Shown: in pieces, positions 1 to 64,000 of the stretch
Layout: the number at the start of each line of letters is the position of its first letter
Position numbering within the stretch: the stretch's first letter is position 1
Assembly (NCBI GenBank): GCA_000002435.2
Contig: CM018792.1
Source of the DNA: Giardia intestinalis
Lineage: Eukaryota
Reading direction: 5' to 3' (one strand)
Length of the DNA: 64,000 nt
The notes under the pieces: model-generated
What the model was told of the DNA's origin: nothing
What the model saw: the letters and a program-made list of their open reading frames with translations, nothing else
The model's database searches: none
Translations under genes and position numbers: made by a program

Positions 1-3000
1 CAAAACGCATCCTCTTCCTCATATGATCTTCCCCTGTTGACCTCTGTTCCTGTGCCGGAAAGAATAATTCCACAGATATACCCATCCCAATCAGGTACCT
101 TTATCACAGTGCTTTCTGTGGTTGCTCTGAGCGTGGTGTCAACCACGTTTGCAGCTCGTGATAGAGGTAAAGGCCACTCTACCTTGCGCCTCCTGGGGGT
201 CTCTGAAGGCGTATACTGGTTTGTACGATGGATAAGCACTGTAGTGATGTCTTTTTTTTCCTCCGTAATTCTTGTCCTCACTTGCTACTGTTCTCACATC
301 TTGCCCCTTGCTGGCTTCACGGTAGGATTTTTGCTTCTGCTAGCATTTTTACTAACGCTCCACACTGCAGGTTTTTCTCTGTTTCTCTCTGCACTGTTGG
401 GTCGCAGTGGAATTATCATGCCTCTAGTAGCTTCCCTCTTGATTGGGATTCTTTGCGGGGCTGTGGTTACGGCGACCTTCCGACTCACATACAACACCGG
501 CAGTGTCCTTGACCCTACAATTATGCCTTCTCCTCTAACGTGGATCCTTTCTTTGCTGTTTCCTTCGTTCAATATTCAGCATATTTTTGACTTCATGATG
601 CTTGTTCTGGATGATTCCTTGCGTGGAAAATTCGTCTCAATAACCAGTTCGACGCGGAAAGATCCAGCATCACTCCTGGCCTGTGGTATGAAGTGTTACG
701 CGGACCCAGAATATGCCAATTCAGTCTACTTGGGCGAGCTTGTCGGAGCAAAACAGAGCGCACTAGATTCATCAGTTACTGGCTTCTCAGTCAGGACGTA
801 CACCGTGCCGTCTGCGGCTATTTTTTGCATGCTTCTAGCCATTCAGTGCATTGCTTACACATTACTAGCAGTAGTTCTGGGTTATTCTCTCTCTGAGCCC
901 ATGTATAGAGGCATAAATCTTATTAAAGTGCTTCATCAAGCGTTGCGCTACAAGAGGTACCGCAGAAAGCATATGAGAAGCGAGTCAAGCAATACATCAT
1001 CCGCTGTATCTGTGGCATGTCAGAATCTGCAAGTGGCATACGGTTTTGGGAGGCGTAAGCTTATTGCTGTCGATAACTTTACGTTCATTGCACGTAAAGG
1101 TTCGATCCTTGCGTTGCTGGGAACAAATGGGGCGGGGAAGTCATCGGTGATGGCTGTTTTCGCTGGAGAAAAGGCACCTACAAAGACGTCTGAGCCAGTG
1201 CTTGTTAATGACTATGATATGCGTTCTGACTATGAAGCACTTCTAGCACGGGGCTGTATTGGGAAATGCCCCCAGCACAATCAGAACGTTTTCGAATCCT
1301 TCACGGTCTTGGACAACATCTACCTTTGTGCACTTTATCGTGGAGCACTAGATACTACTCGCGCTTGTATGAAGCATAGCGAGCCTAAAATGGGTAGCGA
1401 GAACGTTATAAACTCATCATCCCCAGCAATACTTGACGATGAGATCCAAAGTCGCTTCGCTGGTACCAATGCCCGGCTGGAGCTCTTCTCTAACTATGCA
1501 GCCATGCTGAATCTTGACAGTTCGGCTCTCAGAAAGCGTGCAGAAGCCTTATCTGGAGGCATGAGACGGCGCCTCAGCCTTCTCAATGCCACGATTGGCC
1601 TCTGCGACGGGGTTGTGTTCATGGACGAGGTATCGACCGGCCTTGACCCACTGACATGTAGAAGCCTTCATGATTACATACGTTATGTGGCCAATCAGCA
1701 ACGAAATACAATCATTTTGACCACCCATAATATGGCAGATGTTGAGGCCTTGGCAAGTGGTGTAGTGTTAATGAAGCATGGGGTCACAGTTGCTCAGGGG
1801 ACTGTGGATGAGATTTGCTCCACGTTAGACTGCTATAACATTACCCTCTACGCCTCCAGTGTGACCTCTTCGCGGCCTGGGCCCGTCATCGCACATCCCT
1901 GCTTTCCCCAGCAATGCAAGGAGGTGTCTCACAAGGTAAGTGTCAAGATAACTGAGATTATACCAGATTCAGATTGCTCCTGTGTCGATCTTGTTCTGAA
2001 TTCACGAACGCTGTACACGTTCCGTCTCTCGGGAAAAGCCATGCCCTATCTTCCTTGTGTTTCTCAGTATCTGGATAGTATCCTCGGGTTCTTTGACGCG
2101 ATATCCTCTTTTAGCATTGAAACTGCCACTCTTGATGACACATTTGTGGAGCTTGCTGCTGATAAGGACGTCACGGAATACTCTAGCTCTGCTCCTGTTA
2201 CTCTTTACAAAAGCAATGCTAAGCATTTGCACCCTAGGGTCTCGTACAGTGGTGCCTCTGGTCGTGTGACTATTGATGACGTGAGAGAAGAAGACTCGAA
2301 GAACTTCCTTTCGACAAAATCATCGTTTTGGCGAACGGTCGCTGCGGGTCTTCTTCGCCTGTGTATTCTAGAGGTTCGCATGCTCAAGTTGGGATTTCTT
2401 CCCTCCATTGTGATTTTCTTTGTCGCTGCTATGGCTGTAGTTGCCGTCAGCAAGGGGTTGATTGTATCATTGAGTAGTTTTGCAGACTCATCCATGCAAA
2501 CACTTCTTGAGAAGCAAAAACTAGAAACACTGATGGAGTGTCTTTCTTGTTGTAACCCTCTTTATCGTGATACAGTGGTCTCTGGGCTTATTGCAGCCGG
2601 ACGGAGCGACCTAGCACAAAATGACACATATGTCGATGGAATCGTTTTCATTTCTTGTTCTGCTACACGGCCATCAGGATGCTTTTCGGACTCGACCGAT
2701 AGTTTCTATGTGCCATCATCATGCCAATCTTTCTTAATGTTGTATGGCTGGGATGTTATGAACCCACGCACCCGGACTACAGGTACCAGTGCGCTGTGGC
2801 CATACTTCACCAACAATGAAGTGCCTCATTATCTCATTGCTAGCAACGAGCCATTAGTGGAGGCAACGTTGCACGCATCTTCTCAGAACGCAGTCGTTGA
2901 GCTAAGCACTTATAATACGTTTTCACCTACATGCTTGGAGTTTCTTCAAATATGTGCCAATGGTTGCAAGGTTGCTGCTGCTCTTTTAGATTCAGAGTCC

Positions 3001-5682
3001 AGCGGGCTTTATAACACAACTCTCTGCCAAAAACTGTGTGATGAAATTGGTTATGGAATTGCACCAGCAAGCGGCTCGCAAAACCGCGACCATGCCAGCC
3101 CTTATACTGGCGTTTGTAGCTCAATGAAGACGTGCTCAGGGGTTGTACTCAATCAATCATTACATGCTGAGGATGTTTTTCTCCGAAACCTCCAGTTACA
3201 GAAAGAGAGCCTCAGGTTCAGCTACCTTGATCTCCAGGACCACTCCACTACTTCCCCATTGGCTGAGGAGAGAAACCGTGCATATTATATGCATCTTGCA
3301 CATGAAAAATACGCTCAGCAGAGCCCTTTTCTATTCTTCAACTGGACACCTGGTGGTCTTACAACTTATGGAATACTCCCCGATACGGCAGGTGGAGACT
3401 ACAGCTACAGCTCAATGGAGGCCCAGGTTCAATTGCCATATGGGCTGACTCAAAATATAAGTCTTTATCCCAAAGAGCTTGCTGGGCTCTACCCGGACAA
3501 TGCTAACTTTGTGCAACTAGCTAACGTAACAGAGCCTGTCGGTGATGAGTACCTTCGAATGCGGGGCTTCCAAAGCCAGAATGACTTTACGTCTTTGTTG
3601 TCCACGGCTTTCCCTGATCGCTATCTTACAGAACCCGTCAATGCTTATACGTCGATAGTCAGCCTAGTTCTGCATATGCGTTTCGAAACGCAAAGAATCA
3701 ACTCTATTAACAATGCCACAGAGTATGTCTTCAGGGATCAATCGGTTCCTTTCTTTTCCTCGACAGTCCAGGCGATGCCATACGTTGCGGACACACACAT
3801 CAATTTCTTCGGTGCTCAGCTCATTTCTTCTATTAGCTTTCTCCTTCTCCCTCCTGTTTTCATGGCGCCGATTCTTTATGTCTCAATAAGTATATTACGG
3901 GAACAAGAGAGCCAGATGGCTAAGATGCTCAAGCTTCATTCTATAAGCAAAGAACTGCAGGTTTTTACAATCATACTCTACTATCTAGTTGCATCTCTCC
4001 TCTCAGTCATCTTGGCCGTTGTAGTTGGTCTCATTCTCAACATTTCGTCCTTTAGAAAGACTGGAGGATACATGGCCAGCATGCTTATCGGCTTGAGCTA
4101 TTCGTCGGCCGTCGTTGGAGCATGGATTGCACGAATTCTCAGGGATCCAAAGGTTGCAGCATTTGTTGCTTGCTGTTTCATTCTTATCTGCTTCATGATC
4201 TCGGTCTTTCTCACAGATATTAATCCCATTTGCATTGTCATTAGCCCCCTCTACTTTCTCGTTTTCCTACAAAAGGGCACAATACTCACGAATCTATCCA
4301 CAAGCTGGCTGGACTTTGTGATTGGCTTTTTTATCACAACCACGCAATTGATCATTGTGCTTAACAAGGGTTGGCTTAGCTATGTAGATGGTATATCAGA
4401 GTCGTCTGTAGTAGATTCTGAATCAGAAGTCTTAGACTCCTCGACCGGCGTTGCTATTCGTACTCCTTTGGAAGGTGTGGGTGGTGAATCTACCCTGACC
4501 CAGCTGATCACAGATCCGTCTAAAATGGACAAGCCGTGTCCCAGTCTCTACGAGAGTCATTTGATGGATGCAGATGTTGCACTAGAAACGCTCTTTCAGG
4601 CACACAGCACAGACGAGATAAAGCTTCACGTCGCCAACCTTTCCCATCACTATGGGAAACAGCATGTTCTCAAACGGGTTGGACTAGACATACGTAACGG
4701 CGAGATCTCTGGACTCGTTGGGCTTTCTGGATCCGGAAAGACGACTCTGATCAACTGTCTTGCGGATATCGTGGTTCCCGATACTGGTACAGCCCTTCTG
4801 CGTCACGCTTCAGGAACAGCAGATTTGCTCTCAACCGGAAAGGCCTCTGGTTCTGATAAACTCCCTGCTCCCCTGTCTTTGATACCCCAAGACGATCTAC
4901 TATATCCGGGACTAACCATCATGGACCACTTACGACTCTTTGCGCCGCTTTATGGATATAAGCACAGCGGAATATATGTTAACGGACTCCTTACTACGCT
5001 ATCCCTCTTCGCACACCGGCACAAGCGCATTCGCGAGCTATCTGGCGGTATGCGCAGACGAGCGAGCTTAATCATTGCGCTTCTCGGCTGTCGACATATT
5101 CTCTGCCTGGACGAATTTACTACGGGGCTCTCCGTTAACATCAAGCGAGCCGTATGGCAATCTGTGCTGGCAGTCATCACCGACATGCAGCTATCGGTTA
5201 TCTTGACCTCTCATGACATGCATGAGCTAGAATTCTTTTGCATGAACGTGTCTGTCTTGCATAGGGGAAGCATGGTGTATTCTGGGGAAACCCGTAAGTT
5301 GGGCTACAATTCTAAAAATGATGTCAGGAAGCACTCCACTCCTGCTTCCCAGTGTATTGTTCAACTACGATGTACAGAGGAGGAAGCACCACGACTCTTG
5401 CATCTCTTTTTCCAGCAGTTCGAGAGCAGTGTCCGTGGAACCAGCATGTCTAAGAAAGAGCACTCGATGGATAAAGAAGAGGCTGTTCTTCTTTGCATTC
5501 GCGTTTCTCTTACAAGCGCATTGTCACTAACAGATGTGCTTAGCGTTTTATGCACAACCCTGTCTTCCTACAAGTGGCTCATTGGGTTCTCTAAGCTGGA
5601 AGACAGCTTTCTACACACAGTGTCTGCGGACGCAATCGATGTGCCGGCAGTGAAACAGATCTGCAGTACAGAACAACACTGA
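1..5682 (+). CDS. Full-size ABC transporter of ABCA type with TMD-NBD-TMD-NBD topology, 5'-partial. The ORF is open to the left window edge; the track start at 37 is a TTG.
   Basis: Two nucleotide-binding domains are visible. NBD1 has Walker A LLGTNGAGKSS, signature LSGGMRRRLSLL and Walker B VVFMDEVSTGLDP. NBD2 has Walker A GLSGSGKTTLIN, signature LSGGMRRRASLI and Walker B ILCLDEFTTGLS. Each NBD follows a block of about six hydrophobic helices. There is no in-frame stop between positions 1 and 37. Confidence 0.85.
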   Translation, partial: QNASSSSYDLPLLTSVPVPERIIPQIYPSQSGTFITVLSVVALSVVSTTFAARDRGKGHSTLRLLGVSEGVYWFVRWISTVVMSFFSSVILVLTCYCSHILPLAGFTVGFLLLLAFLLTLHTAGFSLFLSALLGRSGIIMPLVASLLIGILCGAVVTATFRLTYNTGSVLDPTIMPSPLTWILSLLFPSFNIQHIFDFMMLVLDDSLRGKFVSITSSTRKDPASLLACGMKCYADPEYANSVYLGELVGAKQSALDSSVTGFSVRTYTVPSAAIFCMLLAIQCIAYTLLAVVLGYSLSEPMYRGINLIKVLHQALRYKRYRRKHMRSESSNTSSAVSVACQNLQVAYGFGRRKLIAVDNFTFIARKGSILALLGTNGAGKSSVMAVFAGEKAPTKTSEPVLVNDYDMRSDYEALLARGCIGKCPQHNQNVFESFTVLDNIYLCALYRGALDTTRACMKHSEPKMGSENVINSSSPAILDDEIQSRFAGTNARLELFSNYAAMLNLDSSALRKRAEALSGGMRRRLSLLNATIGLCDGVVFMDEVSTGLDPLTCRSLHDYIRYVANQQRNTIILTTHNMADVEALASGVVLMKHGVTVAQGTVDEICSTLDCYNITLYASSVTSSRPGPVIAHPCFPQQCKEVSHKVSVKITEIIPDSDCSCVDLVLNSRTLYTFRLSGKAMPYLPCVSQYLDSILGFFDAISSFSIETATLDDTFVELAADKDVTEYSSSAPVTLYKSNAKHLHPRVSYSGASGRVTIDDVREEDSKNFLSTKSSFWRTVAAGLLRLCILEVRMLKLGFLPSIVIFFVAAMAVVAVSKGLIVSLSSFADSSMQTLLEKQKLETLMECLSCCNPLYRDTVVSGLIAAGRSDLAQNDTYVDGIVFISCSATRPSGCFSDSTDSFYVPSSCQSFLMLYGWDVMNPRTRTTGTSALWPYFTNNEVPHYLIASNEPLVEATLHASSQNAVVELSTYNTFSPTCLEFLQICANGCKVAAALLDSESSGLYNTTLCQKLCDEIGYGIAPASGSQNRDHASPYTGVCSSMKTCSGVVLNQSLHAEDVFLRNLQLQKESLRFSYLDLQDHSTTSPLAEERNRAYYMHLAHEKYAQQSPFLFFNWTPGGLTTYGILPDTAGGDYSYSSMEAQVQLPYGLTQNISLYPKELAGLYPDNANFVQLANVTEPVGDEYLRMRGFQSQNDFTSLLSTAFPDRYLTEPVNAYTSIVSLVLHMRFETQRINSINNATEYVFRDQSVPFFSSTVQAMPYVADTHINFFGAQLISSISFLLLPPVFMAPILYVSISILREQESQMAKMLKLHSISKELQVFTIILYYLVASLLSVILAVVVGLILNISSFRKTGGYMASMLIGLSYSSAVVGAWIARILRDPKVAAFVACCFILICFMISVFLTDINPICIVISPLYFLVFLQKGTILTNLSTSWLDFVIGFFITTTQLIIVLNKGWLSYVDGISESSVVDSESEVLDSSTGVAIRTPLEGVGGESTLTQLITDPSKMDKPCPSLYESHLMDADVALETLFQAHSTDEIKLHVANLSHHYGKQHVLKRVGLDIRNGEISGLVGLSGSGKTTLINCLADIVVPDTGTALLRHASGTADLLSTGKASGSDKLPAPLSLIPQDDLLYPGLTIMDHLRLFAPLYGYKHSGIYVNGLLTTLSLFAHRHKRIRELSGGMRRRASLIIALLGCRHILCLDEFTTGLSVNIKRAVWQSVLAVITDMQLSVILTSHDMHELEFFCMNVSVLHRGSMVYSGETRKLGYNSKNDVRKHSTPASQCIVQLRCTEEEAPRLLHLFFQQFESSVRGTSMSKKEHSMDKEEAVLLCIRVSLTSALSLTDVLSVLCTTLSSYKWLIGFSKLEDSFLHTVSADAIDVPAVKQICSTEQH

Positions 5683-5684
5683 GT

Positions 5685-8600
5685 CTAAACAAACACCGGA
5701 GGCACCTTAGTCACTCCCTTTTTGTCTTGCCATGCTGGAGACACCAAGACCTTGTCACTATCAGTTGAGCTCCTTTCATAGCCTTCGTAAAACTCCTTGT
5801 TAGAGTCTGGAACAATGTGTAGCTGGTGAACAAATAGATGCATGTACTGAAGGCACGATAGCCAGATGACATCCATGTACTCATAGGAGGACGGGACGTT
5901 CAGAGCTTGACTGGCGTAGCTTGTGTTGCGAGTAAACACACGCGGAAACACTGTGAAAAACAGGGGCTTCATGAGCTTAATTATGTACAGTTCCAGCTTC
6001 TTGCTCCACTTCATGAGGATTTGAGAGTACGCTATTTCTAGAAACTGTATCATCTTTTCGGCCGGTATCTGCTTTATAAATGGATTGGCTCTCAGAAAAC
6101 GCAGGACGATGGGATTTACCAGCCCGCTTGTTACAATCTTCTCGTGTATCGTATCGATACCATCCTCACAGAGAAGCTCAGTAAGACAGTTGGTCTCACG
6201 CACGAAGATATTCTCGAGAGACAGCGGTTCCTCGTCCTCATCTACTACGCTGTTTTTTCGACAGACACTCGCGGTACTTACAGACTGCTGCATAATAGAG
6301 AGAAACGAGTAGCCATCAATATCAAGATTCAGGCCTGCAGTGTTGTCAAATAGGATGTCGAAGATGTTCAACTTGAAAAACTGTGTGATGAAGTCCACAA
6401 CGCTGATAAACATGGTTAAGAGAGTAGGGTAGTCATCACGGGTCAGCGTTCGGTAGTTGTCTGGACGTGTACTGAAGGCGTGCAATGTATCGTTGTTAAC
6501 AAATGCCTGGGGGACTTTCTCTGCAGACATGTAGCATCCAGAGTTTAGTAAAGAAAAGAGTGTGGACAAGTATGTGCTTGTCTTTTGAAGTGATGGAATA
6601 GACGGAGAGGCGATTATGGGCCCCGAAAAGGAAAAGGTCTTGATAAAATGGTCTAGTGAGGTATTGAAGCTTGCCATGTTTGGCACCTGTGGCTGTCTGG
6701 GTACTTTGGCTTTAGTGGTACGAGGAGACAGTGACACCGGGAGGCTAGCAGAAAGATCCCCGCACGACGAGCTGGGTTTGAGAGACGACGGGGCTCGTGG
6801 AGGCTGTGCATGTATTGCTGCTGATTTGGGCCTAGGAGGTAAGGGCGGCATACTAGACGTCATGGGATTCCGAGCGGGGAGCGGCGAGACCCCACTTGGA
6901 GCTGGGATGCTATCAGAAAGAATAGATGTCTTTGGCTGCGCTTGTCGACTAAGAGCACTGGTCAGCATCTTCCTTATCTCGTCACGAACACTTTTAATTT
7001 CATCCACCGCATCTGTGCGATCTCTTGAAGCACCGTCGATGAAAGAGTCACAAATCCTCAGCTCTTTGAGCTCGCGTATCTCCTTGAGCTCGCGTGAATC
7101 CTGGATTCGGCGAATCTTTGGCGGCTCTGCTGGATCAGCTGGATCATAGAGTCCATCTGTAGGAACAAATGCAGCTGGTATCCCACTCAGCGGATCTACT
7201 CCCAGACCTTCTGTTGCGCAGAGAGCTTCCACCATCGACTCTAGACGTGCAAACCGCAAATCAAAGTACTCATATGCATGCCGATAGGTCGATAGTTCCT
7301 GTAGTATGACCGTTTCAACATATGTTTGGCGCTCCAGAAGGTTGTGCAGGGTTGTGGAGATATCGGTGATTGCTGAGCCGAGACCCTGGCTGAGACCAAG
7401 GTGCTGCACAGATGCATTCAGACTATCTGTATCAATGGACCGTTTTAACTGGTGGATGGTCAGTGATTTCTGCTGGTCATTCTGTGGAGTTTGAATCCGA
7501 CCTATGCTTTCAGAAAGTATGTGTTCATTCACGGTGTGACTATCGCAGTAAGAAATCTGCATCTGAGGTGGCATCTGTAGGTCCGACCCTGTAATGCTCG
7601 GCACAGTCCCTGCCAACGCGACATTTGTGCTGATAGATATACCAAGACTGTCATCCCCTGGAGGCACAGATGCCTGGGAATCAAGCTCTAGGGCGACAGA
7701 CGGTCTCAGCGTGGATGCTGTACCTTCTAGAGGCGTGATAGCTGGAAGAACGTCGCTTGCAAGGGTGTCAACACTCCCAGTGGCTATGACATTAGATGAA
7801 TCTATATCTGCTGCCAACTGGAGATGAGGCTCAAAGTCTAGGGTACGCACCCGCTCCTTAAACACACTAATATCTGGGCCCTCGGTGTTTGCCAAGAAGC
7901 TCTGAACGGTAATGGCAGAAGCGTCCATATCGACCTCTGATAGACCAGAGATAAGCTCTGCCACGGGCAGGTCCTTGTAGATTTCGTATCTAGTGAAATC
8001 GGAAAAGACGACTTCGTTTCTGCTGAAGAAGTACGGCATGCCTCTCCTCTTGCTATTGTTGAAGAGCACATTGTTTATCCGTGCGCTCAGATCCTTAACG
8101 AGATATTTGCTATATTTGTAATTGCGACAATCTAGGTCAATTATGTAATTATTAAAAATAAATCTTATAAGAATAGGCATTTCTCTTAGACTTCCCTTGT
8201 ATGGAGACGTTCCTGTCAAGCTGGACCTGTCAACGGCTGTTGAATAGATGAGTGTCAATGGTACCTTGGTGGAGAAGGAAAACTTAGGGATAAGGGTGTA
8301 CTCCCCGAGTATCTTTTCAAGAAGAAACACGGTGTGAACTTCAGCTAAGCCACTGAGAGCTTCAGAGGGATCTGCGGTGTCTTCATTCAAGCAGACCTTA
8401 TATTTCACTGTTTGAATTAAATAGATGCATTCGTTGCATGCCAGGAGTTTTGCAGAAATAGGCGCGTCGGTGAGCTTCATGTTTTTCGGTATAACAAAGC
8501 CTTGTGCGTGCAGGCTGCCAGTGGAAACAGCCTGCACGTTACTTAGCATCGGCTTCCGGTCTTTGCCAAATTTCCACTCAAAAATAGTGAGCTTTGAGTC

Positions 8601-8915
8601 TGCGTTTAGAACACCGACGAGATGATTCGTGTGGCAGGCATCTAACCACTGTTCATTGAAGCGAGGAACAGCGAGCTCGCGGACAATAATAGAGTCCAGA
8701 GGCTCCTCCATTCTGCATGTGATCAGATAGAGACGTTGCTGCCTCTTATCGACTATGAAAACCATGGTCAATCCGTGAGACACTAAAACGTCGTTGATGG
8801 AGATCCGGACTTCGTTCTCAAAGGAGTAGTTGAAGATACCGGGTGCTCGGGTCTTCAGACGCAGGACGCCTAAGTGCTCCTTGACAACCAGGATCTCATT
8901 CCTTAAAACAAACAT
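5685..8915 (-). CDS. Hypothetical protein of about 1,076 aa with a central Pro/Ser-rich segment (PPLPPRPK...). No family could be assigned by eye.
   Basis: Long uninterrupted ORF. The first track 'M' at 8930 is a TTG. The first ATG is at 8913-8915 in the context caagacaATG. Confidence 0.5.
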   Translation of the reverse strand: MFVLRNEILVVKEHLGVLRLKTRAPGIFNYSFENEVRISINDVLVSHGLTMVFIVDKRQQRLYLITCRMEEPLDSIIVRELAVPRFNEQWLDACHTNHLVGVLNADSKLTIFEWKFGKDRKPMLSNVQAVSTGSLHAQGFVIPKNMKLTDAPISAKLLACNECIYLIQTVKYKVCLNEDTADPSEALSGLAEVHTVFLLEKILGEYTLIPKFSFSTKVPLTLIYSTAVDRSSLTGTSPYKGSLREMPILIRFIFNNYIIDLDCRNYKYSKYLVKDLSARINNVLFNNSKRRGMPYFFSRNEVVFSDFTRYEIYKDLPVAELISGLSEVDMDASAITVQSFLANTEGPDISVFKERVRTLDFEPHLQLAADIDSSNVIATGSVDTLASDVLPAITPLEGTASTLRPSVALELDSQASVPPGDDSLGISISTNVALAGTVPSITGSDLQMPPQMQISYCDSHTVNEHILSESIGRIQTPQNDQQKSLTIHQLKRSIDTDSLNASVQHLGLSQGLGSAITDISTTLHNLLERQTYVETVILQELSTYRHAYEYFDLRFARLESMVEALCATEGLGVDPLSGIPAAFVPTDGLYDPADPAEPPKIRRIQDSRELKEIRELKELRICDSFIDGASRDRTDAVDEIKSVRDEIRKMLTSALSRQAQPKTSILSDSIPAPSGVSPLPARNPMTSSMPPLPPRPKSAAIHAQPPRAPSSLKPSSSCGDLSASLPVSLSPRTTKAKVPRQPQVPNMASFNTSLDHFIKTFSFSGPIIASPSIPSLQKTSTYLSTLFSLLNSGCYMSAEKVPQAFVNNDTLHAFSTRPDNYRTLTRDDYPTLLTMFISVVDFITQFFKLNIFDILFDNTAGLNLDIDGYSFLSIMQQSVSTASVCRKNSVVDEDEEPLSLENIFVRETNCLTELLCEDGIDTIHEKIVTSGLVNPIVLRFLRANPFIKQIPAEKMIQFLEIAYSQILMKWSKKLELYIIKLMKPLFFTVFPRVFTRNTSYASQALNVPSSYEYMDVIWLSCLQYMHLFVHQLHIVPDSNKEFYEGYERSSTDSDKVLVSPAWQDKKGVTKVPPVFV

Positions 8916-8965
8916 TGTCTTGAAATTCAATGTTCCAATTTTTTGAATTTATTCTTTCTATGAGG

Positions 8966-9529
8966 CTATGGCTTGGTGAACGATATGTGAAATGTGATGT
9001 TTGGGTTTGGTTCATCAAGCACATTGTACGCCAAGATCTTGGTCCTGAAGCCACAGCAAGTCAAAAAGCCTTCAACGAGCCCCGCCACGAACATAGAGGG
9101 AAGCGCCCCGCCGTAGTTGGGGGGATAGGACGTATAGTATTCCAAAACTGGCCACTCGTCGACAAGGTAGTACTCCAAATCCTCTGTTGCTGGCTTTTTA
9201 ATGTCTGCTGCCGGCTTCCCAAAAAGAATGGGCCACACGGTCTCCTTAAGATAGTAAAGAACCGTGTCCGGTCGTGTAAGCTTGCAAACGGTGTCCTGGG
9301 TCTTTGAGCGCATTCTGTCCAGCATGCGGACGTATGTCCAGAGTGGGCGCCCAGCATCTACGCCAAGCTTGGACATCTTGTTCTCTATCTCCTCCACGGT
9401 TTTGCAGGTCCGCTGCGCATATTGAAAGTACTCGTTTAGTAGACACACCATAGAGGACAGCGGAACCGTTGCAGGGGACTCTGCAACTCCCTGCTCCAAT
9501 GCCCGCGTGAAGGTGTCTTGGAGAGCCAT
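8966..9529 (-). CDS. TRAPP complex subunit of the Bet3 fold family, closest to TRAPPC5/Trs31.
   Basis: 187 aa. Several segments align with Bet3-family landmarks: W..LFGKPA, EYYLVDEWPVL and C-terminal FVAGLVEGFLTCCGFRTKILAY (compare TRAPPC5 FTAGIVEAVLTHSGFPAKVTAH). ATG at 9527-9529 with a ggtaaaaatacATG context. Confidence 0.65.
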   Translation of the reverse strand: MALQDTFTRALEQGVAESPATVPLSSMVCLLNEYFQYAQRTCKTVEEIENKMSKLGVDAGRPLWTYVRMLDRMRSKTQDTVCKLTRPDTVLYYLKETVWPILFGKPAADIKKPATEDLEYYLVDEWPVLEYYTSYPPNYGGALPSMFVAGLVEGFLTCCGFRTKILAYNVLDEPNPNITFHISFTKP

Positions 9530-9562
9530 GTATTTTTACCGGGTTGGAGTTGGATTGAAGAG

Positions 9563-11065
9563 TCACAAAACCTTGCCCCGTAGGACAAGAAGAAGTCCAG
9601 AAAGCGATGCTGATAATACGCTCAGCATATTAACAGCTGTGTTAGATAATCGCAGTTTGCCCTGCCTCAGAGAAACGGCGCCACGGATACCCTCATTCCT
9701 ACCCAGCCTTCCATCTTGTAAGACACGGTTTTCTTGAAAGAGTGACCCTAGAAGAGAATCTGTAAGAGATCCTTGTATCCCTAGACAAAAGATATAGACG
9801 GCTTCGGGAAATGGTCTTCCTCCCTGCAGGCACCAAAGATATGCAATGGCTCCCGCACCAATAATAGATGCAACAGTCCCACAAAGAGACATGCCGCCGT
9901 CTGTGCCTGGAGGTGCAAGCTTGAGTCTTCCCAGGACAAAGACTCTGGACTCAGGCTTCGCTAGGCCCAGGCCAACCTCAGATGCCAAGGTATCAGCAAA
10001 TGCTTCTGCATAGTTAATGAACGTGAGAAAGAGAAAAGTCTGACGGTGTTGTCTCGGATATATGCGGGATATTAAGGAGCAAACCAGCCCTACATAGGAG
10101 TTGGAAAGAACCTGATATGCATTTCTGATAAATACATCAGCCACGAAGGTGGAGATGCGGTGCTTAAAAACTTTAGAGGCAAATAGGCTGCCGATGACAA
10201 AAAGAAATAGAGGGGTTAAGAATTCATAGCCGGCCAGCGCATGTGCAAAGAACACAAGGATTCCAGCCCGAGCCCCGTGAACAGTCAGATAATGTCTGGC
10301 TACACACAGCTCACCCATCAGGATAATAGCCCAAATAACACAGAACTTATAATAAGAATCAGCGATAATGTAATATCGCAGAACAAAGATCCCTATGAAG
10401 ACAGTTGTATTATCCCACTCGCCAGATATACGCAGAGCCTCAATGATCCCGGCAGAGACGGCGATAATGATCATCTGTGTCACGTTGAGGCCCAAATTAA
10501 GACCGAGAAAACTTTGAGATAGATAAAGACCAAGCATTGCTCCGCCGCATCCTACAAGCATACCTACAACTGTTTTTGCAGAGTCAGGCGCTCGGTAGCG
10601 CCGCCACCCAGAGGGGAAGAATGCAACTAATGAGGACAGCCCATCTCCAAACACGAGGCAAATCAAGCCCACGACACACACACGCCCGATGCTTCTGTTC
10701 CTTGTGTAGAGGAAGTTTGTTACTCCAGACCAGATCCCATATTCCAGTAAGGCGTGCTGTTTGATGATATTTTTCTTGTTCAAGCCCACTGAAACAGATC
10801 GGAGCCATGAGGTGTTCGCAAAGATGTAGAGTAAAATCCCAAATGCTATTGGCAACGCTGCTGATACCGAGGCTGCACCGATAGTCTGTGGGAGCACTGC
10901 AAGATGACATAGGTTCCCTGCCCCCGCCATCACGTGCAGACACCGCCTAGGTAATCCGCGAGGCATGACCTTCTGCAAGAGCACTAAAGTGCTGAGTAAT
11001 AAGCATACAAATGCCAGAAGAAGAGCGAGTGGTCTAACCGCCCCTTCTACGGGGAAACCCCCCAT
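9563..11065 (-). CDS. Multi-pass membrane protein of the TMEM19/DUF92 (VTE6-like) family, possibly with an additional N-terminal polyprenol-kinase-like module.
   Basis: C-terminal FADTLASEVG...PPGTDGGMSLCGTVASIIGAG matches the TMEM19/DUF92 signature (CGDTWASELG...PVGTNGGVT). An N-terminal GDGLSSLVAFFPSG resembles the GDGLA-x-x-G motif of dolichol/phytol kinases. More than ten hydrophobic helices. The track start at 11083 is GTG; the first ATG is at 11063-11065 in an attaaaaATGggg context. Confidence 0.55.
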   Translation of the reverse strand: MGGFPVEGAVRPLALLLAFVCLLLSTLVLLQKVMPRGLPRRCLHVMAGAGNLCHLAVLPQTIGAASVSAALPIAFGILLYIFANTSWLRSVSVGLNKKNIIKQHALLEYGIWSGVTNFLYTRNRSIGRVCVVGLICLVFGDGLSSLVAFFPSGWRRYRAPDSAKTVVGMLVGCGGAMLGLYLSQSFLGLNLGLNVTQMIIIAVSAGIIEALRISGEWDNTTVFIGIFVLRYYIIADSYYKFCVIWAIILMGELCVARHYLTVHGARAGILVFFAHALAGYEFLTPLFLFVIGSLFASKVFKHRISTFVADVFIRNAYQVLSNSYVGLVCSLISRIYPRQHRQTFLFLTFINYAEAFADTLASEVGLGLAKPESRVFVLGRLKLAPPGTDGGMSLCGTVASIIGAGAIAYLWCLQGGRPFPEAVYIFCLGIQGSLTDSLLGSLFQENRVLQDGRLGRNEGIRGAVSLRQGKLRLSNTAVNMLSVLSASLSGLLLVLRGKVL

Positions 11066-11204
11066 TTTTAATTTCAGTTCCACCGTACCACTTGTGGGTG
11101 CCTAGGTGGACGCCAACTTCTGAGGGTCCCACAGCAGAAACACTATGCTAGAATTATTCGTTGAACGAGGAGAAATAAAAAACTCATTCACATAGGACTT
11201 CGTG

Positions 11205-13721
11205 ATGATCTTCGTTTTGCTTTTTCTTTTAGGCGGAGTCTTCTTCGAGTGCACCACAGATAATGAATGTGGTGGTGATGGAGGAGTTTGTGACGTTGCA
11301 ATAAATGGGAAAAGATACTGTTCCAAGTGCGCAGGTAGCGATGCGGGAGCACGAGTGCCCATCAATGGAAAATGCAGACTGCTGAGCCTCTCACGGAGCA
11401 TATGCACAGTGCCCACGGGCAATAACCCTAATCCAGGCACGTGTACGGGCTGCATCCGTGACTTCCTCTTCTACAGGGGCGGGTGCTACCGCACGGCATC
11501 CCTGATCAACGCCATATGCAAGGAGAAGCACATCGTCGAGGAGGGGATGTACTGCGGGGCGTGCGCCATAGAGGGCGACGTCCCGATCGACGGGGTGTGC
11601 GTATCAGCAAGCACAGATAGCTCTGGAAACACGTGCGACAAGGGCGTGTGCACGACATGCGCAAGCGGATACTTCTTCCACTACGGGTCATGCTACAAAT
11701 TCGGAGGATCTCCAGGCAGCACTGTGTGTCCTAAGCCAACTAGCACTACTGGCTCTGTCTGTGATTCTTGCGGGTCGAAGTTCGTCAAGAACCCCAGTGC
11801 GAGCCCATCTGCCACCTCCTGCCTCGCGTGCTACGGCCTGGACGGGACCCTCTTCTGCGAGCGCTGCCGGATGAACGTGCTCACGAGCGCAGACGTGAAG
11901 CCCACTCTGTGCACACAGTGCAAAATAGGCTACGTGCCCGTGGATGGTCGTTGTGTGTCAACTTACTCTGCCACCTCGGCTCTTGCAGGGTGCTCTACCT
12001 ATAGCGGTAATGAGAATACAAAGGGACTTTGCGAAACGTGCTCCTCCGGCTACATGCTCTTCTACGGGAGCTGCTACTCTGTCAACGGCCCCCTCGCCCA
12101 GGCCATCTGCAAGACCGAGAACCAGATCTACCTTGGGGGAAGGGTCTTCTGCAAGCAGTGCGCCCAGGCAGACCACTACCCCATCAACGGCTTATGCATT
12201 GCTGATAAGGGATCACATACGTGCGAGGCGGGTATCTGCACAATATGCGACACCAGCACAACCCCCGTCGACAACTCCAAGGTTTTCCCGTTCTATAACG
12301 GCTGCTATGATGCAAACTCTGCAATCGGAAAGCTAATATGCCAGGAGGCGTCTAATGGAGCGTGCTCAACTTGCAATACAAACGAGACATCGAATATAAT
12401 AGCTAATCCTAATTCTGCAGATGGCCAACCAAAATGTCTTGGATGTTGGGACGAGGCAGCTACTGGGGTGGCCAACTGCGGAGGGTGTGCGACCGGCACA
12501 GACGGCGATTCCAAGATCGTCTGCAGCAAGTGCACCGACTCGACGGAACCCAAAGACAACACGTGCCCTCAGGCCCTCCCGCCCACAACGCCTGAAGGAT
12601 GCGCCGTGCAGGGCTGCCAGGCGTGCTCGAAGGACTCCCCCACGACGTGCGACGCCTGCTTCGAGCCTCTCATCATGAAAGAGGACAAGACGAAGTGCTT
12701 CGGGAGTTGCCTGGCGCTGGGCCCGGGCTACTACAACAACTCTGGGATATGCAGCCCATGCATAGAGAACTGTCTCCTTTGTACAGACGGGGCCACGTGC
12801 TCCCAGTGCGACGAAGGATATTATCTTGAACTATCGTCTGCTAATTCATCACAAGGTACTTGTAAGAAATGCGCTGCTGGCTGTTCTGCATGTAATGATG
12901 GCACTGACACTAGTTGTACAGCGTGCCTTCCTGGGTATTACATTGCAAGTGAGTCAAAAGCAAATAGAGCTGCAAAGTGTGTTCTATGTAACACTACTGA
13001 AAGCGACTACACTGGAATTCCAAATTGTATCGCTTGCTTTAGTACCGTAGGAAACAATGGGGCAAAGAATGTTAGGTGCAGTCAGTGCGAAGAAGGATAT
13101 ATTAAAAAACACAATGGATCTCAAGTTGTTTGTGAGCCTCCAACTCCAGAATGTAATGCCGCAATGTGCTCGGTTTGTGTTGAAAATAACCCAGATCGTT
13201 GTGAGCACTGCACGACCGGCGCGTACCTCTGCCCGCGGACGGCGGCGTGCACGAAGGACTGCGCCAGCTGCGGGGGCTCGATGTACCCCGACGAGGACCT
13301 CGGGGAGTGCCAGCCGTGCGACATCGCGAACTGCCGGGTCTGCGCGACGGGGCTCAAGTGCGAGAGCTGCGCGGAGAGCGCCGTCCCCATCTCCCCGGAC
13401 GTCTACCACACGGCGTGCATGGGCTGCAGCGACACCGGGGGCATGGACGGCTGGGTGGGCCTCGCGGGGTGCACGACCTGCGAGCTGACCGACAAGGGCG
13501 GCGGGAGCGTCAACTGCCTCGACCCTGGCTACTACCGGCGGGGCGGGCTCGGCGGGGGAGCAATCGCCGCCATCGTCATCGTCGTCCTCCTCGTCCTGGC
13601 CGTCGCCGGCTTCCTCGTCTGGTGGTTCGTCTTCAGGAGGGGCGGCCGGCCCAAGCGCGGGGCGAAGTACACATCGCTCATGCGGGGCGAGTCCTACGAC
13701 TACCGCCAGTCTCTAATATGA
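11205..13721 (+). CDS. High-cysteine membrane protein of the VSP-like family: signal peptide, many CXXC and GGCY repeats, a C-terminal transmembrane helix and a short basic tail. This is the non-VSP 'HCMP' type; the tail is not CRGKA.
   Basis: Signal peptide MIFVLLFLLGGVFFEC. There are more than 25 CXXC motifs. GGCY-type repeats include YRGGCYRT, HYGSCYKF, FYGSCYSV and FYNGCYDA. Transmembrane helix AIAAIVIVVLLVLAVAGFLVWWFVF followed by RRGGRPKRGAKY... The ATG is at 11205, directly after the GTG used by the ORF track. Confidence 0.75.
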   Translation: MIFVLLFLLGGVFFECTTDNECGGDGGVCDVAINGKRYCSKCAGSDAGARVPINGKCRLLSLSRSICTVPTGNNPNPGTCTGCIRDFLFYRGGCYRTASLINAICKEKHIVEEGMYCGACAIEGDVPIDGVCVSASTDSSGNTCDKGVCTTCASGYFFHYGSCYKFGGSPGSTVCPKPTSTTGSVCDSCGSKFVKNPSASPSATSCLACYGLDGTLFCERCRMNVLTSADVKPTLCTQCKIGYVPVDGRCVSTYSATSALAGCSTYSGNENTKGLCETCSSGYMLFYGSCYSVNGPLAQAICKTENQIYLGGRVFCKQCAQADHYPINGLCIADKGSHTCEAGICTICDTSTTPVDNSKVFPFYNGCYDANSAIGKLICQEASNGACSTCNTNETSNIIANPNSADGQPKCLGCWDEAATGVANCGGCATGTDGDSKIVCSKCTDSTEPKDNTCPQALPPTTPEGCAVQGCQACSKDSPTTCDACFEPLIMKEDKTKCFGSCLALGPGYYNNSGICSPCIENCLLCTDGATCSQCDEGYYLELSSANSSQGTCKKCAAGCSACNDGTDTSCTACLPGYYIASESKANRAAKCVLCNTTESDYTGIPNCIACFSTVGNNGAKNVRCSQCEEGYIKKHNGSQVVCEPPTPECNAAMCSVCVENNPDRCEHCTTGAYLCPRTAACTKDCASCGGSMYPDEDLGECQPCDIANCRVCATGLKCESCAESAVPISPDVYHTACMGCSDTGGMDGWVGLAGCTTCELTDKGGGSVNCLDPGYYRRGGLGGGAIAAIVIVVLLVLAVAGFLVWWFVFRRGGRPKRGAKYTSLMRGESYDYRQSLI

Positions 13722-14450
13722 TTCCCCAGTAAACGGAGCTATCGCCTGCCGGTGCCTGTCTCTGAACGCGCATATCCCGGAGATGTCGACGGAGCCGAGG
13801 AGCCTCCGCACCCGCAAGCGCTCCCCCGGAAAGGGCTCGGTGTCCGCCGTCTTCGAGATCGACACGCTGCACTCTGCGGCATCCGACGCGACGCAGGAGA
13901 GGCCGTTGTGGAGCACCACCCGGGAGATCTCGCTGACGTGGACGGACAGCATGGGCCGCAGGATGCACACTCGATGCCTGGCCCTGCTGGCAAAGTCCCT
14001 GACCTCGCAGTTGTAGTACCCCCGGAGCCCGAAGAAGGAGGCCCCGTGGACCCCGGTGATCGCCAGGGTCTCCAGGTCGTCCAGCAGGTGGTGGCCGAGG
14101 GCCAGGGCGTCGTAGCCGCCGGCGGACACAAAGCTCGCCAGTGTTCCGCGGCGGCAGCGAGAGCAGACGCTGCACGCAGACGCCTTCCTGGCCTCCTGCC
14201 CCGATGCATCCAGGCGGGCGATCTTGGCCGAGACGTCCATCCCAACCACCTGCTGCTCGAACGTCATGGCTCCCTCTGCGGCGTCGTCGATCGACAGCGC
14301 GCACGGGCAGAGGCTCCGTATCGTGTCCAGGATGAAGCCGGGTATCTTTGGGTCGAAGGTCACAGGGGTCACTTCCAGCGCCCCCAGGTCTCCTAGGCCG
14401 ATGGGGTCGAGCAATCCTCGTCTGGCCATTAGAGACAAAAGGGAAAGGTG
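13200..14450. other. GC-rich compositional island (about 68-72% GC against a ~49% background) spanning the convergent 3' ends of the high-cysteine membrane protein and TtcA-like genes.
   Basis: The sequence is dominated by G/C-ending codons. Several long stop-free spurious ORFs occur in other frames: 13057..13488, 13247..13732, 13678..14574, 13739..14245 and 13752..14396. Composition returns to background near 13200 and 14450. Confidence 0.6.
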
Positions 14451-15371
14451 AAGAAGAAGGCAGAGGCTGTCTTTTCCTCCTGAAAAGGCCACAGCTACTC
14501 GACGCAGGTTGCGAACGCGCTTTTCTCCAACCATAAAGGCAGCAATAGCGGACAGGACAGAGGTTGATGGACAAAAGGACTTGTGGACCACGTCCCCTTT
14601 ATCAGTTCTAAAGATAATCTTGACCGAAGCTAACTTATCTTGAATTGACGCCGAGGCAAAATACTCTGGAGAGCAATTGACCCTAAAATCACTGTTTGCC
14701 TGCAGCGTATGTCCTCGAAGCAACGCAGCAAAGGCTGAAGTAATATTTCTCAGGGCATGAGGGTTTATCTCTAGACTACTTGTGAGATACGACATAATCT
14801 TCAACGAATCACCAGGAGGTTCGGTAAAGCGCTTCCTGGCGGGCTGTGGGACAGTATGAGCTTCACCTGTGCATCCACTGATAAAAGAATCGAAATCCGG
14901 AGCGCATTGGAGCGAGTCAAGCTGGGTATCAGCTATGTAGAGGTACACATACATGATGCTATTTCGTGATGGCCCAGCCACGGTCGTTGCTGAAAACATT
15001 TCTAGGAACCAGTTTCTTCCCAACGTACTGTTTCTTGACCAATCTACCTCGAGGAAAAGCTTCTTATCTGGAAAGCAGGTAGAAAGCTCTTCGAGATCAG
15101 AGCAAGTCGTTAGCCCAAACGCTTGGCTAAGGCGATTTGTTATCTCCAGTGACCCGATGAGGCAGAGAGGAAAGAGTCCTCTTATCTTTCTCGCTGTGTG
15201 ATAAAGAAGTACTACGGCGAAGGCATAGTCGCGAATGGCTTTGTCGTCAGACAAGGGCTTGAGGAAATAAAAGACGGCCTTCTCCAGGACAGCTGTATCA
15301 TAGAGGATGTAAAGAGCCTGCTGAACGTGGCCGAGAGCGCTTTTCGGGGGTCTAAGAGAACGCTCGTGCAT
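13713..15371 (-). CDS. PP-loop ATPase of the TtcA/CTU1 (tRNA 2-thiolation) family carrying a ~296-aa N-terminal extension of unknown function.
   Basis: PP-loop motif VAFSGGKDSLCLL lies at nt 14466-14483. The sequence CSVCSRCRRGTLASFVSAGGYDALALGHHLLDDLETL is nearly colinear with E. coli TtcA [37 protein letters not shown]. ATG at 15369-15371. Confidence 0.6.
   Translation of the reverse strand: MHERSLRPPKSALGHVQQALYILYDTAVLEKAVFYFLKPLSDDKAIRDYAFAVVLLYHTARKIRGLFPLCLIGSLEITNRLSQAFGLTTCSDLEELSTCFPDKKLFLEVDWSRNSTLGRNWFLEMFSATTVAGPSRNSIMYVYLYIADTQLDSLQCAPDFDSFISGCTGEAHTVPQPARKRFTEPPGDSLKIMSYLTSSLEINPHALRNITSAFAALLRGHTLQANSDFRVNCSPEYFASASIQDKLASVKIIFRTDKGDVVHKSFCPSTSVLSAIAAFMVGEKRVRNLRRVAVAFSGGKDSLCLLLHLSLLSLMARRGLLDPIGLGDLGALEVTPVTFDPKIPGFILDTIRSLCPCALSIDDAAEGAMTFEQQVVGMDVSAKIARLDASGQEARKASACSVCSRCRRGTLASFVSAGGYDALALGHHLLDDLETLAITGVHGASFFGLRGYYNCEVRDFASRARHRVCILRPMLSVHVSEISRVVLHNGLSCVASDAAECSVSISKTADTEPFPGERLRVRRLLGSVDISGICAFRDRHRQAIAPFTGESY
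13728..13734 (+). terminator. Giardia-type polyadenylation signal AGTAAAC (AGTRAAY), starting 7 nt after the high-cysteine membrane protein stop codon.
   Basis: The sequence tgattccccAGTAAACgg is read directly. It is the only canonical AGTRAAY I found immediately downstream of a stop codon in this window. Confidence 0.4.
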
Positions 15372-15379
15372 AGAGGGTG

Positions 15380-17407
15380 TTAAATTTTGAAAAGATTCGC
15401 CATCTCCAGCAATAGCGGCAACAGTGGTTCGAGGTGTGAAGCACCTTTATTACTCTGCAATCTGGAGTGCAGGCTTTCGTACAATGCACTTGTCTGAGGC
15501 TGTTTTTTAACGGCTTCTGGAAGAAGGGAATATGCCTTAAAAGCAAGGCTGTCCTCTGGGATTGCTGGTGGAGAAGCCTGGACTTGTGGTGTCACAAGTG
15601 TCGCCTCCACTTGCTCGGTTTTTGGTGTCTGTTGATCAGCTGTGCAACTATCTATAAGTCCACCTGAAACACTAGCTCTGAGCTCCTCAACCAGACGTGG
15701 AGCATCTGGAGTCCCAAGTGCCATCAGTATGGATTCTGAAAGCCCAACGTCACACTGAGGTGATTGTAAAAAGCGCCCTGGATACGCGGCCCGGGGATCA
15801 GCCAGTCCCGAAATGGCAGAAACGGTAAGCCTATCGCGAATGCCTGTGTGCCCTCTCTCGTTACCTGCAGGCATTCCAGATGTGGAGAGGCCCAAGTTCA
15901 CGTTCACTCCAACGCTTCCAGCTAGGGAGCGAGTGAAGGCGTACTTGGAATGTGATAAGCTCTGGCCGGTATCGATGCCCGTGACTGTCTGAGATGCTGA
16001 GGTGACCGATGCAATTGTGTCCTCCAGAAGGCTCAGATTCCCCATAGACGCTTGCGAGAGGTCAAGGCCCCCGGAGTCCTCCTTGTCTAGAACAACGGTG
16101 ATGTCACCATGTGTATTCTTCATGATCATTGGCTTGTATGCCAAGACGATGTTGACCGTGTTCTCAGTAGCAGGCGGCTGTGCAGCCTCCGGGGCTGCGT
16201 GAAGAATGCTTACACGGGTGCTTCGAGCAAGAGAGTTCGGGTGTCCGATGGCCGTAAAGATATTAGTCTCAATAAATCCTAGATTGCGTACTTCGTCACG
16301 CACAAGCTTGTGCACCTCGAATATGCTGACACGGTCCTTGGGGCGCTGGACAAGACACAGGGAAATAATGTTCTTGAGTGCGTCTGAATACTTGACACGC
16401 TTGTCCTGAAAGCTGAACTCTGCGCGATAGTTATAGCGAAGATCGTTGTCTGGAAATGGCAACCGTCTATACATCAGTCGATACAGCAATATTCCGAAGG
16501 CAAAGACATCAACAGCAGTGCCCAGGGGAAATTCAGGGTCGATCTTGATCTGCTCGGGGGCCCGGAAGCACGGGGTTGTCTTCAGCTCCAAGGACCTCAT
16601 CAAATCCTTCATCCCCTGCTCATTGTTCTTCATTAGATCTTGAAGCCTCTCGGAATCGTAAGACTCTGTGGTGCAGGATCCAAAGTCACAAAGCCTAAGA
16701 AGCTCTGGAAACTTGGTTGTGCAGCCATTATTGGCCAGTATATCGTCCAAATCATATGGCTCCAAGATCAGAATATTTTCTAACTTGAGGTCTCGATGTG
16801 AGCACCCCTTGCTGTGCAGACAGAGAATAGCAAGGGTGATGTTGTATGCAAACCTCCATATGAGTGGTTCTGGAAGAAAGACCTTGCGCTCTGAACATTT
16901 AATAAGGAGTTTGACGCAGTTCCCGCCCGAGCAATATTCAAGCAGTAGGCGGATAGTGGTGCAAGGAAGCCTTTTCATGCTATGCTTTCCCCCGTCCTGG
17001 ACTCCATGTCCCACACCGGGGACGGGGAGCGCGGAGGATGACAGCTTTAGTTCACGTTCCTGGGGCGCAAATTGTGATGATGTGATACTTGATGCTAGAT
17101 AGGACTGGGAACTGTGCATGCCATTTACGGTTAAATACTCATCAAAACACGCAAAATCTGCAGGGATATAAGTATCATCTAGAAGTAATCCGTGGAATCT
17201 AACAACACACTTTTCGTTGTTGAATCGGAGATGGAAGTAGATCTCTGTTATTGCATCATCATAAACCTTCAGGTCTGACACAGAAAGATGCTTCAATACA
17301 TACTGTTCTCCCGCACAGGATGCAGAATAAATGCGTGCAGATCCGCCCCTTGCAATCTCTTGGCCCACAATGATCTCCTTGTCTCCGAAACGCAAAATGC
17401 TATCCAT
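15380..17407 (-). CDS. Ser/Thr protein kinase of the NAK family (AAK1/Ark1/Prk1-like): N-terminal kinase domain followed by a long low-complexity C-terminal tail.
   Basis: Catalytic loop HRDLKLENILI, activation-loop LCDFGSCT, then CFRAPEQIKID...PLGTAVDVFAFGILLY. Compare the NAK consensus HRDLKVENLLL / KLCDFGSAT / YRTPEMVDLY. ATG at 17405-17407. Confidence 0.65.
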   Translation of the reverse strand: MDSILRFGDKEIIVGQEIARGGSARIYSASCAGEQYVLKHLSVSDLKVYDDAITEIYFHLRFNNEKCVVRFHGLLLDDTYIPADFACFDEYLTVNGMHSSQSYLASSITSSQFAPQERELKLSSSALPVPGVGHGVQDGGKHSMKRLPCTTIRLLLEYCSGGNCVKLLIKCSERKVFLPEPLIWRFAYNITLAILCLHSKGCSHRDLKLENILILEPYDLDDILANNGCTTKFPELLRLCDFGSCTTESYDSERLQDLMKNNEQGMKDLMRSLELKTTPCFRAPEQIKIDPEFPLGTAVDVFAFGILLYRLMYRRLPFPDNDLRYNYRAEFSFQDKRVKYSDALKNIISLCLVQRPKDRVSIFEVHKLVRDEVRNLGFIETNIFTAIGHPNSLARSTRVSILHAAPEAAQPPATENTVNIVLAYKPMIMKNTHGDITVVLDKEDSGGLDLSQASMGNLSLLEDTIASVTSASQTVTGIDTGQSLSHSKYAFTRSLAGSVGVNVNLGLSTSGMPAGNERGHTGIRDRLTVSAISGLADPRAAYPGRFLQSPQCDVGLSESILMALGTPDAPRLVEELRASVSGGLIDSCTADQQTPKTEQVEATLVTPQVQASPPAIPEDSLAFKAYSLLPEAVKKQPQTSALYESLHSRLQSNKGASHLEPLLPLLLEMANLFKI

Positions 17408-17434
17408 TCAAGAGTTTTGTCAACGAAAATAAAA
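17408..17434. promoter_or_regulatory. 27-bp shared divergent promoter region between the NAK-family kinase and PME-1 genes. Contains A-rich initiator-like sequence (caacgaaaataaaaATG).
   Basis: The two start codons are 27 bp apart on opposite strands. Giardia promoters are known to be very short, A/T-rich initiators close to the ATG. Confidence 0.4.
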
Positions 17435-18547
17435 ATGGGCCATCCACTGCTTCTCAAAACAGCCAACCTGGACCCTGTTCCTGAGGATAGACCAGGGACA
17501 GAAGCTCCTCCAGCACCTGCCTCTGCGGCCATCACTTTCTCTACTTCATATACAGAATGTTATGATAGCAGACTTTTCGTTGAGGCAAACGGACAAAAAG
17601 TCAACGTATACACTAAGGGGGTTTTTGATGACGTGCCTCTAATTTTCTTCGTCCACGGGGCAGGCTTTTCTGGTCTTTCCTTTGGGCCTCTAGTTAAGCG
17701 TGTGCACACAGAAGGATTCTGTGCAGCCCTGGATTTGCGCGGCCACGGTCTTACGGTCAATGAGGATGGTACTACTGCACTAGGAGATAGCATGACAATC
17801 GAGAATTTTGTAGCTGACTGTAAAGCAGTTTTGGACCATCTTTTCACACATATGTACAAGCCTGCAAATGAAAATGCCCAGAAAAAGTCTATTCTGCTGT
17901 GTGGTCACTCTCTTGGCGGGAGTATCGTTGCGCGGCTTGCAGTTGAGCTCCAGGAGTCCTATGACATCCAGCTCTGCTGCCTGATTGATATCAATGAGAC
18001 GGTGGCAATAGGTGCAATTCCCAACATGATGTCTGTTTTGAGGAAGAAGCCGCTTGCATTCTCCTCTGAGGAGGCCCTGGTGAGTTGGCTACTGTCGTCC
18101 CACACACTCTACAGCAGGTCTTCTGCGCTTTTCCAGGCTCCTGGGTTGATTCACGGGTCGCAGCATCCAAACTCCGGAAGGGTCATTGCAGATCTGATCA
18201 ACTCCGACGATAACTGGCGGGACTGGTTCATCGGATTGAATGACAACTTTCTTGGCAAATACCCTGGCTACAAGCTGCTCTTTATAGGTGGAATGGAGAA
18301 GCTTGACAAAGAGACGGAAATAGCGCATATGCAGGGCAAGCTTTCGATTGAGGTGGTACCCAACAGTGGTCACAATCTCCATGAAGATGACCCCAATACC
18401 GTGGCCTTTTACTTCATCAAGTACTTACGCCGAATGCATCTCTCGAAGAAGCTGATTCACAAACCCTTCGACTTCAAGAAGAAAGACCCCGATGAGGATC
18501 CAATTCCCCTGGAAGAAATCAAGCGTCTCTACGGCAGTGGGCAATGA
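17435..18547 (+). CDS. Protein phosphatase methylesterase 1 (PME-1/PPE1), an alpha/beta hydrolase.
   Basis: VHGAGFSGLSF (human HGGGHSALSW), nucleophile elbow LCGHSLGGSIV (human IGHSMGGAIA), and WRDWFIGLNDNFLGKYPGYKLLFIGGMEKLDKETEIAHMQGKLSIEVVPNSGHNLHEDDPNTVA, which is nearly colinear with human WDGWFRGLSNLFLSCPIPKLLLLAGVDRLDKDLTIGQMQGKFQMQVLPQCGHAVHEDAPDKVA. The track start at 17288 would overlap the kinase CDS; I prefer the aaaaATG at 17435. Confidence 0.8.
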   Translation: MGHPLLLKTANLDPVPEDRPGTEAPPAPASAAITFSTSYTECYDSRLFVEANGQKVNVYTKGVFDDVPLIFFVHGAGFSGLSFGPLVKRVHTEGFCAALDLRGHGLTVNEDGTTALGDSMTIENFVADCKAVLDHLFTHMYKPANENAQKKSILLCGHSLGGSIVARLAVELQESYDIQLCCLIDINETVAIGAIPNMMSVLRKKPLAFSSEEALVSWLLSSHTLYSRSSALFQAPGLIHGSQHPNSGRVIADLINSDDNWRDWFIGLNDNFLGKYPGYKLLFIGGMEKLDKETEIAHMQGKLSIEVVPNSGHNLHEDDPNTVAFYFIKYLRRMHLSKKLIHKPFDFKKKDPDEDPIPLEEIKRLYGSGQ

Positions 18548-18603
18548 GCAGAGGTAAACTTAAGCAATGCACATAGTTTAAAGGAATTTACAATCGAAGG
18601 AAA

Positions 18604-20067
18604 TTACTTAAGCTCTAAAGGAGTTGCATGCTCGCGCATCCTCCTCTCGTCGTGGGCCCACACACGAGCGATGGGCCTTGTCGACTTCAGGTTAACCTCT
18701 CTAAGCATGAAGTAGGTGTATGTTTCGTGCAATGCACGCGAAACGTTTGCCATGTGCTTAACCGTCAGTCCGTACTTGTTATAAAAGCCAATATTCGCGA
18801 GCTTTGAATTTTCTAAATACAGATAAGCCTTGCAAAGATCTGTCACCGCACATGCCCAGTCCATGAGGTAGCCACCAAGCCCGTAGCCTTTGAATGCGAC
18901 AGATGCTGCAATCCAACAGATGTAGAAGTGGTTCTCAAGACTGCCGCAGTGGAGGCTGTGCATTTTTTCTCCCGCTGAAAGACAACCAAGGTTTTTGGTA
19001 GAAATGCCCGCCGACGTGTATATCTTAACGAGATTTGCCGTGTTTCCCCAATATCCAGACTCTTGGCCCGGTGGATTGCCGATCATGCAGGCTGAAAAGG
19101 AATCATAGTCTACTTGATTGGGATATTGCTCTGCAACCTCAGACCTCGCCATCTGCAGCACCTGGCGGCCCTTGTTGTCACAACTCACAGTAGCAACGCA
19201 GAGACCGCGGTAGGAAGACACTGAGAACAGGTATCTAGTCAAATCGAAGAGCAGCGGAGCCAGGTGCTGGCTCTGGGGTTGAATAACTATTTTCAACGGG
19301 TCATCGAGGAACGCGCGGCTCAGCATAGTCGCCCCCATGTTGAACTCTAATGGACGGTCCACCTGGAGCATGCGGTGGAGACTTCCGAACTTGTCGAGAG
19401 TGGGGGCGATTGTGGCGCAGCGTGGATTGTTTATCAAAATGAGATCTTCTATATCCTCATATAGATTGAGGAGTAGGTTTTCGGGCCACAGGACATAGCC
19501 CGTGTGTGTAGGATGGCTGTTGATTTTAGTAAACCCTATCCCCTTGAGGTGCCGCTTGAAACTCGGACTGACAGCAAGTTCGTGGGCAAAAAGAGGAACG
19601 CCCTTCAGACAGGCCTGGAGAAGCGGTTGGTAAAGAAGGGCGTAGACCTTGCTCACTTCCATGTCTGCCTCGCTACATGCCAGGAAGGTGATGACCAGGT
19701 AGTCAGAGTACTCGACTCCTGTAACCTTTGAGATCAAGGGTACTACGTCGGATTTGAAGGGGTAGACCAGGTTGATATTGGCGTCCTTGAGCTCTCCTGT
19801 GAGCTTGACCTGAGAGCGAAGGTAAGTTGGCAGGTACAGACAGGCGCCCTCGATATGGGTGGTGTTGACACTAAGGTGAAAAGACTCGGTGGGAGGAAGA
19901 GAGTGGGAGCCCACGAGAACGGTGCGGTGGAAAGACGATTGGCAAAGCAGATAGTAGATTGACTTGGTGTAGTCCAAAACCCGCGGCCTGTTGCTTGCCA
20001 CGAGGTTATTTACCATTCTTCGGATGTTCTTCTCGTATATCTTCTCGGGTAATAGCGTTGCAAACAT
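18604..20067 (-). CDS. Hypothetical protein with a C-terminal GNAT-type N-acetyltransferase domain.
   Basis: A GNAT motif A-like FKGYGLGGYLMDWA sits near the C-terminus. The N-terminal ~350 aa are unassigned. The track start at 20076 is GTG; the first ATG is at 20065-20067. Confidence 0.45.
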   Translation of the reverse strand: MFATLLPEKIYEKNIRRMVNNLVASNRPRVLDYTKSIYYLLCQSSFHRTVLVGSHSLPPTESFHLSVNTTHIEGACLYLPTYLRSQVKLTGELKDANINLVYPFKSDVVPLISKVTGVEYSDYLVITFLACSEADMEVSKVYALLYQPLLQACLKGVPLFAHELAVSPSFKRHLKGIGFTKINSHPTHTGYVLWPENLLLNLYEDIEDLILINNPRCATIAPTLDKFGSLHRMLQVDRPLEFNMGATMLSRAFLDDPLKIVIQPQSQHLAPLLFDLTRYLFSVSSYRGLCVATVSCDNKGRQVLQMARSEVAEQYPNQVDYDSFSACMIGNPPGQESGYWGNTANLVKIYTSAGISTKNLGCLSAGEKMHSLHCGSLENHFYICWIAASVAFKGYGLGGYLMDWACAVTDLCKAYLYLENSKLANIGFYNKYGLTVKHMANVSRALHETYTYFMLREVNLKSTRPIARVWAHDERRMREHATPLELK

Positions 20068-20224
20068 GGTTACCACGGACTGTTAAAAAGCGGTTTGTAT
20101 ATTTCACTGGATATGGCATATCGGAAATTGCGCCACATTCAGCTAAAAGTGTCTCAAAAAATCCGCAGTCAAGTGCTTTCTTGCATTTTTATTCATCTGG
20201 AACGGCGAGCAACGAAAAAACAGG

Positions 20225-21643
20225 ATGGCCGGGAAGAAGGAGAAGTACTCTGTAAAGGCAATCATTGGGATCGTCGGCATGCTTGTTTTCGGCACGGGCA
20301 CGATGGTCAGCTCGAAGCTCATGCTCGATACAAGCGCTTGCCCCATTTACTATGAGTGGGAATACGGCAAGGACTACGAGCCCTGGGCCCACGGGGAGTG
20401 CCCTCCAGAGGTTGTCAAGAAATTCGAGAAGCCCTGGTTCCAGACTGCGTGCATGTTCATGGCCATGCTTGTCTGTATTATTGCGCATGGGATCATCGAG
20501 GCAGTGTCCCACACGAAGGCAAAGAAGAAGGCCGCTAGCCTGGCCGTGAAGAGTGCTGTCAGTGAGGGCAATGACACCGAGACGCACAGCGTTACGCAGC
20601 CGGCAGAAGCCGCGGCCAAGTCCAAGTTCAGAACCTGGCAGTATTGGAAGCCCTACGTTCTCATTGCAGTCCCTTCGATCTTCGATATGGTCGCCACCTC
20701 TGTCATGACCATGGGGCTGGTCTACATCGATGTTTCTGTCATGCAGATGCTTCGAGGGACGATGGTCGTCTTCGCTACGATCATGAACATCCTCTTTCTT
20801 CGTAGAAGAGTCCGACTCTACCAGTGGATTGCCATCATTGGGACTGTCTCCGCGTGCGCACTTGTCGGAGCCTCCTGCATCCTCGGCTCCATGGGGTCAA
20901 CCACCGCGAAGCCGTGGAACCTACAGATCTTCGGGTGCTTCCTTGTCGTTATTTCGCAGCTCATTCAGTCTGGTCAGATAGTCGCTGAAGACTTCCTCCT
21001 CAGCGACGTTGACGCAGCCCCGCTCCAAGTTGTTGGGATGGAGGGCTTCTGGGGTCTGCTCATCACGGTCTTCATCGTTTCTCCCTTGCTCATGTGGGGT
21101 GTTTCTGGCCCTGATCACGGAGCTAACGAGGATTTTGTTGACACCTTCTACATGGTTGCCGACAATCCGCTCATCCTTGTGTTTGTCTTAATTTATTTTG
21201 TGTCTATCTTGTTCCTCAACTGGGCAGGGATGACAGTCACCGCAGAGACGTCTTCAGTTGTCCGCACTATCTTTGAAGCCATCAGAACGGCTGCCATCTG
21301 GGTCACCGACCTCCTGATTTACTACCTCTTTGCCCCGAACTCTGTCTACGGAGAGTCCTGGACGACGTATAGCTGGATGCAACTGGCTGGTTTCCTCCTC
21401 TTGATCTACTCCTCTCAGGTGTATAACGGCTATTGTAAGTATCCCAAGATTTTCCGTTACAAGTTCGACGACGATGGAAGATGCAAGGGTGTTTTCGCTT
21501 GCTGTCCGAAGATCTTAGCAAAGAGCGACGAAAAGTTTGCTGCTGAGCAGAAGAAGGAGCAGGAGAAGGCCGCAGTCCTGGCTGCGCCCACCAAGCAGAC
21601 TCACCCAGAGCCTGATCTGGACGGGAGCACAGACAGTGTGTAA
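20225..21643 (+). CDS. Multi-pass membrane transporter, drug/metabolite-transporter superfamily-like (SLC35F/CRT-like), about 10 TM helices, with a Lys/Glu-rich C-terminal tail.
   Basis: Hydrophobic helices occur throughout. The fold assignment is by eye only. Start context aaaaaacaggATGgcc. Confidence 0.4.
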   Translation: MAGKKEKYSVKAIIGIVGMLVFGTGTMVSSKLMLDTSACPIYYEWEYGKDYEPWAHGECPPEVVKKFEKPWFQTACMFMAMLVCIIAHGIIEAVSHTKAKKKAASLAVKSAVSEGNDTETHSVTQPAEAAAKSKFRTWQYWKPYVLIAVPSIFDMVATSVMTMGLVYIDVSVMQMLRGTMVVFATIMNILFLRRRVRLYQWIAIIGTVSACALVGASCILGSMGSTTAKPWNLQIFGCFLVVISQLIQSGQIVAEDFLLSDVDAAPLQVVGMEGFWGLLITVFIVSPLLMWGVSGPDHGANEDFVDTFYMVADNPLILVFVLIYFVSILFLNWAGMTVTAETSSVVRTIFEAIRTAAIWVTDLLIYYLFAPNSVYGESWTTYSWMQLAGFLLLIYSSQVYNGYCKYPKIFRYKFDDDGRCKGVFACCPKILAKSDEKFAAEQKKEQEKAAVLAAPTKQTHPEPDLDGSTDSV

Positions 21644-21663
21644 ATCTGCTATTCTATAATTTA

Positions 21664-24600
21664 CTAGGGCGCACGCATGTACTTTTGTATTGCAGCGGTG
21701 ATCTCTGCACGCTGGCTCTCAGAATGTATCTTGCTGTTCTGCAGAACCTTCAGCGCAGCCTCTCCATATGTCTGCGCCTCATAGGCCGCTAATGCACTAA
21801 CGCACTTGGCATTTCCGCTGGCCACGGCAAACGATAGGCCCGTCCACGGCTCTCCTGTCACGGGGCAATGTCTAACAACCACTCCTGTTTCTTTCTCGGC
21901 CAAAAGAGCAGCACACTCCTGGAAGCCACGCTCGCATGCAATCATCAGCGCGGTGAAGCCATTGGAATCAATCATGCTGTGCTCGTATGGGATGAGCTCC
22001 CGTACAACCGCCACTTGGTTTTCCCTTGTTGCAATCATCAAAGCCGTTGTCCCAAATCTCGTTTGCATCCGCCCCTCACAGGAAAGAAGGAATCGCACCA
22101 CCTGCAAATGGCCACAAAAGGCGGCCGCCATAAGCGCTGTCTTCCCGATATTGTCCTTCAGCTTCTTCTCTAGATTGACAAGGAGCTTCACGCAGTCAAT
22201 ACTTCCGTTCATTGCTGCGATCATCATAGCGGTTGCTGGGGCCATCTTCCAGTAGCTTATTTCGTAAGAAGTGCAGACTTGACCGTATTCCTGCTCCATG
22301 AGTAGAGATGCAATGGCAGCGTTGTTTCTTTCGCAAGCGATCATTAGAGCCGTTTGCTTTAATCTGTTGACGAGTCCTGCCTGCGAAGTGGCGAGCTCTG
22401 CAGCTCGTTCGTTGTTTCCGTCGATGATTGCCTGCATTAGCTCGCTATTCTTGTTGATATTCCTTGCCGATTTACGCCTTTCTTCGGGACCTGAAATTTT
22501 CTGCACAGTAGTAGCACTGGGTAAAACAGAGGAAGACGACCCTTCTTGATGATGCACACCTGTGCTCGGATGATTACTGACTGTGCGCAAGTGATGCTGC
22601 TCAATAGACGCGAATGCATTTGCCGAATTAGGGGTCGATTCCACAAGTGTGCTGTATTGGCTACTGGGCAGCTCTTTTTGAGAGTCAGTAGGCCGCAAGT
22701 GTACAGCGTGAGGAGTACCTTCTGCATCAGGTTGCCCAATCGGCGAACCGGGAGAATTAATAGTGAGGTTACTTATATTTTCAGGCAGTAAGCTTGCGTT
22801 GGCACTGGGTGCATTACTAGAGTGGTTGCTAGGTCCTGGAATAGATACCACAGACGGCTTATTCGAGGAGAGTGATGTCGAATACTGCCGAGTGACAGTG
22901 TCGGCCAACACGTGTCTTTGTTTCGCGACGTCAGGCAGCGTGGGCTCGAGCCTATGTTGCATCCCATAAAGGCTGCGACGAGTTGGCATTGGGGCTGGGA
23001 CAGGACATTCTGACGAATCCTGAACATTTTGAATGGACACAACATTGTAATTATTTGCTGATCCGCGCGTAGTAGCGTGCCCACTGTTGTGGCGACTACT
23101 TGCTCCACTTGTACTATTACGTGCGCTAGATGCCTTCGAAGATTTATCGTTAGATTTAGATGTAAAGGAAATAGACTGATAGCTATTCTCTGAGGCTGTC
23201 ATATCAGATTCATAGAGTGCCATATTATCTTTATCAGGAAGCTTCTGCACGACTTGAGCACGAGAATGAGTATCTCTCCTGACATCCTCACGAAAATCGG
23301 CGTCAGGAGCAGGGGGAACATAGTCGTCTTGGTCGCTTTGCTCTTCCTCTAAAGCATTCTGTTCGTCACAACGTCTAGCCACATCCCACGAAGCAGCTTC
23401 TTGATTGAATAGCTCTTGAAGCATGCTCACGATATCTGTGTAGCCTCTGTTCGCAGCTATCGTTAGTGGTGTCATCCCATTGATATTTGAAGAATAGTAC
23501 TGATCCTTGAAACAATATGCTGCAACAATGTCCCCTTGATCACAGGCTTGCATAAGCTCCGTGTACTTCTCTGAGTCTGCTTGCACAGCCTCTCGAGTGT
23601 CTGGAGAACCGCAATATTGCATTATGGATACCCCTTCCTTCGGGATTAGAATCTCTGCAATAGCATAATTGTGGCATCTGATGGCTACTTCAATGGCCAT
23701 CAGTCCGTTTGCGTTGACAAACCCGCCTTCAAAGGCAACAAGGACCTGGGCGACCGCAGGGTTGTCCATAACCTCCGCTACCTGCATCAAGCACGTGTAA
23801 TCGTCATTATCTGTGATGTTGCACTCGTGAGGGAGAATCACGTTTGCGGCCTCCATGCTGTTCTTTTCGACGGCTAGCATGAGGGCTGTCCGGCCGTCCT
23901 TAGTCTTTATGCCAGCCTCTTTACTTACCAGGACGAACGCGGCCTCTGCCTGGTTGTGCACAGCTGCAATATGCAGGGCGGTGTAGCCACCCTCGTCCAG
24001 CAAAGTGCCCTCAGTATCCAGTAGCATCGCTGCGCTCTGAGGCTGGTTACACCGTGCAGCTAACATGAGCGCGGTCCGTCCTCCCAGTGAACGCATACCA
24101 GCTTCCTCAGCAATGAGTTTCTGGATGATATCAAGATTGCTTACTCTTGACGCTATCATGAGAGCAGTGATTCCAACAGTGTCGCTGTATCTGGATTCAT
24201 AAGGAATAAGCGCGTTTGCGGCAGCGGTGAACCCCTCTTCGATTGCGTACATAAGAGCGGTTTTTCCGACAATGTTCTGAAGTCCAGCCTGTTCTGGGAT
24301 AAGGGATAGAACCGCCTCTATGTCATTGGCCAAAACAGCATTCATGAGCTCGCTATTGGAGCGTAGGATTTCGTCGTCAGTGTATGACTGGAATAAGTCA
24401 TCATTAGCGTCATCTAAAGAGCGCTCTACATTATTTAGAACACCTACTCCAGTGTAAGTCTCAGATTGAGGGGTTTCAAAACGAAATGAATCGCTTACCA
24501 GAGGGTAAGATTGCTCCATTGCTGATGAATTATCATAAGAGTTGCCTGGCATGCCTCTTGCATCAGTGATACTGGCGTGCTTTTGATGACCAGTATCGGG

Positions 24601-26100
24601 AGGAGGTATGCTAGAAAGTAAAACACTATCTACTTGTGTGTCTACAAATGCAGAAAAAGCGCTATCGCCGACCTGTGGGAGACTAGGGTTGTCCATAATC
24701 TCTTGTTGTGCCAAGTATACATGCGTGTCAGCGAAGTTCTGACTGTCAAGGTGGTGGTCTCCTGTACCGACGGTTGGCGAGAGCATGTATCTTTGGTTAT
24801 GAACAACTGTATTGGGAAGCATAGTTCCCTGGAGGACTCCTGCATTGAATCCATCGCTGTCTCCAAAATTGGAAAAATTAGCATTATAGTCGTCTGTGCC
24901 TGTGCCTGGTTCGTTAACTCGTAGATTGATAGAATCATCGGGGATGTTCCTGGGGACCTTCTCAAAGTCTTGCGAGTATAGTGTCTCCTCATCAATCCGT
25001 TGAAGCACAGGAGGCTCGCGTGGACGAGAAATTGTTCGGCGATCTGCTGGGGTAGCCGATCGAGAAATCGGAAGCGATTTCATCACTTGGAGCTGGCGGC
25101 GAAGGCATTCTATTTCCTCGCTATTGTGCTGGAGCTTTCTAAAGAGTAGTTCTATGACATTTTCCCTCATTACCTCAGGGCCTGAGGGGACGGAATGCTT
25201 TCCATAGTCGTCCCTGTCGTAATGTGAGGGCCTCACTGAAGTGAAGCTTGCATTGTAGGCCGCATATACAGGCTCAGTCGCAGTATCTAGTGGCGGATGA
25301 GGGTTGACTCGTACACTTGCTGAGACAGATCTGGGGAGCAAACCAGTTAAGCAACTGGCCCGGCTTGCTGAGGCTTTAATGTTGGCCGATGAGACAGTAG
25401 GATCCACCCCTGGGGTGTGTGCCGATGAGGAGCTGGCACCAATAAACTCCGGGATATACTCCGAGATGACGTTGGGAGGAGAAGCATCTGCCCGTCTTCC
25501 AACAGAACTGCCTTTTGATAACCTTGCCCTCTCAGGCTTTGGCTTGGATGATCGGTCGCGAAGCTCAATAAGACGCTCTGCCAGCAAGTCGTTATGCAAG
25601 CTCCGAGATATCATAATCGCCTGATTCAAACAGTTCTCCTTCACTTGGGGAAGCCCAACCAGATAATTGACTATCGCACTATGACCGGACTGGATGGCGT
25701 AGTCCAGCGCTGACCGATTAAACGCGTCTCTGTGTGCTGGGTTATTGTCCTTGAGAATATGGACGCACTTTAGATGACCGGCCTGTGCAGCGAGGATGAG
25801 CGGGGTCCTTTTGTTCTGCAAACTTAATTTCGCTTCGCGAGCGTAAAGAAGCTCACAAGCTGCGGCATTTCCCATTGTGGCAGCAATAGACAGTGCTGTA
25901 GAGCCATCCCGCGAAATGACCCCGGCCTCGTGGTCCAGAAGAAGCTGAACGAGATGCTTGTCAAAGAGGCGTACAGATTGCATTAGCGCCGTTTCCCCGA
26001 GGTCATTGTAGCTTCTGGCATTATTTTGGAGAAGAAAGCGCACCATCTTAGTGTCTCCCTTCTCTACGGCGTCAAACCACGCCTTGCTACTCGTCATCAT
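21664..26100 (-). CDS. Ankyrin-repeat protein of the Giardia 'Protein 21.1' type, with ankyrin arrays at both ends flanking a long low-complexity middle.
   Basis: Many GxTALM.AA..GH...V.LL repeats, for example GETALMQSVRL, GKTALMYAIEEGF, GRTALMLAARCNQ and GTTALMIATRENQ. ATG at 26098-26100. Confidence 0.8.
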   Translation of the reverse strand: MMTSSKAWFDAVEKGDTKMVRFLLQNNARSYNDLGETALMQSVRLFDKHLVQLLLDHEAGVISRDGSTALSIAATMGNAAACELLYAREAKLSLQNKRTPLILAAQAGHLKCVHILKDNNPAHRDAFNRSALDYAIQSGHSAIVNYLVGLPQVKENCLNQAIMISRSLHNDLLAERLIELRDRSSKPKPERARLSKGSSVGRRADASPPNVISEYIPEFIGASSSSAHTPGVDPTVSSANIKASASRASCLTGLLPRSVSASVRVNPHPPLDTATEPVYAAYNASFTSVRPSHYDRDDYGKHSVPSGPEVMRENVIELLFRKLQHNSEEIECLRRQLQVMKSLPISRSATPADRRTISRPREPPVLQRIDEETLYSQDFEKVPRNIPDDSINLRVNEPGTGTDDYNANFSNFGDSDGFNAGVLQGTMLPNTVVHNQRYMLSPTVGTGDHHLDSQNFADTHVYLAQQEIMDNPSLPQVGDSAFSAFVDTQVDSVLLSSIPPPDTGHQKHASITDARGMPGNSYDNSSAMEQSYPLVSDSFRFETPQSETYTGVGVLNNVERSLDDANDDLFQSYTDDEILRSNSELMNAVLANDIEAVLSLIPEQAGLQNIVGKTALMYAIEEGFTAAANALIPYESRYSDTVGITALMIASRVSNLDIIQKLIAEEAGMRSLGGRTALMLAARCNQPQSAAMLLDTEGTLLDEGGYTALHIAAVHNQAEAAFVLVSKEAGIKTKDGRTALMLAVEKNSMEAANVILPHECNITDNDDYTCLMQVAEVMDNPAVAQVLVAFEGGFVNANGLMAIEVAIRCHNYAIAEILIPKEGVSIMQYCGSPDTREAVQADSEKYTELMQACDQGDIVAAYCFKDQYYSSNINGMTPLTIAANRGYTDIVSMLQELFNQEAASWDVARRCDEQNALEEEQSDQDDYVPPAPDADFREDVRRDTHSRAQVVQKLPDKDNMALYESDMTASENSYQSISFTSKSNDKSSKASSARNSTSGASSRHNSGHATTRGSANNYNVVSIQNVQDSSECPVPAPMPTRRSLYGMQHRLEPTLPDVAKQRHVLADTVTRQYSTSLSSNKPSVVSIPGPSNHSSNAPSANASLLPENISNLTINSPGSPIGQPDAEGTPHAVHLRPTDSQKELPSSQYSTLVESTPNSANAFASIEQHHLRTVSNHPSTGVHHQEGSSSSVLPSATTVQKISGPEERRKSARNINKNSELMQAIIDGNNERAAELATSQAGLVNRLKQTALMIACERNNAAIASLLMEQEYGQVCTSYEISYWKMAPATAMMIAAMNGSIDCVKLLVNLEKKLKDNIGKTALMAAAFCGHLQVVRFLLSCEGRMQTRFGTTALMIATRENQVAVVRELIPYEHSMIDSNGFTALMIACERGFQECAALLAEKETGVVVRHCPVTGEPWTGLSFAVASGNAKCVSALAAYEAQTYGEAALKVLQNSKIHSESQRAEITAAIQKYMRAP

Positions 26101-26223
26101 CAGAGATTCTAGCTCGTTTTACATAAATTTGCAACCATTAGTGTTATTACGCAATGATGACTTGAACGTAAATGAAGGTAAAAAGTGCACTTAAACTTAG
26201 CACTACAAATTCGCGACCTGGTG

Positions 26224-27666
26224 ATGAGCCTCAAGGTGAAGGTGGCTTCCGATCTTAACACCTTGCCTGAGGAGTGTGTGGTGCCGTTGAAGCCGGCAGA
26301 TGCGCCATCTACGGGAACCGTCAAACTACGGCTCAAGGCTTGCGATGCGGCCCCAGTCAGTTCTACCCCGGTGAAGATCACAATCAACGACTGCCTGATG
26401 TGCAGCGGGTGCGTGACCTCTGCTGAGGAAGTCTTTTTCCGAGAGCTGAACACCACAGCTTTGCAAAATGCAATTACTTCAGGACCAAAGGCAGGGCGTC
26501 CCATCGTTCTTTCGCTCTCCCAGTCAGCCATTCTATCCTTGTCCAGAGTCTTGCTAGACATCACGTCAGTAGAGCCTTGTACAGTGGACACCCTCTTCAA
26601 GCAACTTGAGTACGCTTTGCGAACCCGCGTTGCTGGCCTCCGGCATTGCACATATGAAGACGCACCGCCTGTCTATGTTGTTTCAGAGGCCCAGCACCAG
26701 GAGCAATCTGTACTTATGAACGTCCGCCAGATCTCATTTCTCATGCAATCTTCCGAGCCGCGTTCAAACATTGCTATCATCACCCACTGTCCAGCTGTGC
26801 GACTCTTTATTACGAAGAGGAACAGAGAGCTGATCTCATACATTGTCTCAACAGCCTCCCCAATGGAGCTCTTTGGTGCCAGCTACTGTGGTATAGACGC
26901 ATCGCCACTTCTGGTCTCAATCCAACCGTGTCAAGACAGGAAGCTGGAGCAGTTTCGGGGCGCTGCGGTGGACGTCTGCCTGACCGCTCAGGAGGTGCAT
27001 AGCTTCCTTGCAGGGACCCCTCAGGGCTCATCACCCCCTGCTTTCTGTTCTTCCTACACACCCTCTCCCACATCCTTCTGGCAGTATGCACTAGGCCCCC
27101 TTCTAGTTCTGTACCTTCGGGCCAAAGAATGGATATCAGATGAAGGTCTGTCGCGTCTTTTGGTACAACGCGCCGATGGAGTTGACCTTCACTGGACTAA
27201 GATTGGTAACGAGCTTTTTTCTTGTACAATTGAGCTTTCACAAAATCAATCTCCCTACTCTTGCGTCATAATATACAAGTCCACCGGATATCACAATCTG
27301 CAGAACCTCGTCCGGCGAATTCACGCTCTGTGCCCCAACAAGAGCGCCCTTTATATACTTGATCTCCATGCTTGTCCCTACGGGTGCTATGGCGGGGCCT
27401 GCATTGCAGGGGATGACAGACACCCGGTCAGCTCTGTCGCATCTGCGTCTCATGCAGCAACGATGAGCGCCGATAAGGCTGTGCTCTCCCACATCCTTGC
27501 AGCGGACACTTGCGCAGGTTTGCTTGAAGGACTGGTGCAGGCTGTGGACAGAATCACCCTCCAGGAGACTGTCATCAGAACGGATGGCGAGGTCGTCAGT
27601 CCCGAGGAGATCGCAGCGCGCAAAGGCATCCAGAGCGGCGTCCGGATCCAGGACCTTGCATGGTGA
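26224..27666 (+). CDS. NARFL/Nar1-type cytosolic Fe-S assembly factor (Fe-hydrogenase-like).
   Basis: N-terminal ferredoxin-like cysteine motif KITINDCLMCSGCVTSAEEVFF (compare Nar1/NARFL ...LSDCLACSGCVTSAE.VL). C-terminal hydrogenase-like domain contains ...LHACPYGCYGGAC... The track start at 26185 is GTG; the first ATG is at 26224. Confidence 0.65.
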   Translation: MSLKVKVASDLNTLPEECVVPLKPADAPSTGTVKLRLKACDAAPVSSTPVKITINDCLMCSGCVTSAEEVFFRELNTTALQNAITSGPKAGRPIVLSLSQSAILSLSRVLLDITSVEPCTVDTLFKQLEYALRTRVAGLRHCTYEDAPPVYVVSEAQHQEQSVLMNVRQISFLMQSSEPRSNIAIITHCPAVRLFITKRNRELISYIVSTASPMELFGASYCGIDASPLLVSIQPCQDRKLEQFRGAAVDVCLTAQEVHSFLAGTPQGSSPPAFCSSYTPSPTSFWQYALGPLLVLYLRAKEWISDEGLSRLLVQRADGVDLHWTKIGNELFSCTIELSQNQSPYSCVIIYKSTGYHNLQNLVRRIHALCPNKSALYILDLHACPYGCYGGACIAGDDRHPVSSVASASHAATMSADKAVLSHILAADTCAGLLEGLVQAVDRITLQETVIRTDGEVVSPEEIAARKGIQSGVRIQDLAW

Positions 27667-27695
27667 GTAAAGAAGCTTATTTACACAGACCGAAG

Positions 27696-28505
27696 TTAGT
27701 CAGACTTCCTGCAGCAGCCGCCGGAAGTTATGCATGTGCACAGGAAGAACATAAGTACATAATCTGCGGCGACAAACGCCGCGACAATGAGGGCGGGGTA
27801 TAACCGCTCCTTGATACCAGTAGGGGTAGTACCATTGGTAGTGCCGGTATTAAGATTTGGAACCTTCTTGGGATCAACGAGCACCACAGCACAGTATACA
27901 CCAGCTGCGACAGCCAGCCCGATGACCATGCAAACTATTTTCAAGCACGTCGAGTTGTTACGGGTCATGACAGGCCCTATGAGGCACGTTATCAGCCACG
28001 CGGCGGCCAGGGAAACGCCCACGTACCCAGAGTAGGTACCGGCAATATTAAGTGCGTTCTTAGCTAGGTTATTATTACTTATAGCACCAATCTTCAAGAG
28101 CAACACCGAACCGATGTAACAAACCCCATCGAGGAGGGCCGGAAGTGCTAGGCCGAGCATGATATTCTCAAGAATGGCAAGACAGGAGCTTCCGTGGCAG
28201 CAGCAGCAGTTCAGGATAATAAAGACGATGGCGAGAACGAGGAAGACACAACCGAAAGTGACCATCACGATGAACAGGATGTTGATCAAAAGGGGGTTCT
28301 TGACACTGTTAGTACCACCACTGCCACCATTGCCATTGCCCTTCACACAATCGATAAAACCCTTGGGATTCTTGGCTACGCACTCAACCATATTTTTAAC
28401 AGTATCAGCACTCCTGGGAAGAAAACCGAACACCGCACCATATGCGATTGCGGCCAGACCCATCGTGAAGATGAGACGGGCCACGTCGTGACAACAAGCA
28501 GACAT
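27696..28505 (-). CDS. Hypothetical small multi-pass membrane protein (about 6 TM) with cysteine clusters (CCCCHGSSC; C-terminal SGGCCRKSD).
   Basis: Alternating hydrophobic helices and Cys-rich loops. ATG at 28503-28505. No family recognised. Confidence 0.4.
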   Translation of the reverse strand: MSACCHDVARLIFTMGLAAIAYGAVFGFLPRSADTVKNMVECVAKNPKGFIDCVKGNGNGGSGGTNSVKNPLLINILFIVMVTFGCVFLVLAIVFIILNCCCCHGSSCLAILENIMLGLALPALLDGVCYIGSVLLLKIGAISNNNLAKNALNIAGTYSGYVGVSLAAAWLITCLIGPVMTRNNSTCLKIVCMVIGLAVAAGVYCAVVLVDPKKVPNLNTGTTNGTTPTGIKERLYPALIVAAFVAADYVLMFFLCTCITSGGCCRKSD

Positions 28506-28970
28506 TGCGAAATTTTTTTTAAGAGACTGTTCATGTTCAGCATTACAGGGATCGTGTTACTTGTTATTCTTGTATTGATTTTTGTCTATTAAACATAGGC
28601 GCCACGAGCACGCAGAGTGTCTGTCTGATGACTTAGGGTCGCGATGTTTCTAAACGTTGTCAATTAGGCACGTCTAATTTAGAAGAAATTGTGCCAATAA
28701 CAATTATGTGTATTGCCGTGTCCTATTATGTTCTCCTGTGGCAGCTGCGCCTCCCTGGTACCCCAGTGGCTCATCAGATTGACTCCTAACACAAACAGTA
28801 TTTGATAGAGAGCAATTGAAACGGGATCTTCTTGTTTCCCCAGCAATCACTCTGGAAGCACCTCTGCATTTCTGTTGCAGGCAGAGATGCATCTGAGACA
28901 TCTTGCGTTGCAACTTCAGAGGCAAGCAAAATTCTGACCTCGAATGTTTTGGAAATTTTTAAAAACGTGA

Positions 28971-31900
28971 TTGTTCCGTTCTCTCAATCTGGCACTTGCA
29001 ATAGCCGTTGTCTTCTTGCTTGCGTGTGTGCTCCAGGCATCCCTCTCCACTTCCTGCAACTATGGAATAAGTGAGCTGACAATGGAGGTATTTAAAAACG
29101 TGACTCTGTTTCTCCGTGAGCTGAGCTCGGCAGATGTCCTCCAGAAGAGCATATTGGCTGCGAACCCTATCCCTGCGACATTTCTCTTCGACGTCGAGGA
29201 GAAGCTCAGTGAGGCTGTGGAGCGTGTTGACAGGATCATCAAGGAAAAGGCTACCGCTCTGCGCTCTGCGATTAACTATCTGGAGAAGCTCTATGCCGAC
29301 CTAATGCACACGAACGAGCCCATTTTCATCTGCGAACCGCCCATTGACACGCCCACGTTCTTCCAGTCAATCTTCTACCAAAATGCGTTTGTCGACCCGA
29401 CCTCTGTATCGGCTGTGCCACTGAGGCCTCTTCCACAGTCGTCCTGCATCAATGTCAACCTGGCGAGCATATTTGATAACTTGGTCTTCACCGATTCATT
29501 TCCCAAATCTGACTTTTACGAGGAACCAACGCAAAAGATATATTCATCCTTGGATGAAGATGGATACATTATCGGCAACGCATCGGCAACGACGCGCGAG
29601 GCAAATGTTTATCCCCGCGCTAGCTTTCAATCCTATTTAGATTTGGCTGTGTTCTCCTACCCTCGTGTTAGCAGTTTTGCCACCACGAGTAGCATAATAG
29701 ACCAGGAGAAGAAGAAGTTTGCCCAAACATACAACCAAATAACATCCACAGACACTAGCGTTCCGGCGGGGATCATGCGGTCAAAGATTCATTCTGCACA
29801 CTACAATCTTGCAGACACCTTTTTCATAGTGTTGCTGAGTGACTGTGAAGACACCTATACACAGACCATCTACCCTAATCCAGATATCTTGCATGAGCAA
29901 TTGGTAGACTTTCCAGAGATGTTCACAAGAGGTCAGCTGAAGTTCTCCTACAACTTGCTTGGCGAGCAGGAGATCTACCGCTACGATGATGTCGACTACC
30001 CCGGAATAGATCTGGTCGCCGAGACACTATATGTGAATGTGTCGGCGCAGCAGAAACTATTGAAGACCTCCCTCCAGATCTCGGTAGACATTGCCCAGTC
30101 GATAATAGAGGCCAAGTCGGGCTTCTCGTCCACCGGCGTCGTCTTTGTGGGTTGGAATAGCCTCTTCCCTCTAAAGTCCTCCTACAAGGTGTTTACAGGG
30201 CCTTCTGACGTCTATCTAGACTTCATGAACAGCGTTGTCCGCAACATCTCGGCAGCCAACCACTGTCTCATTCCAACACTCTTTGATCTCTATGAAGCGC
30301 TGCACAATGTGTATATGGAGCGTGTCGAGTACCTGTCCAAGGTGTACCAGCGGCGCAATCCTCTGTACACTGAGTTCGAGTCACACTACAGGGCTCTCGA
30401 CAATTCGGCCCAAACATCGCCCCAGCAAACCACTAGGATCCGTCCCCTGGTAGTCTACATCTTGGGATCCGGAATAAGCACGAATAACCAAAGCATTGTG
30501 AAGTCCACGTCGTCTCTTAAACTCATCTCTGAACTGCTGAGAAAGATGAAGAAGATCAACATACAAATAATCATCATCGCAATTCCTCCGGACAAAGACT
30601 CGAGAAAGGAAAAGAGTGTGTTCAACAAGCGCATGCTCCACTACGAGCAGTTCTGCTGGCTCCGCCGTCTTCTTCTTCCCCGTGCCTTTCATGTTTTTGA
30701 TATCGATGATTACGTGAGCTACATGACTCAGCACTTTTCATCCACAAGCATCTGGTTTCATCACAGGGACATCTACTTCCGTCACATCGTGGAACGGTAC
30801 CTCTCCCCTCTCAGAAGCAAGGACAGTGATATCTACTTCTCTGCCCCATACCTGAATCTGCACGGCAGCTCTATGGTTTCGTTTTGCGGCAACGTGTTTG
30901 TAGACCTAGTCAATCTCCCCAAGAATCAGCACCCTACCTTTAATCACACACTGCTGGTCAACACCACCCAGACATCTAGCAAATTTATCATTGGGTCTGT
31001 TTGTGTCGAGCTACCCATGGGCTCGCTGGTAGCTATGCACGGCTTGGCCCACAAAACATATAGATCTTTTCTTCTCGACAGAAACAGCTTGTCGATCCTG
31101 GGATCTACGTCGCGGTATAAGCCCTTCTGGCAGTACTTTCAGTGGTCTGTGATGGAGTCTCTTCCGAAGAATGCTGCAGATATAATACTTCTGCGCGAGC
31201 AAGGACTAATCGAGCTGGACTTGCATACAGGATATATAGTGCATTATAAAGGCCGCCCGTATAACAATAGCTTTACGCTCGATGCAGATCTTCCGACTGA
31301 CACGAGTCCCTATCCCCTGATAAATAGAACGCGCTATCTTTTCTTCCAACAGATCCCTAACCGCAACGATCTTGTGCTATTGGTCTCACTTAATTTCCAC
31401 GTGTGGGATTATCCACTCGCCCCCAGAAAAACAATTAACCCACCTCTGGGTATAGAGTACCTACTCTGTGGAAATGACTCACCTGATTCTGCCACATTTT
31501 ACACGGTACAGACCGTCTTCTCAAAGGCATACAAGAATACCGGCAAATACACACAAGGGTTGAGCCAATCCTGGTACTCAACTTCAGCACTGTGTAGCTC
31601 TATGTCGCAGTTAGTGCGTGCCTCACCAGAAGTATTTGAGATGAAGTACAATGCTAGTCTGGTGGGCGCCCTGGGACTGAATCCTAGTGTCTTGCGCTTC
31701 GCACGATTTGCTGCGGACAATTCAGGCACCTTGAGAGACTGCTACAACGCGTTCAACGCAGAAGCTACTGGCGTGCCGGGTTCAGTCTCCCAATGCATCT
31801 TTCTTGACCTTTCTGGAAACGTCCTTGCATATCCGTCTTTCAGATGTACAAACACATACAACAAGCTCATCCAGAACTTGCTCAACCAGCCTGTGGCTAG

Positions 31901-32870
31901 AAGGATCTCCTTCCATCGCTCCTCCTGCATGTGCTCCACGCTTTTCTACGATAGTGGGGACCCTGTCATTTTGGACGATTATGACACCTACCTTTACAAC
32001 TTTACTTGTGTTTCTATGGTAATAAGACTCTATAGCAAGTCAGTTCCAGACTTCCTGGACCACCCAGAGGTGGTGGGGTTCTTCATTGTCACCTTCACGG
32101 ACCATGGTTTAAAGCGCTTGTATACGAAGAAGAAGGCAGAGTTTGTTGCGGAAATAGCTGCTATTTGCCCTAACTACGATCCAAGTCAACAAATATATCA
32201 ATGCAACAATCTCATGTTTATAGACTTGCATACGGCGGACATTTATATAGACGACTTCTCGAGCCTCCTCATAGATGCCGAAAAAATTATCAATCCTCAT
32301 GTGAGCCAGATGCAGTACCTGCTGTGGTATCACGGATTTCTTCAGTGCGTCTTCAGGCAGTATCACGACAAAGTTCTTCGAACCATGGCTGCATCTAAAG
32401 CTTTAGAAGATATCTATACCGCAATGATCTTTAGAAAGAAGGATATGATAACCTATGATGTCTACTCAAGGCACTTGCAAGATGCAGAAACTGTGAAAAG
32501 GGTCAAAAATAAGGTTGTTCTGGGTCTCTTTTATGACATCAGTGGAGTGGCTGTGGACGCCACGTATCTGTCGCTGAATGTAACCCCGAGTGTGGGATGT
32601 AAGCGCGAACTGGAAGACTCGGGAGCTCTCCTTGCATACTACCCCCAAGCAAACACCTTGAGCTTGGCATACAGTGACGCCTACTACACTACTAAAGACA
32701 AAGCTGAATTCATTGCTGTCTCGATTTATTCCGAACTGGAACAAAAGGTACTATTCCCATTGCTTATCAGCGTCACTGTCCTCCTGCTGCTCTTTACGCT
32801 CCTCAAAACAATTTTCAGGAGAACACCTGTAGCGTATCGACTGCGCTTGCATCACGTAACTGGCCGGTGA
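28971..32870 (+). CDS. Large type-I membrane protein (about 1,260-1,300 aa) with an N-terminal signal peptide, a long luminal/extracellular region with many N-x-S/T sites, a C-terminal transmembrane helix and a short basic tail. The start is uncertain.
   Basis: Signal peptide LFRSLNLALAIAVVFLLACVLQASLS is encoded at 28971-29048. The C-terminal helix is LLISVTVLLLLFTLL followed by KTIFRR. The first in-frame ATG downstream of the signal peptide is at 29082. An upstream in-frame ATG at 28944 is separated from the signal peptide by a TGA at 28968-28970. Confidence 0.55.
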   Translation: MFRSLNLALAIAVVFLLACVLQASLSTSCNYGISELTMEVFKNVTLFLRELSSADVLQKSILAANPIPATFLFDVEEKLSEAVERVDRIIKEKATALRSAINYLEKLYADLMHTNEPIFICEPPIDTPTFFQSIFYQNAFVDPTSVSAVPLRPLPQSSCINVNLASIFDNLVFTDSFPKSDFYEEPTQKIYSSLDEDGYIIGNASATTREANVYPRASFQSYLDLAVFSYPRVSSFATTSSIIDQEKKKFAQTYNQITSTDTSVPAGIMRSKIHSAHYNLADTFFIVLLSDCEDTYTQTIYPNPDILHEQLVDFPEMFTRGQLKFSYNLLGEQEIYRYDDVDYPGIDLVAETLYVNVSAQQKLLKTSLQISVDIAQSIIEAKSGFSSTGVVFVGWNSLFPLKSSYKVFTGPSDVYLDFMNSVVRNISAANHCLIPTLFDLYEALHNVYMERVEYLSKVYQRRNPLYTEFESHYRALDNSAQTSPQQTTRIRPLVVYILGSGISTNNQSIVKSTSSLKLISELLRKMKKINIQIIIIAIPPDKDSRKEKSVFNKRMLHYEQFCWLRRLLLPRAFHVFDIDDYVSYMTQHFSSTSIWFHHRDIYFRHIVERYLSPLRSKDSDIYFSAPYLNLHGSSMVSFCGNVFVDLVNLPKNQHPTFNHTLLVNTTQTSSKFIIGSVCVELPMGSLVAMHGLAHKTYRSFLLDRNSLSILGSTSRYKPFWQYFQWSVMESLPKNAADIILLREQGLIELDLHTGYIVHYKGRPYNNSFTLDADLPTDTSPYPLINRTRYLFFQQIPNRNDLVLLVSLNFHVWDYPLAPRKTINPPLGIEYLLCGNDSPDSATFYTVQTVFSKAYKNTGKYTQGLSQSWYSTSALCSSMSQLVRASPEVFEMKYNASLVGALGLNPSVLRFARFAADNSGTLRDCYNAFNAEATGVPGSVSQCIFLDLSGNVLAYPSFRCTNTYNKLIQNLLNQPVARRISFHRSSCMCSTLFYDSGDPVILDDYDTYLYNFTCVSMVIRLYSKSVPDFLDHPEVVGFFIVTFTDHGLKRLYTKKKAEFVAEIAAICPNYDPSQQIYQCNNLMFIDLHTADIYIDDFSSLLIDAEKIINPHVSQMQYLLWYHGFLQCVFRQYHDKVLRTMAASKALEDIYTAMIFRKKDMITYDVYSRHLQDAETVKRVKNKVVLGLFYDISGVAVDATYLSLNVTPSVGCKRELEDSGALLAYYPQANTLSLAYSDAYYTTKDKAEFIAVSIYSELEQKVLFPLLISVTVLLLLFTLLKTIFRRTPVAYRLRLHHVTGR

Positions 32871-34670
32871 CTACTTGCTTTCTTCTGTAACGCTTTCAGT
32901 GGTAATGGTATCGGAGTCATAAATGAGTCTATCGCTTTCCTTTTCTACGTGGCGTTTAGCAGCACGTCTTAGCCTGCATCTCCTAAGCATCAGGAGGGAA
33001 ACGAGTATCAGAGTGATAACGAGGATAATACCGAAAAGGGACGAGATGATTATAGCTGAAAGGAACCTGTTGCTCGCATCATTCTCCCTAGTGGGCATGT
33101 TGTCCTTTATGTACGTGCGAAGTAGATCCCCCATTGTGACGTTTTCGCTGACATTGCCAGTGGCATCCGACTCTACGTAAATAGTCTTTGGAACATACGA
33201 CTTCGACGAGTCACTGACATTGTGACACGGCCCTCCTCTGCCCATCGCCAAAGTGATGTATCGCGATTCGTAAGATGTCAGGATGATATTATAGCATGCG
33301 CCCCTGTCCATGCTAGAGATATCCTCCTCAAGCAGAATCAGCGGTGCACCCTGGTTTCCAGTCCCCATGCTGTTCATATAGTTTACGACGCACGAAAGCT
33401 CGTCGTAAGTGACGTTGTTTAGGTAGCTCATGACGTAGCGAAAAGGGAATATCGTGTACGTATCATCTAGCGTTATATTCCCCGCATACAAGGACTCTCT
33501 AAAATAACCTGATACGGAGGCGACTAGGGGCCTGCATGTCTTGTCAAAGATGTCCAAGGAGAAGAGCTGGGACGGAACAACGTCCTTGATCCACAAAGAG
33601 TAAAGTGAACTGGAGGAGTCATATGGCGGGGCAAGGTTGTATTCGTGGGGTGAGTACCCTATTACAGTCATGATGTTCAGCGCGGCAACGTACATCTCAA
33701 TCTGCTCCTGAATAGCCAGGCCGTTCTTTGTCAATAAGGCATTCTCTGGTATGTTAAGGCGGAGAGCGGAGTTAGCATACGTGAAGTCGGTGGGGAGGTT
33801 TGGCACGATCTTTGCCATCTGAACGCCTTTATGAATCTCCCCATTGCTCTCATAGTCAACGTCCAAAAACATGTATTCCACGTGTTGCAAGTGCTCTAGG
33901 TAGCAGCCTGCCTCAACCATGTAGCACTGGGTGGCGTTGGGAAAGGGACATTCTTGATTGACCAATATGTGGCTATGGGACGCCAGGAGCAGCATCGGGA
34001 TAGTGTAGTTCTGAGCGTCATAGTAGCTTCGAAAGGCGGCGTAGATTTCGCTCCACTCTGAGTCCCCAGAGGCCATGTGGTTGTTCACTACTAGAACATC
34101 TACACTGTACTTATAAGAGTCAAGAATATCCTGGACGGCGCTGCTCTTAATGACCTGCGCTGGGGGCTTCGTGTGGCCATACTCATAGAGCATCCCGTGA
34201 AAGAGGAAGGAGAAGACCATTGCACGGATGCCATTCTTGAAGGTTAGGTACTTATGTGTGTGCTGAATGAGTGGTGCGCCGTCGCTGTTCCTGTAAGTGT
34301 TAGTAGAAATGAACCTGTCTCCAAAAAGGGTGTCTGAGTGGTCACTGAGGAAGGCTGCAGAATCGGCGTTGTCCATGTCATGGTTACCGATGGTCATGAT
34401 ATCGAAGGGGAGACGCGAAGCAAGGCTATAAATGATCTCCCCCCTAACATCTGTAACATCTGATAGGCCTGTCCCCTCGATGATATCTCCCCCATCAATG
34501 GCTAAGACGTCTGCTGAAGGATCTCTGGCTGCTGCATTATGCATATGCTCAATGTATGAGACTAAAAGACCGTAGTTCCCAATGTCGTGCTGATGAGCAT
34601 GCCCATAGACCCATCCGTGGGTGTCCGAGACAGATAGGACATGGAGAGTGCGGATACCCTCCGCAGGCAT
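32871..34670 (-). CDS. 5'-nucleotidase/apyrase-family metallophosphoesterase (calcineurin-like) with a C-terminal transmembrane anchor.
   Basis: LHVLSVSDTHG ... AIDGGDIIEGTG ... DIMTIGNHDMD matches the metallophosphatase motifs D-x-H-G / G-D-x-x-D / G-N-H-D/E. The C-terminal helix is LSAIIISSLFGIILVITLILVSLLML. The track start at 34871 is TTG; the first ATG is at 34668-34670 in a gtaattattaaaATGcc context. Confidence 0.6.
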   Translation of the reverse strand: MPAEGIRTLHVLSVSDTHGWVYGHAHQHDIGNYGLLVSYIEHMHNAAARDPSADVLAIDGGDIIEGTGLSDVTDVRGEIIYSLASRLPFDIMTIGNHDMDNADSAAFLSDHSDTLFGDRFISTNTYRNSDGAPLIQHTHKYLTFKNGIRAMVFSFLFHGMLYEYGHTKPPAQVIKSSAVQDILDSYKYSVDVLVVNNHMASGDSEWSEIYAAFRSYYDAQNYTIPMLLLASHSHILVNQECPFPNATQCYMVEAGCYLEHLQHVEYMFLDVDYESNGEIHKGVQMAKIVPNLPTDFTYANSALRLNIPENALLTKNGLAIQEQIEMYVAALNIMTVIGYSPHEYNLAPPYDSSSSLYSLWIKDVVPSQLFSLDIFDKTCRPLVASVSGYFRESLYAGNITLDDTYTIFPFRYVMSYLNNVTYDELSCVVNYMNSMGTGNQGAPLILLEEDISSMDRGACYNIILTSYESRYITLAMGRGGPCHNVSDSSKSYVPKTIYVESDATGNVSENVTMGDLLRTYIKDNMPTRENDASNRFLSAIIISSLFGIILVITLILVSLLMLRRCRLRRAAKRHVEKESDRLIYDSDTITTESVTEESK

Positions 34671-34693
34671 TTTAATAATTACTTCCAGCTCGA
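34671..34693. promoter_or_regulatory. 23-bp shared divergent promoter between the metallophosphoesterase and NSUN5-like genes (tttaataattacttccagctcga).
   Basis: The start codons are 23 bp apart on opposite strands, with an A/T-rich initiator-like sequence abutting the minus-strand ATG. Confidence 0.4.
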
Positions 34694-36070
34694 ATGACGA
34701 ATGATGTGTTTCTACAGGCTGCAGACGTAGTAAGGGACTTTCGCGCTGGAAAAGGCGGCCTAAAGGCTCTGTGTTATGCTCGAGCCAGCCAGCCGGGGCC
34801 TGTCTATGCCCTGGCCTTGCGGGCCTTGGGACACGCAGATCCGTTGAAAGACACCATTTCACGGCTGGCAAATGCAGACGATACTACACTAGAGCACAAT
34901 CATGTGCTTGTGATGGCCACAGAGGCACTTTTAGGGGACGGAGTACCTCATAGAAGAAGGCGCTTAGAAGGATCCACAAGAGACGCCCTTCGCATAGTCA
35001 AAACTCACATGCCTGAGTTTGCGTGTCTGCTGAAGAAGCCAGACGCGACTAGCGTGAAATCTCACAATGCTACAAGCGCTACACCATACCTACCTCGTGC
35101 ATTTAGAGTTAACCTAGATAAGCGTGAATATCCGGAAATAAACGACGAAGCAGACAGGATGCGACTTACTCTGGAGGCAGAAGAGCAGTGTGTTCTACGT
35201 GTTCAGGATCAATTACAAAACGAACTGCCTCCAGAAGCAAAGCTCACCAGACATCCCATCCTTAAAGATTTTCTGCTGATTTCTGCTCCTGATATGAAGA
35301 TTCCATTCCACAATCTCTGGGTGGTCAAGACAAACCAGGCTGTCATGCAGTCGCTTGCTTCTGGCCTGCCTCTGGCTGCACTTCGCGAGGCCGCCATCAA
35401 GCTATTCCCGTCCCTGAAAAATGTCTGTGTACTCGATGTCTGTGCTGCTCCCGGCTCCAAGACATTCCAAGCCTGCAACTATTTTTCCGGCGTCCACGCT
35501 AATGACCTTGACAGACGTCGCTGTGAGATCATTCTTCGTCGGGGTAAGGAGCTAGTCAGTACAAAAGCTGTGCGGTCTGCAAATGTCGTTGCTGGCCTAC
35601 CAATTAACTCTCTTGTGATCACAAGCAATGACGCTCTCAGACTCAAGGACACTGGTTGCCAGATTATTGTCTGTGATCCCACATGCTCATCCTCGGGCAT
35701 ATACAGTAACAAGGATGCTTCACTCGCGGAGGCGGCGGGGGTGGCGAAAACACACGCTGACCCGGCTGAGCTCAGCCAGTTTCAGATAAAGCTTCTTACT
35801 AAGCTTCTCACGAAGTTTCCCAGTGCGCTGCTAGTGTCGTACAGCACGTGCAGCATTCATTCCGTTGAAAATGAAGACGTCGTGGCGGCGGTTATGGAGG
35901 ATGAGACAGGGATTTCTAAGGAGTGGGAGCTGTGGAACGCGCTTCCAGAGTGGCCACTGCGAGGAAAAAAGCCATACACTTGTTGTTTGCGGGCAGACAA
36001 GCGACAGAAGACTGACGGGTTCTTTGCTGCGATTTTCGTCAGAAAGTCTCTACTCAAAAGGCCCTCATGA
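34694..36070 (+). CDS. NOL1/NOP2/Sun-family RNA cytosine-C5 methyltransferase, most similar to NSUN5/Rcm1 (rRNA m5C).
   Basis: SAM-binding motif VLDVCAAPGSKT. Catalytic region IIVCDPTCSSSG ... LVSYSTCSIHSVENEDVV ... LPEWPLRG ... DGFFAAIFVRK, colinear with human NSUN5 ILLDPSCSGSG ... LVYSTCSLCQEENEDVV ... LPAWPHRG ... SGFFVAVIER. Confidence 0.7.
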   Translation: MTNDVFLQAADVVRDFRAGKGGLKALCYARASQPGPVYALALRALGHADPLKDTISRLANADDTTLEHNHVLVMATEALLGDGVPHRRRRLEGSTRDALRIVKTHMPEFACLLKKPDATSVKSHNATSATPYLPRAFRVNLDKREYPEINDEADRMRLTLEAEEQCVLRVQDQLQNELPPEAKLTRHPILKDFLLISAPDMKIPFHNLWVVKTNQAVMQSLASGLPLAALREAAIKLFPSLKNVCVLDVCAAPGSKTFQACNYFSGVHANDLDRRRCEIILRRGKELVSTKAVRSANVVAGLPINSLVITSNDALRLKDTGCQIIVCDPTCSSSGIYSNKDASLAEAAGVAKTHADPAELSQFQIKLLTKLLTKFPSALLVSYSTCSIHSVENEDVVAAVMEDETGISKEWELWNALPEWPLRGKKPYTCCLRADKRQKTDGFFAAIFVRKSLLKRPS

Positions 36071-37519
36071 CCACTTGTCAACCTCTTCTATTAAGGATTG
36101 TAGCTCGCGTGTCAGAGAAGAAGCATGACCCATTACATTCTGCATCTGATGAATGAGCTGTTCTTTCTTGGCGTCTTGAAGGCTTCGTAGCTTGCTAATC
36201 GTGTCTTGGTATGCACGCATCATGTTCAGCTGGTCCGCGGTGCACTGCTCTAGCTCCTGGTTCTTCTGGGCGAACTCTGCAAGTAGAGCGTCATCTCCTT
36301 TCCGCTCCTCTTCCAACTCCAGTATGCGCTGTCGCTGCTTGACATCTGCCTCCTCTAGCTTTTGGGCTCTGGCCAGCGCTGAATTGAAGTTGTCGACGGT
36401 GTTATTTGTGTGGCTCATTAGTCGATTGGCTACCGCAACAGATGCAGCCCGGTCGATCTGGGCCTCGTGGAGCCCTTCTGTAACAGCCTTTGTTAGTAGT
36501 GAAAGAGCAGCTCTGACGTACCTAAGCTGTGTGGCGGTCGCCTCATCCGTTGCACAAACAAGCACAGACAGTAAATCCACTCGACGAGCTTCTTTGGTAA
36601 GGTAGCCTTCCGAACTGCCATCTATGATGAAAATACTATGGTAAGTGTCAAACATAAGAATCTGTGGAGGTTGCAGAGAGAATGTAAGCCTTGCCTCTGC
36701 ACACATGATGAGCTTCGGGGCTGTGTCAGTAAGTAGGTAGTGTATGGTCAATGCTAGATGTCCATGGTGTCGTCCTAGGAGTACAAGAAACCCTTGGTGA
36801 AGCAGGAGTCCTTGTAACACCAGTGTGTTTTGATTCATATGGCCATCCGGGGTGATACGTATCAACTCATAATGCGGATAGCGCAAAAGATATAAGCCAC
36901 TGGGAAGCAGGTTAGCTGAGTTCTGTGTTACAGTAGTCTGTACAGACAAGAGTGCAATGTGTTTTGACTGGCATAGTATCTTCATTTGAGTTGCGCTTCC
37001 TAGCATATGGGCCCTTTTGTTTTCGATTATGACACATGCGGTGCTGCCAGACAGCTCTTCACTACCCAGAAGAAGTATCGTGCTGTCCTGCAGACTGCCA
37101 GAATCTCCTTGCCAACAGGCAACGTCACTAACTTGTTGTATCGGAAGATTGGACGTGACGGGAAAGAGAGAAGTCAAGGACAAGTCTTTTGCAGAGACAC
37201 GATAGAAGAAGATGCCCCTCTCTGCATGCGGACTGTTGCCATCAAGAGAAATGGGTATAGATGTAACCAGCAACATACTGGATGAAGTAGCGGTACAATA
37301 AGCATGCCACCACCTTGACTCTGTCGTACGAATAGATAATGGCCGGCGCATCCGGGCCACAAACACAGTTCGCATTGCAATCTTGTAGGTTCTAAGCTCC
37401 ATACTCAACTCGTCCTTCAGTGCAGTCACAAGTAAAGCATGCTCCTGGGCGCAGACGCGAGTATTCCGAAGCGCATCTAAGCTTACTGAACACTTCACCC
37501 TCTCAATCATCGTTTTCAT
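36065..37519 (-). CDS. Hypothetical protein with a globular N-terminal ~370 aa and a C-terminal coiled coil.
   Basis: A heptad-like charged C-terminus (KLEEADVKQRQRILELEEERK...ELEQ...LRSLQDAKKEQ). ATG at 37517-37519. No family recognised. The 3' end overlaps the NSUN5-like gene by 6 bp. Confidence 0.45.
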   Translation of the reverse strand: MKTMIERVKCSVSLDALRNTRVCAQEHALLVTALKDELSMELRTYKIAMRTVFVARMRRPLSIRTTESRWWHAYCTATSSSMLLVTSIPISLDGNSPHAERGIFFYRVSAKDLSLTSLFPVTSNLPIQQVSDVACWQGDSGSLQDSTILLLGSEELSGSTACVIIENKRAHMLGSATQMKILCQSKHIALLSVQTTVTQNSANLLPSGLYLLRYPHYELIRITPDGHMNQNTLVLQGLLLHQGFLVLLGRHHGHLALTIHYLLTDTAPKLIMCAEARLTFSLQPPQILMFDTYHSIFIIDGSSEGYLTKEARRVDLLSVLVCATDEATATQLRYVRAALSLLTKAVTEGLHEAQIDRAASVAVANRLMSHTNNTVDNFNSALARAQKLEEADVKQRQRILELEEERKGDDALLAEFAQKNQELEQCTADQLNMMRAYQDTISKLRSLQDAKKEQLIHQMQNVMGHASSLTRELQSLIEEVDKWS

Positions 37520-37584
37520 TCAAGAAGGAGTTTACAGGCGGTTGGCTGCGCTACAGTCAACAGGGAAAAAGGATTGAAAAAGTA

Positions 37585-39585
37585 TCATTCAGAAGGCCTA
37601 CTTAAACTGCGAAGATAACTACGAAGACTACTGTCCCTAGATAACAAATCAGCAGACAATCCCCTGCTATCTTTGATGTCATATTCATAGGGGGCCAATA
37701 CACGCGCAATCTCATTGTGGTTTAGCTTCACTGCCATGAGAAGCGCAGTGTTCCCATTACAATATTGGTCAGTCAGGAAATCTGATGACGTAACCATCCG
37801 TGTCTCTAGGGGCGCCAAAAGCTGCACGAGGTTTAGGTAGTTTTGGACAGTAGCAAACATCAGGGCAGTCCAGCCATATTTGGTCTTGGATCCTACCTCA
37901 CCCTTATAGTTTACGAGCAGCTGAGCGCACTTTTCATGGCCACAAACGACTGCATGCATTAGGGCAGTCCCTGGAAGTAGATATCGCCCGCAGCTCCGTA
38001 ACATGCCGGCCTCCTTCGGGGCCAAAAGAGGAATTGCATCTGCATAGCCCAATTCTGCTGCATACATGAGCGCTGTTTTACCGGAGCGGTCCTGTTGGCC
38101 ATAAAGGCTAGATAGCTGGCGGATGCGTTCCAAGTCGTAAGCAAGCACTGCAGTGACAAGCTCGTTGTGCAGCGAGTCTTCGTATATGAATGGTGGTGTT
38201 AAAGAATCACGCAGATTGGCGTCGTCAAACTTCAGGTTATTACCAGGGGCAGCCTCTGTGGAAGGCGTCGAAGGAGTGACAAGGCAATTGCTAGACATAG
38301 ATACAGGTTGAAATGAATAGTCTCCAGAGTGGTGATCTATTGTGACCACTACATAAGACCACGCGTCAGAATCAAATGGCATGAGAGGTTGAGGACTAAT
38401 GTCCAGTGAAGTAGATGACTCTGACCCATAGAAGCTTGTTGTCTTCATGCCAGTACAATCTGGAGAATGATAGCTGGTAGAAACAACGGACTTAGGTTTA
38501 GATTTAGTAGTAGATAATACAATCGCAGTTTCTTCTGTGATGGTGGATACATCAGAAGTGGTTACACAAGTCTGGGAACTTGCCGAGACTGTAGCAATGG
38601 GACACTGGGTCTGCACATAGGCATCTACTATCTCTGGTTTCTCTCTGGAACTACGAGTTAGTTCTAATAGCTGGGAGGTCTGCTTTGTATAAGCCAATCG
38701 GGATGCTTCTAATTTTTTCTCTAACTCTGCTACCTGGGTCTCTAACTCTGCTATCCGAGTGTTCGTTTTAGCAGATACCAATAAAGATAAGGGAGGTAGA
38801 GCCGGGGGGTTTCGAATCAAAGGTGTTGTTAGGATGACATTGGGATTAGTTGTTGAGCTGCTCTCCGCAAACGTGTCAGTGTGTTTCGTGTGTTGACGAG
38901 AGCGAGGGACCTCTGTGGAAAAGGATCGACCGACTTTGGGAGAGGCTGAAAAAGACATACGGGGCACGGTTATTAAAGGTGTAGTGTTAAATTTGTCAAT
39001 GGACACAGGAGAGGATAGCTTCTCTGAAGACTGGAGTATAGCCTGTAGTTCTCTAGTCACTACAGCATCGGGCTCCTTCTCAACACACCAAGCCAGAGCG
39101 TTTGTCAGTTGGTCAGGTAAGTACCTAATGCTTTGTAATGCTGAAACAGCAAGTTCGCTTCTTGGAGAGCTCAAGATCACCTGGAGGCTGGATCTTCCTA
39201 ATGAGTCATACTGGCAGCCCTGGATGGAGATGAGCTCCATCGTTACTCCCTTATCAAAAGGATCCATCGACAGCGCAACGTCGAGGGCTGTGTACCGCTT
39301 ATCCTGTCCTAGAAGCAGGTCGAATTCTAGCCGTCCCAGGACTCGTACAAACGAAAGATTAAGCCGTAGAACCGCCTCAAGAAGAGCGCTGCGTCCAGTA
39401 TTATCAACGAAGCCAGCTTCGTGTTGAGCAAGCAAAATGACAAGGTGCATGTGACCAAGTCGGGTGGCTGTCATGAGCGCCGTGGCCCCGTTTTCGTTCC
39501 GCTGACCCTTCATCGTCTTGATAGCTTTCAGAACATACGCCAAGTTTCCTGATTCTACTGCAGAAAACCATGCTGCCGTATCCAT
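37585..39585 (-). CDS. Ankyrin-repeat protein of the Protein 21.1 type.
   Basis: Ankyrin repeats at both the N- and C-termini (GATALMTATRLGHMHLVILL; GKTALMYAAELGYADAIPLL; GWTALMFATVQNYLNLVQLL). ATG at 39583-39585. Confidence 0.75.
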   Translation of the reverse strand: MDTAAWFSAVESGNLAYVLKAIKTMKGQRNENGATALMTATRLGHMHLVILLAQHEAGFVDNTGRSALLEAVLRLNLSFVRVLGRLEFDLLLGQDKRYTALDVALSMDPFDKGVTMELISIQGCQYDSLGRSSLQVILSSPRSELAVSALQSIRYLPDQLTNALAWCVEKEPDAVVTRELQAILQSSEKLSSPVSIDKFNTTPLITVPRMSFSASPKVGRSFSTEVPRSRQHTKHTDTFAESSSTTNPNVILTTPLIRNPPALPPLSLLVSAKTNTRIAELETQVAELEKKLEASRLAYTKQTSQLLELTRSSREKPEIVDAYVQTQCPIATVSASSQTCVTTSDVSTITEETAIVLSTTKSKPKSVVSTSYHSPDCTGMKTTSFYGSESSTSLDISPQPLMPFDSDAWSYVVVTIDHHSGDYSFQPVSMSSNCLVTPSTPSTEAAPGNNLKFDDANLRDSLTPPFIYEDSLHNELVTAVLAYDLERIRQLSSLYGQQDRSGKTALMYAAELGYADAIPLLAPKEAGMLRSCGRYLLPGTALMHAVVCGHEKCAQLLVNYKGEVGSKTKYGWTALMFATVQNYLNLVQLLAPLETRMVTSSDFLTDQYCNGNTALLMAVKLNHNEIARVLAPYEYDIKDSRGLSADLLSRDSSLRSYLRSLSRPSE

Positions 39586-39674
39586 TCAGGGATTTGTATA
39601 AATGTGCTAAAAAGGACAGAATTGTAAATTTTTGCTAGATAGGAGGCTTACTCGGTCCTATTTTGCTCTGAGAC

Positions 39675-41846
39675 ATGGACGTAGAATCATCCAAAGAATG
39701 GTTTTCAAGCATCTTGCACGAGGACGTAGAAGCTGTTCAGAAAAATGCCGAGCAGCGGGCCGGAACCAAGACAGAAGACGGTGACACGGGCCTATTGTTA
39801 GCCACGAAGTCTGGATTGGTTAAAGTGGTTTCTGTTCTTGCGCGTTATGAAAGCGGGCATCGCGATGCAGCCGGTCTCACTGCGCTTGCCATTGGGATTC
39901 TTGAGGGAAAACTTTCTATCTGCAAGCTTTTAGCGCCGTATGAAGCCTGCGTACCTGTGCTTTTGCATGGCGAGGAAAAGGCACCCATGGTTTTGGCATT
40001 GGAAACGGGCTGTCTCGACGTCGTGGCCACCATATTGGAGTACGTTGATTTGAGTGCTGAAACTAATATGCATGACCAATACATTGTAGCAGCGGTCTCA
40101 TCTGGCCGACTTGACGTTGTGAAGTATGCACTGAAGCACTGTGCTGCGGACCTTAAGAGCATAGAGCGCGCCTTGCCTATTGCAACCGGGGAAATAGAAG
40201 CGTATCTCAGGAAAATACACGAGATTCTCTGCATAAGCACGTGTCCCGTGTGCGGGCATGTGAATTTAGCCAACTTTTCCGTCCTTCCATTGCATTTGAT
40301 GACTTCACACTCACCAACAGAGCCTGGCTCCTCTTCCATCGTATCTGCAGATTCCCTTGAAAAGGACAAAATAATACTCAATCAGAAGTTAGAGATCGAA
40401 AGGCTACGCAAGAAGCTTGCTGAGTTCCGTGTCTCTCTTGACAGTGCAGGCATAGAGCCTACTGGAAATAACGAACACAGTGATCTATCATGCTTTTCGG
40501 ACTCATCTCAGTTACGAGATCTCTCAACGATGAACCATCTAGATGCTCAAGACAAAGAAATGCAATTAAGTAGTCTTGAGGAAGAAACTCTGGGCAAGGA
40601 GATACAAATCAATATTATAGATGCCCTAGCTGATGATGTTCACGCGCCAGCAGCATGTTCAGTTGACCCAGCAATCTCTACCTGCCAGCGATCATCCTCC
40701 ATGCCCAACATCTTTCCAGAGCGGTTATTAGCAACGTATGCTGACGATTCCGAGACTCATTTAAGAGACTTTGTAAGCCAGCAGTTGCACAGGTACAGAA
40801 CCATCCGTATTGAGCAGGTCGGTAACGCTGAAGTTGACATGCACCTGGTTAAGGAGATGCAGGAGAAACCATTTGATACACCAGCTAATCTAAACGCGTA
40901 TGCGCACTACTACACAGAGTCTTCAATGACGAACAGTGCTCTCGAGCTTCCCAGTGCGACAACCTCCAGCACGACAAGTTTAGCAAACTATGATGCAACA
41001 GAGTCCATTCAAGTTCCTGATCCAGTCGAGAAGTATGTCTATGTGCGCTTGCGCTTTGACAGCTACGAGGATTGTCTCTATGGGACAATAGCGGAGCATA
41101 TCCTTCCCGTTACTCTCTGTCGCATTTCTGAGACAAGTGATGGTGCATTGCAAGAGTCCATTACTACTACGGGGCTGTTCCGGAGAGGACATGTTGGTCA
41201 GAAGCTATCTTCCTCGTGTTCAGAAGACATAGCCGACAGGACCCCACTCATGGTGGCTGCCGCAGCAGGTGATCTTGAGGTCTGCCGAAGCCTCCTGTTT
41301 GATCACGTCGGTAAGCGTACTAATAGTGGAAAGACTGCGCTTATGTTTGCAGCCGAGGGAGGTCATGCAGATATTGTGAGGCTACTCCTGGAGAAAGAAG
41401 CAGGAAAAATCGCAAACAGTAGAAATCAGGTAGCTCCAGTGACTGCACTGCAAACAGCCGCATTGTACGGCTATGATGCCATCGTTAGCCTTCTCCTGGA
41501 TGCAGAGGGAGGAATGCAAGACAAGTATGGCTTCACAGCTCTAATGTACGCCTCAGCAAACAACAACGTAGCGTGCATCAAGTTACTCCTATCTAGGGAG
41601 GCAGGATTATTAACAAATGCTAAATTTGTGACCGGCCAAGGCATGAGCGCCTTGGTTATTGCAACTGCGAACAACAATATTGAAGCAGTGAAGCTTTTAC
41701 TTCCAGCAGAAGAGTACATGCCTCGAGTACGCTCTAGGGCTATCGCATACGGGGCTGGAAACGAGTGTGTTGCATATATAAAAGCAGTTGAAGAAAAGCG
41801 CTTAGCTAAACTTCGGGCTTGCAGTGCAGTTAACAACAAGAGTTAA
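39675..41846 (+). CDS. Ankyrin-repeat protein of the Protein 21.1 type, with a central CPVCGH Cys/His element and a short coiled coil.
   Basis: N-terminal repeats (GDTGLLLATKSGLVKVVSVL). C-terminal repeats (GKTALMFAAEGGHADIVRLLL; GFTALMYASANNNVACIKLLL). Confidence 0.75.
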   Translation: MDVESSKEWFSSILHEDVEAVQKNAEQRAGTKTEDGDTGLLLATKSGLVKVVSVLARYESGHRDAAGLTALAIGILEGKLSICKLLAPYEACVPVLLHGEEKAPMVLALETGCLDVVATILEYVDLSAETNMHDQYIVAAVSSGRLDVVKYALKHCAADLKSIERALPIATGEIEAYLRKIHEILCISTCPVCGHVNLANFSVLPLHLMTSHSPTEPGSSSIVSADSLEKDKIILNQKLEIERLRKKLAEFRVSLDSAGIEPTGNNEHSDLSCFSDSSQLRDLSTMNHLDAQDKEMQLSSLEEETLGKEIQINIIDALADDVHAPAACSVDPAISTCQRSSSMPNIFPERLLATYADDSETHLRDFVSQQLHRYRTIRIEQVGNAEVDMHLVKEMQEKPFDTPANLNAYAHYYTESSMTNSALELPSATTSSTTSLANYDATESIQVPDPVEKYVYVRLRFDSYEDCLYGTIAEHILPVTLCRISETSDGALQESITTTGLFRRGHVGQKLSSSCSEDIADRTPLMVAAAAGDLEVCRSLLFDHVGKRTNSGKTALMFAAEGGHADIVRLLLEKEAGKIANSRNQVAPVTALQTAALYGYDAIVSLLLDAEGGMQDKYGFTALMYASANNNVACIKLLLSREAGLLTNAKFVTGQGMSALVIATANNNIEAVKLLLPAEEYMPRVRSRAIAYGAGNECVAYIKAVEEKRLAKLRACSAVNNKS

Positions 41847-41907
41847 TCTTTCCCTTGCAGTGTATATTCTATTTCCTTGGATTGAAACGATTGCATTTAC
41901 AAAAAGG

Positions 41908-44856
41908 ATGCTGGAAATAGCTAAGTTTGAATGTACCGGGCGCACGAAGTTAATGAACGCTGCGCTTCGGAACGACCTTTCTGGAGTGACAAGATACAGT
42001 GAGCTGAGGGGACAGACTGATGCCCGAGGGCGGACAGCCCTGATGTACGCAGCTGAGAAGGGTCACTTAGAAAGTGTCAAACTGCTTCTTTCTGAGGCCT
42101 GTCTGTTGGACCATACGGGGTACACAGCTTGCTGGCTGGCCCTGCTTAACGGGCACCATGATTGTGCCGAGTGTCTCCTGAAAGCTGAGCAACAGGTTTC
42201 TAAGCTAACTAAGCTTATGCTTGCTGCAGCCAACGGAGACGCCAACCAAGTAAAGAAGCATCTAGGCAAGCGGTGTAAGCGTTCAAGCTGCAATGGCACA
42301 GCACTAATGTTAGCTGCAAGTAATAATCACGCCGATTGCGTTGCCCTCCTATTAAACGAGAATGGACTAACTGACCATAACAGGTTTACTGCTCTATTGT
42401 ACGCTGCCATGCATGGCCACAAGGATGTTGTGGAGCTACTTCAAGAGCATGAGCTATCTTCATTGACCCTACGTGGAGAGACGGCGTTGATATTAGCAGC
42501 TAAGTATGGACACACTCAGGTCGTAGATGTAATAGTAAAGAAGCAGCACGTTCAGTCTACTAATAGCAAACAGACAGCGCTGATGTACGCCGCGTTTATG
42601 GGGCATGCCGAGTGTGTCAAGCAGCTTAAACATCTCCAATGCGGCCAGCAGGATGTTGATGGTCGGACCGCGCTCTGGTTTGCAGCTATGAAGGGCCACG
42701 TGTCTTGTGTAAGAGAGCTGAAGGACCAAGAGATACACATAGCCGACTACGATGGGGTAACTAGTCTGATGACAGCAATTGAGAATGAAAACACTGACTG
42801 TGCACTGGAGCTACTGCGTGAAATAGGGCACATAGCTATTGATGGCAGCACTGCGCTGGAAATGTCTATCAACGTAAGAAACTACCGCTGCGCCAAGGAG
42901 CTCGTGCGGAAGGAAGCGTACCTTGTTGACTACCCTTTTGAAATCGTCACCGCAATATCAGAGGACTTCTCATGCATGTATGATGTCTTGTATACTTGCA
43001 CCCATAACAGGCCAACAGATAGAAATGGAAAGACAGCCTTAATGCACGCGGCACGTGCTGGAAACATCAAGGCTGCAGAGTTCTTTCTATGGCAGGTCGG
43101 AGCCAAGGATAACTATGGGTACACGGCCCTCATGACCGCGGCTAGAGCCGGCCACTTGTACATTACTGCCATGCTTGCACAGTTTGAAGAAGAACGGACA
43201 GCGCAGGATAGCTTCGGAATGGGCGTACTTTATCACGCATTAATTGGAGGACATACCGATACAATCCTTTTGCTAAAGCAGCTGATGGGAGACAACAGCA
43301 AGGTTACAGATCTTATGGTGTCTGCGGCAATGGGTAACTATCAAGGCATAAAGGAACATATATCACAAGCAGGTCAAGGAGACGTTCAGGGCGTTACTGC
43401 ACTGATGTACCTGGCTATGACAGGAGGACGAATCAGTAAGAACTGTTTGAGACCTACACGGTACTGGAATACGAGTGAGTACACAATAATTACGCAGGCC
43501 GATACACTGGACTACATGTCTCTAACAACTGAAGAAGTTCAAATCCAGCAAATGTTGATTTCTCTGGAAAGTAAAATGCAAGATAATTATGGTAACACCG
43601 CGCTTATACAGGCAGTGCTCCAAAACCAATTTGAAATGGTGCAGATCTTGCTCCCATACGAGCTGTCTATAAAGACCACAGGGACAGACGGTGGACGGTC
43701 TGCTCTGGACTTTGCCATCGATAATAATCAATCTCATATTGTCAGGCTTATAACAGATCATCTTGTGAGGGCAAAGGAAGTACTGTGCATGCGACAGAGG
43801 GAACCCAAAAAAGCTATCGCGCATACAACGGATTTGATGAAAGCAATCGCTGATGATGACTTAGTAGATATGTCTGCATACATTGATGACATAGGAGTAT
43901 TTTGCACAGATCTATTCGACGGAAAGGGTGGCACAGCGCTCCACATTGCCGCCTCCATGGGAATATCGGAGTACATACTCTCTCTGTTCCCAGAGTTGGG
44001 GATATATGGAGAACACCGGTACACTGCTCTGATGGCTGCCTCTGAGAATGGCTGCCTAGAATGCATAGATATCCTGCTGTGTGAAATGACTGTTCAAACG
44101 AGAGATGGGATGACGGCTCTAATGTATGCTGCTCGTGATGGCTACACGGACATCGTGGCCGTCCTTGCGTGCTTTGAGGCAGGCCTTGCTGATAACGACG
44201 GAAAGACTGCAATGATGTATGCAGCCGAAAGAGGATATGTAGAGTGTGTGAGGATTCTGGCTCCCTATGAACAGAAGCTTCAAGATGCGCACAGCAATAC
44301 AGCACTAATATACGCTGCAGAGAACGGATATTCGGAATGCGTGGCAACTCTTAATAAGGTGGAAGGGCATATCCTATCAGACCTGGGTGTCACAGCACTG
44401 ATGGCGGCGGCAATGCACGGAAGACCAGAGTGTGTGTCGATTCTATTGAAAGACCTGCACGCGATGACGGATAATTCTGGATATACTGCGTTGATGTATG
44501 CTGCCACAAAAGGGTACACTGCGTGCGTTGAATTGCTAATCGATGCCGAGGCGGGGGAAGTGAACCTGGATGGAGAGACAGCCCTTATGATGGCTGCACA
44601 GAACGGACACGAACAGTGCGTACAGCTTCTGGTACCTTTTGAACTTAAGATCCAAGACGACATGGGATGGACAGCTCTAATGAGTGCCGCACAGGCAGGC
44701 CATCTGAATTGTGTAAAGCTTCTGTTGGGTGAGGCTGAGATATACAATAGTGAGAACTGCACTGCCCTAGATATAGCCCTAATAGAGAGAGGTAAAGAAA
44801 GTAAGGTGAAGAACCTCAATGACTGCATAGTTGCTCTGCGAATGGCCACAACTTAA
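41908..44856 (+). CDS. Ankyrin-repeat protein of the Protein 21.1 type (about 980 aa, more than 20 repeats).
   Basis: Nearly the whole length consists of G.TALM.AA..GH..CV.LL units. Start context aaaaaggATG at 41908; the track start at 41824 is an upstream extension. Confidence 0.8.
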   Translation: MLEIAKFECTGRTKLMNAALRNDLSGVTRYSELRGQTDARGRTALMYAAEKGHLESVKLLLSEACLLDHTGYTACWLALLNGHHDCAECLLKAEQQVSKLTKLMLAAANGDANQVKKHLGKRCKRSSCNGTALMLAASNNHADCVALLLNENGLTDHNRFTALLYAAMHGHKDVVELLQEHELSSLTLRGETALILAAKYGHTQVVDVIVKKQHVQSTNSKQTALMYAAFMGHAECVKQLKHLQCGQQDVDGRTALWFAAMKGHVSCVRELKDQEIHIADYDGVTSLMTAIENENTDCALELLREIGHIAIDGSTALEMSINVRNYRCAKELVRKEAYLVDYPFEIVTAISEDFSCMYDVLYTCTHNRPTDRNGKTALMHAARAGNIKAAEFFLWQVGAKDNYGYTALMTAARAGHLYITAMLAQFEEERTAQDSFGMGVLYHALIGGHTDTILLLKQLMGDNSKVTDLMVSAAMGNYQGIKEHISQAGQGDVQGVTALMYLAMTGGRISKNCLRPTRYWNTSEYTIITQADTLDYMSLTTEEVQIQQMLISLESKMQDNYGNTALIQAVLQNQFEMVQILLPYELSIKTTGTDGGRSALDFAIDNNQSHIVRLITDHLVRAKEVLCMRQREPKKAIAHTTDLMKAIADDDLVDMSAYIDDIGVFCTDLFDGKGGTALHIAASMGISEYILSLFPELGIYGEHRYTALMAASENGCLECIDILLCEMTVQTRDGMTALMYAARDGYTDIVAVLACFEAGLADNDGKTAMMYAAERGYVECVRILAPYEQKLQDAHSNTALIYAAENGYSECVATLNKVEGHILSDLGVTALMAAAMHGRPECVSILLKDLHAMTDNSGYTALMYAATKGYTACVELLIDAEAGEVNLDGETALMMAAQNGHEQCVQLLVPFELKIQDDMGWTALMSAAQAGHLNCVKLLLGEAEIYNSENCTALDIALIERGKESKVKNLNDCIVALRMATT

Positions 44857-44861
44857 GCTTC

Positions 44862-45620
44862 TTATATGCAGTTATTGGGAGGGCCTAAAGATAGATAAAT
44901 GTTACCGCAAACAGCCGTGAGAAGCGCGGGACTGGTATCTCCCCACTCCACCAGCTTGTAGAGGACTCCATAGCTGTCATCAGCATATGTAATAAAGGAC
45001 GAGCTATGTGATGGAAGCTTGGTGAGATGTACATGGTACCTTTCTAATGGACAAAGTGGATGCCTGGTAGTGTCACTCTCATCCTCTACAATTGGTGTTC
45101 CAGCTGCTTCCTGGATACGCATTGTGACACCATAAAAAGCTTCTGAAAGGATGCCTAGAGTAAATATTGGTGCTTCTTGACCCTCAGAAGTCGCCCTATT
45201 GATAAGTACTAAGAGCGCGTTGCTCAGGTGGGAGATCGTGACCCGTGTAGCAACTATCGGACCCTTAGTTACCACGCTAACGGCCAGCAGCAGAGTTGAA
45301 ATGCATCTATCGTACATGAGGACAGAACTTTCAGTTACTAGACTTTGTGGAATGACTGCTTGACAGATCTTTGATAGAATGTCCTCCCAGCTAGTCTTAA
45401 GCCACTCGACTGTTGTAGGTGGAATCTGCGGACAATCCTTCGCGGCATCATTTACGTTACTAGTGTAAAGAGACTCCCTTTGATTTGTTAAACAAAGCTC
45501 TAAGATTTCCTCCTGAACTTTCTGCATGCGTAGGAGGATCTCCTTACGTGCAGCATCCATTCCTTCTCTGGCTAGAAGATCAAGAACATCCGTTTCAATA
45601 ATATACTTATCACTCTCCAT
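44862..45620 (-). CDS. Hypothetical protein, 252 aa.
   Basis: Clean ORF with ATG at 45618-45620. No family recognised. Confidence 0.4.
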   Translation of the reverse strand: MESDKYIIETDVLDLLAREGMDAARKEILLRMQKVQEEILELCLTNQRESLYTSNVNDAAKDCPQIPPTTVEWLKTSWEDILSKICQAVIPQSLVTESSVLMYDRCISTLLLAVSVVTKGPIVATRVTISHLSNALLVLINRATSEGQEAPIFTLGILSEAFYGVTMRIQEAAGTPIVEDESDTTRHPLCPLERYHVHLTKLPSHSSSFITYADDSYGVLYKLVEWGDTSPALLTAVCGNIYLSLGPPNNCI

Positions 45621-45627
45621 AAATTTA
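45621..45627. promoter_or_regulatory. 7-bp spacer (aaattta) between divergent start codons. It implies shared or overlapping bidirectional initiators.
   Basis: catAAATTTAatg is read directly. Confidence 0.35.
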
Positions 45628-48087
45628 ATGTCCCAATCAGTGTCGGACCCGGTCTATCTAGGCCCTCAGTTATCGGTAGCCCATGTCGCGCTGGTGAAGT
45701 TGCACAACGAAGTCGCGCGTGCAGGTCTTTATAATTCTGCATCTTCGACTCTTTACAGTGGCGGTCTGGATGGAAAGCTCTATGCTTGCACAGTCAGGGA
45801 AGGCGTTGCTGATGCTCTTGAGAACCCAATGGAAGTGACAAGTGTTTCGGGAATTTCTGCACTTTGCCTGACAGCCAGTGGCGTAGTCGTTTGTACAATG
45901 GATGGGATCGTTTTTCATTACAGAAACGATGACTCTATAGACTTGCTCCAGCCCAAACCCCAGCAGAGCTGTCGCATAGCAGCAGTGTGCTACGACGAAG
46001 TTAATGATACGCTGATATTTTCAGATTGGAGCGCAGAGATACACGTTATCGAAAACGCATCTATACCTATTAGGAAAAGGCAAACCAGCATTTCTCTCCC
46101 AATGTTCACCTTTACCGACGGATCTCAGAAGGAAAACTCTTGTCTGTCTATGGCCACCAGGGATGGTCTCCTTATAGCTGGGTTTGCAAGTGGTGAAATA
46201 AGGGTTTACGATATAGATACTCTTGTAACCATAAGCAGCTTTGATTGTTCACTGATCACCCTCCGGGCCCATCATCGGCCAGTGCGGTCTATAGAGCTTG
46301 TTGACGTTGTATTGCTGAAGCGGCTTGCCCCTAGAATCTTATCTAGTCGTTTCCCAGAGAAAATAATGCCTCTTTTCTTTAGCACAGGAAATGACGGCTC
46401 TGTGTTCTTTCACTATCCGGAGTCTTTGACCCTTTACCGCTCTCACAAGCTTTCTTCGGCACAGTTAACGGATCAGTATCTTTTCCGAGCCAAGCTCTTT
46501 ACACTTGGCACTGTTGATAAGCCACGAGTCTACCTTGCAGTGGGTGGCTGTGACCTGCAACTATACATATATGATTGCACGCTTCTTCTCTCCACCGCCT
46601 TGACAGGCTCACTAATCGTTAACCAGACCTTGTCTTCTTCGGAACCTATCAATAGTTTGCTACGGGCGAGCTTTCCTGTTTCTGCCGATGTGTGGGATAT
46701 TTCTGTTGTTCATTTGAGCACTTCTTCAGACACCGTGCATCTGATATTATCGCTAGAGTCTGGGGAGCTTCATGCTCTCCAGGTGGTCTCAGGAGCTTTA
46801 TCAGCATCTCAGCAAGTAGCTACGATGGCCTTCATCAGGGAAAGATTTGGCCCATCAGTTTTGATACCTTCTAGCCGAGTCACTGGTACCCATAACTCAT
46901 TCGTCCCGCCTAAAAACGTCTACTGTAAGTCACCCAGTGATCTGCCGCGTGACACAGGTAACAAATCCACTCAGTCGTTAGCTGGTCGCATTGCGGTAGT
47001 GTTGCGCAAAGAGGCACCTGCAATATACATTTATGTCAATAGGAGCTGGGTTTTCTGCGGATTGGTTAAGCAGAACACCCCTGCTGTGGAGGGCGACAAG
47101 AAGGCTGATTCTACAGGGAAGCTATGGGACCTGGCGCTCCCAGTACAGAACGATCAGACAGGTGGAAGTTACACTCTGTTCATGAATATCGATGAGGACC
47201 CTTGGGTGGTCGCGGAGCGCTTCATTTTAGGGACAAATATAATAGAAACAGATAGAAACGACATCAACTACTACAAACGTCAAATATATGACTTTATAGT
47301 GAGCAACATACCGAAAACTGATGTTTTACCGGTGTTCCAGGCAGGTTGGGAGGATCCAACTGATTATTCACTGCAGATCAGGCCAGAAACAGGGTATACT
47401 ACGTGTTTGATTGACAGGAGCACGGGCACTTCTATTGAGAAACCTGCTCCCAAAGAGATCACAGAGGAACTACTAAAGAAGTGCGTCACGCTTTTAACTA
47501 ACTCTTCTGAACAGAACTTGCAATATGCTTTGTTCCTCAACGATATCGGCTCTACTACTCTGTGGTTGCAAAATACTGATTGCATGAAGCTATTATCTGT
47601 GAGGTTTACTATCCTCTTGCAAGATATACAGAAGAGCAGTACGAGTCACATTGGAGTGTCACAAGAGACTTGGAAGCTTCTTGGTGCACACTTTGTTGTC
47701 TTATCATACATATTCTTGAACTTCTCTAATAGTACGCCCGTTATCAATCTATACAAAGCCGTGCTGCTTCTTCTTAGGGGCACTTCTCTCTCCTCGATAT
47801 ACACACAGCTGGCTACCGGCACCTTGGCAGAGAAGACCGTCGGTGTGTTCTTCTTCCGTTTTATCTCGGCACTAATACTGTTTGAAGACACGGCTATGGC
47901 TGATGTCTTTGTATGGTTTAGCGATTTGGTAGACGCTGCTCACGGGCCTGTATTGGGACAGTTTATTACCCAGGAAGATCATCAGTATTTAGAACATGTT
48001 TGTGAGCACGCGACAAACAGACTTGCAGGACAACGCATTGGCACGTTTTTATCATCTCTTGGTGGCAGGATTGGCACGGACCCATGA
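45628..48087 (+). CDS. PLAA/Doa1/Ufd3-like protein with an N-terminal WD40-like region, a central PFU-like domain and a C-terminal helical (PUL-like) domain.
   Basis: The central segment FMNIDEDPWVVAERFILGTNIIETDRNDINYYKRQIYDFIVSN resembles the PFU consensus (P.N..dNPy.aA.kFl..N.Lp..yldqV..FI). The N-terminus is beta-rich and the C-terminus helical. I take the start at ATG 45628; the track start at 45526 overlaps the divergent neighbour. Confidence 0.5.
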   Translation: MSQSVSDPVYLGPQLSVAHVALVKLHNEVARAGLYNSASSTLYSGGLDGKLYACTVREGVADALENPMEVTSVSGISALCLTASGVVVCTMDGIVFHYRNDDSIDLLQPKPQQSCRIAAVCYDEVNDTLIFSDWSAEIHVIENASIPIRKRQTSISLPMFTFTDGSQKENSCLSMATRDGLLIAGFASGEIRVYDIDTLVTISSFDCSLITLRAHHRPVRSIELVDVVLLKRLAPRILSSRFPEKIMPLFFSTGNDGSVFFHYPESLTLYRSHKLSSAQLTDQYLFRAKLFTLGTVDKPRVYLAVGGCDLQLYIYDCTLLLSTALTGSLIVNQTLSSSEPINSLLRASFPVSADVWDISVVHLSTSSDTVHLILSLESGELHALQVVSGALSASQQVATMAFIRERFGPSVLIPSSRVTGTHNSFVPPKNVYCKSPSDLPRDTGNKSTQSLAGRIAVVLRKEAPAIYIYVNRSWVFCGLVKQNTPAVEGDKKADSTGKLWDLALPVQNDQTGGSYTLFMNIDEDPWVVAERFILGTNIIETDRNDINYYKRQIYDFIVSNIPKTDVLPVFQAGWEDPTDYSLQIRPETGYTTCLIDRSTGTSIEKPAPKEITEELLKKCVTLLTNSSEQNLQYALFLNDIGSTTLWLQNTDCMKLLSVRFTILLQDIQKSSTSHIGVSQETWKLLGAHFVVLSYIFLNFSNSTPVINLYKAVLLLLRGTSLSSIYTQLATGTLAEKTVGVFFFRFISALILFEDTAMADVFVWFSDLVDAAHGPVLGQFITQEDHQYLEHVCEHATNRLAGQRIGTFLSSLGGRIGTDP

Positions 48088-48442
48088 GACGTGGAATGTT
48101 ACATGCTATTAAGAATGGTACAAGCGTGGCCGTTCTGTTATCAGAAACTGTTCTCTTTACGGTCTTGTTTACGTAGAGTCTGTCACCATGGGTGTTACCA
48201 CAGTGCAAGAGCACCTCTTAGATTGGATGGTTCTCGCAAAAAAGGCGGACTTATGAAAGTAGTTGCACTCTTGACATTTAACTAAAAGCGATTTGACAAG
48301 TGATTCTTATAAGCCTCGTCACAATCTAGTAAATTATGCTCCCTACACCACCCAGGCGAGTGCCAAACTTCACAGAGAGCAGTTTCACTTGATTTATAAG
48401 ATTCGGGTGGGCGGAGTAAATTGCGTTAAAATTTAGATCCTC

Positions 48443-51400
48443 ATGACGGACGACGAATGGTTTAGTGCTGCCCAGCGCGGCGATGTGGGAGTTATAGAAG
48501 CACTAGTTACTGAACATGCCGGCAGGAAAGACGACAAAGGACGAACAGCACTTATGATAGCAGCGAGATCGGGCCACGAGGATATAGTCATGCACTTGCT
48601 TGAGTACGAAAAGGGGGCGGTTGATATGGACGGCTCGTCAGCTCTTGTTCACAGCTTTGAACGCGACTTGCTAGGCATATGCCTTGCTCTTGCTCCTTAC
48701 GAGCATAGTGTTTTGGATGCAGATGGCCGTTCCCCGCTCTCCATCGCAGCTAGCGAAGGCGCGTGCAACTCGGTTACTATTCTACTGCAGTACTATGATG
48801 GCATGGAGGATAGATCTGGGCGAACTCCCTTAGATTATTCTGCCCTATCTGGACAAACACACTCTCTGGAAATTTTACTAAGGTCTAGCCTTTTTGGCAA
48901 ACAAGCAATACTAAACACCATTCAACGTCTCAATGAGACCTCAAACCTTTCACTTGAGTGTACATATCTGCTGGAGCAGGAGCTTCGGCGCATCGGAGAC
49001 ACAGCAGAGCAAGATCACCACGAGGATGCGGCAGTACTTACTACCAATCTTTCTAATTTTCCCCTACCACTATGTAACCAACAAGCGGGAACAGAAAGAG
49101 ATGATGAAGGTAACGACAGCTTGCTAGTTGACGCGTTTTCGAGCTCTCAGGATCGTCAAAGCGGAAACCAGTCTCCAGACCATTTAGATCATCAATTGTC
49201 CTCTCAGCAAAGTCTAGCAAATGAGCAGGAAGATGGGGCCCTTGACGAACCCTTCAATCAGTTTGATCCCATTCCTCAGGAAAACGGACTAGATTCTATC
49301 AACGATTCCATAGATTCAGGGCTTAACTTTGTCTTACCCCCTTCTCTTACGGCGACAGCTGAAGCTATTGACGAGATGCCCCATATACCAGAAGACCTCC
49401 CAAATAACTGCAGTAGCTACAGCGCCTATGGCGTGACTGTCGGTGCAAGTAGTCGCTACACAGAAGAAGACCTTGCAGAGCGCGATTTTGGGGATGCTCT
49501 CTCCAGGTCTTCTAATGATGTGAGTAGCTATTACATGACCAAAGGAGACGGCAACGTAGACGACGATACAACTGGGCCACTTGACTTTCAAACGCCAAAG
49601 CATTGCGCCGGCAGTAGAACCCAGGTCCTGGATAGCAAATTTGAGCTCGGAGCTACTAGTGTTACAATGTCTCTTAATGAGCGAGTTCTTGACAGTATAA
49701 TGCGCGAGGATTTTAAGCTGAGCGAATCCGAGTTCTTTCTGCGGTCGCTAAACATATCCGGGGGAGCTGACATAGTTTACAATGCCACGACATACCTCAA
49801 GGAGCTCGAAGAGAGCTTAAAGCGTTTGCAAGCAGATGCAGGAGCAGAAGAGCTGAGTGATAGTAGGCAACTTGCCTTAAGATCGGCCATTATCGAAAAT
49901 TTGCAATCACAGTTGAGCATTTTCAAAGAGACCACGGAGCGCCTGGCAGGGCTTATTAAAAAAACAACTGCCGACCTATCAGGATTCCAATCTGAATTGC
50001 AATCTAGAGATAATTTAATTGAAAAGCTTCGGGAACAAATCCTTGAGCTTAAGCCTGCAACCTGTAGCATAGGGGACTCTTGCCGAGATGATCGCCTAAC
50101 TTTTACCTTGCATATTGCAGACAGGGACACTTGTCCGTTAGAGACCAACGAGCAATCTTGTTTGTCAGACCAGGTAAAGAATTACCAAAAGGAAATCGAA
50201 CTATTGAATCAAAAACTTTCAATGCATGTTGTTCAGTTGACAACTGTTGAAAACCTGTTGGCCAGGCAGGTGGAGGAGTTGTCAACCTTTCACAATCAAG
50301 TCCAGCAGGGTCTTCCCCAACATCGCCCAACGTTTGAGCCAATTACTGTGCTAGAGCGGCGAGTTTTAGAGTTGCTACAGCGCAACGACGAACTGAAGAA
50401 GGAAAATACTAAGCTTATGGACACGTTGGCTAGCGAACAGAAGCATGACATAGAAAACTCAGCCGATAATGCGACTAAGCTGCAGCGAATAGCGGAACTG
50501 GAGGAGCAGTTGTCTTCTTTGCAGCAAATTTGCGTCGACTATGAGGAACTTAACGCTAGGCTAGAGTCGAAGTCGGCTGAAATATCCTGTCTTCATGAAG
50601 CCCTCGAAGCGATGAAGAATGAACAAGAAGAGAAGAACACAATTATTCAGGAACTCAAAGATCAACTTGCTGTGTACCAGCAAAACGTGCAGAGCCCTGA
50701 AAACAGCGAAACAGCTGACGTCATTAAACGGCAGCGTGACGAGATCTCCCGCCTTGATTCCCTTCTAGTGGATAAGAATGAGGAGCTTAAGGTCCTCACT
50801 TTGCGCCTGGCAGATTTAGAATTCAAGCTGACAGAGAGTGAGCTCATGCGAACCACGGCGAAAGAGGCCGACATCGACGGGCCCTCTAAAGAGGATGATG
50901 CTACTGACGCTAGTGCAGTTGTTGCAGCGCTGCAGAACATTGAGCTGACTACACTCCTCCGACAGACAGAGGCCAGTTATTCTAAGCTGCGACAGGAGCA
51001 CAAAGCTCTTCAGAAGCAGCTGTCAGATCTGCATGCCAGCGAAAAGGCTTCTTCCTGTTCCAAATGCAAGCTCCTTATGGCTCAGAATACGGCCCTGACG
51101 CGTGAGAACGAAGCTCACAGAGCAGAGGTGACGCAGCTCAAGTACGAAATACGAGCGTGTGTAGAGCAGATAACTGCTGCGCATGCCACAGCAACATCGT
51201 ACAAGTCGAGACTAGGCTCAAAAGAGAGGGAGATACTTGATTGCCAGAAGGAGATTGACCGATTGCTCCGTATCAATAGCCAGCTCAATGAGCGTCTTCT
51301 GCAACCTCCCCGATCGCGTGTAAGTCCATCCACGCGCCATAGCTACAGTAGCATGGGTTCGTATAGCAACTACGTTCACCCAGCGGATATTGCTAATCAA

Positions 51401-51808
51401 CATTCTTCGACCTTTATTCACAATAGTTACAAATCTCGGACGCCTTCCTACATGCCCAGTTCTAGGTCATCTCCGCGCAAATCTGGAAGCCCACAGACGC
51501 GAAACATTCTGCCAAGCATGATAACGACGCAGTATGCTGCTCAGCTCAGCGAAACAAAGAGCTACCATCCCACGATGGGGCTGTTGCCAAAACGCGAGTA
51601 TGACCGTACAGGGCCGGGTATTGTGCCAACAAGTTATGTCGACCTCAGCATACCTCGTCACAACGACAAGCCGAGCCCTTCCCAGGCTCACCCAACAGCC
51701 CGTCCAAACCTGTATGAGTCCAACAAGCGGATCATGAACGCGTCCCTCCTTGATGCGCTAGCTATGTCTGGCTACACGAGTGAGAACCTCCGCAACGCTG
51801 GTTATTGA
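48443..51808 (+). CDS. Ankyrin-repeat plus long coiled-coil protein, of the Protein 21.1 / coiled-coil class.
   Basis: N-terminal ankyrin repeats (GRTALMIAARSGHEDIVMHLL; GRSPLSIAASEGACNSVTILL) are followed by about 500 aa of heptad-rich sequence (LKELEESLKRLQ..., ELKKENTKLMDTL..., IAELEEQLSSLQQ). Confidence 0.7.
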   Translation: MTDDEWFSAAQRGDVGVIEALVTEHAGRKDDKGRTALMIAARSGHEDIVMHLLEYEKGAVDMDGSSALVHSFERDLLGICLALAPYEHSVLDADGRSPLSIAASEGACNSVTILLQYYDGMEDRSGRTPLDYSALSGQTHSLEILLRSSLFGKQAILNTIQRLNETSNLSLECTYLLEQELRRIGDTAEQDHHEDAAVLTTNLSNFPLPLCNQQAGTERDDEGNDSLLVDAFSSSQDRQSGNQSPDHLDHQLSSQQSLANEQEDGALDEPFNQFDPIPQENGLDSINDSIDSGLNFVLPPSLTATAEAIDEMPHIPEDLPNNCSSYSAYGVTVGASSRYTEEDLAERDFGDALSRSSNDVSSYYMTKGDGNVDDDTTGPLDFQTPKHCAGSRTQVLDSKFELGATSVTMSLNERVLDSIMREDFKLSESEFFLRSLNISGGADIVYNATTYLKELEESLKRLQADAGAEELSDSRQLALRSAIIENLQSQLSIFKETTERLAGLIKKTTADLSGFQSELQSRDNLIEKLREQILELKPATCSIGDSCRDDRLTFTLHIADRDTCPLETNEQSCLSDQVKNYQKEIELLNQKLSMHVVQLTTVENLLARQVEELSTFHNQVQQGLPQHRPTFEPITVLERRVLELLQRNDELKKENTKLMDTLASEQKHDIENSADNATKLQRIAELEEQLSSLQQICVDYEELNARLESKSAEISCLHEALEAMKNEQEEKNTIIQELKDQLAVYQQNVQSPENSETADVIKRQRDEISRLDSLLVDKNEELKVLTLRLADLEFKLTESELMRTTAKEADIDGPSKEDDATDASAVVAALQNIELTTLLRQTEASYSKLRQEHKALQKQLSDLHASEKASSCSKCKLLMAQNTALTRENEAHRAEVTQLKYEIRACVEQITAAHATATSYKSRLGSKEREILDCQKEIDRLLRINSQLNERLLQPPRSRVSPSTRHSYSSMGSYSNYVHPADIANQHSSTFIHNSYKSRTPSYMPSSRSSPRKSGSPQTRNILPSMITTQYAAQLSETKSYHPTMGLLPKREYDRTGPGIVPTSYVDLSIPRHNDKPSPSQAHPTARPNLYESNKRIMNASLLDALAMSGYTSENLRNAGY

Positions 51809-51966
51809 CTATTGACTGGAGTGTAAGCTACACTTCTACAACTGACCGATTGCATGTATGAATGTGAACGCTTTGTATGCTCTTGGGCCTCTGTCCCTGT
51901 TTAGTCTGCACTAGCTGCCAAGTGCTTGCGTTTCGGGTGTCGGTGGTACGTTTTCTAGAGTAAAAA

Positions 51967-54900
51967 ATGCCACCGCCAAGACCAGAAAGCAAGTCAAAGC
52001 GCTCCGAAAAGCGGCGGAAAAGCTTCTGTACAGACACGCAAGCCACTACGTTAGGTTCTGAAATGATCGAAGCTCTTCCAGCCCAGCCCTTACTTGAACC
52101 TAGCGCTCACAGTGATGCCTTCTCGAGCGCAACGCCCAGCACGTCAGTCTTTCTTTCACAAGGAACTATTGAACCACAGAGCACTCTTGTTGCATTTGAG
52201 GCAGATCCTTCTGTAGGCTTGGCCAATAAGCGGGAGAAGAAACCGAAAACGCCAAAACTTACAAAGGAGGAGAAGCGTGCTGCATCACTCTCTGCTCGGA
52301 CAGCTAAGAGCAAGAAACACAAAGACGGGGTAGTAGCACCTGAACTTCTCAAGACATCTGGCACCCTTCCCGTTGAAGATCCAGGCCGCTCTGCAACGAC
52401 TTTACCCGGATCGAGACTTGATATCAAGTTAGTGCCAATAGGATATGAGCCTACGCACATGCTGTCCCGCCCCCTGAGGGCGTATACACGACGGTACCAA
52501 CCGACATCCCCCCAGCCCTTGCTAGCCCTTTCGGGAACAAGCCCGCTGTCTGCTCAGCAGCATATTTGTCGGCCAGCACTTTCGGTTCATCAACCCCCAA
52601 CTAGCTCCACACCTCCGTCGTCGTTATTATTTTCCTACCAGTCCAGTGATCCTAATGTCACCTTTCCTTCTACTGTATCTATATCTGCTGCAAAGCCTAA
52701 CCCCCCTCCGCGTAGAAAGGGCGCCCTTTTCACTCTTACTTCTGTTTCAGCAACAGGGTCTGCCCACAATTCTCACGACCCAGAAACAATTCTTCATAGA
52801 AATCTTTCCCATTGTTGTGCACTCCCTACTGCTACTCATCCGGAGGCTTTAACTGAATCTCGTACAAGGCATTCATTTAGCACCCCCATTACTCCTATAG
52901 GTAGAATTCCTAGGCCAGTATCGGAAGAAGATGACACTGTTCCCATATTCAGGACCAGTGAGCGTGATGAACGATCGGATAGCCAATTCATCACCCTGGG
53001 CTCACCCTCCCAAGTTTTCAGACCCTCTCTCTCAGAACAAGAAGGAGCTTCGCTATCTCTCCACACAGAGTATTTAAACCTACAGAACAATAGCGACGTG
53101 ATTGCTCCTAAGATTTCTGCCAGGAGGCCACGGCCAATGAGCACTACTACTGTCATCCCCCTGCCGCAGCCTTCTGTTTTTGCAGGAATGGATCCGGCTA
53201 GACCGCTTGAGCAGGTTCCTTCGACAATCTTAAACGTTCATGACTCTGCAGATAGGTTTGCTCTTACTGCTTACTCCTCTGCTGCAATGGATTGTCAAAC
53301 CACCCCATTGTCAAATAAGCAGACAAGTACCCTCGAGGTTCATTGCTCCCAAGCGACAACTACGAGGACTTCACCTCATGTACAGCCAAAGTCGCAGGTG
53401 CTGCACGTCATGCAGAACCCTCGAGTATCGTGGGATATGCCGGACCAAGGTTCGATTTCGGCTGCTCTTGGACTTACAGACCCCAATCTTGAACATAATG
53501 CTCTTGGTTGTTCACCTGTATCGCGTCATCAGCAGGACCTGCTTGCGTATGAGCATGCCCTGGACACAGAGTCAGCAATTACTGATGTCATTAATGTAGA
53601 GAGCAGCAGATTTGGACAGCTAGCATCGAGCAGAATCCGTGACATTCTTCTTGAAAGGACACGGTCGATCCCAGAAGGAACTAGTCCACGAGATGTCTAT
53701 CGTCTGGTCCGAAGCCAGCTTAGTTTGATCGACGTTGGTCTCCGCGATAACGCCTTCTCAAATTCAATGATCTACGACAACCACTCAAAGTCACGCACTG
53801 TATCTCCTGTGATACTACACGCTGTTGCCCGCAGCGAAAGCAAATCCAAACGTCAGCTACGGACAGAGGCACCAGATAAGGAAACAGACAAGGAAACAAC
53901 ACTCACAACCGTACGCGACTTACTACCTTCAAAAAATGTCTGTGAGGCTGAGGCTCTGGTGTTGGACACTTCAGAACCTCAGCCATTAAGTTGCCTACTT
54001 GACGACGTTGTCGTTACAACTGCTGACCATGTCGTCGCATCACCTCGAACTGTCTGCACGGATGAAGAACCAGTTTCTTCGCCAGTCTATTATTGTACAA
54101 GAACATACACCACAGAAAAAGGAGTGTTGCAGAAGGTCTCTCAAGAAACTTTAGCGTCTCCGTTAGATAGTCCACAAGAACAACGGAGCATTGTACACAC
54201 AGTGGGCACATCTAGAGACAGTGCTGATCAAATCTTGGAAACTCCGTCTCCGGAAAGGTCCCTCCCTAGTACATCTTCAGAGACCATTGGTAGCACGCAT
54301 GAAAAATCTTTGACAGCATCGTCTCTTCGTCAATCTATGCTTGAACCGTCAGTAGAGCGTAAGTCATTTGACTTTAGTGCAAACCTGCTATCCAGGCATG
54401 ATTTTACTCCGGGAGGTACTGTGACAAATCTTGGTCAATCAGAGTCAGTTTCTACCAACGACTTAATTCTAGGAGACGAGACTTACTCTGGCCGGCTGAG
54501 CTTTGTCCAGCGCGTAATCTATGATTCAGCTGCATGCTCATTTGATAACGGCTCTCAAACGGTAGTTCCTTACCCCCTTATAGCGATGGATTACGATGAT
54601 CTTAGGTGTCTTCTCGTTACTGTAGCAACCGACAACGTCGTGCGCATCTATAACACGCCCCTTCTGGAGCCTGATCAGTACGATGAGCTGAGAAAGGCAC
54701 TAGTTGATGACTCTTCTTCGTTAGCGGCCTATAATATTAGCGAGCCGATGGCTTCATATCTTCCTCAGCATGCACGGACCTTTCCGAGTGCCTCCCCAAC
54801 TGTCATACGACTGGGGCCATCCTTGTTATCTGTGGTAGGCTATGACGACGGTTACGTGTCAGTGTTTGATCTGCAGTCAATGGTCGAAATAGCGTACTGG

Positions 54901-55659
54901 CGCACCCAAGCACAGACAGCCATAATCGACCTCTGCTTCTATGTCTCTGATGACTCCAAGAGCTCCCTATCTCTTTCTCTAGACTCTATCTTCTCTACTA
55001 ATGCCAGCAAGCAATTAGTGCAACAGTTCAACTTACAAGGAACAACTCTGCCGACGCTGTCCGCTCCATTAAGTATCAATTTATTCATTTGCACACAGAT
55101 AACTCTTAGCACATACTCTATTTCACAGGACAAGGAACACGTAATCGATATGTGTACCTACATCCATGAGGACGAGGACGTGTGGTACTCAGCACTTACA
55201 CAGAACAAGGAGAACCCCAGAGAGATATATGTAGGCTGTGTCGGAGGAACTGTCTTTAGGCTATTTGATTGCGCTCCTCAGAGACGAATTTCTCTCTCGC
55301 AGGTAGACAAGGTGACTGCTCTTTCTGTCCATGACAACACTCTCATTGTCGGTTGCAATATGGGGATGACAATTGTCTTTGATGTTCACGCCCTGCAATC
55401 CTTCTATCGACTGAAGAGCTACAAGGACTCGCCTGTATCGGGGGTATATTGTGATAGAAACAAAATTGTTATAGCAAATGCCAGTGGAGTCTTCACTATT
55501 TGGGACAGAAGGAGCCATCTACGATGCGTTTATAGTAGTCTAGTCCATGCGGCTTCCGTTACCAGCCTTAGAGTTGCTGGAAATAGAATTCTCACCTCTT
55601 CGGCTGATGGTTATACGAATTGTTTTGAGTTTTGCAATAGCCGCCTCCAAAGTCCCTAG
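51967..55659 (+). CDS. Hypothetical 1,230-aa protein with a Ser/Thr/Pro-rich disordered N-terminal half and a C-terminal WD40-like beta-propeller.
   Basis: C-terminal repeats show WD-like signatures (TIWDRRSH, TSSADGYTNCFEF, LIVGCNMGMTIVFDV). The N-terminus is low-complexity. ATG in a taaaaaATGcc context. Confidence 0.5.
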   Translation: MPPPRPESKSKRSEKRRKSFCTDTQATTLGSEMIEALPAQPLLEPSAHSDAFSSATPSTSVFLSQGTIEPQSTLVAFEADPSVGLANKREKKPKTPKLTKEEKRAASLSARTAKSKKHKDGVVAPELLKTSGTLPVEDPGRSATTLPGSRLDIKLVPIGYEPTHMLSRPLRAYTRRYQPTSPQPLLALSGTSPLSAQQHICRPALSVHQPPTSSTPPSSLLFSYQSSDPNVTFPSTVSISAAKPNPPPRRKGALFTLTSVSATGSAHNSHDPETILHRNLSHCCALPTATHPEALTESRTRHSFSTPITPIGRIPRPVSEEDDTVPIFRTSERDERSDSQFITLGSPSQVFRPSLSEQEGASLSLHTEYLNLQNNSDVIAPKISARRPRPMSTTTVIPLPQPSVFAGMDPARPLEQVPSTILNVHDSADRFALTAYSSAAMDCQTTPLSNKQTSTLEVHCSQATTTRTSPHVQPKSQVLHVMQNPRVSWDMPDQGSISAALGLTDPNLEHNALGCSPVSRHQQDLLAYEHALDTESAITDVINVESSRFGQLASSRIRDILLERTRSIPEGTSPRDVYRLVRSQLSLIDVGLRDNAFSNSMIYDNHSKSRTVSPVILHAVARSESKSKRQLRTEAPDKETDKETTLTTVRDLLPSKNVCEAEALVLDTSEPQPLSCLLDDVVVTTADHVVASPRTVCTDEEPVSSPVYYCTRTYTTEKGVLQKVSQETLASPLDSPQEQRSIVHTVGTSRDSADQILETPSPERSLPSTSSETIGSTHEKSLTASSLRQSMLEPSVERKSFDFSANLLSRHDFTPGGTVTNLGQSESVSTNDLILGDETYSGRLSFVQRVIYDSAACSFDNGSQTVVPYPLIAMDYDDLRCLLVTVATDNVVRIYNTPLLEPDQYDELRKALVDDSSSLAAYNISEPMASYLPQHARTFPSASPTVIRLGPSLLSVVGYDDGYVSVFDLQSMVEIAYWRTQAQTAIIDLCFYVSDDSKSSLSLSLDSIFSTNASKQLVQQFNLQGTTLPTLSAPLSINLFICTQITLSTYSISQDKEHVIDMCTYIHEDEDVWYSALTQNKENPREIYVGCVGGTVFRLFDCAPQRRISLSQVDKVTALSVHDNTLIVGCNMGMTIVFDVHALQSFYRLKSYKDSPVSGVYCDRNKIVIANASGVFTIWDRRSHLRCVYSSLVHAASVTSLRVAGNRILTSSADGYTNCFEFCNSRLQSP

Positions 55660-55721
55660 GATAAAAGCCTCAGCATCCTAACAGATGAATAATCTAGTTA
55701 GGAAGCAATTTACTTTTATGC

Positions 55722-56888
55722 TTAACGTTTTGGAGCATACAGGTCAAGATGATTTATCACGCCCCACTCAGTGCCATCAGCATCTCCCCCAATACACGCG
55801 GGCTTTGTGGAATGTGAATCCATAGAATTTATGCAGCCAAACGTAGCATGTCTGGGGATTTCATAGCCGTATCTGCTCTTGCGCATCTTCTGAGTATTTG
55901 TCAGCGTAGTGGCATCCAGGCATCCCCGGTCATCAAATCCGCAAGATTGCACGACTTCCTTGACTGAGAGCTCTGTCTTATCTGAGGGCGCTCCACAGAC
56001 AACGTCGCTGGAGGGACCAAACGACGACGTCCCGGCTGGGAGGTCATTGTTTATTGCCCGGGTGGTCTGTGGCATGCGATGGATTGACCTGTATTCGTGG
56101 GCATAAGGAAGGCTATCGCGGGCGCCATTGATGGATCGTACACATGCTTCGGTTGTGTCGGTAAACTGCTTTTCATTTCGTATGCCAAAGCGTTCGTTTG
56201 GGTTAAAGGAGTTGGAGTATCCTCTATCAATCGTGGACTCTAGAGCCGTACGTTTGGGGTCCTGTTTCTGGAGGGGTCCTATGTTGGTGTAGTGATTGTA
56301 AAATCGCTTGTTGTCTTGCGCCACAGTCTCTGCCAAATCGTTCATTGATCTGGTTGATTGGCTTGTGCTTGACGGTCTATATGTATCGTCTAATTGTTGA
56401 GACAATCCAGTTGAGCGTAGGAATCGTCGTGGGTCAGAGGAGGTCTGCAAGGGCGGGGCTCTATGGACAGGCTTGAGGGTATCTGCTGCAGATAGTCCTT
56501 TCTCTTCAACCCCACCAAACACATGGTTCTCATCGAAAATGACGGGATTAAGCTCTTCTGGCTTTCTTATAACTCTGGATTTCTCCAGTGGAAAGCCATG
56601 CGAGAAGTAGATTTTGTCTTCATGGGCAGTCTGCTCAAACAATTCGGCAGCTGTTGAGCTGCGCTCAGGCTGTACCACGTTTGTCATTGGGTACTCGTTT
56701 GGAGCACTGTGTATGCCATACCGCCACTCAGGTGGTGGCAGATCTCGGGGCTGATTAAACCGAGCATACATGCCTAGGGATGGGCACTCTGGATGGCGTG
56801 AAAAATCAAGCGCTTCACGTACTTGGTTAGACGAACGCAGCGCACTTGCTTGGGAAGTGGGTAGATTGAATCCACGAGGGTCAGTCAT
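55722..56888 (-). CDS. Hypothetical protein, about 389 aa.
   Basis: The track start at 56948 is GTG. The first ATG is at 56886-56888 (MTDPRGF...). No family recognised. Confidence 0.4.
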   Translation of the reverse strand: MTDPRGFNLPTSQASALRSSNQVREALDFSRHPECPSLGMYARFNQPRDLPPPEWRYGIHSAPNEYPMTNVVQPERSSTAAELFEQTAHEDKIYFSHGFPLEKSRVIRKPEELNPVIFDENHVFGGVEEKGLSAADTLKPVHRAPPLQTSSDPRRFLRSTGLSQQLDDTYRPSSTSQSTRSMNDLAETVAQDNKRFYNHYTNIGPLQKQDPKRTALESTIDRGYSNSFNPNERFGIRNEKQFTDTTEACVRSINGARDSLPYAHEYRSIHRMPQTTRAINNDLPAGTSSFGPSSDVVCGAPSDKTELSVKEVVQSCGFDDRGCLDATTLTNTQKMRKSRYGYEIPRHATFGCINSMDSHSTKPACIGGDADGTEWGVINHLDLYAPKR

Positions 56889-56996
56889 GAGGATTAATTT
56901 ACAAACTTTAGTTTTTGCCCTTGACACCCGGAAGACGTGCCGAAGCACGGGGATGAAGGATTTACTTAGATCATAAAAATTAAAGAGGTTGCGCGC

Positions 56997-59657
56997 CTAC
57001 TTTGTCAGCGACGCCAGAAAAACGATGCCTGCATCAGACGGGTGCTCTGGACCTGGAGCAACAGATGTGCTAGCGCTCACTTCGCTGTAATCACCGCGGT
57101 AGATATCGTCTGCCATAATAACCACGTGGTCCTCGGGCTTGTTAGCAGTGCGAGGACCAACGCGGTTGTTCTGTACGTTTGCATACGCCTTTGTGCCCAT
57201 GACTTGGCCACCCACGGGAGCATTACTGGGTTTGCTGACAGGGGCATTATGAGATGACGACTCACCACTTATCTTAACTCCTGGGTCTGTGTTTTCGTGG
57301 CTGAAGGCAGACGGATCACAAAGGACAAATACGGGATCGTTCATACCTGTCGTGCTCACATTGGATGGCTCCCGTAAGTAGGAAACGGGATCATTTGCAA
57401 CAGCGCGTGCACGCTCCATTAGCTCCTCTTCTGTTGCACGCTCAATTGTATAGTTCTCTATCGGTTGAGGCACCTTTAGCTCCGACTCTTGAAGCTTCGA
57501 CTGGGTCATCTTCGGAGTAGAATTCTTGGACTCGGCGTTACTGCTGACAACCTTCGAGTTGCGCCTTCCAAACTTGGACGGCTCCTCTGACTTGTCTTTT
57601 GGAGTGAAGACTTTAGATCCACGTCTTTTAACTAGCTTGCTAGGGGATTCATCGTCAATATTAGACAGAGCGATCTTGGACCCACGGCGTTTCATCTTCG
57701 GTGTCCCAGCTCCTGTTGGGGCGGAAGCCTGATCATCCTGAATGGACCCTGTACTGTCTGTTCTCTCCAGGGAGACTTTGGAGCCCCTTCGTCGCATCTT
57801 TGGGGTACCCCCTACCTCCTCCAGTCCCGAGCCTGTGAGCCCTTGCACGAAGATCTTCGAATTACGTCTCTTTGGAAAGTTGTCCTTTCCTATGGTTGTA
57901 TACGTTTCGTTTCTCTCTGCATTGGGATCATATACAGTGTATTTGTGGTCGTCACTCTTTTCGATCTTACGAGGCCCACGTGCGGGGGCCCACTCGTTGC
58001 CATCTAGGGCACTTGTGGCGTAGTTAGATCGCGAGTAAGTGGACTCGTTGGTGGCAGAGTACTTGCTTTCTGGCCTGTGGCCCGTCGAGCCGGTGAAAAT
58101 GATCTCCTGGTCTCCATTGGATTGGGCACCGTGAATACGTGTCTCAGATACTTCATAGGCGGCGTGTGTGTCCTGCGGGTGACTGAGAATGTCTGGAGGC
58201 ACTCGTGCCATTCTTGCCGCAGCGTTCTCCTGAGATATGACGCCTCGCGCTGCATAACAGCCTCGTTGATCCTCTATGGCATCGACGAAGATAGAGCTGT
58301 CATGAGGTGTGTGTATATTTGGATTCAGCGCAGATACCTCAACATCTGATCGTGTTGATCTGACAGACTTTGTCGATCTGGCCGAGCGCGTCTCGTGCTG
58401 CATCTGCTCGGTGTCTGTGACGGTGCGGACATGTGCCTCAGTGAACATGGGCGTGACGGTGGACGTTAAGTTATAGGACTCGGGGACCTTCCAAGTACTA
58501 TCTCGAGAAATTGGGACAACGACAGTTCTCTGGCCTTTTTTCTCTTGCTTGCTGGCTATCATTATGAAGTTATCCCTTACCATGCTCTCACACTTCACCA
58601 TATCCCAGACAATCCTTGGAGAAAGTGTTTCTGGCTCGGCTGTATCGTTGTTGTACTGGAACGCGTTCACAATGGATCCACCACTTCGTTTCTCGAGCTG
58701 CTGCAACCACTTTTCGGGGAGATCACTGTCTGTGAAGGGAGTCTCAAAGTTTATCCCTAGAATAAGGTGTAGAGAAATGTCTGCCGCTGTAAGAGGTCTA
58801 CTATAGCCCAGAACTTCACAAAGAGTGTCGCTCGAGGTGGAACTGGCTTTTAAGGAAGTCATAGCCATATTCTGGCCGTCCTTATATCCACTGGAGGCAC
58901 TTCCAAGGAGATGCTTCCCAAATAAGATGCGCCCGGCTGAAAGGGCTGTATTGAAGAAGGCGGAGACCTTCTCATTGATCGCTGAGGGTGTCATAGAGGG
59001 AAAGAACTTGAGGACGATGAAGATGAGCTCCGCAACGCTAGGAGTGATAAAGGACTCCTCCTTAATGTAGGTTATCCAGTCATCTTCTGTGTTGAAACCC
59101 TTTCCGGGGGCTAGCTTCATAGATGGAAAGAGGATAGGCTTTTGGCATAGTGTCCTGGCAGCGTTGACAAGTGTGAAGAGGCGAAGCGTCAGGTTCCTGA
59201 GGGAGAGAAGTAAGACAGTAAGATCATGTCGAGAGCCTTGGGTGCCGGACAAGGAGCCGTTGATATTTGCCTTACACTTCTCACGCGCCGCAAAGAGCTC
59301 TTTATATAGTTGGTGATAATAGCTTAGAATAGCAAGACGATCGATGTATTTATTTAGGAGCTTAGAATCTTCGATGACCTTCATGTAGGCATTGTCTCGC
59401 TCTCCCGGAGGAATCCCTAGAGAAATCCAGAATTTAGAGAGCTCTGCAAGATCGTCGTTCTTAACATTCGCTGCAGACTCCTCATATCCAGCCGGAACGC
59501 TTGGATGGTAGATCCCATCATCGTCGACAGAAACCGCGGCCACAGTGCGCGGGTGATGCCTCGCTAACTCGGCCCTGTGTGTTGTCAGCATCCCTGGGGC
59601 TCCGTAGATGGCCACTTCAGAGTCTAGCTCAGAGGGCTGATAGACATCCGGACTCAT
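56997..59657 (-). CDS. Hypothetical 886-aa protein with a C-terminal cluster of five RRxSK basophilic-kinase consensus sites.
   Basis: ATG at 59655-59657. The motifs are KRRNSKI, RRRGSKV, KRRGSKI, KRRGSKV and GRRNSKV, encoded around 57540-57890. Confidence 0.5.
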   Translation of the reverse strand: MSPDVYQPSELDSEVAIYGAPGMLTTHRAELARHHPRTVAAVSVDDDGIYHPSVPAGYEESAANVKNDDLAELSKFWISLGIPPGERDNAYMKVIEDSKLLNKYIDRLAILSYYHQLYKELFAAREKCKANINGSLSGTQGSRHDLTVLLLSLRNLTLRLFTLVNAARTLCQKPILFPSMKLAPGKGFNTEDDWITYIKEESFITPSVAELIFIVLKFFPSMTPSAINEKVSAFFNTALSAGRILFGKHLLGSASSGYKDGQNMAMTSLKASSTSSDTLCEVLGYSRPLTAADISLHLILGINFETPFTDSDLPEKWLQQLEKRSGGSIVNAFQYNNDTAEPETLSPRIVWDMVKCESMVRDNFIMIASKQEKKGQRTVVVPISRDSTWKVPESYNLTSTVTPMFTEAHVRTVTDTEQMQHETRSARSTKSVRSTRSDVEVSALNPNIHTPHDSSIFVDAIEDQRGCYAARGVISQENAAARMARVPPDILSHPQDTHAAYEVSETRIHGAQSNGDQEIIFTGSTGHRPESKYSATNESTYSRSNYATSALDGNEWAPARGPRKIEKSDDHKYTVYDPNAERNETYTTIGKDNFPKRRNSKIFVQGLTGSGLEEVGGTPKMRRRGSKVSLERTDSTGSIQDDQASAPTGAGTPKMKRRGSKIALSNIDDESPSKLVKRRGSKVFTPKDKSEEPSKFGRRNSKVVSSNAESKNSTPKMTQSKLQESELKVPQPIENYTIERATEEELMERARAVANDPVSYLREPSNVSTTGMNDPVFVLCDPSAFSHENTDPGVKISGESSSHNAPVSKPSNAPVGGQVMGTKAYANVQNNRVGPRTANKPEDHVVIMADDIYRGDYSEVSASTSVAPGPEHPSDAGIVFLASLTK

Positions 59658-59812
59658 CGACCTGGCAATTTAATTTCCCCGGTTAGTTTATTATTTTGGA
59701 GGTAATGAAGCTTGCTAGGGGAGAAAATGGACGGGCGTGTAGTCGCAATGCAAGCACCCAAAGAGCAAAAAACACGCGGTTTACTCGACAACAGCATAAG
59801 GCCCGCGAGATG

Positions 59813-60580
59813 TTACAGGACACCCACTCCCGTGTAGATATTACGTTCTAAGTACTTCATAACCGTCTCCAACTCACGGGTAAGCATGCCGGCGTTCTCG
59901 GTGAACTCTGCCCTCTCCTCCTCAATTGCGCGATTAAGGTCGGAGAACCCAGCAACAATCGTCTCGCGGCACTCAAAGAGGCCACGCTTGTGTCTCTCGA
60001 CAAGGGACTTGATCTCATCCTTGTACGACGCAATCACGGAATGGTAGGCGCGCTTCGATGACTCAATGGACTCAATGAGGCGCATAAAGTCCTTCTCAAA
60101 CTTCCCCCTGATGTTGTCCACACGTAGCTCGCGGTCATCGATTGCGGCGTTGAGCTTCTCAGCGAGGCCCTCCATCGCGGTTCCATACTCTTTGCGGAAC
60201 TCCTCGATATCCTGCTGCCTGCGGAGCACCTGCTCGTTGACCGCGTCGTAGAGGTGCTGGTACCTCTCGAGCATCGCCTGGAATTGAACCTGGGTCTCGC
60301 TCGTGTGCTGCTCGATCAGATTGTTGAGGGCAGTGACGTGATTTGTGATGTGCTCATCCAGCATCTTGTCCATTGCGTGGCTCGCCTCGGCGCGCTGGAG
60401 CGTCTGCTTCTGGATGAGGATGTCAAGATCCTTCACGGCCTGGTGGAGCAGCTGGAGTCTCGATTCTAGGGTATGTTTCTGGTCGTTGTACGAGAGCTCG
60501 AACTCTACCATGAACTCGGAAGTGTGCGAGTCGATGACATTGAGCCTAGACTTCGTGGGGTCGGCGCGGACGGAGAACAT
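59813..60580 (-). CDS. Coiled-coil cytoskeletal protein of the SF-assemblin / beta-giardin-like (striated fibre assemblin) type.
   Basis: 255 aa, almost entirely heptad/29-residue-periodic coiled coil. Size and periodicity resemble beta-giardin/SALP-1. ATG at 60578-60580 in a gagttaaaaATG context. Confidence 0.45.
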   Translation of the reverse strand: MFSVRADPTKSRLNVIDSHTSEFMVEFELSYNDQKHTLESRLQLLHQAVKDLDILIQKQTLQRAEASHAMDKMLDEHITNHVTALNNLIEQHTSETQVQFQAMLERYQHLYDAVNEQVLRRQQDIEEFRKEYGTAMEGLAEKLNAAIDDRELRVDNIRGKFEKDFMRLIESIESSKRAYHSVIASYKDEIKSLVERHKRGLFECRETIVAGFSDLNRAIEEERAEFTENAGMLTRELETVMKYLERNIYTGVGVL

Positions 60581-60733
60581 TTTTAACTCCCCCCGAAAAA
60601 GGCGGAAGCGGATTTTAATGTAATTTGCAAATCGTTATACTTATCATTCTACTTACGGTTTTATTCCAACTTGCTCATTAAGTGGAAAGCTGGAATTAAT
60701 TGCCACCGACCATTCCACACAGTTTGCTTGTTC

Positions 60734-62119
60734 ATGCCGATCGTTGCTCGAACGGTGGTTCTTGACACCAACGCTTTCCTGCGCCGAATGGCCTTCTGGG
60801 AGATCGGCGAATCTTTTGTGACGACCCCTGGTGTTATGGCAGAGGTATGCGATCCAGAAAGCCAGCTTTGGATATCCAATCTTCCCATCACAATCACTGT
60901 GAGCACACCTTCTAAAGTGTCGATTGGGCGGGTCCGTGCCTTTGCCAGGGCAACGGGAGACCTGACAAGCCTCTCTGAAGAAGATATTGAGGTTATAGCT
61001 CTAGCTCTGGATTTAGACGTCACAGCTCATGGAGACGATAGTCACATTCGCCTCGAGCCATCATTTAGAGATCCAACTGCGCTCAAGGTGTTCACCAGCG
61101 AAAAGCACGTTGCTAGCACAGCACCACTCGGGTCTCATGGTGACAACAAGCAGTACAGAGATCGGTACGGCCAGCAAAATCAACGGACTCGTGTTGGAGA
61201 AGTCACCCAGGAGATGGAGCAGAAGTATGCAGCATATAAGCAGAGTTTATTTGAGGATGACATGATGGAGCTGCTTAGGGATAGTAGGTCGGCACCTGTG
61301 GGTCAAGCTACCGCTAACAGCGTTGCTGGAGAAGAGAACTCACATGAATGGATTGATGTTGCTTTGAAGCGGCCAAAGAATCTTAGGGGCCAGGAGATAG
61401 GTTACACCAGGCCCGCGGTTCTAGAAGCCAAGGTGCAGGATGCTATTATAGAAGGTAGCGCATCGCAGCACAGTATGAGCATCGCCGCTGAGGGCGAAGG
61501 CGACTGGGTCACTTCAGAAACCCTGATGGAAGATACCCTGGCAACGCTCAGAGAGGCTAAGGACGCTGTCCCCGTTGCCATATGCACTGCTGATTACTCG
61601 ATGCAGAATGTAGTCATGCAGATGAATCTGCGGCTAGTCTCACCACAAGGAGTCATTAAAGAGATCAAGCGGTACGCAGGAAAGTGCTCTGCCTGTTTGG
61701 CCATTAGCCCAATATTAGCGTCTCCCTTTTGTAAGAAGTGTGGCAACAAGACAATGATGAAGGTGGCAATGTACATCAAAGAAGATGGGACAGCGACCTT
61801 TTCAACTGGAGTCAAGCACTTTAACCTACACGGAACCATCTTCTCCTTGCCTGCCTTTGCGTCCAAGAAGTACCTTGGTAGAGCAGGAAGGCGCACGATT
61901 GTCCCTATTGCGTCTGAGAATGATCCCAATGCCAAGTACATCCTCAGCTTGCAAGGAAAGGGCCGCAACATGGGCAGCGTGACCGGAGCTCAGCACTTTA
62001 TGGCAGACATAAAAGGACCTGCATCCACGAAAGGCAGCGCTATCACTGTTCCGCATTTCCTGAAACGAAATCCGAATGAGTCCAAGCGAGGAAAGAAGAA
62101 GTATAGTCACCATCTTTAG
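60734..62119 (+). CDS. NOB1: NOB1, the PIN-domain plus zinc-ribbon endonuclease that makes the D-site cleavage of 20S pre-rRNA.
   Basis: N-terminal PIN domain (VVLDTNAFLRRMAFWEIG, compare human VVADAGAFLRHAALQDIG). C-terminus ICTADYSMQNVVMQMNLRLVS ... CSACLAISPILASPFCKKCGNKTMMKV, colinear with human CLTTDFAMQNVLLQMGLHVLA ... CHGCFKTTSDMSRVFCSHCGNKTLKKV. The track start at 60671 is TTG; the first ATG is at 60734. Confidence 0.8.
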   Translation: MPIVARTVVLDTNAFLRRMAFWEIGESFVTTPGVMAEVCDPESQLWISNLPITITVSTPSKVSIGRVRAFARATGDLTSLSEEDIEVIALALDLDVTAHGDDSHIRLEPSFRDPTALKVFTSEKHVASTAPLGSHGDNKQYRDRYGQQNQRTRVGEVTQEMEQKYAAYKQSLFEDDMMELLRDSRSAPVGQATANSVAGEENSHEWIDVALKRPKNLRGQEIGYTRPAVLEAKVQDAIIEGSASQHSMSIAAEGEGDWVTSETLMEDTLATLREAKDAVPVAICTADYSMQNVVMQMNLRLVSPQGVIKEIKRYAGKCSACLAISPILASPFCKKCGNKTMMKVAMYIKEDGTATFSTGVKHFNLHGTIFSLPAFASKKYLGRAGRRTIVPIASENDPNAKYILSLQGKGRNMGSVTGAQHFMADIKGPASTKGSAITVPHFLKRNPNESKRGKKKYSHHL

Positions 62120-62286
62120 GGAGTCGTGACTAAGAGGTTGTGGCCTTTCCCGCTCCTGTGGCTCAGATAGTCCCTCTTCGGATCTAGCTGGACTGCAATC
62201 TGTTCAAAAAATATTCTATTGAGACGCTGATTATTTTATCTGGTATCTTCCGTAAATTTTAAAGACACTGTCTGTATTTAGCCTCT

Positions 62287-62303
62287 ACACGTGATGCACG
62301 TGT
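62287..62303. promoter_or_regulatory. Perfect 17-bp palindrome ACACGTGatgCACGTGT containing two CACGTG E-box cores, about 55 bp upstream of the ATG at 62360.
   Basis: Read directly in the 240-bp intergenic region between the NOB1 stop and the next gene. Confidence 0.3.
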
Positions 62304-62359
62304 AAATTTTCCTCGCCACTTGGACGTTTGGATTTCCATCGTGCCTTGTTGTAATTAAA

Positions 62360-63478
62360 ATGGACGACGAAGGTACAGCCGTTCTTATCCCCTTTACTGT
62401 TAAGTTGGACATCACCAACAGCCAGCTCCTCTGCGGGCCCGAGGACTTGGCCACTCTCTTTATCTGTACGTACGACGGAATGGTCCTTTGTGCAGACATA
62501 CACCTTAGCAGTGCAGAGCCTACGTTTTCCTTTCCGCTCCCGGTCTATGTGGCCTCTGGAGGTGTTGCCTACTTGTCAGGAAGCTTTATCAACGACACGC
62601 AGTACGTTGCTCTTTGGTCCTATGAAAGTGAGCTTGTTTTCTTGACTCGAACGTTTGTACCATCCGTGGACAACTTAGCGAAAACGACCCCCACAGTCTC
62701 CCACAGGGTAGTTCCCTTTGGGAACGGTCATCGAAACATTTCATCTCTTGCTTTCCGGTCCCAAACAGAGCTGTGCTTTGCGGGTACACACGATGGACTA
62801 CTTTATACTATCAATGCAGCAACAGGGGAGATTCATAATTGTACTTACGAGCCAGGGCTCCCTATTACACAGATTTCTCACTTCGATGACAATGTTTACA
62901 CCCTCAATCAGGGTGGAGCTCTTCAGTGCCGCGATGAAACACTCGTCCGGGCAGCTATAAACTCGTTTGTTATCGGAAAGCAGTACATAGTCTATGGTTC
63001 CTTTTCAGTGGTTGTTTCTATGAATAGCAGGGCCGCTCTAGGAGATACAAACTCCACTAGTTTAGATATTGCACTGGATAGCCCGATCTCCACTATAACA
63101 CAGCTTAATTTACAGTCGCTGTCTAGCGACATAGAGACGGAGTTGTTGAAGCGCTTGAAAGTTCCTACATGTTTCACAGAAGTGATCCCAGATCCCACAT
63201 ACCACAGAGACTATGAGCACTTTCTGATAGGAACTATCTCTGGCAGTCTCTTTGTACTTCAGGTATGCCACTCTGCCCGAACAAAGAAGCTTAGTGCGGT
63301 GTTGCATAAAGTTCCTATTCCTGCAGCTGTGGCACACGAAAGAAAAATAACACAGATATTAGGCTACACGAAGAATGGCTTAGTTACTTTGCTATTTGAC
63401 GATTCATTTGTGGCCAGGTACTATCTTGTGAGCACTTGTGAGGCCCAAAGTAACCATGAAATTATGCTGAGCTTATGA
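62360..63478 (+). CDS. Hypothetical 372-aa protein, beta-rich and possibly propeller-like.
   Basis: Clean ORF with the canonical start context gtaattaaaATGg. No family recognised. Confidence 0.45.
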   Translation: MDDEGTAVLIPFTVKLDITNSQLLCGPEDLATLFICTYDGMVLCADIHLSSAEPTFSFPLPVYVASGGVAYLSGSFINDTQYVALWSYESELVFLTRTFVPSVDNLAKTTPTVSHRVVPFGNGHRNISSLAFRSQTELCFAGTHDGLLYTINAATGEIHNCTYEPGLPITQISHFDDNVYTLNQGGALQCRDETLVRAAINSFVIGKQYIVYGSFSVVVSMNSRAALGDTNSTSLDIALDSPISTITQLNLQSLSSDIETELLKRLKVPTCFTEVIPDPTYHRDYEHFLIGTISGSLFVLQVCHSARTKKLSAVLHKVPIPAAVAHERKITQILGYTKNGLVTLLFDDSFVARYYLVSTCEAQSNHEIMLSL

Positions 63479-63504
63479 GTAGAATATCTGGCTATGAAAA
63501 TCAA

Positions 63505-64000
63505 TTAAGACCGTTGGAACTCAGAGACTTCATTCTGTGAGAACTGATTCTTTAGACATGCATGGGCAAATATCCCTTCCATGGTTATGCGGTCTTTGGG
63601 AGAGTGCTCTAAGCATAGCAGTATAAGTTCTCTTAGCTCTGGAGAAACGTGCAGGTCGTCAGCCTCTATGACATACCTCTTTTCGGCCACAGTATTCAGC
63701 AGTGCCAGTGGGTGGTTATCTACGTACCTATCCAACGGGTGGTATCCAGCAGCCATTTCAAACAAGATACACCCGATGCTCCAGACATCTGCGACTCTGT
63801 GAAGTTCTGTCTTCTTATTATCCATAGTTCTACCAATGGTAAGCATTATCTCCGGAGCCATGTACTTCGGAGTGCCAGCTATGGTGTCTGTGACGGCACA
63901 GGTTGTGTCCTGTTGCATTGCTTTGGATATGCCAAAGTCAATAAGCCTCAAGCGGCCCTTGTAGAACATGAAGTTCTGGGGCTTAAGATCGCAATGTATA
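63505..64000 (-). CDS. Protein kinase, Mps1/TTK-like dual-specificity kinase. Only the C-terminal part is in the window; the gene continues past the right edge.
   Basis: The sequence reads through the window edge as IHCDLKPQNFMFYKGRLRLIDFGISKAMQQDTTCAVTDTIAGTPKYMAPE ... ADVWSIGCILFEM ... LEHSPKDRIT. This is nearly colinear with human TTK [51 protein letters not shown] ... SDVWSLGCILYYM ... LKRDPKQRIS. Confidence 0.5.
   Translation of the reverse strand, partial: IHCDLKPQNFMFYKGRLRLIDFGISKAMQQDTTCAVTDTIAGTPKYMAPEIMLTIGRTMDNKKTELHRVADVWSIGCILFEMAAGYHPLDRYVDNHPLALLNTVAEKRYVIEADDLHVSPELRELILLCLEHSPKDRITMEGIFAHACLKNQFSQNEVSEFQRS

What the first reader, a model, noticed from the sequence alone, without database searches (positions are those of the whole stretch)
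9563..11065. Possible fusion of two polyprenol-kinase-superfamily modules in one membrane protein (DolK/VTE5-like N-terminus plus TMEM19/DUF92/VTE6-like C-terminus)
The C-terminal third carries the DUF92/TMEM19 signature: FADTLASEVG ... PPGTDGGMSLCGTVASIIGAG.

The N-terminal half is also polytopic and contains GDGLSSLVAFFPSG. That resembles the GDG(L/M)A...G CTP-binding motif of the dolichol kinase and phytol kinase (VTE5) family.

In plants, VTE5 (phytol kinase) and VTE6 (phytyl-phosphate kinase, a DUF92 member) act in sequence. A single polypeptide carrying both module types could phosphorylate an isoprenoid alcohol twice, or channel dolichol phosphorylation.

I do not know of this architecture being characterised.
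Basis: inference. Interest (0 to 1): 0.5.

Follow-up and report, generated by a model that had tools for sequence, protein, structure and literature searches.

The report
Fused two-step isoprenoid-alcohol kinase in Giardia
A Giardia gene annotated only as "membrane protein" joins a dolichol/phytol-kinase-like module to a phytyl-phosphate-kinase-like (DUF92) module in one chain, which makes it a testable candidate for isoprenoid-alcohol salvage and for the parasite's unassigned dolichol kinase.

Summary
Window 9563-11065 (- strand) is one uninterrupted 500-aa ORF, identical to an annotated Giardia duodenalis "putative membrane protein".

- **C-terminal module.** Residues 247-486 are a full-length DUF92/TMEM19/VTE6 domain (Pfam E 2.4e-43).
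- **Conserved residues.** Every family-invariant polar residue is kept. The invariant Gly of DxxAxxxG is not: it is Ala/Ser, and Pro in G. muris.
- **Topology.** Sixteen helices place both active sites on the K/R-rich, presumably cytosolic, face.
- **Prior knowledge.** The architecture is not new. It was noted in Methanosarcina in 2015 and is common in Acidobacteriota and haloarchaea, usually beside UbiA, squalene/phytoene-synthase or cis-prenyltransferase genes.

Best reading: a bifunctional prenol kinase plus prenyl-phosphate kinase. Activity and substrate are untested. This is a new eukaryotic member of a known kind, of moderate interest.

The parts
9563..11065 (-). Complete CDS, 500 aa plus TGA stop: 16-helix polytopic membrane protein made of two kinase-like modules
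   Evidence: ORF list and translation. 100 % identical to the annotated G. duodenalis protein. AF2 helices and K/R distribution.
10328..11065 (-). N-terminal module, aa 1-246, 8 TM helices: COG0170-type dolichol/phytol (prenol) kinase-like domain
9608..10327 (-). C-terminal module, aa 247-486, 8 TM helices: DUF92 / TMEM19 / VTE6 (phytyl-phosphate-kinase family) domain
   Evidence: Pfam PF01940, E 2.4e-43, model positions 3-250 of 251. TIGR00297 scores 73.6 bits, below its equivalog cut-off. Invariant residues retained.
10934..10948 (-). R40-R-C-L-H44: the N-terminal R-K/R-x-x-H motif of the kinase module, at the cytosolic start of helix 2
   Evidence: R40 and H44 are invariant in the 10-sequence alignment with stand-alone homologues. 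Coordinates checked.
10607..10648 (-). GDGLSSLVAFFPSG, aa 140-153: degenerate version of the DxxAxxxGxxxG nucleotide (CTP) loop. D141 is kept, A becomes S144, and the invariant G becomes A148, with a 3-residue insertion.
   Evidence: Column statistics over 92 non-Giardia family members: G140, D141 and the Gly at position 148 are each 92/92, G142 is 91/92. hhalign alignment. Motif definition from PMC13586052.
10562..10576 (-). K164-T-V-V-G168: the K-(S/T)-x-x-G element that follows the CTP loop
   Evidence: K164 in 89/92 and G168 in 92/92 family members. Invariant.
10409..10441 (-). E209-ALRISGEW-D218-N219: C-terminal acidic motif of the kinase module (second metal-binding Asp of the CdsA-type superfamily)
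   Evidence: E209 87/92, D218 85/92, N219 85/92. Invariant. Role of the two Asp taken from PMC5898192.
9971..9994 (-). D358-TLASEVG: DUF92 signature motif
   Evidence: D358, T359, E363 and G365 are each 60/60 in DUF92 domains.
9893..9913 (-). PPGTDGG, aa 385-391: DUF92 cytosolic loop motif
   Evidence: G387 and G390 60/60, T388 58/60.
9746..9763 (-). T-D436-SLLG: second acidic motif of the DUF92 module
   Evidence: S437 57/60 and L439 54/60. D436 is invariant among the five Giardia sequences.
9629..9643 (-). N475-TAV-N479: C-terminal DUF92 motif at the start of the last helix
   Evidence: N475 and N479 are each 56/56.
11066..11075 (-). AT-rich initiator-like element (GAAATTAAAA) directly upstream of the ATG. 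It supports ATG 11065 as the start, rather than the GTG at 11083.
   Evidence: Sequence read. The typical Giardia initiator context is my own knowledge.

Best explanation
**What is shown**
- The gene encodes one 16-helix membrane protein made of two homologous-superfamily modules.
- Residues 1-246 are a minimal (8-helix) member of the COG0170 dolichol/phytol/prenol kinase family.
- Residues 247-486 are a DUF92/TMEM19/VTE6-family domain.
- The conserved polar residues of both modules lie on the same K/R-rich face of the membrane.

**What is inferred**
- That face is cytosolic (positive-inside rule).
- The N-module uses CTP, or another NTP, to phosphorylate a membrane isoprenoid alcohol to the monophosphate.
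- The C-module, like plant VTE6, adds the second phosphate to give the prenyl diphosphate. One polypeptide would then carry the whole two-step salvage route: prenol to prenyl-P to prenyl-PP.
- The substrate is not determined. It could be farnesol/geranylgeraniol, feeding protein prenylation and the cis-prenyltransferase. It could also be the C55-C60 polyprenol/dolichol of Giardia, in which case the first step supplies Dol-P for GlcNAc2-PP-Dol and GPI synthesis.
- The fusion would channel the monophosphate between two adjacent active sites.
For: **Homology of both halves**
- C-module: Pfam DUF92, E 2.4e-43.
- N-module, exhaustive profile search.
- N-module, hhalign: 97.1 %, E 6.8e-11, against a 0.3 % control.
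- N-module, motifs: R40, H44, G140-D141-G142, K164, G168, E209 and D218-N219 are invariant and collinear.

**Conservation**
- The fusion is kept in five G. duodenalis-group lineages and in G. muris (28 % identity in the N-module, 41 % in the C-module), with these residues retained.

**Topology**
- 16 helices, K+R 24 versus 3 on alternate sides, and all catalytic-type residues of both modules on the K/R-rich side.

**Rosetta-stone and context evidence**
- The same N-kinase to C-DUF92 order recurs in many bacteria and archaea (PMC5898192).
- In five of six prokaryotic fusions examined, the adjacent gene makes or uses prenyl diphosphates: SQS_PSY, UbiA and cis-prenyltransferase.

**Established knowledge**
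Against: - No activity is known for any fused protein of this kind.
- The Gly of DxxAxxxG is invariant in 92/92 relatives, but is Ala/Ser in G. duodenalis lineages and Pro in G. muris. The loop also has a 3-residue insertion. The review says the corresponding glycine is essential in yeast (G420) and human (G443) dolichol kinase (PMC13586052).
- The DUF92 module lacks the family-invariant Gly of the G-x-R loop (60/60; F312 here) and the preceding acidic stretch.
- Haloarchaeal fusions show that the N-module can decay into an apparently dead domain.
- The N-module evolves faster than the C-module.
- Giardia gene order gives no functional context.
Confidence: 0.55

Rival explanations
1. The N-module is Giardia's orphan CTP-dependent dolichol kinase. 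It acts only on C55-60 dolichol/polyprenol to make Dol-P. The DUF92 module has a separate, not sequential, role: whatever TMEM19 does in non-photosynthetic eukaryotes.
For: - From my own memory of Grabinska et al. 2010 (Glycobiology 20:824), which could not be opened here: Giardia has no SEC59 orthologue yet shows CTP-dependent dolichol kinase activity.
- The exhaustive search found no second Giardia protein of this family.
- Haloarchaeal fusions lie next to cis-prenyltransferase genes, and arCOG02245 is linked to uppS (PMC5898192).
- Giardia's own cis-prenyltransferase is bacterial-type (PMC12998183).
Against: - The N-module's nearest relatives are short VTE5/phytol-kinase-like proteins. No long Sec59/DOLK-type protein reached E 1e-3.
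- Dol-P needs no second phosphorylation, so this reading leaves the repeated kinase-DUF92 fusion unexplained.
- It also leaves unexplained why the fusions neighbour UbiA and SQS_PSY genes.
Confidence: 0.22
2. The N-module is a catalytically dead, structural partner (a pseudo-dimer mate or membrane scaffold) for an active DUF92 module. The protein would then be a single-activity prenyl-phosphate, or other lipid, kinase.
For: - The family-invariant CTP-loop glycine is lost, and the loop carries an insertion.
- The N-module diverges faster than the C-module: 58-80 % versus 71-88 % identity within G. duodenalis lineages, and 28 % versus 41 % to G. muris.
- There is a precedent in haloarchaeal fusions. 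Their N-module is still homologous (hhalign 90.8 %) but has GDG replaced by G-N-L and has lost the K-T element.
Against: - Unlike the haloarchaeal case, Giardia keeps every polar invariant (R40, H44, D141, K164, E209, D218, N219) across species as distant as G. muris. That argues for selection on catalysis.
- Gly to Ala/Ser is a small change.
Confidence: 0.18
3. The GDG motif is a chance match and the N-terminal half is only a lineage-specific hydrophobic extension of a diplomonad TMEM19.
For: - No Pfam or NCBIfam hit to the N-terminal half.
- No hit among PDB sequences.
Against: - Significant, full-length, motif-collinear matches to stand-alone kinases.
- hhalign gives 97.1 %, with a negative control at 0.3 %.
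- The N-domain model is confident (pLDDT 86.7) and its top structural hit is CDP-archaeol synthase.
Confidence: 0.02

Closest known systems
Prokaryotic Sec59-like + DUF92 fusions (arCOG02245/COG1836 with an N-terminal COG0170 domain, e.g. Methanosarcina barkeri Mbar_A3310; Makarova et al. 2015, PMC5898192)
   Same: - Same domain order: kinase-like module at the N-terminus, DUF92 at the C-terminus.
- Same superfamily, with two conserved Asp per module.
- Similar spacing between the GDG and DTxASE motifs: about 215 aa in Giardia and about 235 aa in the bacterial fusions.
- No member has been characterised biochemically.
   Different: - The Giardia protein is eukaryotic.
- It is longer (500 aa against about 430-460 aa).
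- It has an Ala/Ser in place of the invariant CTP-loop Gly.
- It has a eukaryote-type insertion before the last DUF92 helix.
- Its two modules have different nearest relatives in the sampled set, so descent from a prokaryotic fusion is not shown.
- It has no operon context.
Plant/cyanobacterial VTE5 (phytol kinase) plus VTE6 (phytyl-phosphate kinase); Arabidopsis FOLK; Plasmodium PfPolK
   Same: - Same two protein families.
- Two sequential phosphorylations of an isoprenoid alcohol.
- The N-module is of the same short (about 220-250 aa) type as the stand-alone phytol-kinase-like proteins it matches best.
   Different: - Those are separate polypeptides in plastids (or, for PfPolK, a single kinase with no identified partner). 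Here the two are fused.
- Giardia has no chlorophyll or tocopherol, so phytol is an unlikely substrate.
Sec59 / DOLK dolichol kinase
   Same: - Same catalytic superfamily and motif logic (DxxAxxxGxxxG...K-K-T-x-E-G).
- The CTP site is cytoplasmically oriented (PMC13586052).
   Different: - DOLK/Sec59 have about 15 TM helices, with the catalytic core at the C-terminus and no DUF92 domain.
- The Giardia module is only the minimal core, and it lacks the glycine reported as essential.
- No Sec59-type protein was reached by the Giardia profile.
CdsA (CDP-DAG synthase, 4q2e) and CarS (CDP-archaeol synthase, 5guf)
   Same: - Two-Asp metal site.
   Different: - Those enzymes are cytidylyltransferases, not kinases.
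- Sequence identity is only 12-16 %.
- There is no significant sequence match to them.

Membership tests
DUF92 / TMEM19 / VTE6 (Pfam PF01940, COG1836) | Pfam model matched above the gathering score over its full length | tested here: met
   148.8 bits against a cut-off of 27.5; aa 247-486 match model positions 3-250 of 251.
DUF92 / TMEM19 / VTE6 (Pfam PF01940, COG1836) | Family-invariant residues: K301, R314, N322, D-T-x-x-S-E-x-G, G-T-x-G, S393, G396, N475, N479 | tested here: met
   All are retained in G. duodenalis; each is found in 52-60 of 60 non-Giardia domains.
DUF92 / TMEM19 / VTE6 (Pfam PF01940, COG1836) | Invariant Gly of the G-x-R loop and the preceding acidic stretch | tested here: not met
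   Gly in 60/60 relatives but F312 here; the region is gapped in G. muris.
DUF92 / TMEM19 / VTE6 (Pfam PF01940, COG1836) | TIGR00297 equivalog cut-off (prokaryotic orthologue level) | tested here: not met
   73.6 bits against a cut-off of 205.85. So it is a family member but not an equivalog.
DUF92 / TMEM19 / VTE6 (Pfam PF01940, COG1836) | Prenyl (phytyl)-phosphate kinase activity | not testable with these tools
   Needs an enzyme assay.
Polyprenol kinase family (COG0170: Sec59/DOLK, VTE5, FOLK, PolK) | Significant sequence or profile similarity over the catalytic core | tested here: met
   - hmmsearch E 2e-5 to 8e-4 against 1.84 billion proteins, covering query positions 13-229.
- hhalign 97.1 %, E 6.8e-11.
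- Control against DUF92 gives 0.3 %.
Polyprenol kinase family (COG0170: Sec59/DOLK, VTE5, FOLK, PolK) | Curated model hit (Pfam CTP_transf_1 PF01148) | tested here: not met
   No hit even at E 10. The model also misses three of the four stand-alone homologues, so this is weak evidence against membership.
Polyprenol kinase family (COG0170: Sec59/DOLK, VTE5, FOLK, PolK) | CTP-loop motif DxxAxxxGxxxG...K-(K)-T-x-x-G | tested here: inconclusive
   - D141, K164, T165 and G168 are kept.
- A becomes S144 (Ser in 2 of 92 relatives).
- The invariant G (92/92) becomes A148, Ser in two lineages and Pro in G. muris.
- There is a 3-residue insertion.
Polyprenol kinase family (COG0170: Sec59/DOLK, VTE5, FOLK, PolK) | Two conserved Asp (metal site), plus the N-terminal R-x3-H and the E-x8-D-N motifs | tested here: met
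   R40, H44, D141, E209, D218 and N219 are invariant.
Polyprenol kinase family (COG0170: Sec59/DOLK, VTE5, FOLK, PolK) | CdsA/CarS-type intramembrane fold | tested here: met
   [not shown]
Polyprenol kinase family (COG0170: Sec59/DOLK, VTE5, FOLK, PolK) | CTP-dependent phosphorylation of an isoprenoid alcohol | not testable with these tools
   Needs an enzyme assay or sec59-1 complementation.
Kinase-DUF92 fusion architecture (as in Mbar_A3310) | Single ORF with the COG0170-like module N-terminal to DUF92, and both motif sets on one membrane face | tested here: met
   - One ORF.
- Domain order and motif spacing as in more than 40 prokaryotic fusions.
- Eight helices per module, with all motifs on the K/R-rich side.

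The most novel reading that the evidence does not exclude
This one gene would supply both Giardia's long-unassigned CTP-dependent dolichol/polyprenol kinase and the first prenyl-phosphate kinase identified in a non-photosynthetic eukaryote. It would be a self-contained prenol-to-prenyl-diphosphate salvage enzyme. Its altered nucleotide loop (Gly to Ala/Ser/Pro plus an insertion) might change donor specificity and make it selectively druggable.
Probability: 0.3. Interest if true: 0.65.

Novelty: new member of a known kind. Interest (0 to 1): 0.5.

Why it matters
**Open questions it touches**
- The genes for prenol and prenyl-phosphate kinases are still called "missing" outside plants and Plasmodium (PMC10849223, PMC13022625).
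- From my memory of Grabinska et al. 2010, which could not be checked here, Giardia has dolichol kinase activity but no SEC59 orthologue.

**What this gene offers**
- It is a concrete, single-gene candidate for both steps, so the question can be tested directly by yeast complementation, in-vitro assays or knock-down.
- The recurrent fusion, and its linkage to UbiA, SQS_PSY and cis-prenyltransferase genes in prokaryotes, also gives independent support to the view that DUF92/TMEM19 proteins in general are prenyl-phosphate kinases. Human TMEM19 has no assigned function.

**Limits**
- The architecture itself is not new, and nothing here proves activity.

Tried and rejected
**Searches that found nothing**
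- Pfam and NCBIfam on the N-terminal half alone gave no hits. This reflects low model sensitivity, because known relatives also fail.
- PDB sequence searches gave nothing usable with the Giardia profiles or with the wider family profile.
- Foldseek of the full model against the PDB gave nothing significant. CdsA appears only among weak hits.

**Tools or papers that were unavailable**
- The AFDB Foldseek library was not available, so no survey of fusions in AlphaFold DB was possible.
- The search for related loci on the 42-sequence fusion alignment failed because no stretch was conserved enough.
- Grabinska et al. 2010 could not be opened. No held paper repeats its statement on the missing dolichol kinase, so that point rests on memory.
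- No held paper links Giardia to DUF92 or to phytol or polyprenol kinase; the only Giardia/TMEM19 co-mention is an unrelated ciliary-gene paper that I did not open.

**Ideas tested and dropped**
- N-module as a duplicated DUF92: rejected (hhalign 0.3 %).
- Wholesale horizontal transfer of a prokaryotic fusion: not supported, though not excluded. The N-module's best relatives are stand-alone kinases. The C-module's best relatives are a haloarchaeal-type fusion and a stand-alone DUF92 protein that looks eukaryotic.
- Functional clues from neighbouring genes in the window: none. The neighbours are a TRAPP subunit, a VSP-like protein, a PP-loop ATPase and a protein kinase.

**Tool quirk**
- The word-indexed searches omitted some query-family Giardia proteins. 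They cannot be used to argue that paralogues are absent.
Full report
**1. What is in the sequence**

Window 9563-11065 on the minus strand is a single uninterrupted reading frame of 500 codons ending in TGA. The ATG at 11065 is directly preceded by GAAATTAAAA, an AT-rich element of the kind found at Giardia start sites (the initiator context is my own knowledge). The next gene downstream is a TRAPP subunit, and it starts only 33 nt after the stop.

The protein is 100 % identical over its full length to a protein annotated only as "putative Membrane protein [Giardia duodenalis]". Orthologues at 65-84 % identity exist in other G. duodenalis-group lineages. The window is therefore Giardia chromosome.

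**2. The C-terminal half**

Pfam DUF92 (PF01940) matches aa 247-486 with E 2.4e-43 and covers model positions 3-250 of 251. This is the C-terminal half of the protein, not the C-terminal third.

I compared it with 60 non-Giardia DUF92 domains, 30 stand-alone and 30 fused.
- **Retained:** K301, R314, N322, D358-T-x-x-S-E-x-G365, G387-T-x-G390, S393, G396, N475 and N479.
- **Not retained:** the invariant Gly of the G-x-R loop (F312 here) and the acidic stretch before it.

The prokaryotic equivalog model TIGR00297 is matched only below its cut-off (73.6 versus 205.85 bits). The protein is a divergent but clear family member.

**3. The N-terminal half**

Pfam and NCBIfam find nothing in aa 1-246, even at E 10. 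This is a sensitivity problem, not evidence of absence.

- **Exhaustive search.** A profile of the N-terminal halves of five Giardia sequences was searched with HMMER against 1.84 billion representative proteins. It returned the G. duodenalis cluster, a 467-aa G. muris protein (E 2e-11), and four stand-alone proteins of 217-246 aa (E 2e-5 to 8e-4). Three of the four were matched over almost their whole length; the weakest matched only over its C-terminal half.
- **What those hits are.** The G. muris protein has the same two-module architecture (DUF92 at aa 241-459). One stand-alone hit passes Pfam CTP_transf_1 (37.3 bits). Another has a cluster-mate that JGI names "phytol kinase". The remaining ones get no Pfam hit at all.
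- **Alignment.** Ten sequences share invariant R40, H44, G140-D141-G142, K164, G168, E209 and D218-N219, in the same order and spacing.
- **Profile-profile test.** A Giardia-only profile (G. duodenalis-group plus G. muris) was compared with 15 stand-alone proteins, several of which JGI names "dolichol kinase" or "phytol kinase". The result was 97.1 % probability, E 6.8e-11, over 181 columns.
- **Negative control.** The same Giardia profile against a 30-sequence DUF92 profile, another polytopic family of similar composition, gave 0.3 %.

**4. How canonical is the N-module?**

The dolichol-kinase CTP motif is given in the literature as DxxAxxxGxxxGx8KKTxEG, with a glycine essential in yeast (G420) and human (G443) (PMC13586052).

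Among 92 non-Giardia family members, G140, D141, the Gly at D+7 and G168 are each present in 92/92, and K164 in 89/92. Giardia keeps D141, K164-T165 and G168. It differs in three ways:
- S144 replaces the usual Ala.
- The D+7 Gly is Ala in three G. duodenalis lineages, Ser in two, and Pro in G. muris.
- The loop carries a 3-residue insertion.

The N-module also evolves faster than the C-module: 58-80 % versus 71-88 % identity within the G. duodenalis group, and 28 % versus 41 % to G. muris.

So the module keeps every polar residue expected for catalysis, but it has an altered nucleotide loop. Whether it is active, and with which nucleotide, is open.

**5. Topology**

I took the 16 helices from the two models and counted K+R in the connecting segments. 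The count is 24 on one side and 3 on the other.

Every conserved polar residue of both modules lies on or next to the K/R-rich side: R40, H44, D141, K164, E209, D218, K301, R314, D358, E363, D389, D436 and N475. By the positive-inside rule that side is cytosolic. This agrees with the cytoplasmically oriented CTP site reported for human dolichol kinase (PMC13586052).

Each module has eight helices, so the fusion keeps both active sites on the same face. This is inferred from a model, not measured.

**6. Relatives elsewhere**

The architecture is not unique to Giardia.
- Makarova et al. (2015) noted that several arCOG02245/COG1836/DUF92 proteins carry an N-terminal domain matching COG0170 Sec59 dolichol kinase at 99.85 % HHpred probability; their example is Methanosarcina barkeri Mbar_A3310. 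Both catalytic Asp are conserved. The family is linked to uppS, and they proposed a kinase step in isoprenoid biosynthesis (PMC5898192).
- My searches found many 400-460-aa proteins with the same order and similar motif spacing. They come from Acidobacteriota (Vicinamibacterales, Thermoanaerobaculia), haloarchaea (Halapricum, Haloarchaeobius, Salinirussus) and unassigned metagenomic lineages.

I looked at the gene neighbourhoods of six prokaryotic fusions.

| Fusion | Adjacent gene |
|---|---|
| P0186 | Squalene/phytoene synthase (SQS_PSY), immediately upstream on the same strand |
| P0208 | UbiA prenyltransferase, divergent, 20 bp away |
| P0140 | UbiA, overlapping downstream |
| P0187 | UbiA, 12 bp downstream |
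| P0188 (Halapricum salinum) | cis-prenyltransferase, adjacent, with a second copy 2 kb away |
| P0239 | No isoprenoid neighbour |

In five of the six, the neighbour makes or consumes prenyl diphosphates. That is what one expects if the fusion delivers a prenyl diphosphate.

In haloarchaea the N-module is still recognisably homologous (hhalign 90.8 %, E 1.2e-6). However, GDG has become G-N-L and the K-T element is gone. This is a precedent for decay of the first module.

**7. Origin of the Giardia fusion**

In the set I collected, the Giardia N-module scores best against stand-alone kinases. These include a JGI "phytol kinase", a sequence from the Nonionella stella transcriptome, and unnamed metagenomic proteins. 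The C-module scores best against a haloarchaeal-type fusion and a stand-alone DUF92 protein that looks eukaryotic.

No single prokaryotic fusion is the best match for both halves. There is therefore no evidence for transfer of a ready-made fusion. With branches this long, though, the question is open.

No other eukaryotic fusion turned up. The Giardia-only profile was too divergent even to recover the bacterial fusions, so absence from other metamonads is not established.

**8. Mechanism and alternatives**

Established knowledge is that VTE5-type kinases phosphorylate an isoprenoid alcohol using CTP, and that the DUF92 protein VTE6 phosphorylates the monophosphate (PMC5694494, PMC10849223, PMC9782597).

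- **Best-supported reading.** This is a bifunctional prenol kinase plus prenyl-phosphate kinase that converts a membrane isoprenoid alcohol to its diphosphate at two neighbouring cytosolic sites. Support comes from the fusion itself, the shared orientation of the two sites, the retention of catalytic residues across Giardia species, and the prokaryotic neighbourhoods.
- **Substrate.** It is not determined. The N-module resembles short VTE5-like kinases rather than Sec59/DOLK, and the UbiA and SQS_PSY contexts point the same way. Both favour farnesol/geranylgeraniol-type salvage. The cis-prenyltransferase context in archaea favours C55-60 polyprenol/dolichol. So does my recollection of Grabinska et al. 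2010 that Giardia has CTP-dependent dolichol kinase activity but no SEC59 orthologue. That paper could not be opened here.
- **Rivals.** (a) A dolichol kinase whose DUF92 partner acts independently. (b) A dead N-module that serves as a scaffold. (c) A chance motif, which refute.

**9. Verdict**

The proposed double phosphorylation is plausible and consistent with all the context found, but it is untested.

The architecture had been described computationally in archaea, and I find it common in bacteria. The Giardia protein is thus a new, eukaryotic member of a known kind. It is divergent, and databases label it only as a membrane protein.

Its value is as a concrete candidate for the missing prenol and prenyl-phosphate kinases of a non-photosynthetic eukaryote, and possibly for Giardia's orphan dolichol kinase. 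Interest is moderate (0.5).

Noticed in passing
Loci L001 (4304-6659), L002 (485-3218), L005 (6001-8210), L006 (5001-7312), L008 (2091-6347): Prokaryotic kinase-DUF92 fusion genes lie directly beside prenyl-diphosphate enzymes. These are SQS_PSY (one clade), UbiA prenyltransferase (three clades) and cis-prenyltransferase (Halapricum salinum, two copies). A sixth fusion (L009) has no such neighbour.
   Followed up: partly
Proteins P0007, P0015, P0188, P0198, P0201 (haloarchaeal fusions): Their N-module is still homologous to COG0170 kinases (hhalign 90.8 %, E 1.2e-6). But GDG has become G-N-L and the K-T-x-x-G element is lost, so the first module looks catalytically dead in haloarchaea.
   Followed up: partly
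window 8966-9529 (-): A 187-aa TRAPP-complex subunit (PF04051, E 3e-22). Its ATG lies only 33 nt after the stop codon of the kinase-fusion gene, which shows very tight gene packing.
   Followed up: partly
window 11202-13721 (+): An 839-aa cysteine-rich protein with six matches to the Giardia VSP family model (PF03302) and a C-terminal TM segment. It is transcribed divergently from the kinase-fusion gene, with about 135 nt between the two starts.
   Followed up: no
window 15380-17407 (-) and 17288-18547 (+): A 675-aa protein-kinase ORF and a 419-aa alpha/beta-hydrolase ORF overlap by about 120 nt at their 5' ends on opposite strands. One of the two starts is probably over-called.
   Followed up: no
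window 5685-8930 (-) and 18604-20076 (-): Large ORFs of 1081 aa and 490 aa with no Pfam match at E 1e-3.
   Followed up: no
window 59813-60580 (-): A 255-aa ORF matching SF-assemblin/beta-giardin (PF06705, 32.5 bits, just above the cut-off).
   Followed up: no
Proteins P0003/P0049 (assemblage B, 538 aa) versus P0051 (500 aa): Some assemblage-B gene models carry a 38-aa N-terminal extension that no other lineage shares. The start codon is probably over-called.
   Followed up: no
Tool behaviour: The word-indexed homologue search did not list proteins that were in the query alignment. Full-length Giardia proteins were missing and G. muris P0039. Absence from those lists is therefore not evidence of absence.
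   Followed up: no

Follow-up and report, generated by a model that had tools for sequence, protein, structure and literature searches.

GC-biased gene conversion is known from yeast, mammals and multigene families. The recombination biology of Giardia is still debated, and we know of no observed meiosis in this organism. In Giardia intestinalis, the genomic regions that encode VSPs and high-cysteine membrane proteins (HCMPs) stand out as islands of high GC content and atypical codon usage (Jerlstrom-Hultqvist et al. 2010, PMC3091692; Franzen et al. 2009, PMC2723961), and segmental gene conversion takes place among VSP genes (see the summary by Xu et al. 2020, PMC7641422). In the literature searched for GC-biased conversion or GC3 (GC content at third codon positions) in Giardia, the terms for such conversion appeared together with Giardia in papers on other topics only, none of which described it at Giardia protein-coding loci. 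Here, we analysed a 64,000-nucleotide stretch of DNA from G. intestinalis WB, assemblage A (the window, to which all coordinates refer) that contains a GC-rich island at an HCMP gene. Like the described VSP/HCMP islands, it combines locally raised G+C content and atypical codon usage at a VSP-family/HCMP gene (PMC3091692) within a gene-dense, syntenic region of ~49% GC.

A synonymous GC shift in two convergent genes

The island (13182..14408) has a GC content of 68% (0.680) compared with 49% for the whole window. GC rises from 0.41-0.44 at 12800-13199 to 0.64-0.72 at 13200-14299 and has returned to 0.42-0.52 by 14500, which confirms the jump near 13200 and the return near 14450 reported in a preliminary description of this DNA. 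Across all 64 kb, 200-bp windows have a mean GC of 0.491 (sd 0.048); those with a GC of at least 0.62 are confined to 11751-14400, and their sole long run extends from 13151 to 14400. No second copy of the island was found within the 64-kb window, and an Rfam scan of 11000-15600 returned zero family matches.

The island is formed by the 3' ends of two convergent, overlapping genes. On the plus strand, an ORF of 839 aa (11202..13721) encodes an HCMP of the VSP family (Pfam PF03302 VSP, E=2.1e-39), with its transmembrane helix encoded at 13557-13634 and a tail ending in YRQSLI, not CRGKA. The minus strand carries a full-length PP-loop (TtcA-like) gene of 552 aa (13713..15371), identical to the Giardia WB 'PP-loop family protein' XP_001708332.1. 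Since the two ORFs overlap by 9 bp (13713-13721), the island contains zero intergenic DNA. As previously described, it covers the 3' end of the cysteine-rich gene, here the final ~540 bp of the HCMP ORF.

The shift affects synonymous positions only, with GC3 reaching 0.86-1.0 and GC1 and GC2 remaining flat in both genes. GC3 increases from 0.48 to 0.86 inside the island in the PP-loop gene and from 0.31 to 0.96 at the 3' end of the HCMP gene, with change points after PP-loop codon 319 (nt 14414; support codons 318-329) and at nt 13203 of the HCMP gene. Codons ending in C (112/233) and in G (89/233) are both increased within the island. The neighbouring kinase and DUF92 genes have GC3 values of 0.51 and 0.46, respectively, such that GC3 is not uniformly high over the ORF and its surroundings. 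Codons 1-321 of the PP-loop gene (14409..15371, minus strand), its single-copy 5' part, include a Giardia-specific N-terminal region and have an ordinary GC3 of 0.48, as the preliminary description had stated for the N-terminal part. The PP-loop ATP-binding motif SGGKDS (aa 297-302) was correctly placed at 14466..14483 on the minus strand. However, the claim that the island holds the whole catalytic domain could not be upheld, as the change in GC3 after codon 319 leaves this motif and ~20 more codons in DNA of ordinary composition. Long alternative-frame ORFs in the island were rejected as genes; they lack Pfam matches and are expected in stop-poor, GC-rich DNA.

Duplication and concerted evolution of the segment

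The island is part of a larger segment with a second genomic copy (11224..14408), which comprises the HCMP gene and the last 231 PP-loop codons (~3.2 kb) and shows a mosaic of paralog identities. In nucleotide comparisons, truncated-locus DNA from assemblage A2 (DH, L009) and assemblage E (P15, L007) stood in for the WB copies. The segment aligned by blastn to the A2 truncated-copy locus with 88.8% identity over 3194 bp. The alignments cover window positions 11224-14408 in A2 and 13709-14408 in P15, and both stop at nt 14408. This duplication breakpoint, common to A2 and E, compares with the GC3 step at nt 14414. Paralog identity in sliding windows was 0.92-1.00 at 13161-14360, 0.51-0.64 at 12764-13160 and ~0.3 past 14460. 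The island itself is 97-100% identical to the paralogous locus, with identity rising at ~13182 and ending at 14408. Its left edge is formed by a divergent cassette in the HCMP gene (12760..13160, plus strand) that has a low GC3 (0.2-0.4) and is 51-64% identical to the paralog. Furthermore, GC3 of the HCMP gene follows paralog identity block by block (Spearman rho 0.78, n=36, p=2e-8).

At the junction of the truncated loci, GC is 0.44 upstream and 0.63-0.67 downstream; given this step at the truncated loci too, neither locus lies in a generally GC-rich neighbourhood on its upstream side. The P15 truncated copy is followed by DNA of 0.57-0.66 GC with reverse-transcriptase-like ORFs. Extra truncated copies lacking SGGKDS occur in assemblages A and E. 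WB encodes two of them in addition to the 552-aa protein, both 272 aa long (P0004 and P0031), which consist of an unrelated 40-aa N-terminus followed by a match to window aa 322-552 that departs from it at 1 and 3 positions, respectively; the accessions of the two WB copies are XP_001709625.1 and XP_001707151.1. These two 272-aa WB 'PP-loop family proteins' are therefore an annotation trap, being duplication fragments without a PP-loop. On a bolder side reading, the truncated copies, which retain the Fe-S and C-terminal parts without the ATP loop and have remained open since before the A/E split, might cooperate functionally with the full-length enzyme.

The A2 and E truncated loci are orthologs, with 86.6% identity over 4788 bp including the upstream gene. 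Within the segment, full and truncated copies of P15 are 99.3% identical and the WB full copy is 98.2% identical to the DH truncated copy, compared with 89% between A and E, and quartet sites support concerted evolution at 64 positions and orthology at 0. A 3-bp deletion (13722-13724) is present in both the full and the truncated DH copies and absent in WB. Within the island, the site patterns conflict with one another, the three possible groupings being interleaved, and the DH HCMP paralogs share 93-99% identity in places where WB differs. Thus, a duplication before the lineage split, orthologous flanks, paralogs clustering by genome and mosaic sites, which together characterize concerted evolution, are all observed. 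The segment has been duplicated and evolves in concert, and the compositional shift is synonymous and lineage-specific, its edges coinciding with the edges of paralogy. Because the copies are homogenised, they do not provide independent evidence on the site of origin of the GC enrichment.

The PP-loop gene and its orthologs

TtcA is the PP-loop, Fe-S-dependent tRNA 2-thiocytidine(32) synthetase that forms s2C32 in tRNA, and its central Cys-x-x-Cys provides Fe-S ligands needed for activity of the Salmonella and E. coli enzymes. CTU1/Ncs6/NcsA proteins are cytosolic tRNA U34 2-thiolases. In the window protein, SGGKDS is invariant in the alignment with TtcA-like proteins, and the central Cys-x-x-Cys motif of TtcA-type enzymes is represented by CSVCSRCRRG (aa 400-409; 14145..14174, minus strand), which lies inside the island. 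Both Cys of CSVC (aa 400-403) are invariant in 8/8 aligned sequences. A further motif, SDAAEC (aa 496-501; 13869..13886, minus strand), is invariant in four aligned Giardia sequences and is also found in Spironucleus. Its Cys (aa 501) is a candidate third Fe-S ligand, located 3 columns off the Cys of the bacterial relatives, which in bacterial TtcA stands in an xCPx context.

TtcA was the best curated family for the window protein, with 52.7 bits against the NCBIfam model NF007972, compared with 46.3 bits for the TilS N-terminal domain and 17.8 bits for the NcsA model (cut-off 500). The score remains far below the TtcA equivalog cut-off of 272; the same model gave 71.1 bits for a Spironucleus protein and 24.9 bits for a distant Giardia protein. 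In a PDB profile search, NcsA (6scy, 23.7 bits) also scored below TilS (28.8 bits), so the best profile match was not to the NcsA/Ncs6 type that would mark a CTU1/Ncs6/NcsA member. Judged by profile scores, the protein is TtcA-like, its equivalog status not being demonstrable. Its domain had been called strikingly close to bacterial TtcA, which holds for the motifs only, as the protein retains SGGKDS, the central C-x-x-C with the RRG behind it, ALGHH..D..ET and the RP motif. Overall, however, it differs from bacterial TtcA in its score, in an identity of 22-31% to its best bacterial relatives, in two insertions in the Giardia domain and in a Giardia-specific N-terminal extension of ~250-280 aa. 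A literature search for TtcA or PP-loop in Giardia returned nothing on the 552-aa PP-loop gene.

Purifying selection acts on the N-terminal 280 codons (pN 0.22 vs pS 0.64-0.76; dN/dS 0.1-0.2), which indicates that the extension is translated. An internal Met start was rejected on the same grounds, and also because the database proteins of 272 and 258 aa come from separate loci and begin with another N-terminus. When searched against 1.84 billion representative proteins, a profile built on the N-terminal region matched Giardia proteins only, plus one weak repetitive match, and AlphaFold2 predicted the N-terminal 290 aa from a 4-sequence alignment with a mean pLDDT of 44.

The gene order kinase/PP-loop/HCMP, including the full two-part protein, is conserved in assemblages A2, B and E. 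In lineage L002, this two-part protein is encoded next to the kinase gene on a contig that ends before any HCMP, and proteins of a very distant Giardia (P0003) and of Spironucleus also have long N-terminal regions. The preliminary description had suggested that orthologs be examined for both the N-terminal extension and the GC shift: the extension is kept in B, E and L002, but B and L002 do not share the shift. For the shared codons, WB has a GC3 of 0.86, DH of 0.84-0.85, P15 of 0.78 (full and truncated copies alike), B of 0.54 and L002 of 0.38. The value in assemblage B represents a mild rise in the 3' half of its PP-loop gene, for which there is no known truncated copy. Among called proteins, no truncated ~270-aa copies were present in the B cluster (11/11 full-length forms, one of them a 458-aa partial) or in the L002 cluster (2/2 full-length). 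The 3' end of the assemblage B HCMP gene has a GC3 of 0.9-0.97 with the same left edge, so the HCMP part of the island predates the A/E duplication seen here. A low-information search for assemblage B paralogs with the C-terminal 179 aa of the HCMP returned 4 matches, all partial.

Origin of the GC enrichment

At polarised synonymous sites, AT-to-GC changes per AT site amount to 0.77 in the island and 0.36 in the single-copy part (Fisher p=2e-5), and GC-to-AT changes per GC site to 0.10 and 0.42, respectively (Fisher p=0.008). A silent-site AT-to-GC bias confined to the converted tract, as characterizes GC-biased gene conversion (gBGC), is hence observed, and its edges match the paralogy edges. 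Young singletons among the A copies comprise about 21 GC-to-AT and 8 AT-to-GC changes; this excess fits a fixation bias opposing mutation or, equally, an island that is now decaying.

The island forms the 3' block of a multi-copy segment of ~3.2 kb that probably undergoes inter-locus gene conversion with a GC-biased outcome. The HCMP gene and the last 231 PP-loop codons were copied to another locus before the A/E split, giving rise to the truncated 'PP-loop' ORF without SGGKDS, of which WB has two. The loci have gone on exchanging sequence by inter-locus gene conversion, such that copies within one genome stay 98-99% identical, and conversion, or an accompanying fixation bias, would favour silent G/C and raise GC3 to 0.86-1.0 with the protein unchanged. 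The right edge of the island represents the duplication breakpoint inside the PP-loop gene, and the left edge the border of the divergent HCMP cassette that does not join the exchange. The PP-loop gene provides an internal control, as its single-copy half has a GC3 of 0.48 and its multi-copy half 0.86; across lineages, the same codons have a GC3 of 0.38-0.54 where an extra copy is not seen. We infer that conversion bias itself (gBGC) caused the GC enrichment, rather than another process that conversion simply spread. One scenario of the preliminary description, strong local GC-biased conversion at a convergent gene pair, came close to this reading; its convergent arrangement gives way as the cause to a multi-copy tract exchanging with truncated loci.

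A regional GC mutation bias at one locus, related to VSP/HCMP chromatin, replication or repair, combined with unbiased conversion that spread the GC-rich version, is a less likely source of the enrichment. It would be in agreement with the generally GC-rich VSP, HCMP and reverse-transcriptase regions of Giardia (PMC3091692), the GC-rich DNA with reverse-transcriptase-like ORFs next to the P15 truncated copy and the GC3-rich HCMP 3' end in B. However, in full and truncated loci of both A and E, the rise in GC from 0.44-0.48 to 0.63-0.67 coincides exactly with the paralogy junction, so that a locus-wide mutational environment would have to end at one identical nucleotide although the flanks are unrelated, and HCMP GC3 tracks paralog identity by block. 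Selection on silent sites, whether for translation efficiency, for mRNA/dsRNA structure at the overlapping 3' ends or for an alternative-frame gene, appears considerably less plausible still. GC3 varies among Giardia genes, C-ending codons are the commonest in the island, the 9-bp ORF overlap means that transcripts must overlap at their 3' ends, and long alternative-frame ORFs are present. Contrastingly, the shift begins mid-gene at the duplication breakpoint, where there is no domain or transcript boundary, and is equally strong in truncated copies without the ATP-binding loop; the functional B and L002 orthologs manage without it. Moreover, G-ending codons are increased as well as C-ending ones, the region has no Rfam match, and the alternative-frame ORFs are those that stop-poor DNA would yield.

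The other scenario of the preliminary description, a laterally acquired or otherwise distinct-origin TtcA module, drew on real features of the gene: the best family match is to bacterial TtcA rather than archaeal NcsA/Ncs6; profile matches outside diplomonads (E-value threshold 0.001) are all short prokaryote-type PP-loop proteins, those checked or named being mostly TtcA-like (P0014 is NcsA-like); and homologs of the N-terminal region are confined to Giardia. A recent fusion of a bacterial catalytic module to a Giardia-specific N-terminal domain is nevertheless extremely improbable, and lateral transfer as the cause of the island is refuted. The island takes in 540 bp that belong to a Giardia-specific HCMP gene, it excludes the PP-loop motif itself, and third codon positions alone are shifted, at odds with a transferred island in which all codon positions are foreign and which is missing from sister lineages. 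The same architecture occurs in the very distant Giardia and, with the kinase gene again as neighbour, in B, E and L002, gene order is shared by A2, B and E, and GC3 is ordinary in the B and L002 orthologs. Since a homolog is present in Spironucleus, a bacterial origin of any kind would lie before the diplomonads diversified, too early to account for a compositional step found only in A and E. The tempting but false notion of a chimeric gene that has recently received a bacterial domain is thereby removed.

The island is a tidy local case of a known Giardia pattern, and this one locus joins GC-rich islands, cysteine-rich gene families and gene conversion, which in Giardia are usually treated separately. 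Whether ectopic conversion among variable-gene regions is GC-biased and has caused the long-noted GC-rich VSP/HCMP islands in general is, in our view, an evenly balanced question. If the pattern holds genome-wide, it would provide evidence for GC-biased conversion in Giardia and a simple compositional marker for conversion tracts.

Unlike the usual VSP/HCMP islands, the HCMP gene described here has the same neighbours in A, B and E, and the island reaches ~700 bp into a conserved housekeeping-type gene and ends at a mapped duplication breakpoint, which ties its composition to multi-copy status and not to gene family. With conversion in the Giardia VSP repertoire it shares mosaic inter-locus identity and paralogs that are closer within a genome than orthologs are between lineages; in contrast to VSP conversion, the tract includes part of a gene from outside the family, namely 231 codons from the 3' end of the PP-loop gene, and has a functional full-length gene as exchange partner. 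In agreement with known gBGC, the silent-site AT-to-GC fixation bias is confined to the recombining tract, affects G and C alike and is independent of protein function, but here the inferred bias would act via ectopic (inter-locus) conversion.

Gene layout and silent-site composition of the island

The 839-aa ORF of a high-cysteine membrane protein (HCMP) gene (11202-13721, plus strand), which matches the Pfam Giardia VSP family (E=2.1e-39), converges on the 552-aa ORF of a PP-loop gene (13713-15371, minus strand), whose product has exactly the sequence of XP_001708332.1 ('PP-loop family protein') of Giardia intestinalis WB; the window thus belongs to assemblage A. In order, the genes here are DUF92 membrane protein (minus), HCMP (plus), PP-loop protein (minus) and protein kinase (minus). 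Gene packing is very tight: the convergent ORFs share their terminal 9 bp, stop codons included (13713-13721), so that the GC-rich island spanning their 3' ends is wholly coding, and the kinase stop codon lies 8 bp (15372-15379) from the PP-loop ATG, which places the PP-loop promoter within the kinase gene.

GC content is 0.64-0.72 over approximately 13200-14300, compared with 0.41-0.52 in the flanks on either side, and 0.680 for the block 13182-14408. Across the 64-kb window, 200-bp GC has a mean of 0.491 (sd 0.048); all values >=0.62 fall within 11751-14400 and the sole long run is 13151-14400, which confirms the jump at about 13200-14450 noted in the preliminary description. The shift is confined to third codon positions, with GC1 and GC2 unmoved in both genes. 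PP-loop GC3 is 0.48 up to codon 319 and 0.86 beyond, with a likelihood change point at nt 14414 (support, codons 318-329), and in the HCMP gene the step is at nt 13203, with a GC3 of 0.31 before it and 0.96 after. High GC3 is thus not uniform across the ORF and its neighbours (kinase, 0.51; DUF92 gene, 0.46). The SGGKDS motif was found at 14483-14466, as previously described, but neither it nor some 20 more catalytic-domain codons fall within the island, which therefore does not hold the whole catalytic domain as had been claimed.

Upstream of the island, an HCMP cassette (12760-13160, codons ~520-653) has low GC3 (0.2-0.4), as does the corresponding region of the assemblage B ortholog. Between WB and DH, both of assemblage A, the cassette is 56-81% identical and its flanks 95-100%, in a nearly gapless alignment (three gap columns, all within a single 100-nt bin). 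The pattern suggests that this part of the HCMP ectodomain is hypervariable and has been replaced.

A divergent TtcA-like protein inherited vertically

The PP-loop protein scores 52.7 bits against the NCBIfam TtcA model (cut-off 272), 46.3 against the TilS N-terminal domain, 17.8 against NcsA and 37.2 against Pfam PP-loop. At 22-31% identity, TtcA-like proteins share with it the motifs SGGKDS, C-x-x-C plus RRG, ALGHH..D..ET and RP. A third cysteine (SDAAEC), offset from the bacterial xCPx, is invariant in the aligned Giardia sequences and found in Spironucleus. By these matches the catalytic half is classed as a divergent TtcA-like PP-loop domain, for which 'strikingly close' to bacterial TtcA was an overstatement. 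Judged purely by family resemblance, the protein likely functions in Fe-S-dependent, ATP-dependent tRNA thiolation.

Among 1.84 billion representative proteins, no homologs of the N-terminal region were found beyond Giardia, and its structural model is of low confidence (pLDDT 44). In the AlphaFold2 model of aa 1-290 (14502-15371, minus strand), poor overall, residues 30-110 alternate strand and helix (pLDDT 60-85) and possibly form a small alpha/beta domain. The N-terminal 280 codons have a pN of 0.22 versus a pS of 0.64-0.76 (dN/dS ~0.1-0.2), which indicates that the extension is translated.

The proposal that a laterally acquired TtcA module had been joined to a lineage-specific N-terminus is refuted. 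Orthologs of the full two-part protein are present in assemblages B (GS, GL50581_2769), A2 (DH) and E (P15, GLP15_3840) and in L002, a further Giardia lineage assembled from ERR3333382. A2, B and E share the synteny of the window, with the kinase gene on one side of the PP-loop gene and, on the other, a convergent VSP-family gene that overlaps it; L002 likewise has the PP-loop gene after the kinase gene, but its contig stops short of any HCMP. Where the encoded amino acid is conserved, G or C occupies the third position of 119/137 island codons in WB, 72/137 in GS and 52/137 in L002, whereas the 5' part is similar in all three (77/168, 72/168 and 58/168). Since orthologs occur elsewhere and GC differs in the island part only, the step represents a lineage-specific silent-site change in a vertically inherited gene, and the island is not foreign DNA. 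The extreme N-terminus RSLKP.K is also common to the window protein and a 685-aa protein (P0003) of a very distant Giardia, and a Spironucleus homolog of 409 aa has ~210 residues preceding the PP-loop. The gene for the 685-aa ortholog (L005 1828-3885, Logan SRR14944320) has a uniform GC3 of 0.84 over its full length; in that lineage GC3 is high gene-wide, with no step.

Truncated copies and concerted evolution

Two shorter proteins came up in a profile search, one of 272 aa from WB (a 'PP-loop family protein') and one of 258 aa from P15, both with an unrelated ~40-aa N-terminus followed by a match to window aa 322-552; this N-terminus excludes them as internal-start versions of the PP-loop gene. 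By cluster look-up, WB encodes one 552-aa and two 272-aa proteins, the latter on two chromosomes, with at least one truncated copy apiece in A2 and E. The A2 truncated ORF runs into a convergent VSP-family gene of 834 aa, which it overlaps by 9 bp. By blastn, window 11224-14408 aligns to the A2 truncated locus (88.8% over 3194 bp) and 13709-14408 to that of P15; both alignments stop at nt 14408 (codon 322), 6 nt away from where GC3 changes. Sliding paralog identity is 0.92-1.00 at 13161-14360, 0.51-0.64 over the low-GC3 cassette (12764-13160), a mosaic of 0.77-0.99 at 11364-12763 and ~0.3 past 14460, and GC3 correlates with it across 36 blocks of 30 codons (rho 0.78, p=2e-8).

The truncated ORFs (WB P0004, XP_001709625.1, and P0031, XP_001707151.1; DH L009 8001-8816; P15 L007 4001-4777) are annotated 'PP-loop family protein' although they are without the SGGKDS loop, and fall under the Pfam cut-off (26.1 vs 27 bits). 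The reading frame has been kept open from a time before A and E split, and its novel ~40-aa N-terminus is partially conserved between A and E. In P15, the DNA 3' of the copy (L007 5545-7833; 0.57-0.66 GC) contains ORFs that by eye resemble retrotransposon reverse-transcriptase fragments; this DNA replaces the HCMP paralog of A2, so that in P15 the copied stretch goes no further than the PP-loop stop codon.

The truncated loci of A2 and E are orthologous (86.6% over 4788 bp, a stretch that takes in the 1451-aa gene upstream, the junction and the copy itself), and the duplication thus predates the A/E split. Nevertheless, full-length and truncated copies are 99.3% identical within P15 and 98.2% between WB (full) and DH (truncated), compared with 89% for all A versus E pairs, and 64 informative quartet sites group by genome and 0 by locus. 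All three possible groupings of WB-full, DH-full and DH-truncated interleave along the island, and a 3-bp deletion (13722-13724) is common to both DH loci and absent in WB. WB-DH synonymous divergence is 0.041 in the multi-copy part versus 0.004 in the single-copy part. Within the HCMP body, both DH loci are 93-99% identical at places where WB differs. In its 5' half (11559-12258), where WB is 78-97% identical to DH, sites uniting the DH loci (full-length L010 and truncated L009) number 18, 7, 3, 4, 6, 0 and 4 in consecutive 100-nt bins, which indicates a recent conversion event later than the A1/A2 split. The P15 copies (L011 4001-5662, full; L007 4001-4777, truncated) differ at 5 sites in 229 common codons, all nonsynonymous, which is odd but too few to interpret.

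Probable origin of the GC enrichment and relation to known islands

In the shared codons, GC3 reaches 0.84-0.86 for A and 0.78 for E, whether the copy is full-length or truncated; the values for B and L002 are 0.54 and 0.38. No ~270-aa truncated copies were found in the protein clusters of B (11 members) or L002 (2 members), which contain full-length forms only, bar one 458-aa partial in B; B shows a mild GC3 rise in the PP-loop 3' half with no known extra copy. The B HCMP 3' end already has a GC3 of 0.9-0.97 with the same left edge, which makes the HCMP part of the island older. With GS/L002 agreement taken as the ancestral state, AT-to-GC changes per AT site are 0.77 in the island and 0.36 upstream (p=2e-5), and GC-to-AT changes per GC site 0.10 and 0.42 (p=0.008).

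What counts against a locus-wide mutational environment is that GC climbs at the junction, from 0.44-0.48 to 0.63-0.67, in each of the four loci examined in A and E, whether full-length or truncated. Translational selection for GC-ending codons is likewise argued against, since codons ending in C and in G are both up in the island and the same shift occurs in truncated copies without the ATP loop. The gene-conversion scenario of the preliminary description is supported, and the paralogous copies now account for the conversion itself; repeated inter-locus conversion with a GC-biased outcome is the most economical reading, in which the bias is inferred.

We found no paper on the locus itself or on GC-biased conversion at Giardia protein-coding loci. 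The locus is of some use for testing such conversion in Giardia, and for correcting how the truncated 'PP-loop' ORFs are annotated. GC-rich islands with atypical codon usage have been described around VSP and HCMP genes in WB, GS and P15 (PMC2723961, PMC3091692), and VSP genes undergo segmental gene conversion among members (PMC7641422). The locus represents a further example of this kind but, unlike those, its tract holds a breakpoint-bounded fragment of an unrelated conserved gene that is subject to the same silent-site drive.

Follow-up and report, generated by a model that had tools for sequence, protein, structure and literature searches.

The in-frame TGA at 28968-28970, upstream of the Giardia intestinalis gene GL50803_36515, is a genuine, ancient stop codon. 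On balance, it probably bounds the coding region on the upstream side rather than interrupting it. Between this stop and the annotated ATG lies a signal-peptide-like stretch that, by its pattern of substitution, evolves as coding sequence. With the stop real and ancient, translation most likely starts at a non-ATG codon. We lean toward initiation at a near-cognate codon (TTG 28971, CTG 28989, or ATA 29001) downstream of an initiator at 28956-28966. All positions refer to the window, the whole 64,000-nucleotide stretch of DNA that was analyzed; codons with negative numbers are counted from the annotated ATG.

The protein and its coding extension

The annotated start of GL50803_36515 is ATG 29082, and the features of the gene from the stop codon onward are as follows.

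28971..29048, + strand: ATG-less signal-peptide-like coding extension LFRSLNLALAIAVVFLLACVLQASLS, between the TGA and the conserved segment
29049..29081, + strand: conserved segment TSCNYGISELT, predicted mature N-terminus, upstream of the annotated ATG
29062..29070, + strand: out-of-frame mini-ORF ATG GAA TAA, inside the coding extension
29082..32870, + strand: database CDS GL50803_36515, 1,262 aa, hypothetical protein (XP_001708321.1, KAE8303562.1)
32748..32816, + strand: C-terminal transmembrane (TM) helix VLFPLLISVTVLLLLFTLLKTIF (KD19 peak, 2.79)

The frame is open from ATG 29082-29084 through to the stop at 32868-32870. Counted from TTG 28971 to this stop, the ORF has the 1,299 codons given by the first-pass annotation of this DNA; the product from ATG 29082, put there at 1,263 aa, is 1,262 aa long. 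That ATG had also been called the first usable one. It is indeed the first in-frame ATG after the TGA, but the out-of-frame ATG 29062 precedes it, opening a mini-ORF with counterparts in assemblage B (ATG AAG TAA) and lineage X (ATG TAA) and none in lineage Y. The Met of ATG 29082 is conserved across all four G. intestinalis lineages (assemblages A and B and lineages X and Y), and the codon lacks the usual A/T-rich, initiator-like context. Most probably it encodes an internal Met; at best it would serve as an alternative or minor second start.

The predicted C-terminal TM helix is followed by a basic tail of 17 residues and is kept in all homologues, including the one from G. muris and the more distant P0031. 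Together with the N-terminal extension, it makes up the only two strongly hydrophobic segments of the protein. The "many" N-x-S/T sites noted earlier do not amount to an enrichment (13 observed versus 9.7 +/- 2.8 in shuffles). The gene body is under strong purifying selection (pN/pS, 0.13 to 0.20), and the mRNA is polyadenylated in trophozoites (PMC9014877 supplement). The protein has no sequence match in Pfam, NCBIfam, or PDB, and an AlphaFold model from a 6-sequence alignment reached a mean pLDDT of 38, too low to be of use. The gene ID was not found in the main texts searched, and no 5'-end datum for it is given in the supplements searched on TSS-seq or on RNA-seq. The short contigs from public assemblies that were examined for transcript 5' ends were genomic or began inside the gene. 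The 465-nt intergenic region has no match to a known RNA family.

As the first-pass annotation had described, a signal peptide follows the TGA directly and in the same frame: LFRSLNLALAIAVVFLLACVLQASLS/TSCNYGISELT occupies 28971-29081, after which the frame is continuous. The extension comprises a basic n-region, a 15-residue hydrophobic core (LALAIAVVFLLACVL), and a c-region whose -3 and -1 residues are small; a core of 7 to 15 residues and such -3/-1 residues are typical of a cleavable (Sec61-type) signal peptide. The core has a KD15 maximum of 3.24 in A and of 3.07 to 3.25, at an identical offset, across the four lineages. Among the 28 long genes in the window, the hydropathy of this pre-ATG extension is by far the highest (others, KD15 of ≤2.29). 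On manual check, the c-region reads S-L-S/T in A and A-L-S/T in B, with an alternative C-V-A/ in X and Y (the slash marks the cleavage point). What the extension lacks is an initiator Met: there is no in-frame ATG from the stop to the core, nor indeed up to 29082, in A, B, and Y, and only lineage X has an in-frame ATG before the core (codon -27). The peptide spanning the annotated Met would be TSCNYGISELTMEVFK in A and TSCNYEVSGLTMEIFK in B.

Several features of the alignment show that, at the sequence level, the region upstream of ATG 29082 evolves as coding sequence, which bears out the earlier suspicion that a model starting at that ATG is incomplete. Frame 0 is the sole frame open in all four lineages, in agreement with the earlier remark that the reading frame is preserved without a frameshift. 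The alignment of the extension among A, B, and Y contains zero indels, while the 150 nt upstream of it contain 2 to 5 indel runs of 1 to 4 nt. In codons -12 to -1, pN/pS is 0.13 to 0.49 in frame 0 and ∼1 in the other frames, and differences between lineages in the TSCNYGISELT segment are almost all synonymous. The hydrophobic core is retained at 33 to 43% nucleotide divergence; in neutral-decay simulations, an open frame and a hydrophobic core survived in 0.7 to 1.8% of the runs per deep pair. Two A sub-types differ across the extension by 4 synonymous changes and 1 conservative one (V to A).

In nucleotide sequence, the initial 50 nt of the extension show no greater conservation than the upstream DNA, which is weakly alignable (gapped alignment) at a similar 42 to 52% identity, and coding is not demonstrable for codons -37 to -32. 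What sets the extension apart is not raw identity but its zero indels, its kept hydrophobicity, and the pN/pS across codons -12 to -1. An antisense ORF was rejected as the source of the constraint, as no antisense frame is open in all four lineages. Entry by frameshift from another frame or by transcriptional slippage was likewise rejected: the other frames close within 6 to 7 codons in B, and a one-base change at the A5 run fails to reach frame 0. Depletion of ATG in the leader was not significant (P = 0.05 in Y only).

Homologues point the same way. The orthologue G. muris GMRT_12812 (TNJ27108.1) belongs to the same family (E = 1e-120). Both it and the more distant homologue P0031 carry an ATG, a hydrophobic N-terminus, and a C-terminal TM helix, a combination that, judging from these sequences, is normally found in the family. 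Taken together, these data support the hydrophobic stretch as a real, selected, signal-peptide-like N-terminus that belongs to the protein, in keeping with the secretory-type N-terminus first proposed.

The conserved stop and the candidate start codons

Upstream of the coding extension and at its 5' end, the following features were considered.

28944..28970, + strand: mini-ORF from ATG to TGA (MFWKFLKT, then stop), assemblage A-specific
28956..28966, + strand: initiator-like element TTTTTAAAAAC, with the predicted major TSS at its central A (28961)
28968..28970, + strand: conserved in-frame stop TGA, codon -38 from the annotated ATG, 5' bound of the extension
28971..28973, + strand: codon -37, TTG, candidate start 1, at a distance of 10 nt from the predicted TSS
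28989..28991, + strand: codon -31, CTG, candidate start 2, in a context of purine -3 and G +4
29001..29003, + strand: candidate start 3, ATA (codon -27), corresponding to the lineage X ATG

The layout reported earlier (ATG 28944-28946, M-F-W-K-F-L-K-T, then TGA 28968-28970) is exactly as found. Comparison of the locus in other isolates and assemblages, a check proposed along with that report, found the TGA to be identical in 5 independent assemblage A assemblies and 2 assemblage B assemblies. The TGA occupies codon -38 in A, B, and Y alike, and a TAA aligns with it in lineage X; among these lineages, 24 to 29% of protein positions differ. ATG 28944, on the other hand, is found in assemblage A only; the upstream ATGs of X and Y differ in position and frame, and B has no in-frame ATG in the open stretch (∼50 codons) before its TGA. 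Compared in this way, ATG 28944 looks fortuitous. It lies 17 nt upstream of the predicted TSS and is probably outside the mRNA, and 28944..28970 is probably promoter or leader DNA that contributes nothing to the gene product.

The element TTTTTAAAAAC matches 9 of the 11 positions of the initiator variants published from TSS-seq (CTTTTAAAAAT, TTTTTAAAATG, and ATTTTAAAAAT; PMC3792122). Its matrix score of 11.0 is in the top 0.01% of window positions, whereas the median best initiator score for the other 27 genes in the window is 5.0; the match is as strong as those at bona fide gene starts in the window. Giardia leaders are reported to be 1 to 14 nt, without scanning (PMC3610916); thus, a start near 28961 fits better than one 121 nt downstream. 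The best initiator-like sites in B, X, and Y are found at -154 to -175 and not at -121, so the short-leader picture may hold for A only.

No single candidate codon stands out in all lineages. At codon -37, A and B share TTG, Y reads TTA, and X has no counterpart. At codon -27, ATA is found in both A and Y, whereas X has ATG and B has GTA (next to GTG at -28); in the N-terminal alignment, this codon is roughly aligned with the ATG of G. muris and distant homologues. The near-cognate candidates at -37 and -27 are therefore not common to all four lineages. Codon -31, with a purine at -3, is the only position that is near-cognate throughout, as CTG in A and a weak ATA in B, X, and Y. From this evidence, we infer the TSS position, the use of a non-AUG start, and the choice of codon. 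The searched literature yielded neither a case of non-AUG initiation on a cellular Giardia mRNA nor a Giardia ribosome-profiling study.

Alternative explanations

If the database model is right, which we consider unlikely, translation starts only at AUG 29082, and 28971-29081 is 5' UTR. The protein would then have no signal peptide, would have a large cytosolic domain and a tail anchor formed by its C-terminal helix, and would owe the hydrophobic reading of its leader to a relic or to RNA-level or promoter constraint. A 17-residue tail after a TM helix is compatible with tail-anchor insertion, and that of GL50803_36515 fits; the sequons are not enriched, AUG 29082 is the first in-frame AUG, and its Met is conserved in the four lineages. 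Giardia is also thought to use the first AUG (PMC3610916), and TSS-seq has revealed long leaders on some of its genes (PMC3792122). However, a 5' UTR fits poorly with the coding signature upstream of 29082 (pN/pS of 0.13 to 0.49, no indels, only frame 0 open), with the synonymous-only differences in SCNY..LT, and with a core that neutral decay would keep in ∼1 to 2% of cases per deep lineage pair. It also fits poorly with the ATG that G. muris, P0031, and lineage X have directly before the hydrophobic segment. No strong conserved RNA structure offers itself as a source of constraint (over 130 nt, the consensus fold reaches a weak -9 kcal/mol), and the context of ATG 29082 is not initiator-like.

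Termination-reinitiation, in which a short upstream ORF ends at or just after the conserved stop and ribosomes restart on an adjacent codon of the signal-peptide frame, is improbable. All four lineages retain a stop at the point where the extension opens, and in each of them an ATG-initiated upstream ORF does end there or just past it (8 codons in A and 28 in Y, both stopping at -114; 61 in X, stopping at -113; 76 in B, stopping at -92). These ORFs nevertheless agree in neither frame nor length nor sequence, and they are not conserved as coding sequence; in ∼300 to 400 nt of upstream DNA, chance alone would be expected to yield some ATG ORF that ends close to a given stop. Moreover, the upstream ATG of A lies 5' of the predicted TSS, and the restart codon would still be non-AUG. 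An undetected upstream exon, cis- or trans-spliced, that brings an AUG to the signal-peptide frame is very improbable. Five of six known Giardia introns are 5' biased, and the one in GL50803_86945 had concealed an upstream extension of 73 codons (PMC3610916); at 28786-28798 there is a Giardia-like 3' motif, CTAACACAAACAG. This motif occurs only in A, B having no copy, and none of the three frames beyond it stays open for long. In every lineage, the 600 nt upstream lack a GTATGY 5' splice site, and the interval from the stop to the core has no conserved AG (the first AG is at 29002-29003 in A and at codon -17 in B). The locus therefore lacks the signals that define a Giardia intron (5' GTATGY; 3' CTRAC-ACACAG with its joining AG). 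Genome-wide splice mapping, which yielded one new intron, did not place 36515 among its 14 candidates (PMC3610916). Programmed readthrough of UGA 28968 from AUG 28944, or its decoding as Sec or Trp, had been among the options first raised, and we give it scant credence. Assemblage A (8 codons) and lineage Y (28 codons) do have an in-frame ATG upstream of the UGA, but B has none and X is frame-shifted there. The lack in B means that readthrough cannot be the shared mechanism. A UGA followed by U is a poor readthrough context; with the weak consensus fold, no stimulatory 3' context or structure is seen. The peptide upstream of the stop is not conserved, and the predicted TSS lies downstream of ATG 28944. 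The other two options raised at the outset, a base-call or assembly error and a strain-specific nonsense allele (a young pseudogene), can practically be dismissed: the TGA recurs in 7 independent assemblies from two assemblages, and its presence at the same codon in A, B, and Y is compatible with neither. The purifying selection on the gene body and the expressed, polyadenylated mRNA also speak against a pseudogene. The options first raised, none of which is supported, did not include a TGA outside the coding region with a protein that starts at a non-ATG codon. Where a conserved stop lies just upstream of a conserved coding extension, error, pseudogene, or readthrough should not be the default reading.

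Proposed initiation and comparable systems

Under near-cognate initiation, transcription would proceed from the consensus initiator at 28956-28966 with a TSS at ∼28961, leaving ATG 28944 out of the mRNA and the UGA within a leader of ∼10 nt. Translation would begin shortly downstream at UUG 28971, CUG 28989, or AUA 29001. The product would carry a cleavable signal peptide (from ∼28971 or 29001 to 29048), followed by the mature N-terminus TSCNYGISELT-MEVFKN..., and GL50803_36515 would be a type-I membrane protein whose signal peptide is made without an AUG start codon in assemblages A and B and lineage Y. The database model is most likely ∼30 residues too short: the signal peptide and 11 conserved residues of the mature protein are probably missing from the reference model (WB) and from most of the assemblage models. 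On such models, signal-peptide and secretome predictions probably misclassify a conserved, Giardia-specific membrane protein as non-secretory.

Translation initiation in Giardia does without eIF4G. A more general proposal, which we consider unlikely, is that on Giardia mRNAs with ultra-short leaders the start is set mainly by distance from the capped 5' end, with loose regard to AUG identity. If this were so, an AUG could be lost without loss of the N-terminus, as GL50803_36515 would illustrate: the start of its signal peptide would have been AUG-less since before the divergence of A and B, the AUG having been lost at least two times independently or lost once and regained in lineage X, and the signal peptide would have stayed under selection all along. 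ATG-only models might then miss the N-termini of other Giardia genes as well. As a natural, evolutionarily maintained gene whose essential targeting signal is preceded by no AUG, GL50803_36515 would offer a ready test locus for the roles of cap distance and codon identity in start choice.

Among the closest comparisons is G. muris GMRT_12812, which shares the C-terminal TM helix, the hydrophobic N-terminus, and a large domain that contains Cys but begins at a normal ATG 14 nt from the neighboring gene and has a shorter hydrophobic core. GL50803_86945 likewise had a 5'-truncated database model, with an ORF continuing upstream of the first ATG (PMC3610916); there, a canonical GT-AG intron of 36 nt is involved (PMC3610916), whereas GL50803_36515 has no splice signals. 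A non-AUG start, at UUG or a later codon, has been proposed for the Giardiavirus capsid protein (PMC8230311). The capsid ORF is similarly translated in Giardia without a usable AUG and with UUG among the candidates, but by way of an IRES of ∼500 nt, possibly with A-site initiation (PMC8230311). GL50803_36515, in contrast, would be expressed from a capped cellular transcript, and no significant conserved RNA structure was found in it.

Finally, GL50803_36515 has one feature of non-AUG-initiated genes, a conserved coding extension upstream of the first AUG that is bounded by a stop. It resembles eukaryotic genes whose N-terminally extended isoforms, initiated for instance at CUG, GUG, or ACG, carry targeting signals: both have a conserved AUG-less targeting extension and an upstream bounding stop, and the extension of GL50803_36515 contains candidate near-cognate codons in a purine -3 context. 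They differ in the host, since Giardia has leaders of 1 to 14 nt and reportedly no scanning (PMC3610916). They also differ in what depends on the start codon; in GL50803_36515, the putative non-AUG start would not yield a minor isoform but would be the sole route to the functional, secreted or membrane-inserted form.

Gene layout and the stop codon across lineages

The window DNA belongs to Giardia intestinalis assemblage A. The first-pass annotation had read an ATG at 28944 (M-F-W-K-F-L-K-T), a TGA at 28968-28970, an in-frame stretch, and then an ATG at 29082, a layout that was confirmed for the following gene:

28971-32870, plus strand, open reading frame GL50803_36515, annotated as "hypothetical protein" (1,262 aa from ATG 29082, MEVFKN...)

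The product from ATG 29082 was given previously as 1,263 aa, one residue too long, and the many N-x-S/T sites ascribed to it are not enriched (13 observed vs 9.7 ± 2.8 in shuffles). The in-frame peptide downstream of the TGA, LFRSLNLALAIAVVFLLACVLQASLS-TSCNYGISELT (here, the extension), ends at ATG 29082. Exactly two segments of the protein are strongly hydrophobic, namely, one within this ATG-less extension and the C-terminal transmembrane (TM) helix, which is followed by a 17-residue basic tail. The KD15 maximum of the extension is the highest for any pre-ATG extension of the window's 28 long genes (3.24 vs ≤2.29 in the others). The first window gene (37-5682, plus strand) has an 82-codon in-frame extension 5′ of its first ATG (247) with moderately hydrophobic stretches (KD15, 2.29).

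Orthologous DNA was compared among two WB-type assemblies, three of a second assemblage A subtype, two of assemblage B, and two further lineages, X and Y, whose proteins are 70 to 74% identical to that of A. Rooted with Giardia muris, the tree is ((A,B),(X,Y)), with X and Y as sisters. The TGA is present in all of the assemblage A assemblies, and B and Y have TGA at exactly the same codon, 38 codons 5′ of the annotated ATG. In X, a TAA aligns at the stop position, a 1-nt deletion just downstream shifts the frame, and a new in-frame TAA lies at codon −33 (counted upstream from ATG 29082), followed by an in-frame ATG at −27 that opens MLAIFLLVCVARTVPPSSCNY... Because the stop is common to these lineages, the miscall and the strain-specific nonsense allele offered previously are excluded; judged from this comparison, the stop is genuine and ancient. 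Purifying selection on the gene body is strong (pN/pS, 0.13 to 0.20), and trophozoites contain polyadenylated mRNA of the gene (9 and 6 nanopore reads; two validated poly(A) sites) (PMC9014877 supplement). The probability that the locus reflects a sequencing error or a pseudogene is negligible.

A TGA directly precedes the ATG in 3/28 window genes (17405-17410, 37517-37522, 39583-39588 [minus strand]; ..ttgaATG, ..ttgaATG, ..ctgaATG). These junctions resemble the TGA-TTG junction at 28968-28973 and are not significant, as ∼1.3 are expected by chance.

Coding constraint on the extension

Across the extension, frame 0, the GL50803_36515 reading frame, is the only one open in all four lineages; every antisense frame is closed in at least one of them. 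The hydrophobic core lies at the same offset in every lineage (KD15, 3.07 to 3.25). No indels occur within the extension in A, B, and Y, while the 150 nt upstream contain, per pair, 2 to 5 indel runs (1, 2, or 4 nt long). Over the last 12 codons ahead of the annotated ATG (S-C-N-Y-x-[IV]-S-x-L-T), nearly all differences are synonymous, with a pN/pS of 0.13 to 0.49 vs ∼1 in other frames. The hydrophobic core has a pN/pS of ∼0.5, a value typical for signal peptides, and the A subtypes differ in the extension by four synonymous changes and one V-to-A change. When neutral decay was simulated with the observed 32 to 41 substitutions per 96 nt, only 0.7 to 1.8% of runs for each deep pair kept an open frame and an equally hydrophobic core. 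Taken together, the open frame, the lack of indels, the low pN/pS, and the retained core uphold the original view that the signal peptide belongs to the protein.

Nucleotide conservation in the first 50 nt after the stop is no better than in upstream DNA; therefore, the evidence for coding is good from about codon −31 on but does not extend to codons −37 to −32. On this comparative evidence, we consider it probable that the extension is translated, and the database model, in which it is untranslated and the protein is tail anchored, is unlikely.

An out-of-frame mini-ORF (ATG GAA TAA, 29062-29070) lies 12 nt 5′ of the annotated ATG; B (ATG AAG TAA) and X (ATG TAA) have counterparts, whereas Y has none. 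Because it falls inside constrained coding codons (Y-G-I-S), it may have been conserved incidentally.

Routes to translation and the predicted transcription start

Programmed readthrough of the TGA, the third explanation offered previously, does not provide a shared mechanism and is highly improbable. The open stretch of ∼50 codons 5′ of the TGA in B has no in-frame ATG, X is frame-shifted upstream of its stop, the upstream ATGs of A (8 codons off) and Y (28 codons off) are not homologous, and the peptide 5′ of the stop is not conserved. ATG 28944 seems to be a chance occurrence in assemblage A. The first-pass annotation was right in its observation and in assigning the signal peptide to the protein, but none of its three explanations held. 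A cryptic spliced exon is nearly as improbable. No Giardia 5′ splice site (GTATGY) occurs within 600 nt upstream in any of the four lineages, and the interval from the stop to the hydrophobic core has no AG conserved across lineages. A single 3′-like motif occurs upstream:

28786-28798, CTAACACAAACAG, resembling the fused branch-point and 3′ splice-site motif of Giardia introns

This motif is A specific (not conserved in B), has no GTATGY nearby, and opens no frame, with all downstream frames closing quickly. In four isolates, splice mapping across the genome revealed a single new intron, and its 14 candidates did not include GL50803_36515 (PMC3610916). Frameshifting into frame 0 fails because the other frames close within a few codons in B. 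Reinitiation coupled to an upstream ORF is slightly less remote than splicing, though still improbable. We found no convincing conserved RNA structure and no significant ATG depletion.

We lean modestly toward plain non-AUG initiation, whereby translation of the signal peptide would begin at a near-cognate codon. The candidates are as follows:

28971, codon −37, TTG in A and B, TTA in Y
28989, codon −31, CTG in A, ATA in B, X, and Y, with a purine at −3
29001, codon −27, ATA in A and Y, ATG in X, GTA in B next to a GTG at −28

Sequence alone does not choose among these; codon −31 is the single position that all four lineages keep near-cognate. In this scheme, ATG 29082 would be an internal Met or at most a minor second start.

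TSS-seq has defined an 11-nt A/T-rich initiator with the transcription start site (TSS) at its central A, top variants of which include ATTTTAAAAAT, CTTTTAAAAAT, and TTTTTAAAATG; a matrix built from the published variants (PMC3792122) predicted the following site:

28956-28966, plus strand, predicted initiator TTTTTAAAAAC, matrix score 11.0

This score ranks among the highest 0.01% of positions in the window; at the other 27 gene starts, the best site has a median score of 5.0. The sequence before ATG 29082 is gtgagctgaca, while other window genes have an A/T-rich initiator run directly 5′ of the ATG. For B, X, and Y, the best matches are instead at nt −154 to −175 from the annotated ATG, and a pyrimidine-run/purine-run junction occurs at the homologous spot in all four lineages. 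The predicted TSS at ∼28961 would place ATG 28944 outside the mRNA, the UGA within a 10-nt leader, and UUG 28971 at the usual distance of Giardia start codons from the 5′ end. Giardia leaders are reported to be 1 to 14 nt, without scanning (PMC3610916).

The 13-mer TTTAAAAACGTGA occurs twice, 133 nt apart, at 28958-28970 and 29091-29103 (0.03 expected per window). Both copies are strongly initiator-like (scores of 11.0 and 11.5), the second lying inside the coding sequence 12 nt 3′ of the annotated ATG and encoding FKNVT. The exact repeat is assemblage A specific; five transitions separate the first copy from B's CCTTCAGAGAC, which makes point changes a more probable origin than duplication. 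At ∼465 nt, the divergent intergenic region (28506-28970) is long for Giardia (14 nt at the orthologous G. muris locus); it aligns only weakly across assemblages and has no Rfam match. The block AAAATATTTRGARAC, about −185 to −165 from the annotated ATG, is conserved in B, X, and Y, with a degenerate version in A; it could serve as an upstream promoter element or mark an alternative TSS.

Homologues and comparison with known non-AUG starts

The GL50803_36515 protein has no match in Pfam, NCBIfam, or PDB, and AlphaFold, run on a six-sequence alignment, gave a model too poor to use (mean pLDDT, 38). Outside G. intestinalis, an exhaustive profile search recovered just two relatives; the family seems confined to Giardia and its close relatives. 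In G. muris, GMRT_12812 (E = 1e-120) starts with ATG-MIIILAIVSTIDAISTES, 14 nt from the neighboring gene. The distant homologue P0031 (E = 1e-12; 22% identity) begins MLILTLTLTHSLSHLC..., ∼15 nt 3′ of an initiator-like T/A run. Both carry the C-terminal TM helix, and in the alignment their Met falls at roughly codons −27 to −24 of the G. intestinalis extension; the family architecture is therefore a hydrophobic N terminus, a large domain, and a TM anchor. P0031, the more divergent of the two, comes from a 30-kb contig of Logan SRR31929897 (L013) with the standard genetic code and Giardia-like compact gene spacing; its source may be an unsampled Giardia-related diplomonad.

Judged against these homologues, G. 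intestinalis A, B, and Y are the family exceptions that lack the ATG. On ((A,B),(X,Y)), at least two losses of the ATG and one loss with a regain in X are equally parsimonious, and under either history the signal peptide has been retained with no AUG from a time before the split of A and B. The 1,299-aa assemblage B models KWX14579.1 and ESU43762.1 (MLRLTDII...) already include the extension, only because TTG was entered as Met, presumably through a prokaryote-style gene caller; MetaClust (P0018) lists the identical sequence as LLRLTDII... The signal peptide is in these models by accident, and no comment on the start codon accompanies the entries as retrieved.

The N terminus of GL50803_36515 is likely misannotated. 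Fungi, plants, and animals offer well-established cases of near-cognate initiation of N-terminal extensions that bear targeting signals, and GL50803_36515 would join that kind in an unusual host. Our literature search found no non-AUG initiation on a cellular Giardia gene; the only Giardia proposal it turned up concerns the Giardiavirus capsid protein, for which initiation is IRES driven (PMC8230311). GL50803_36515 is a candidate for a natural non-AUG start in Giardia.
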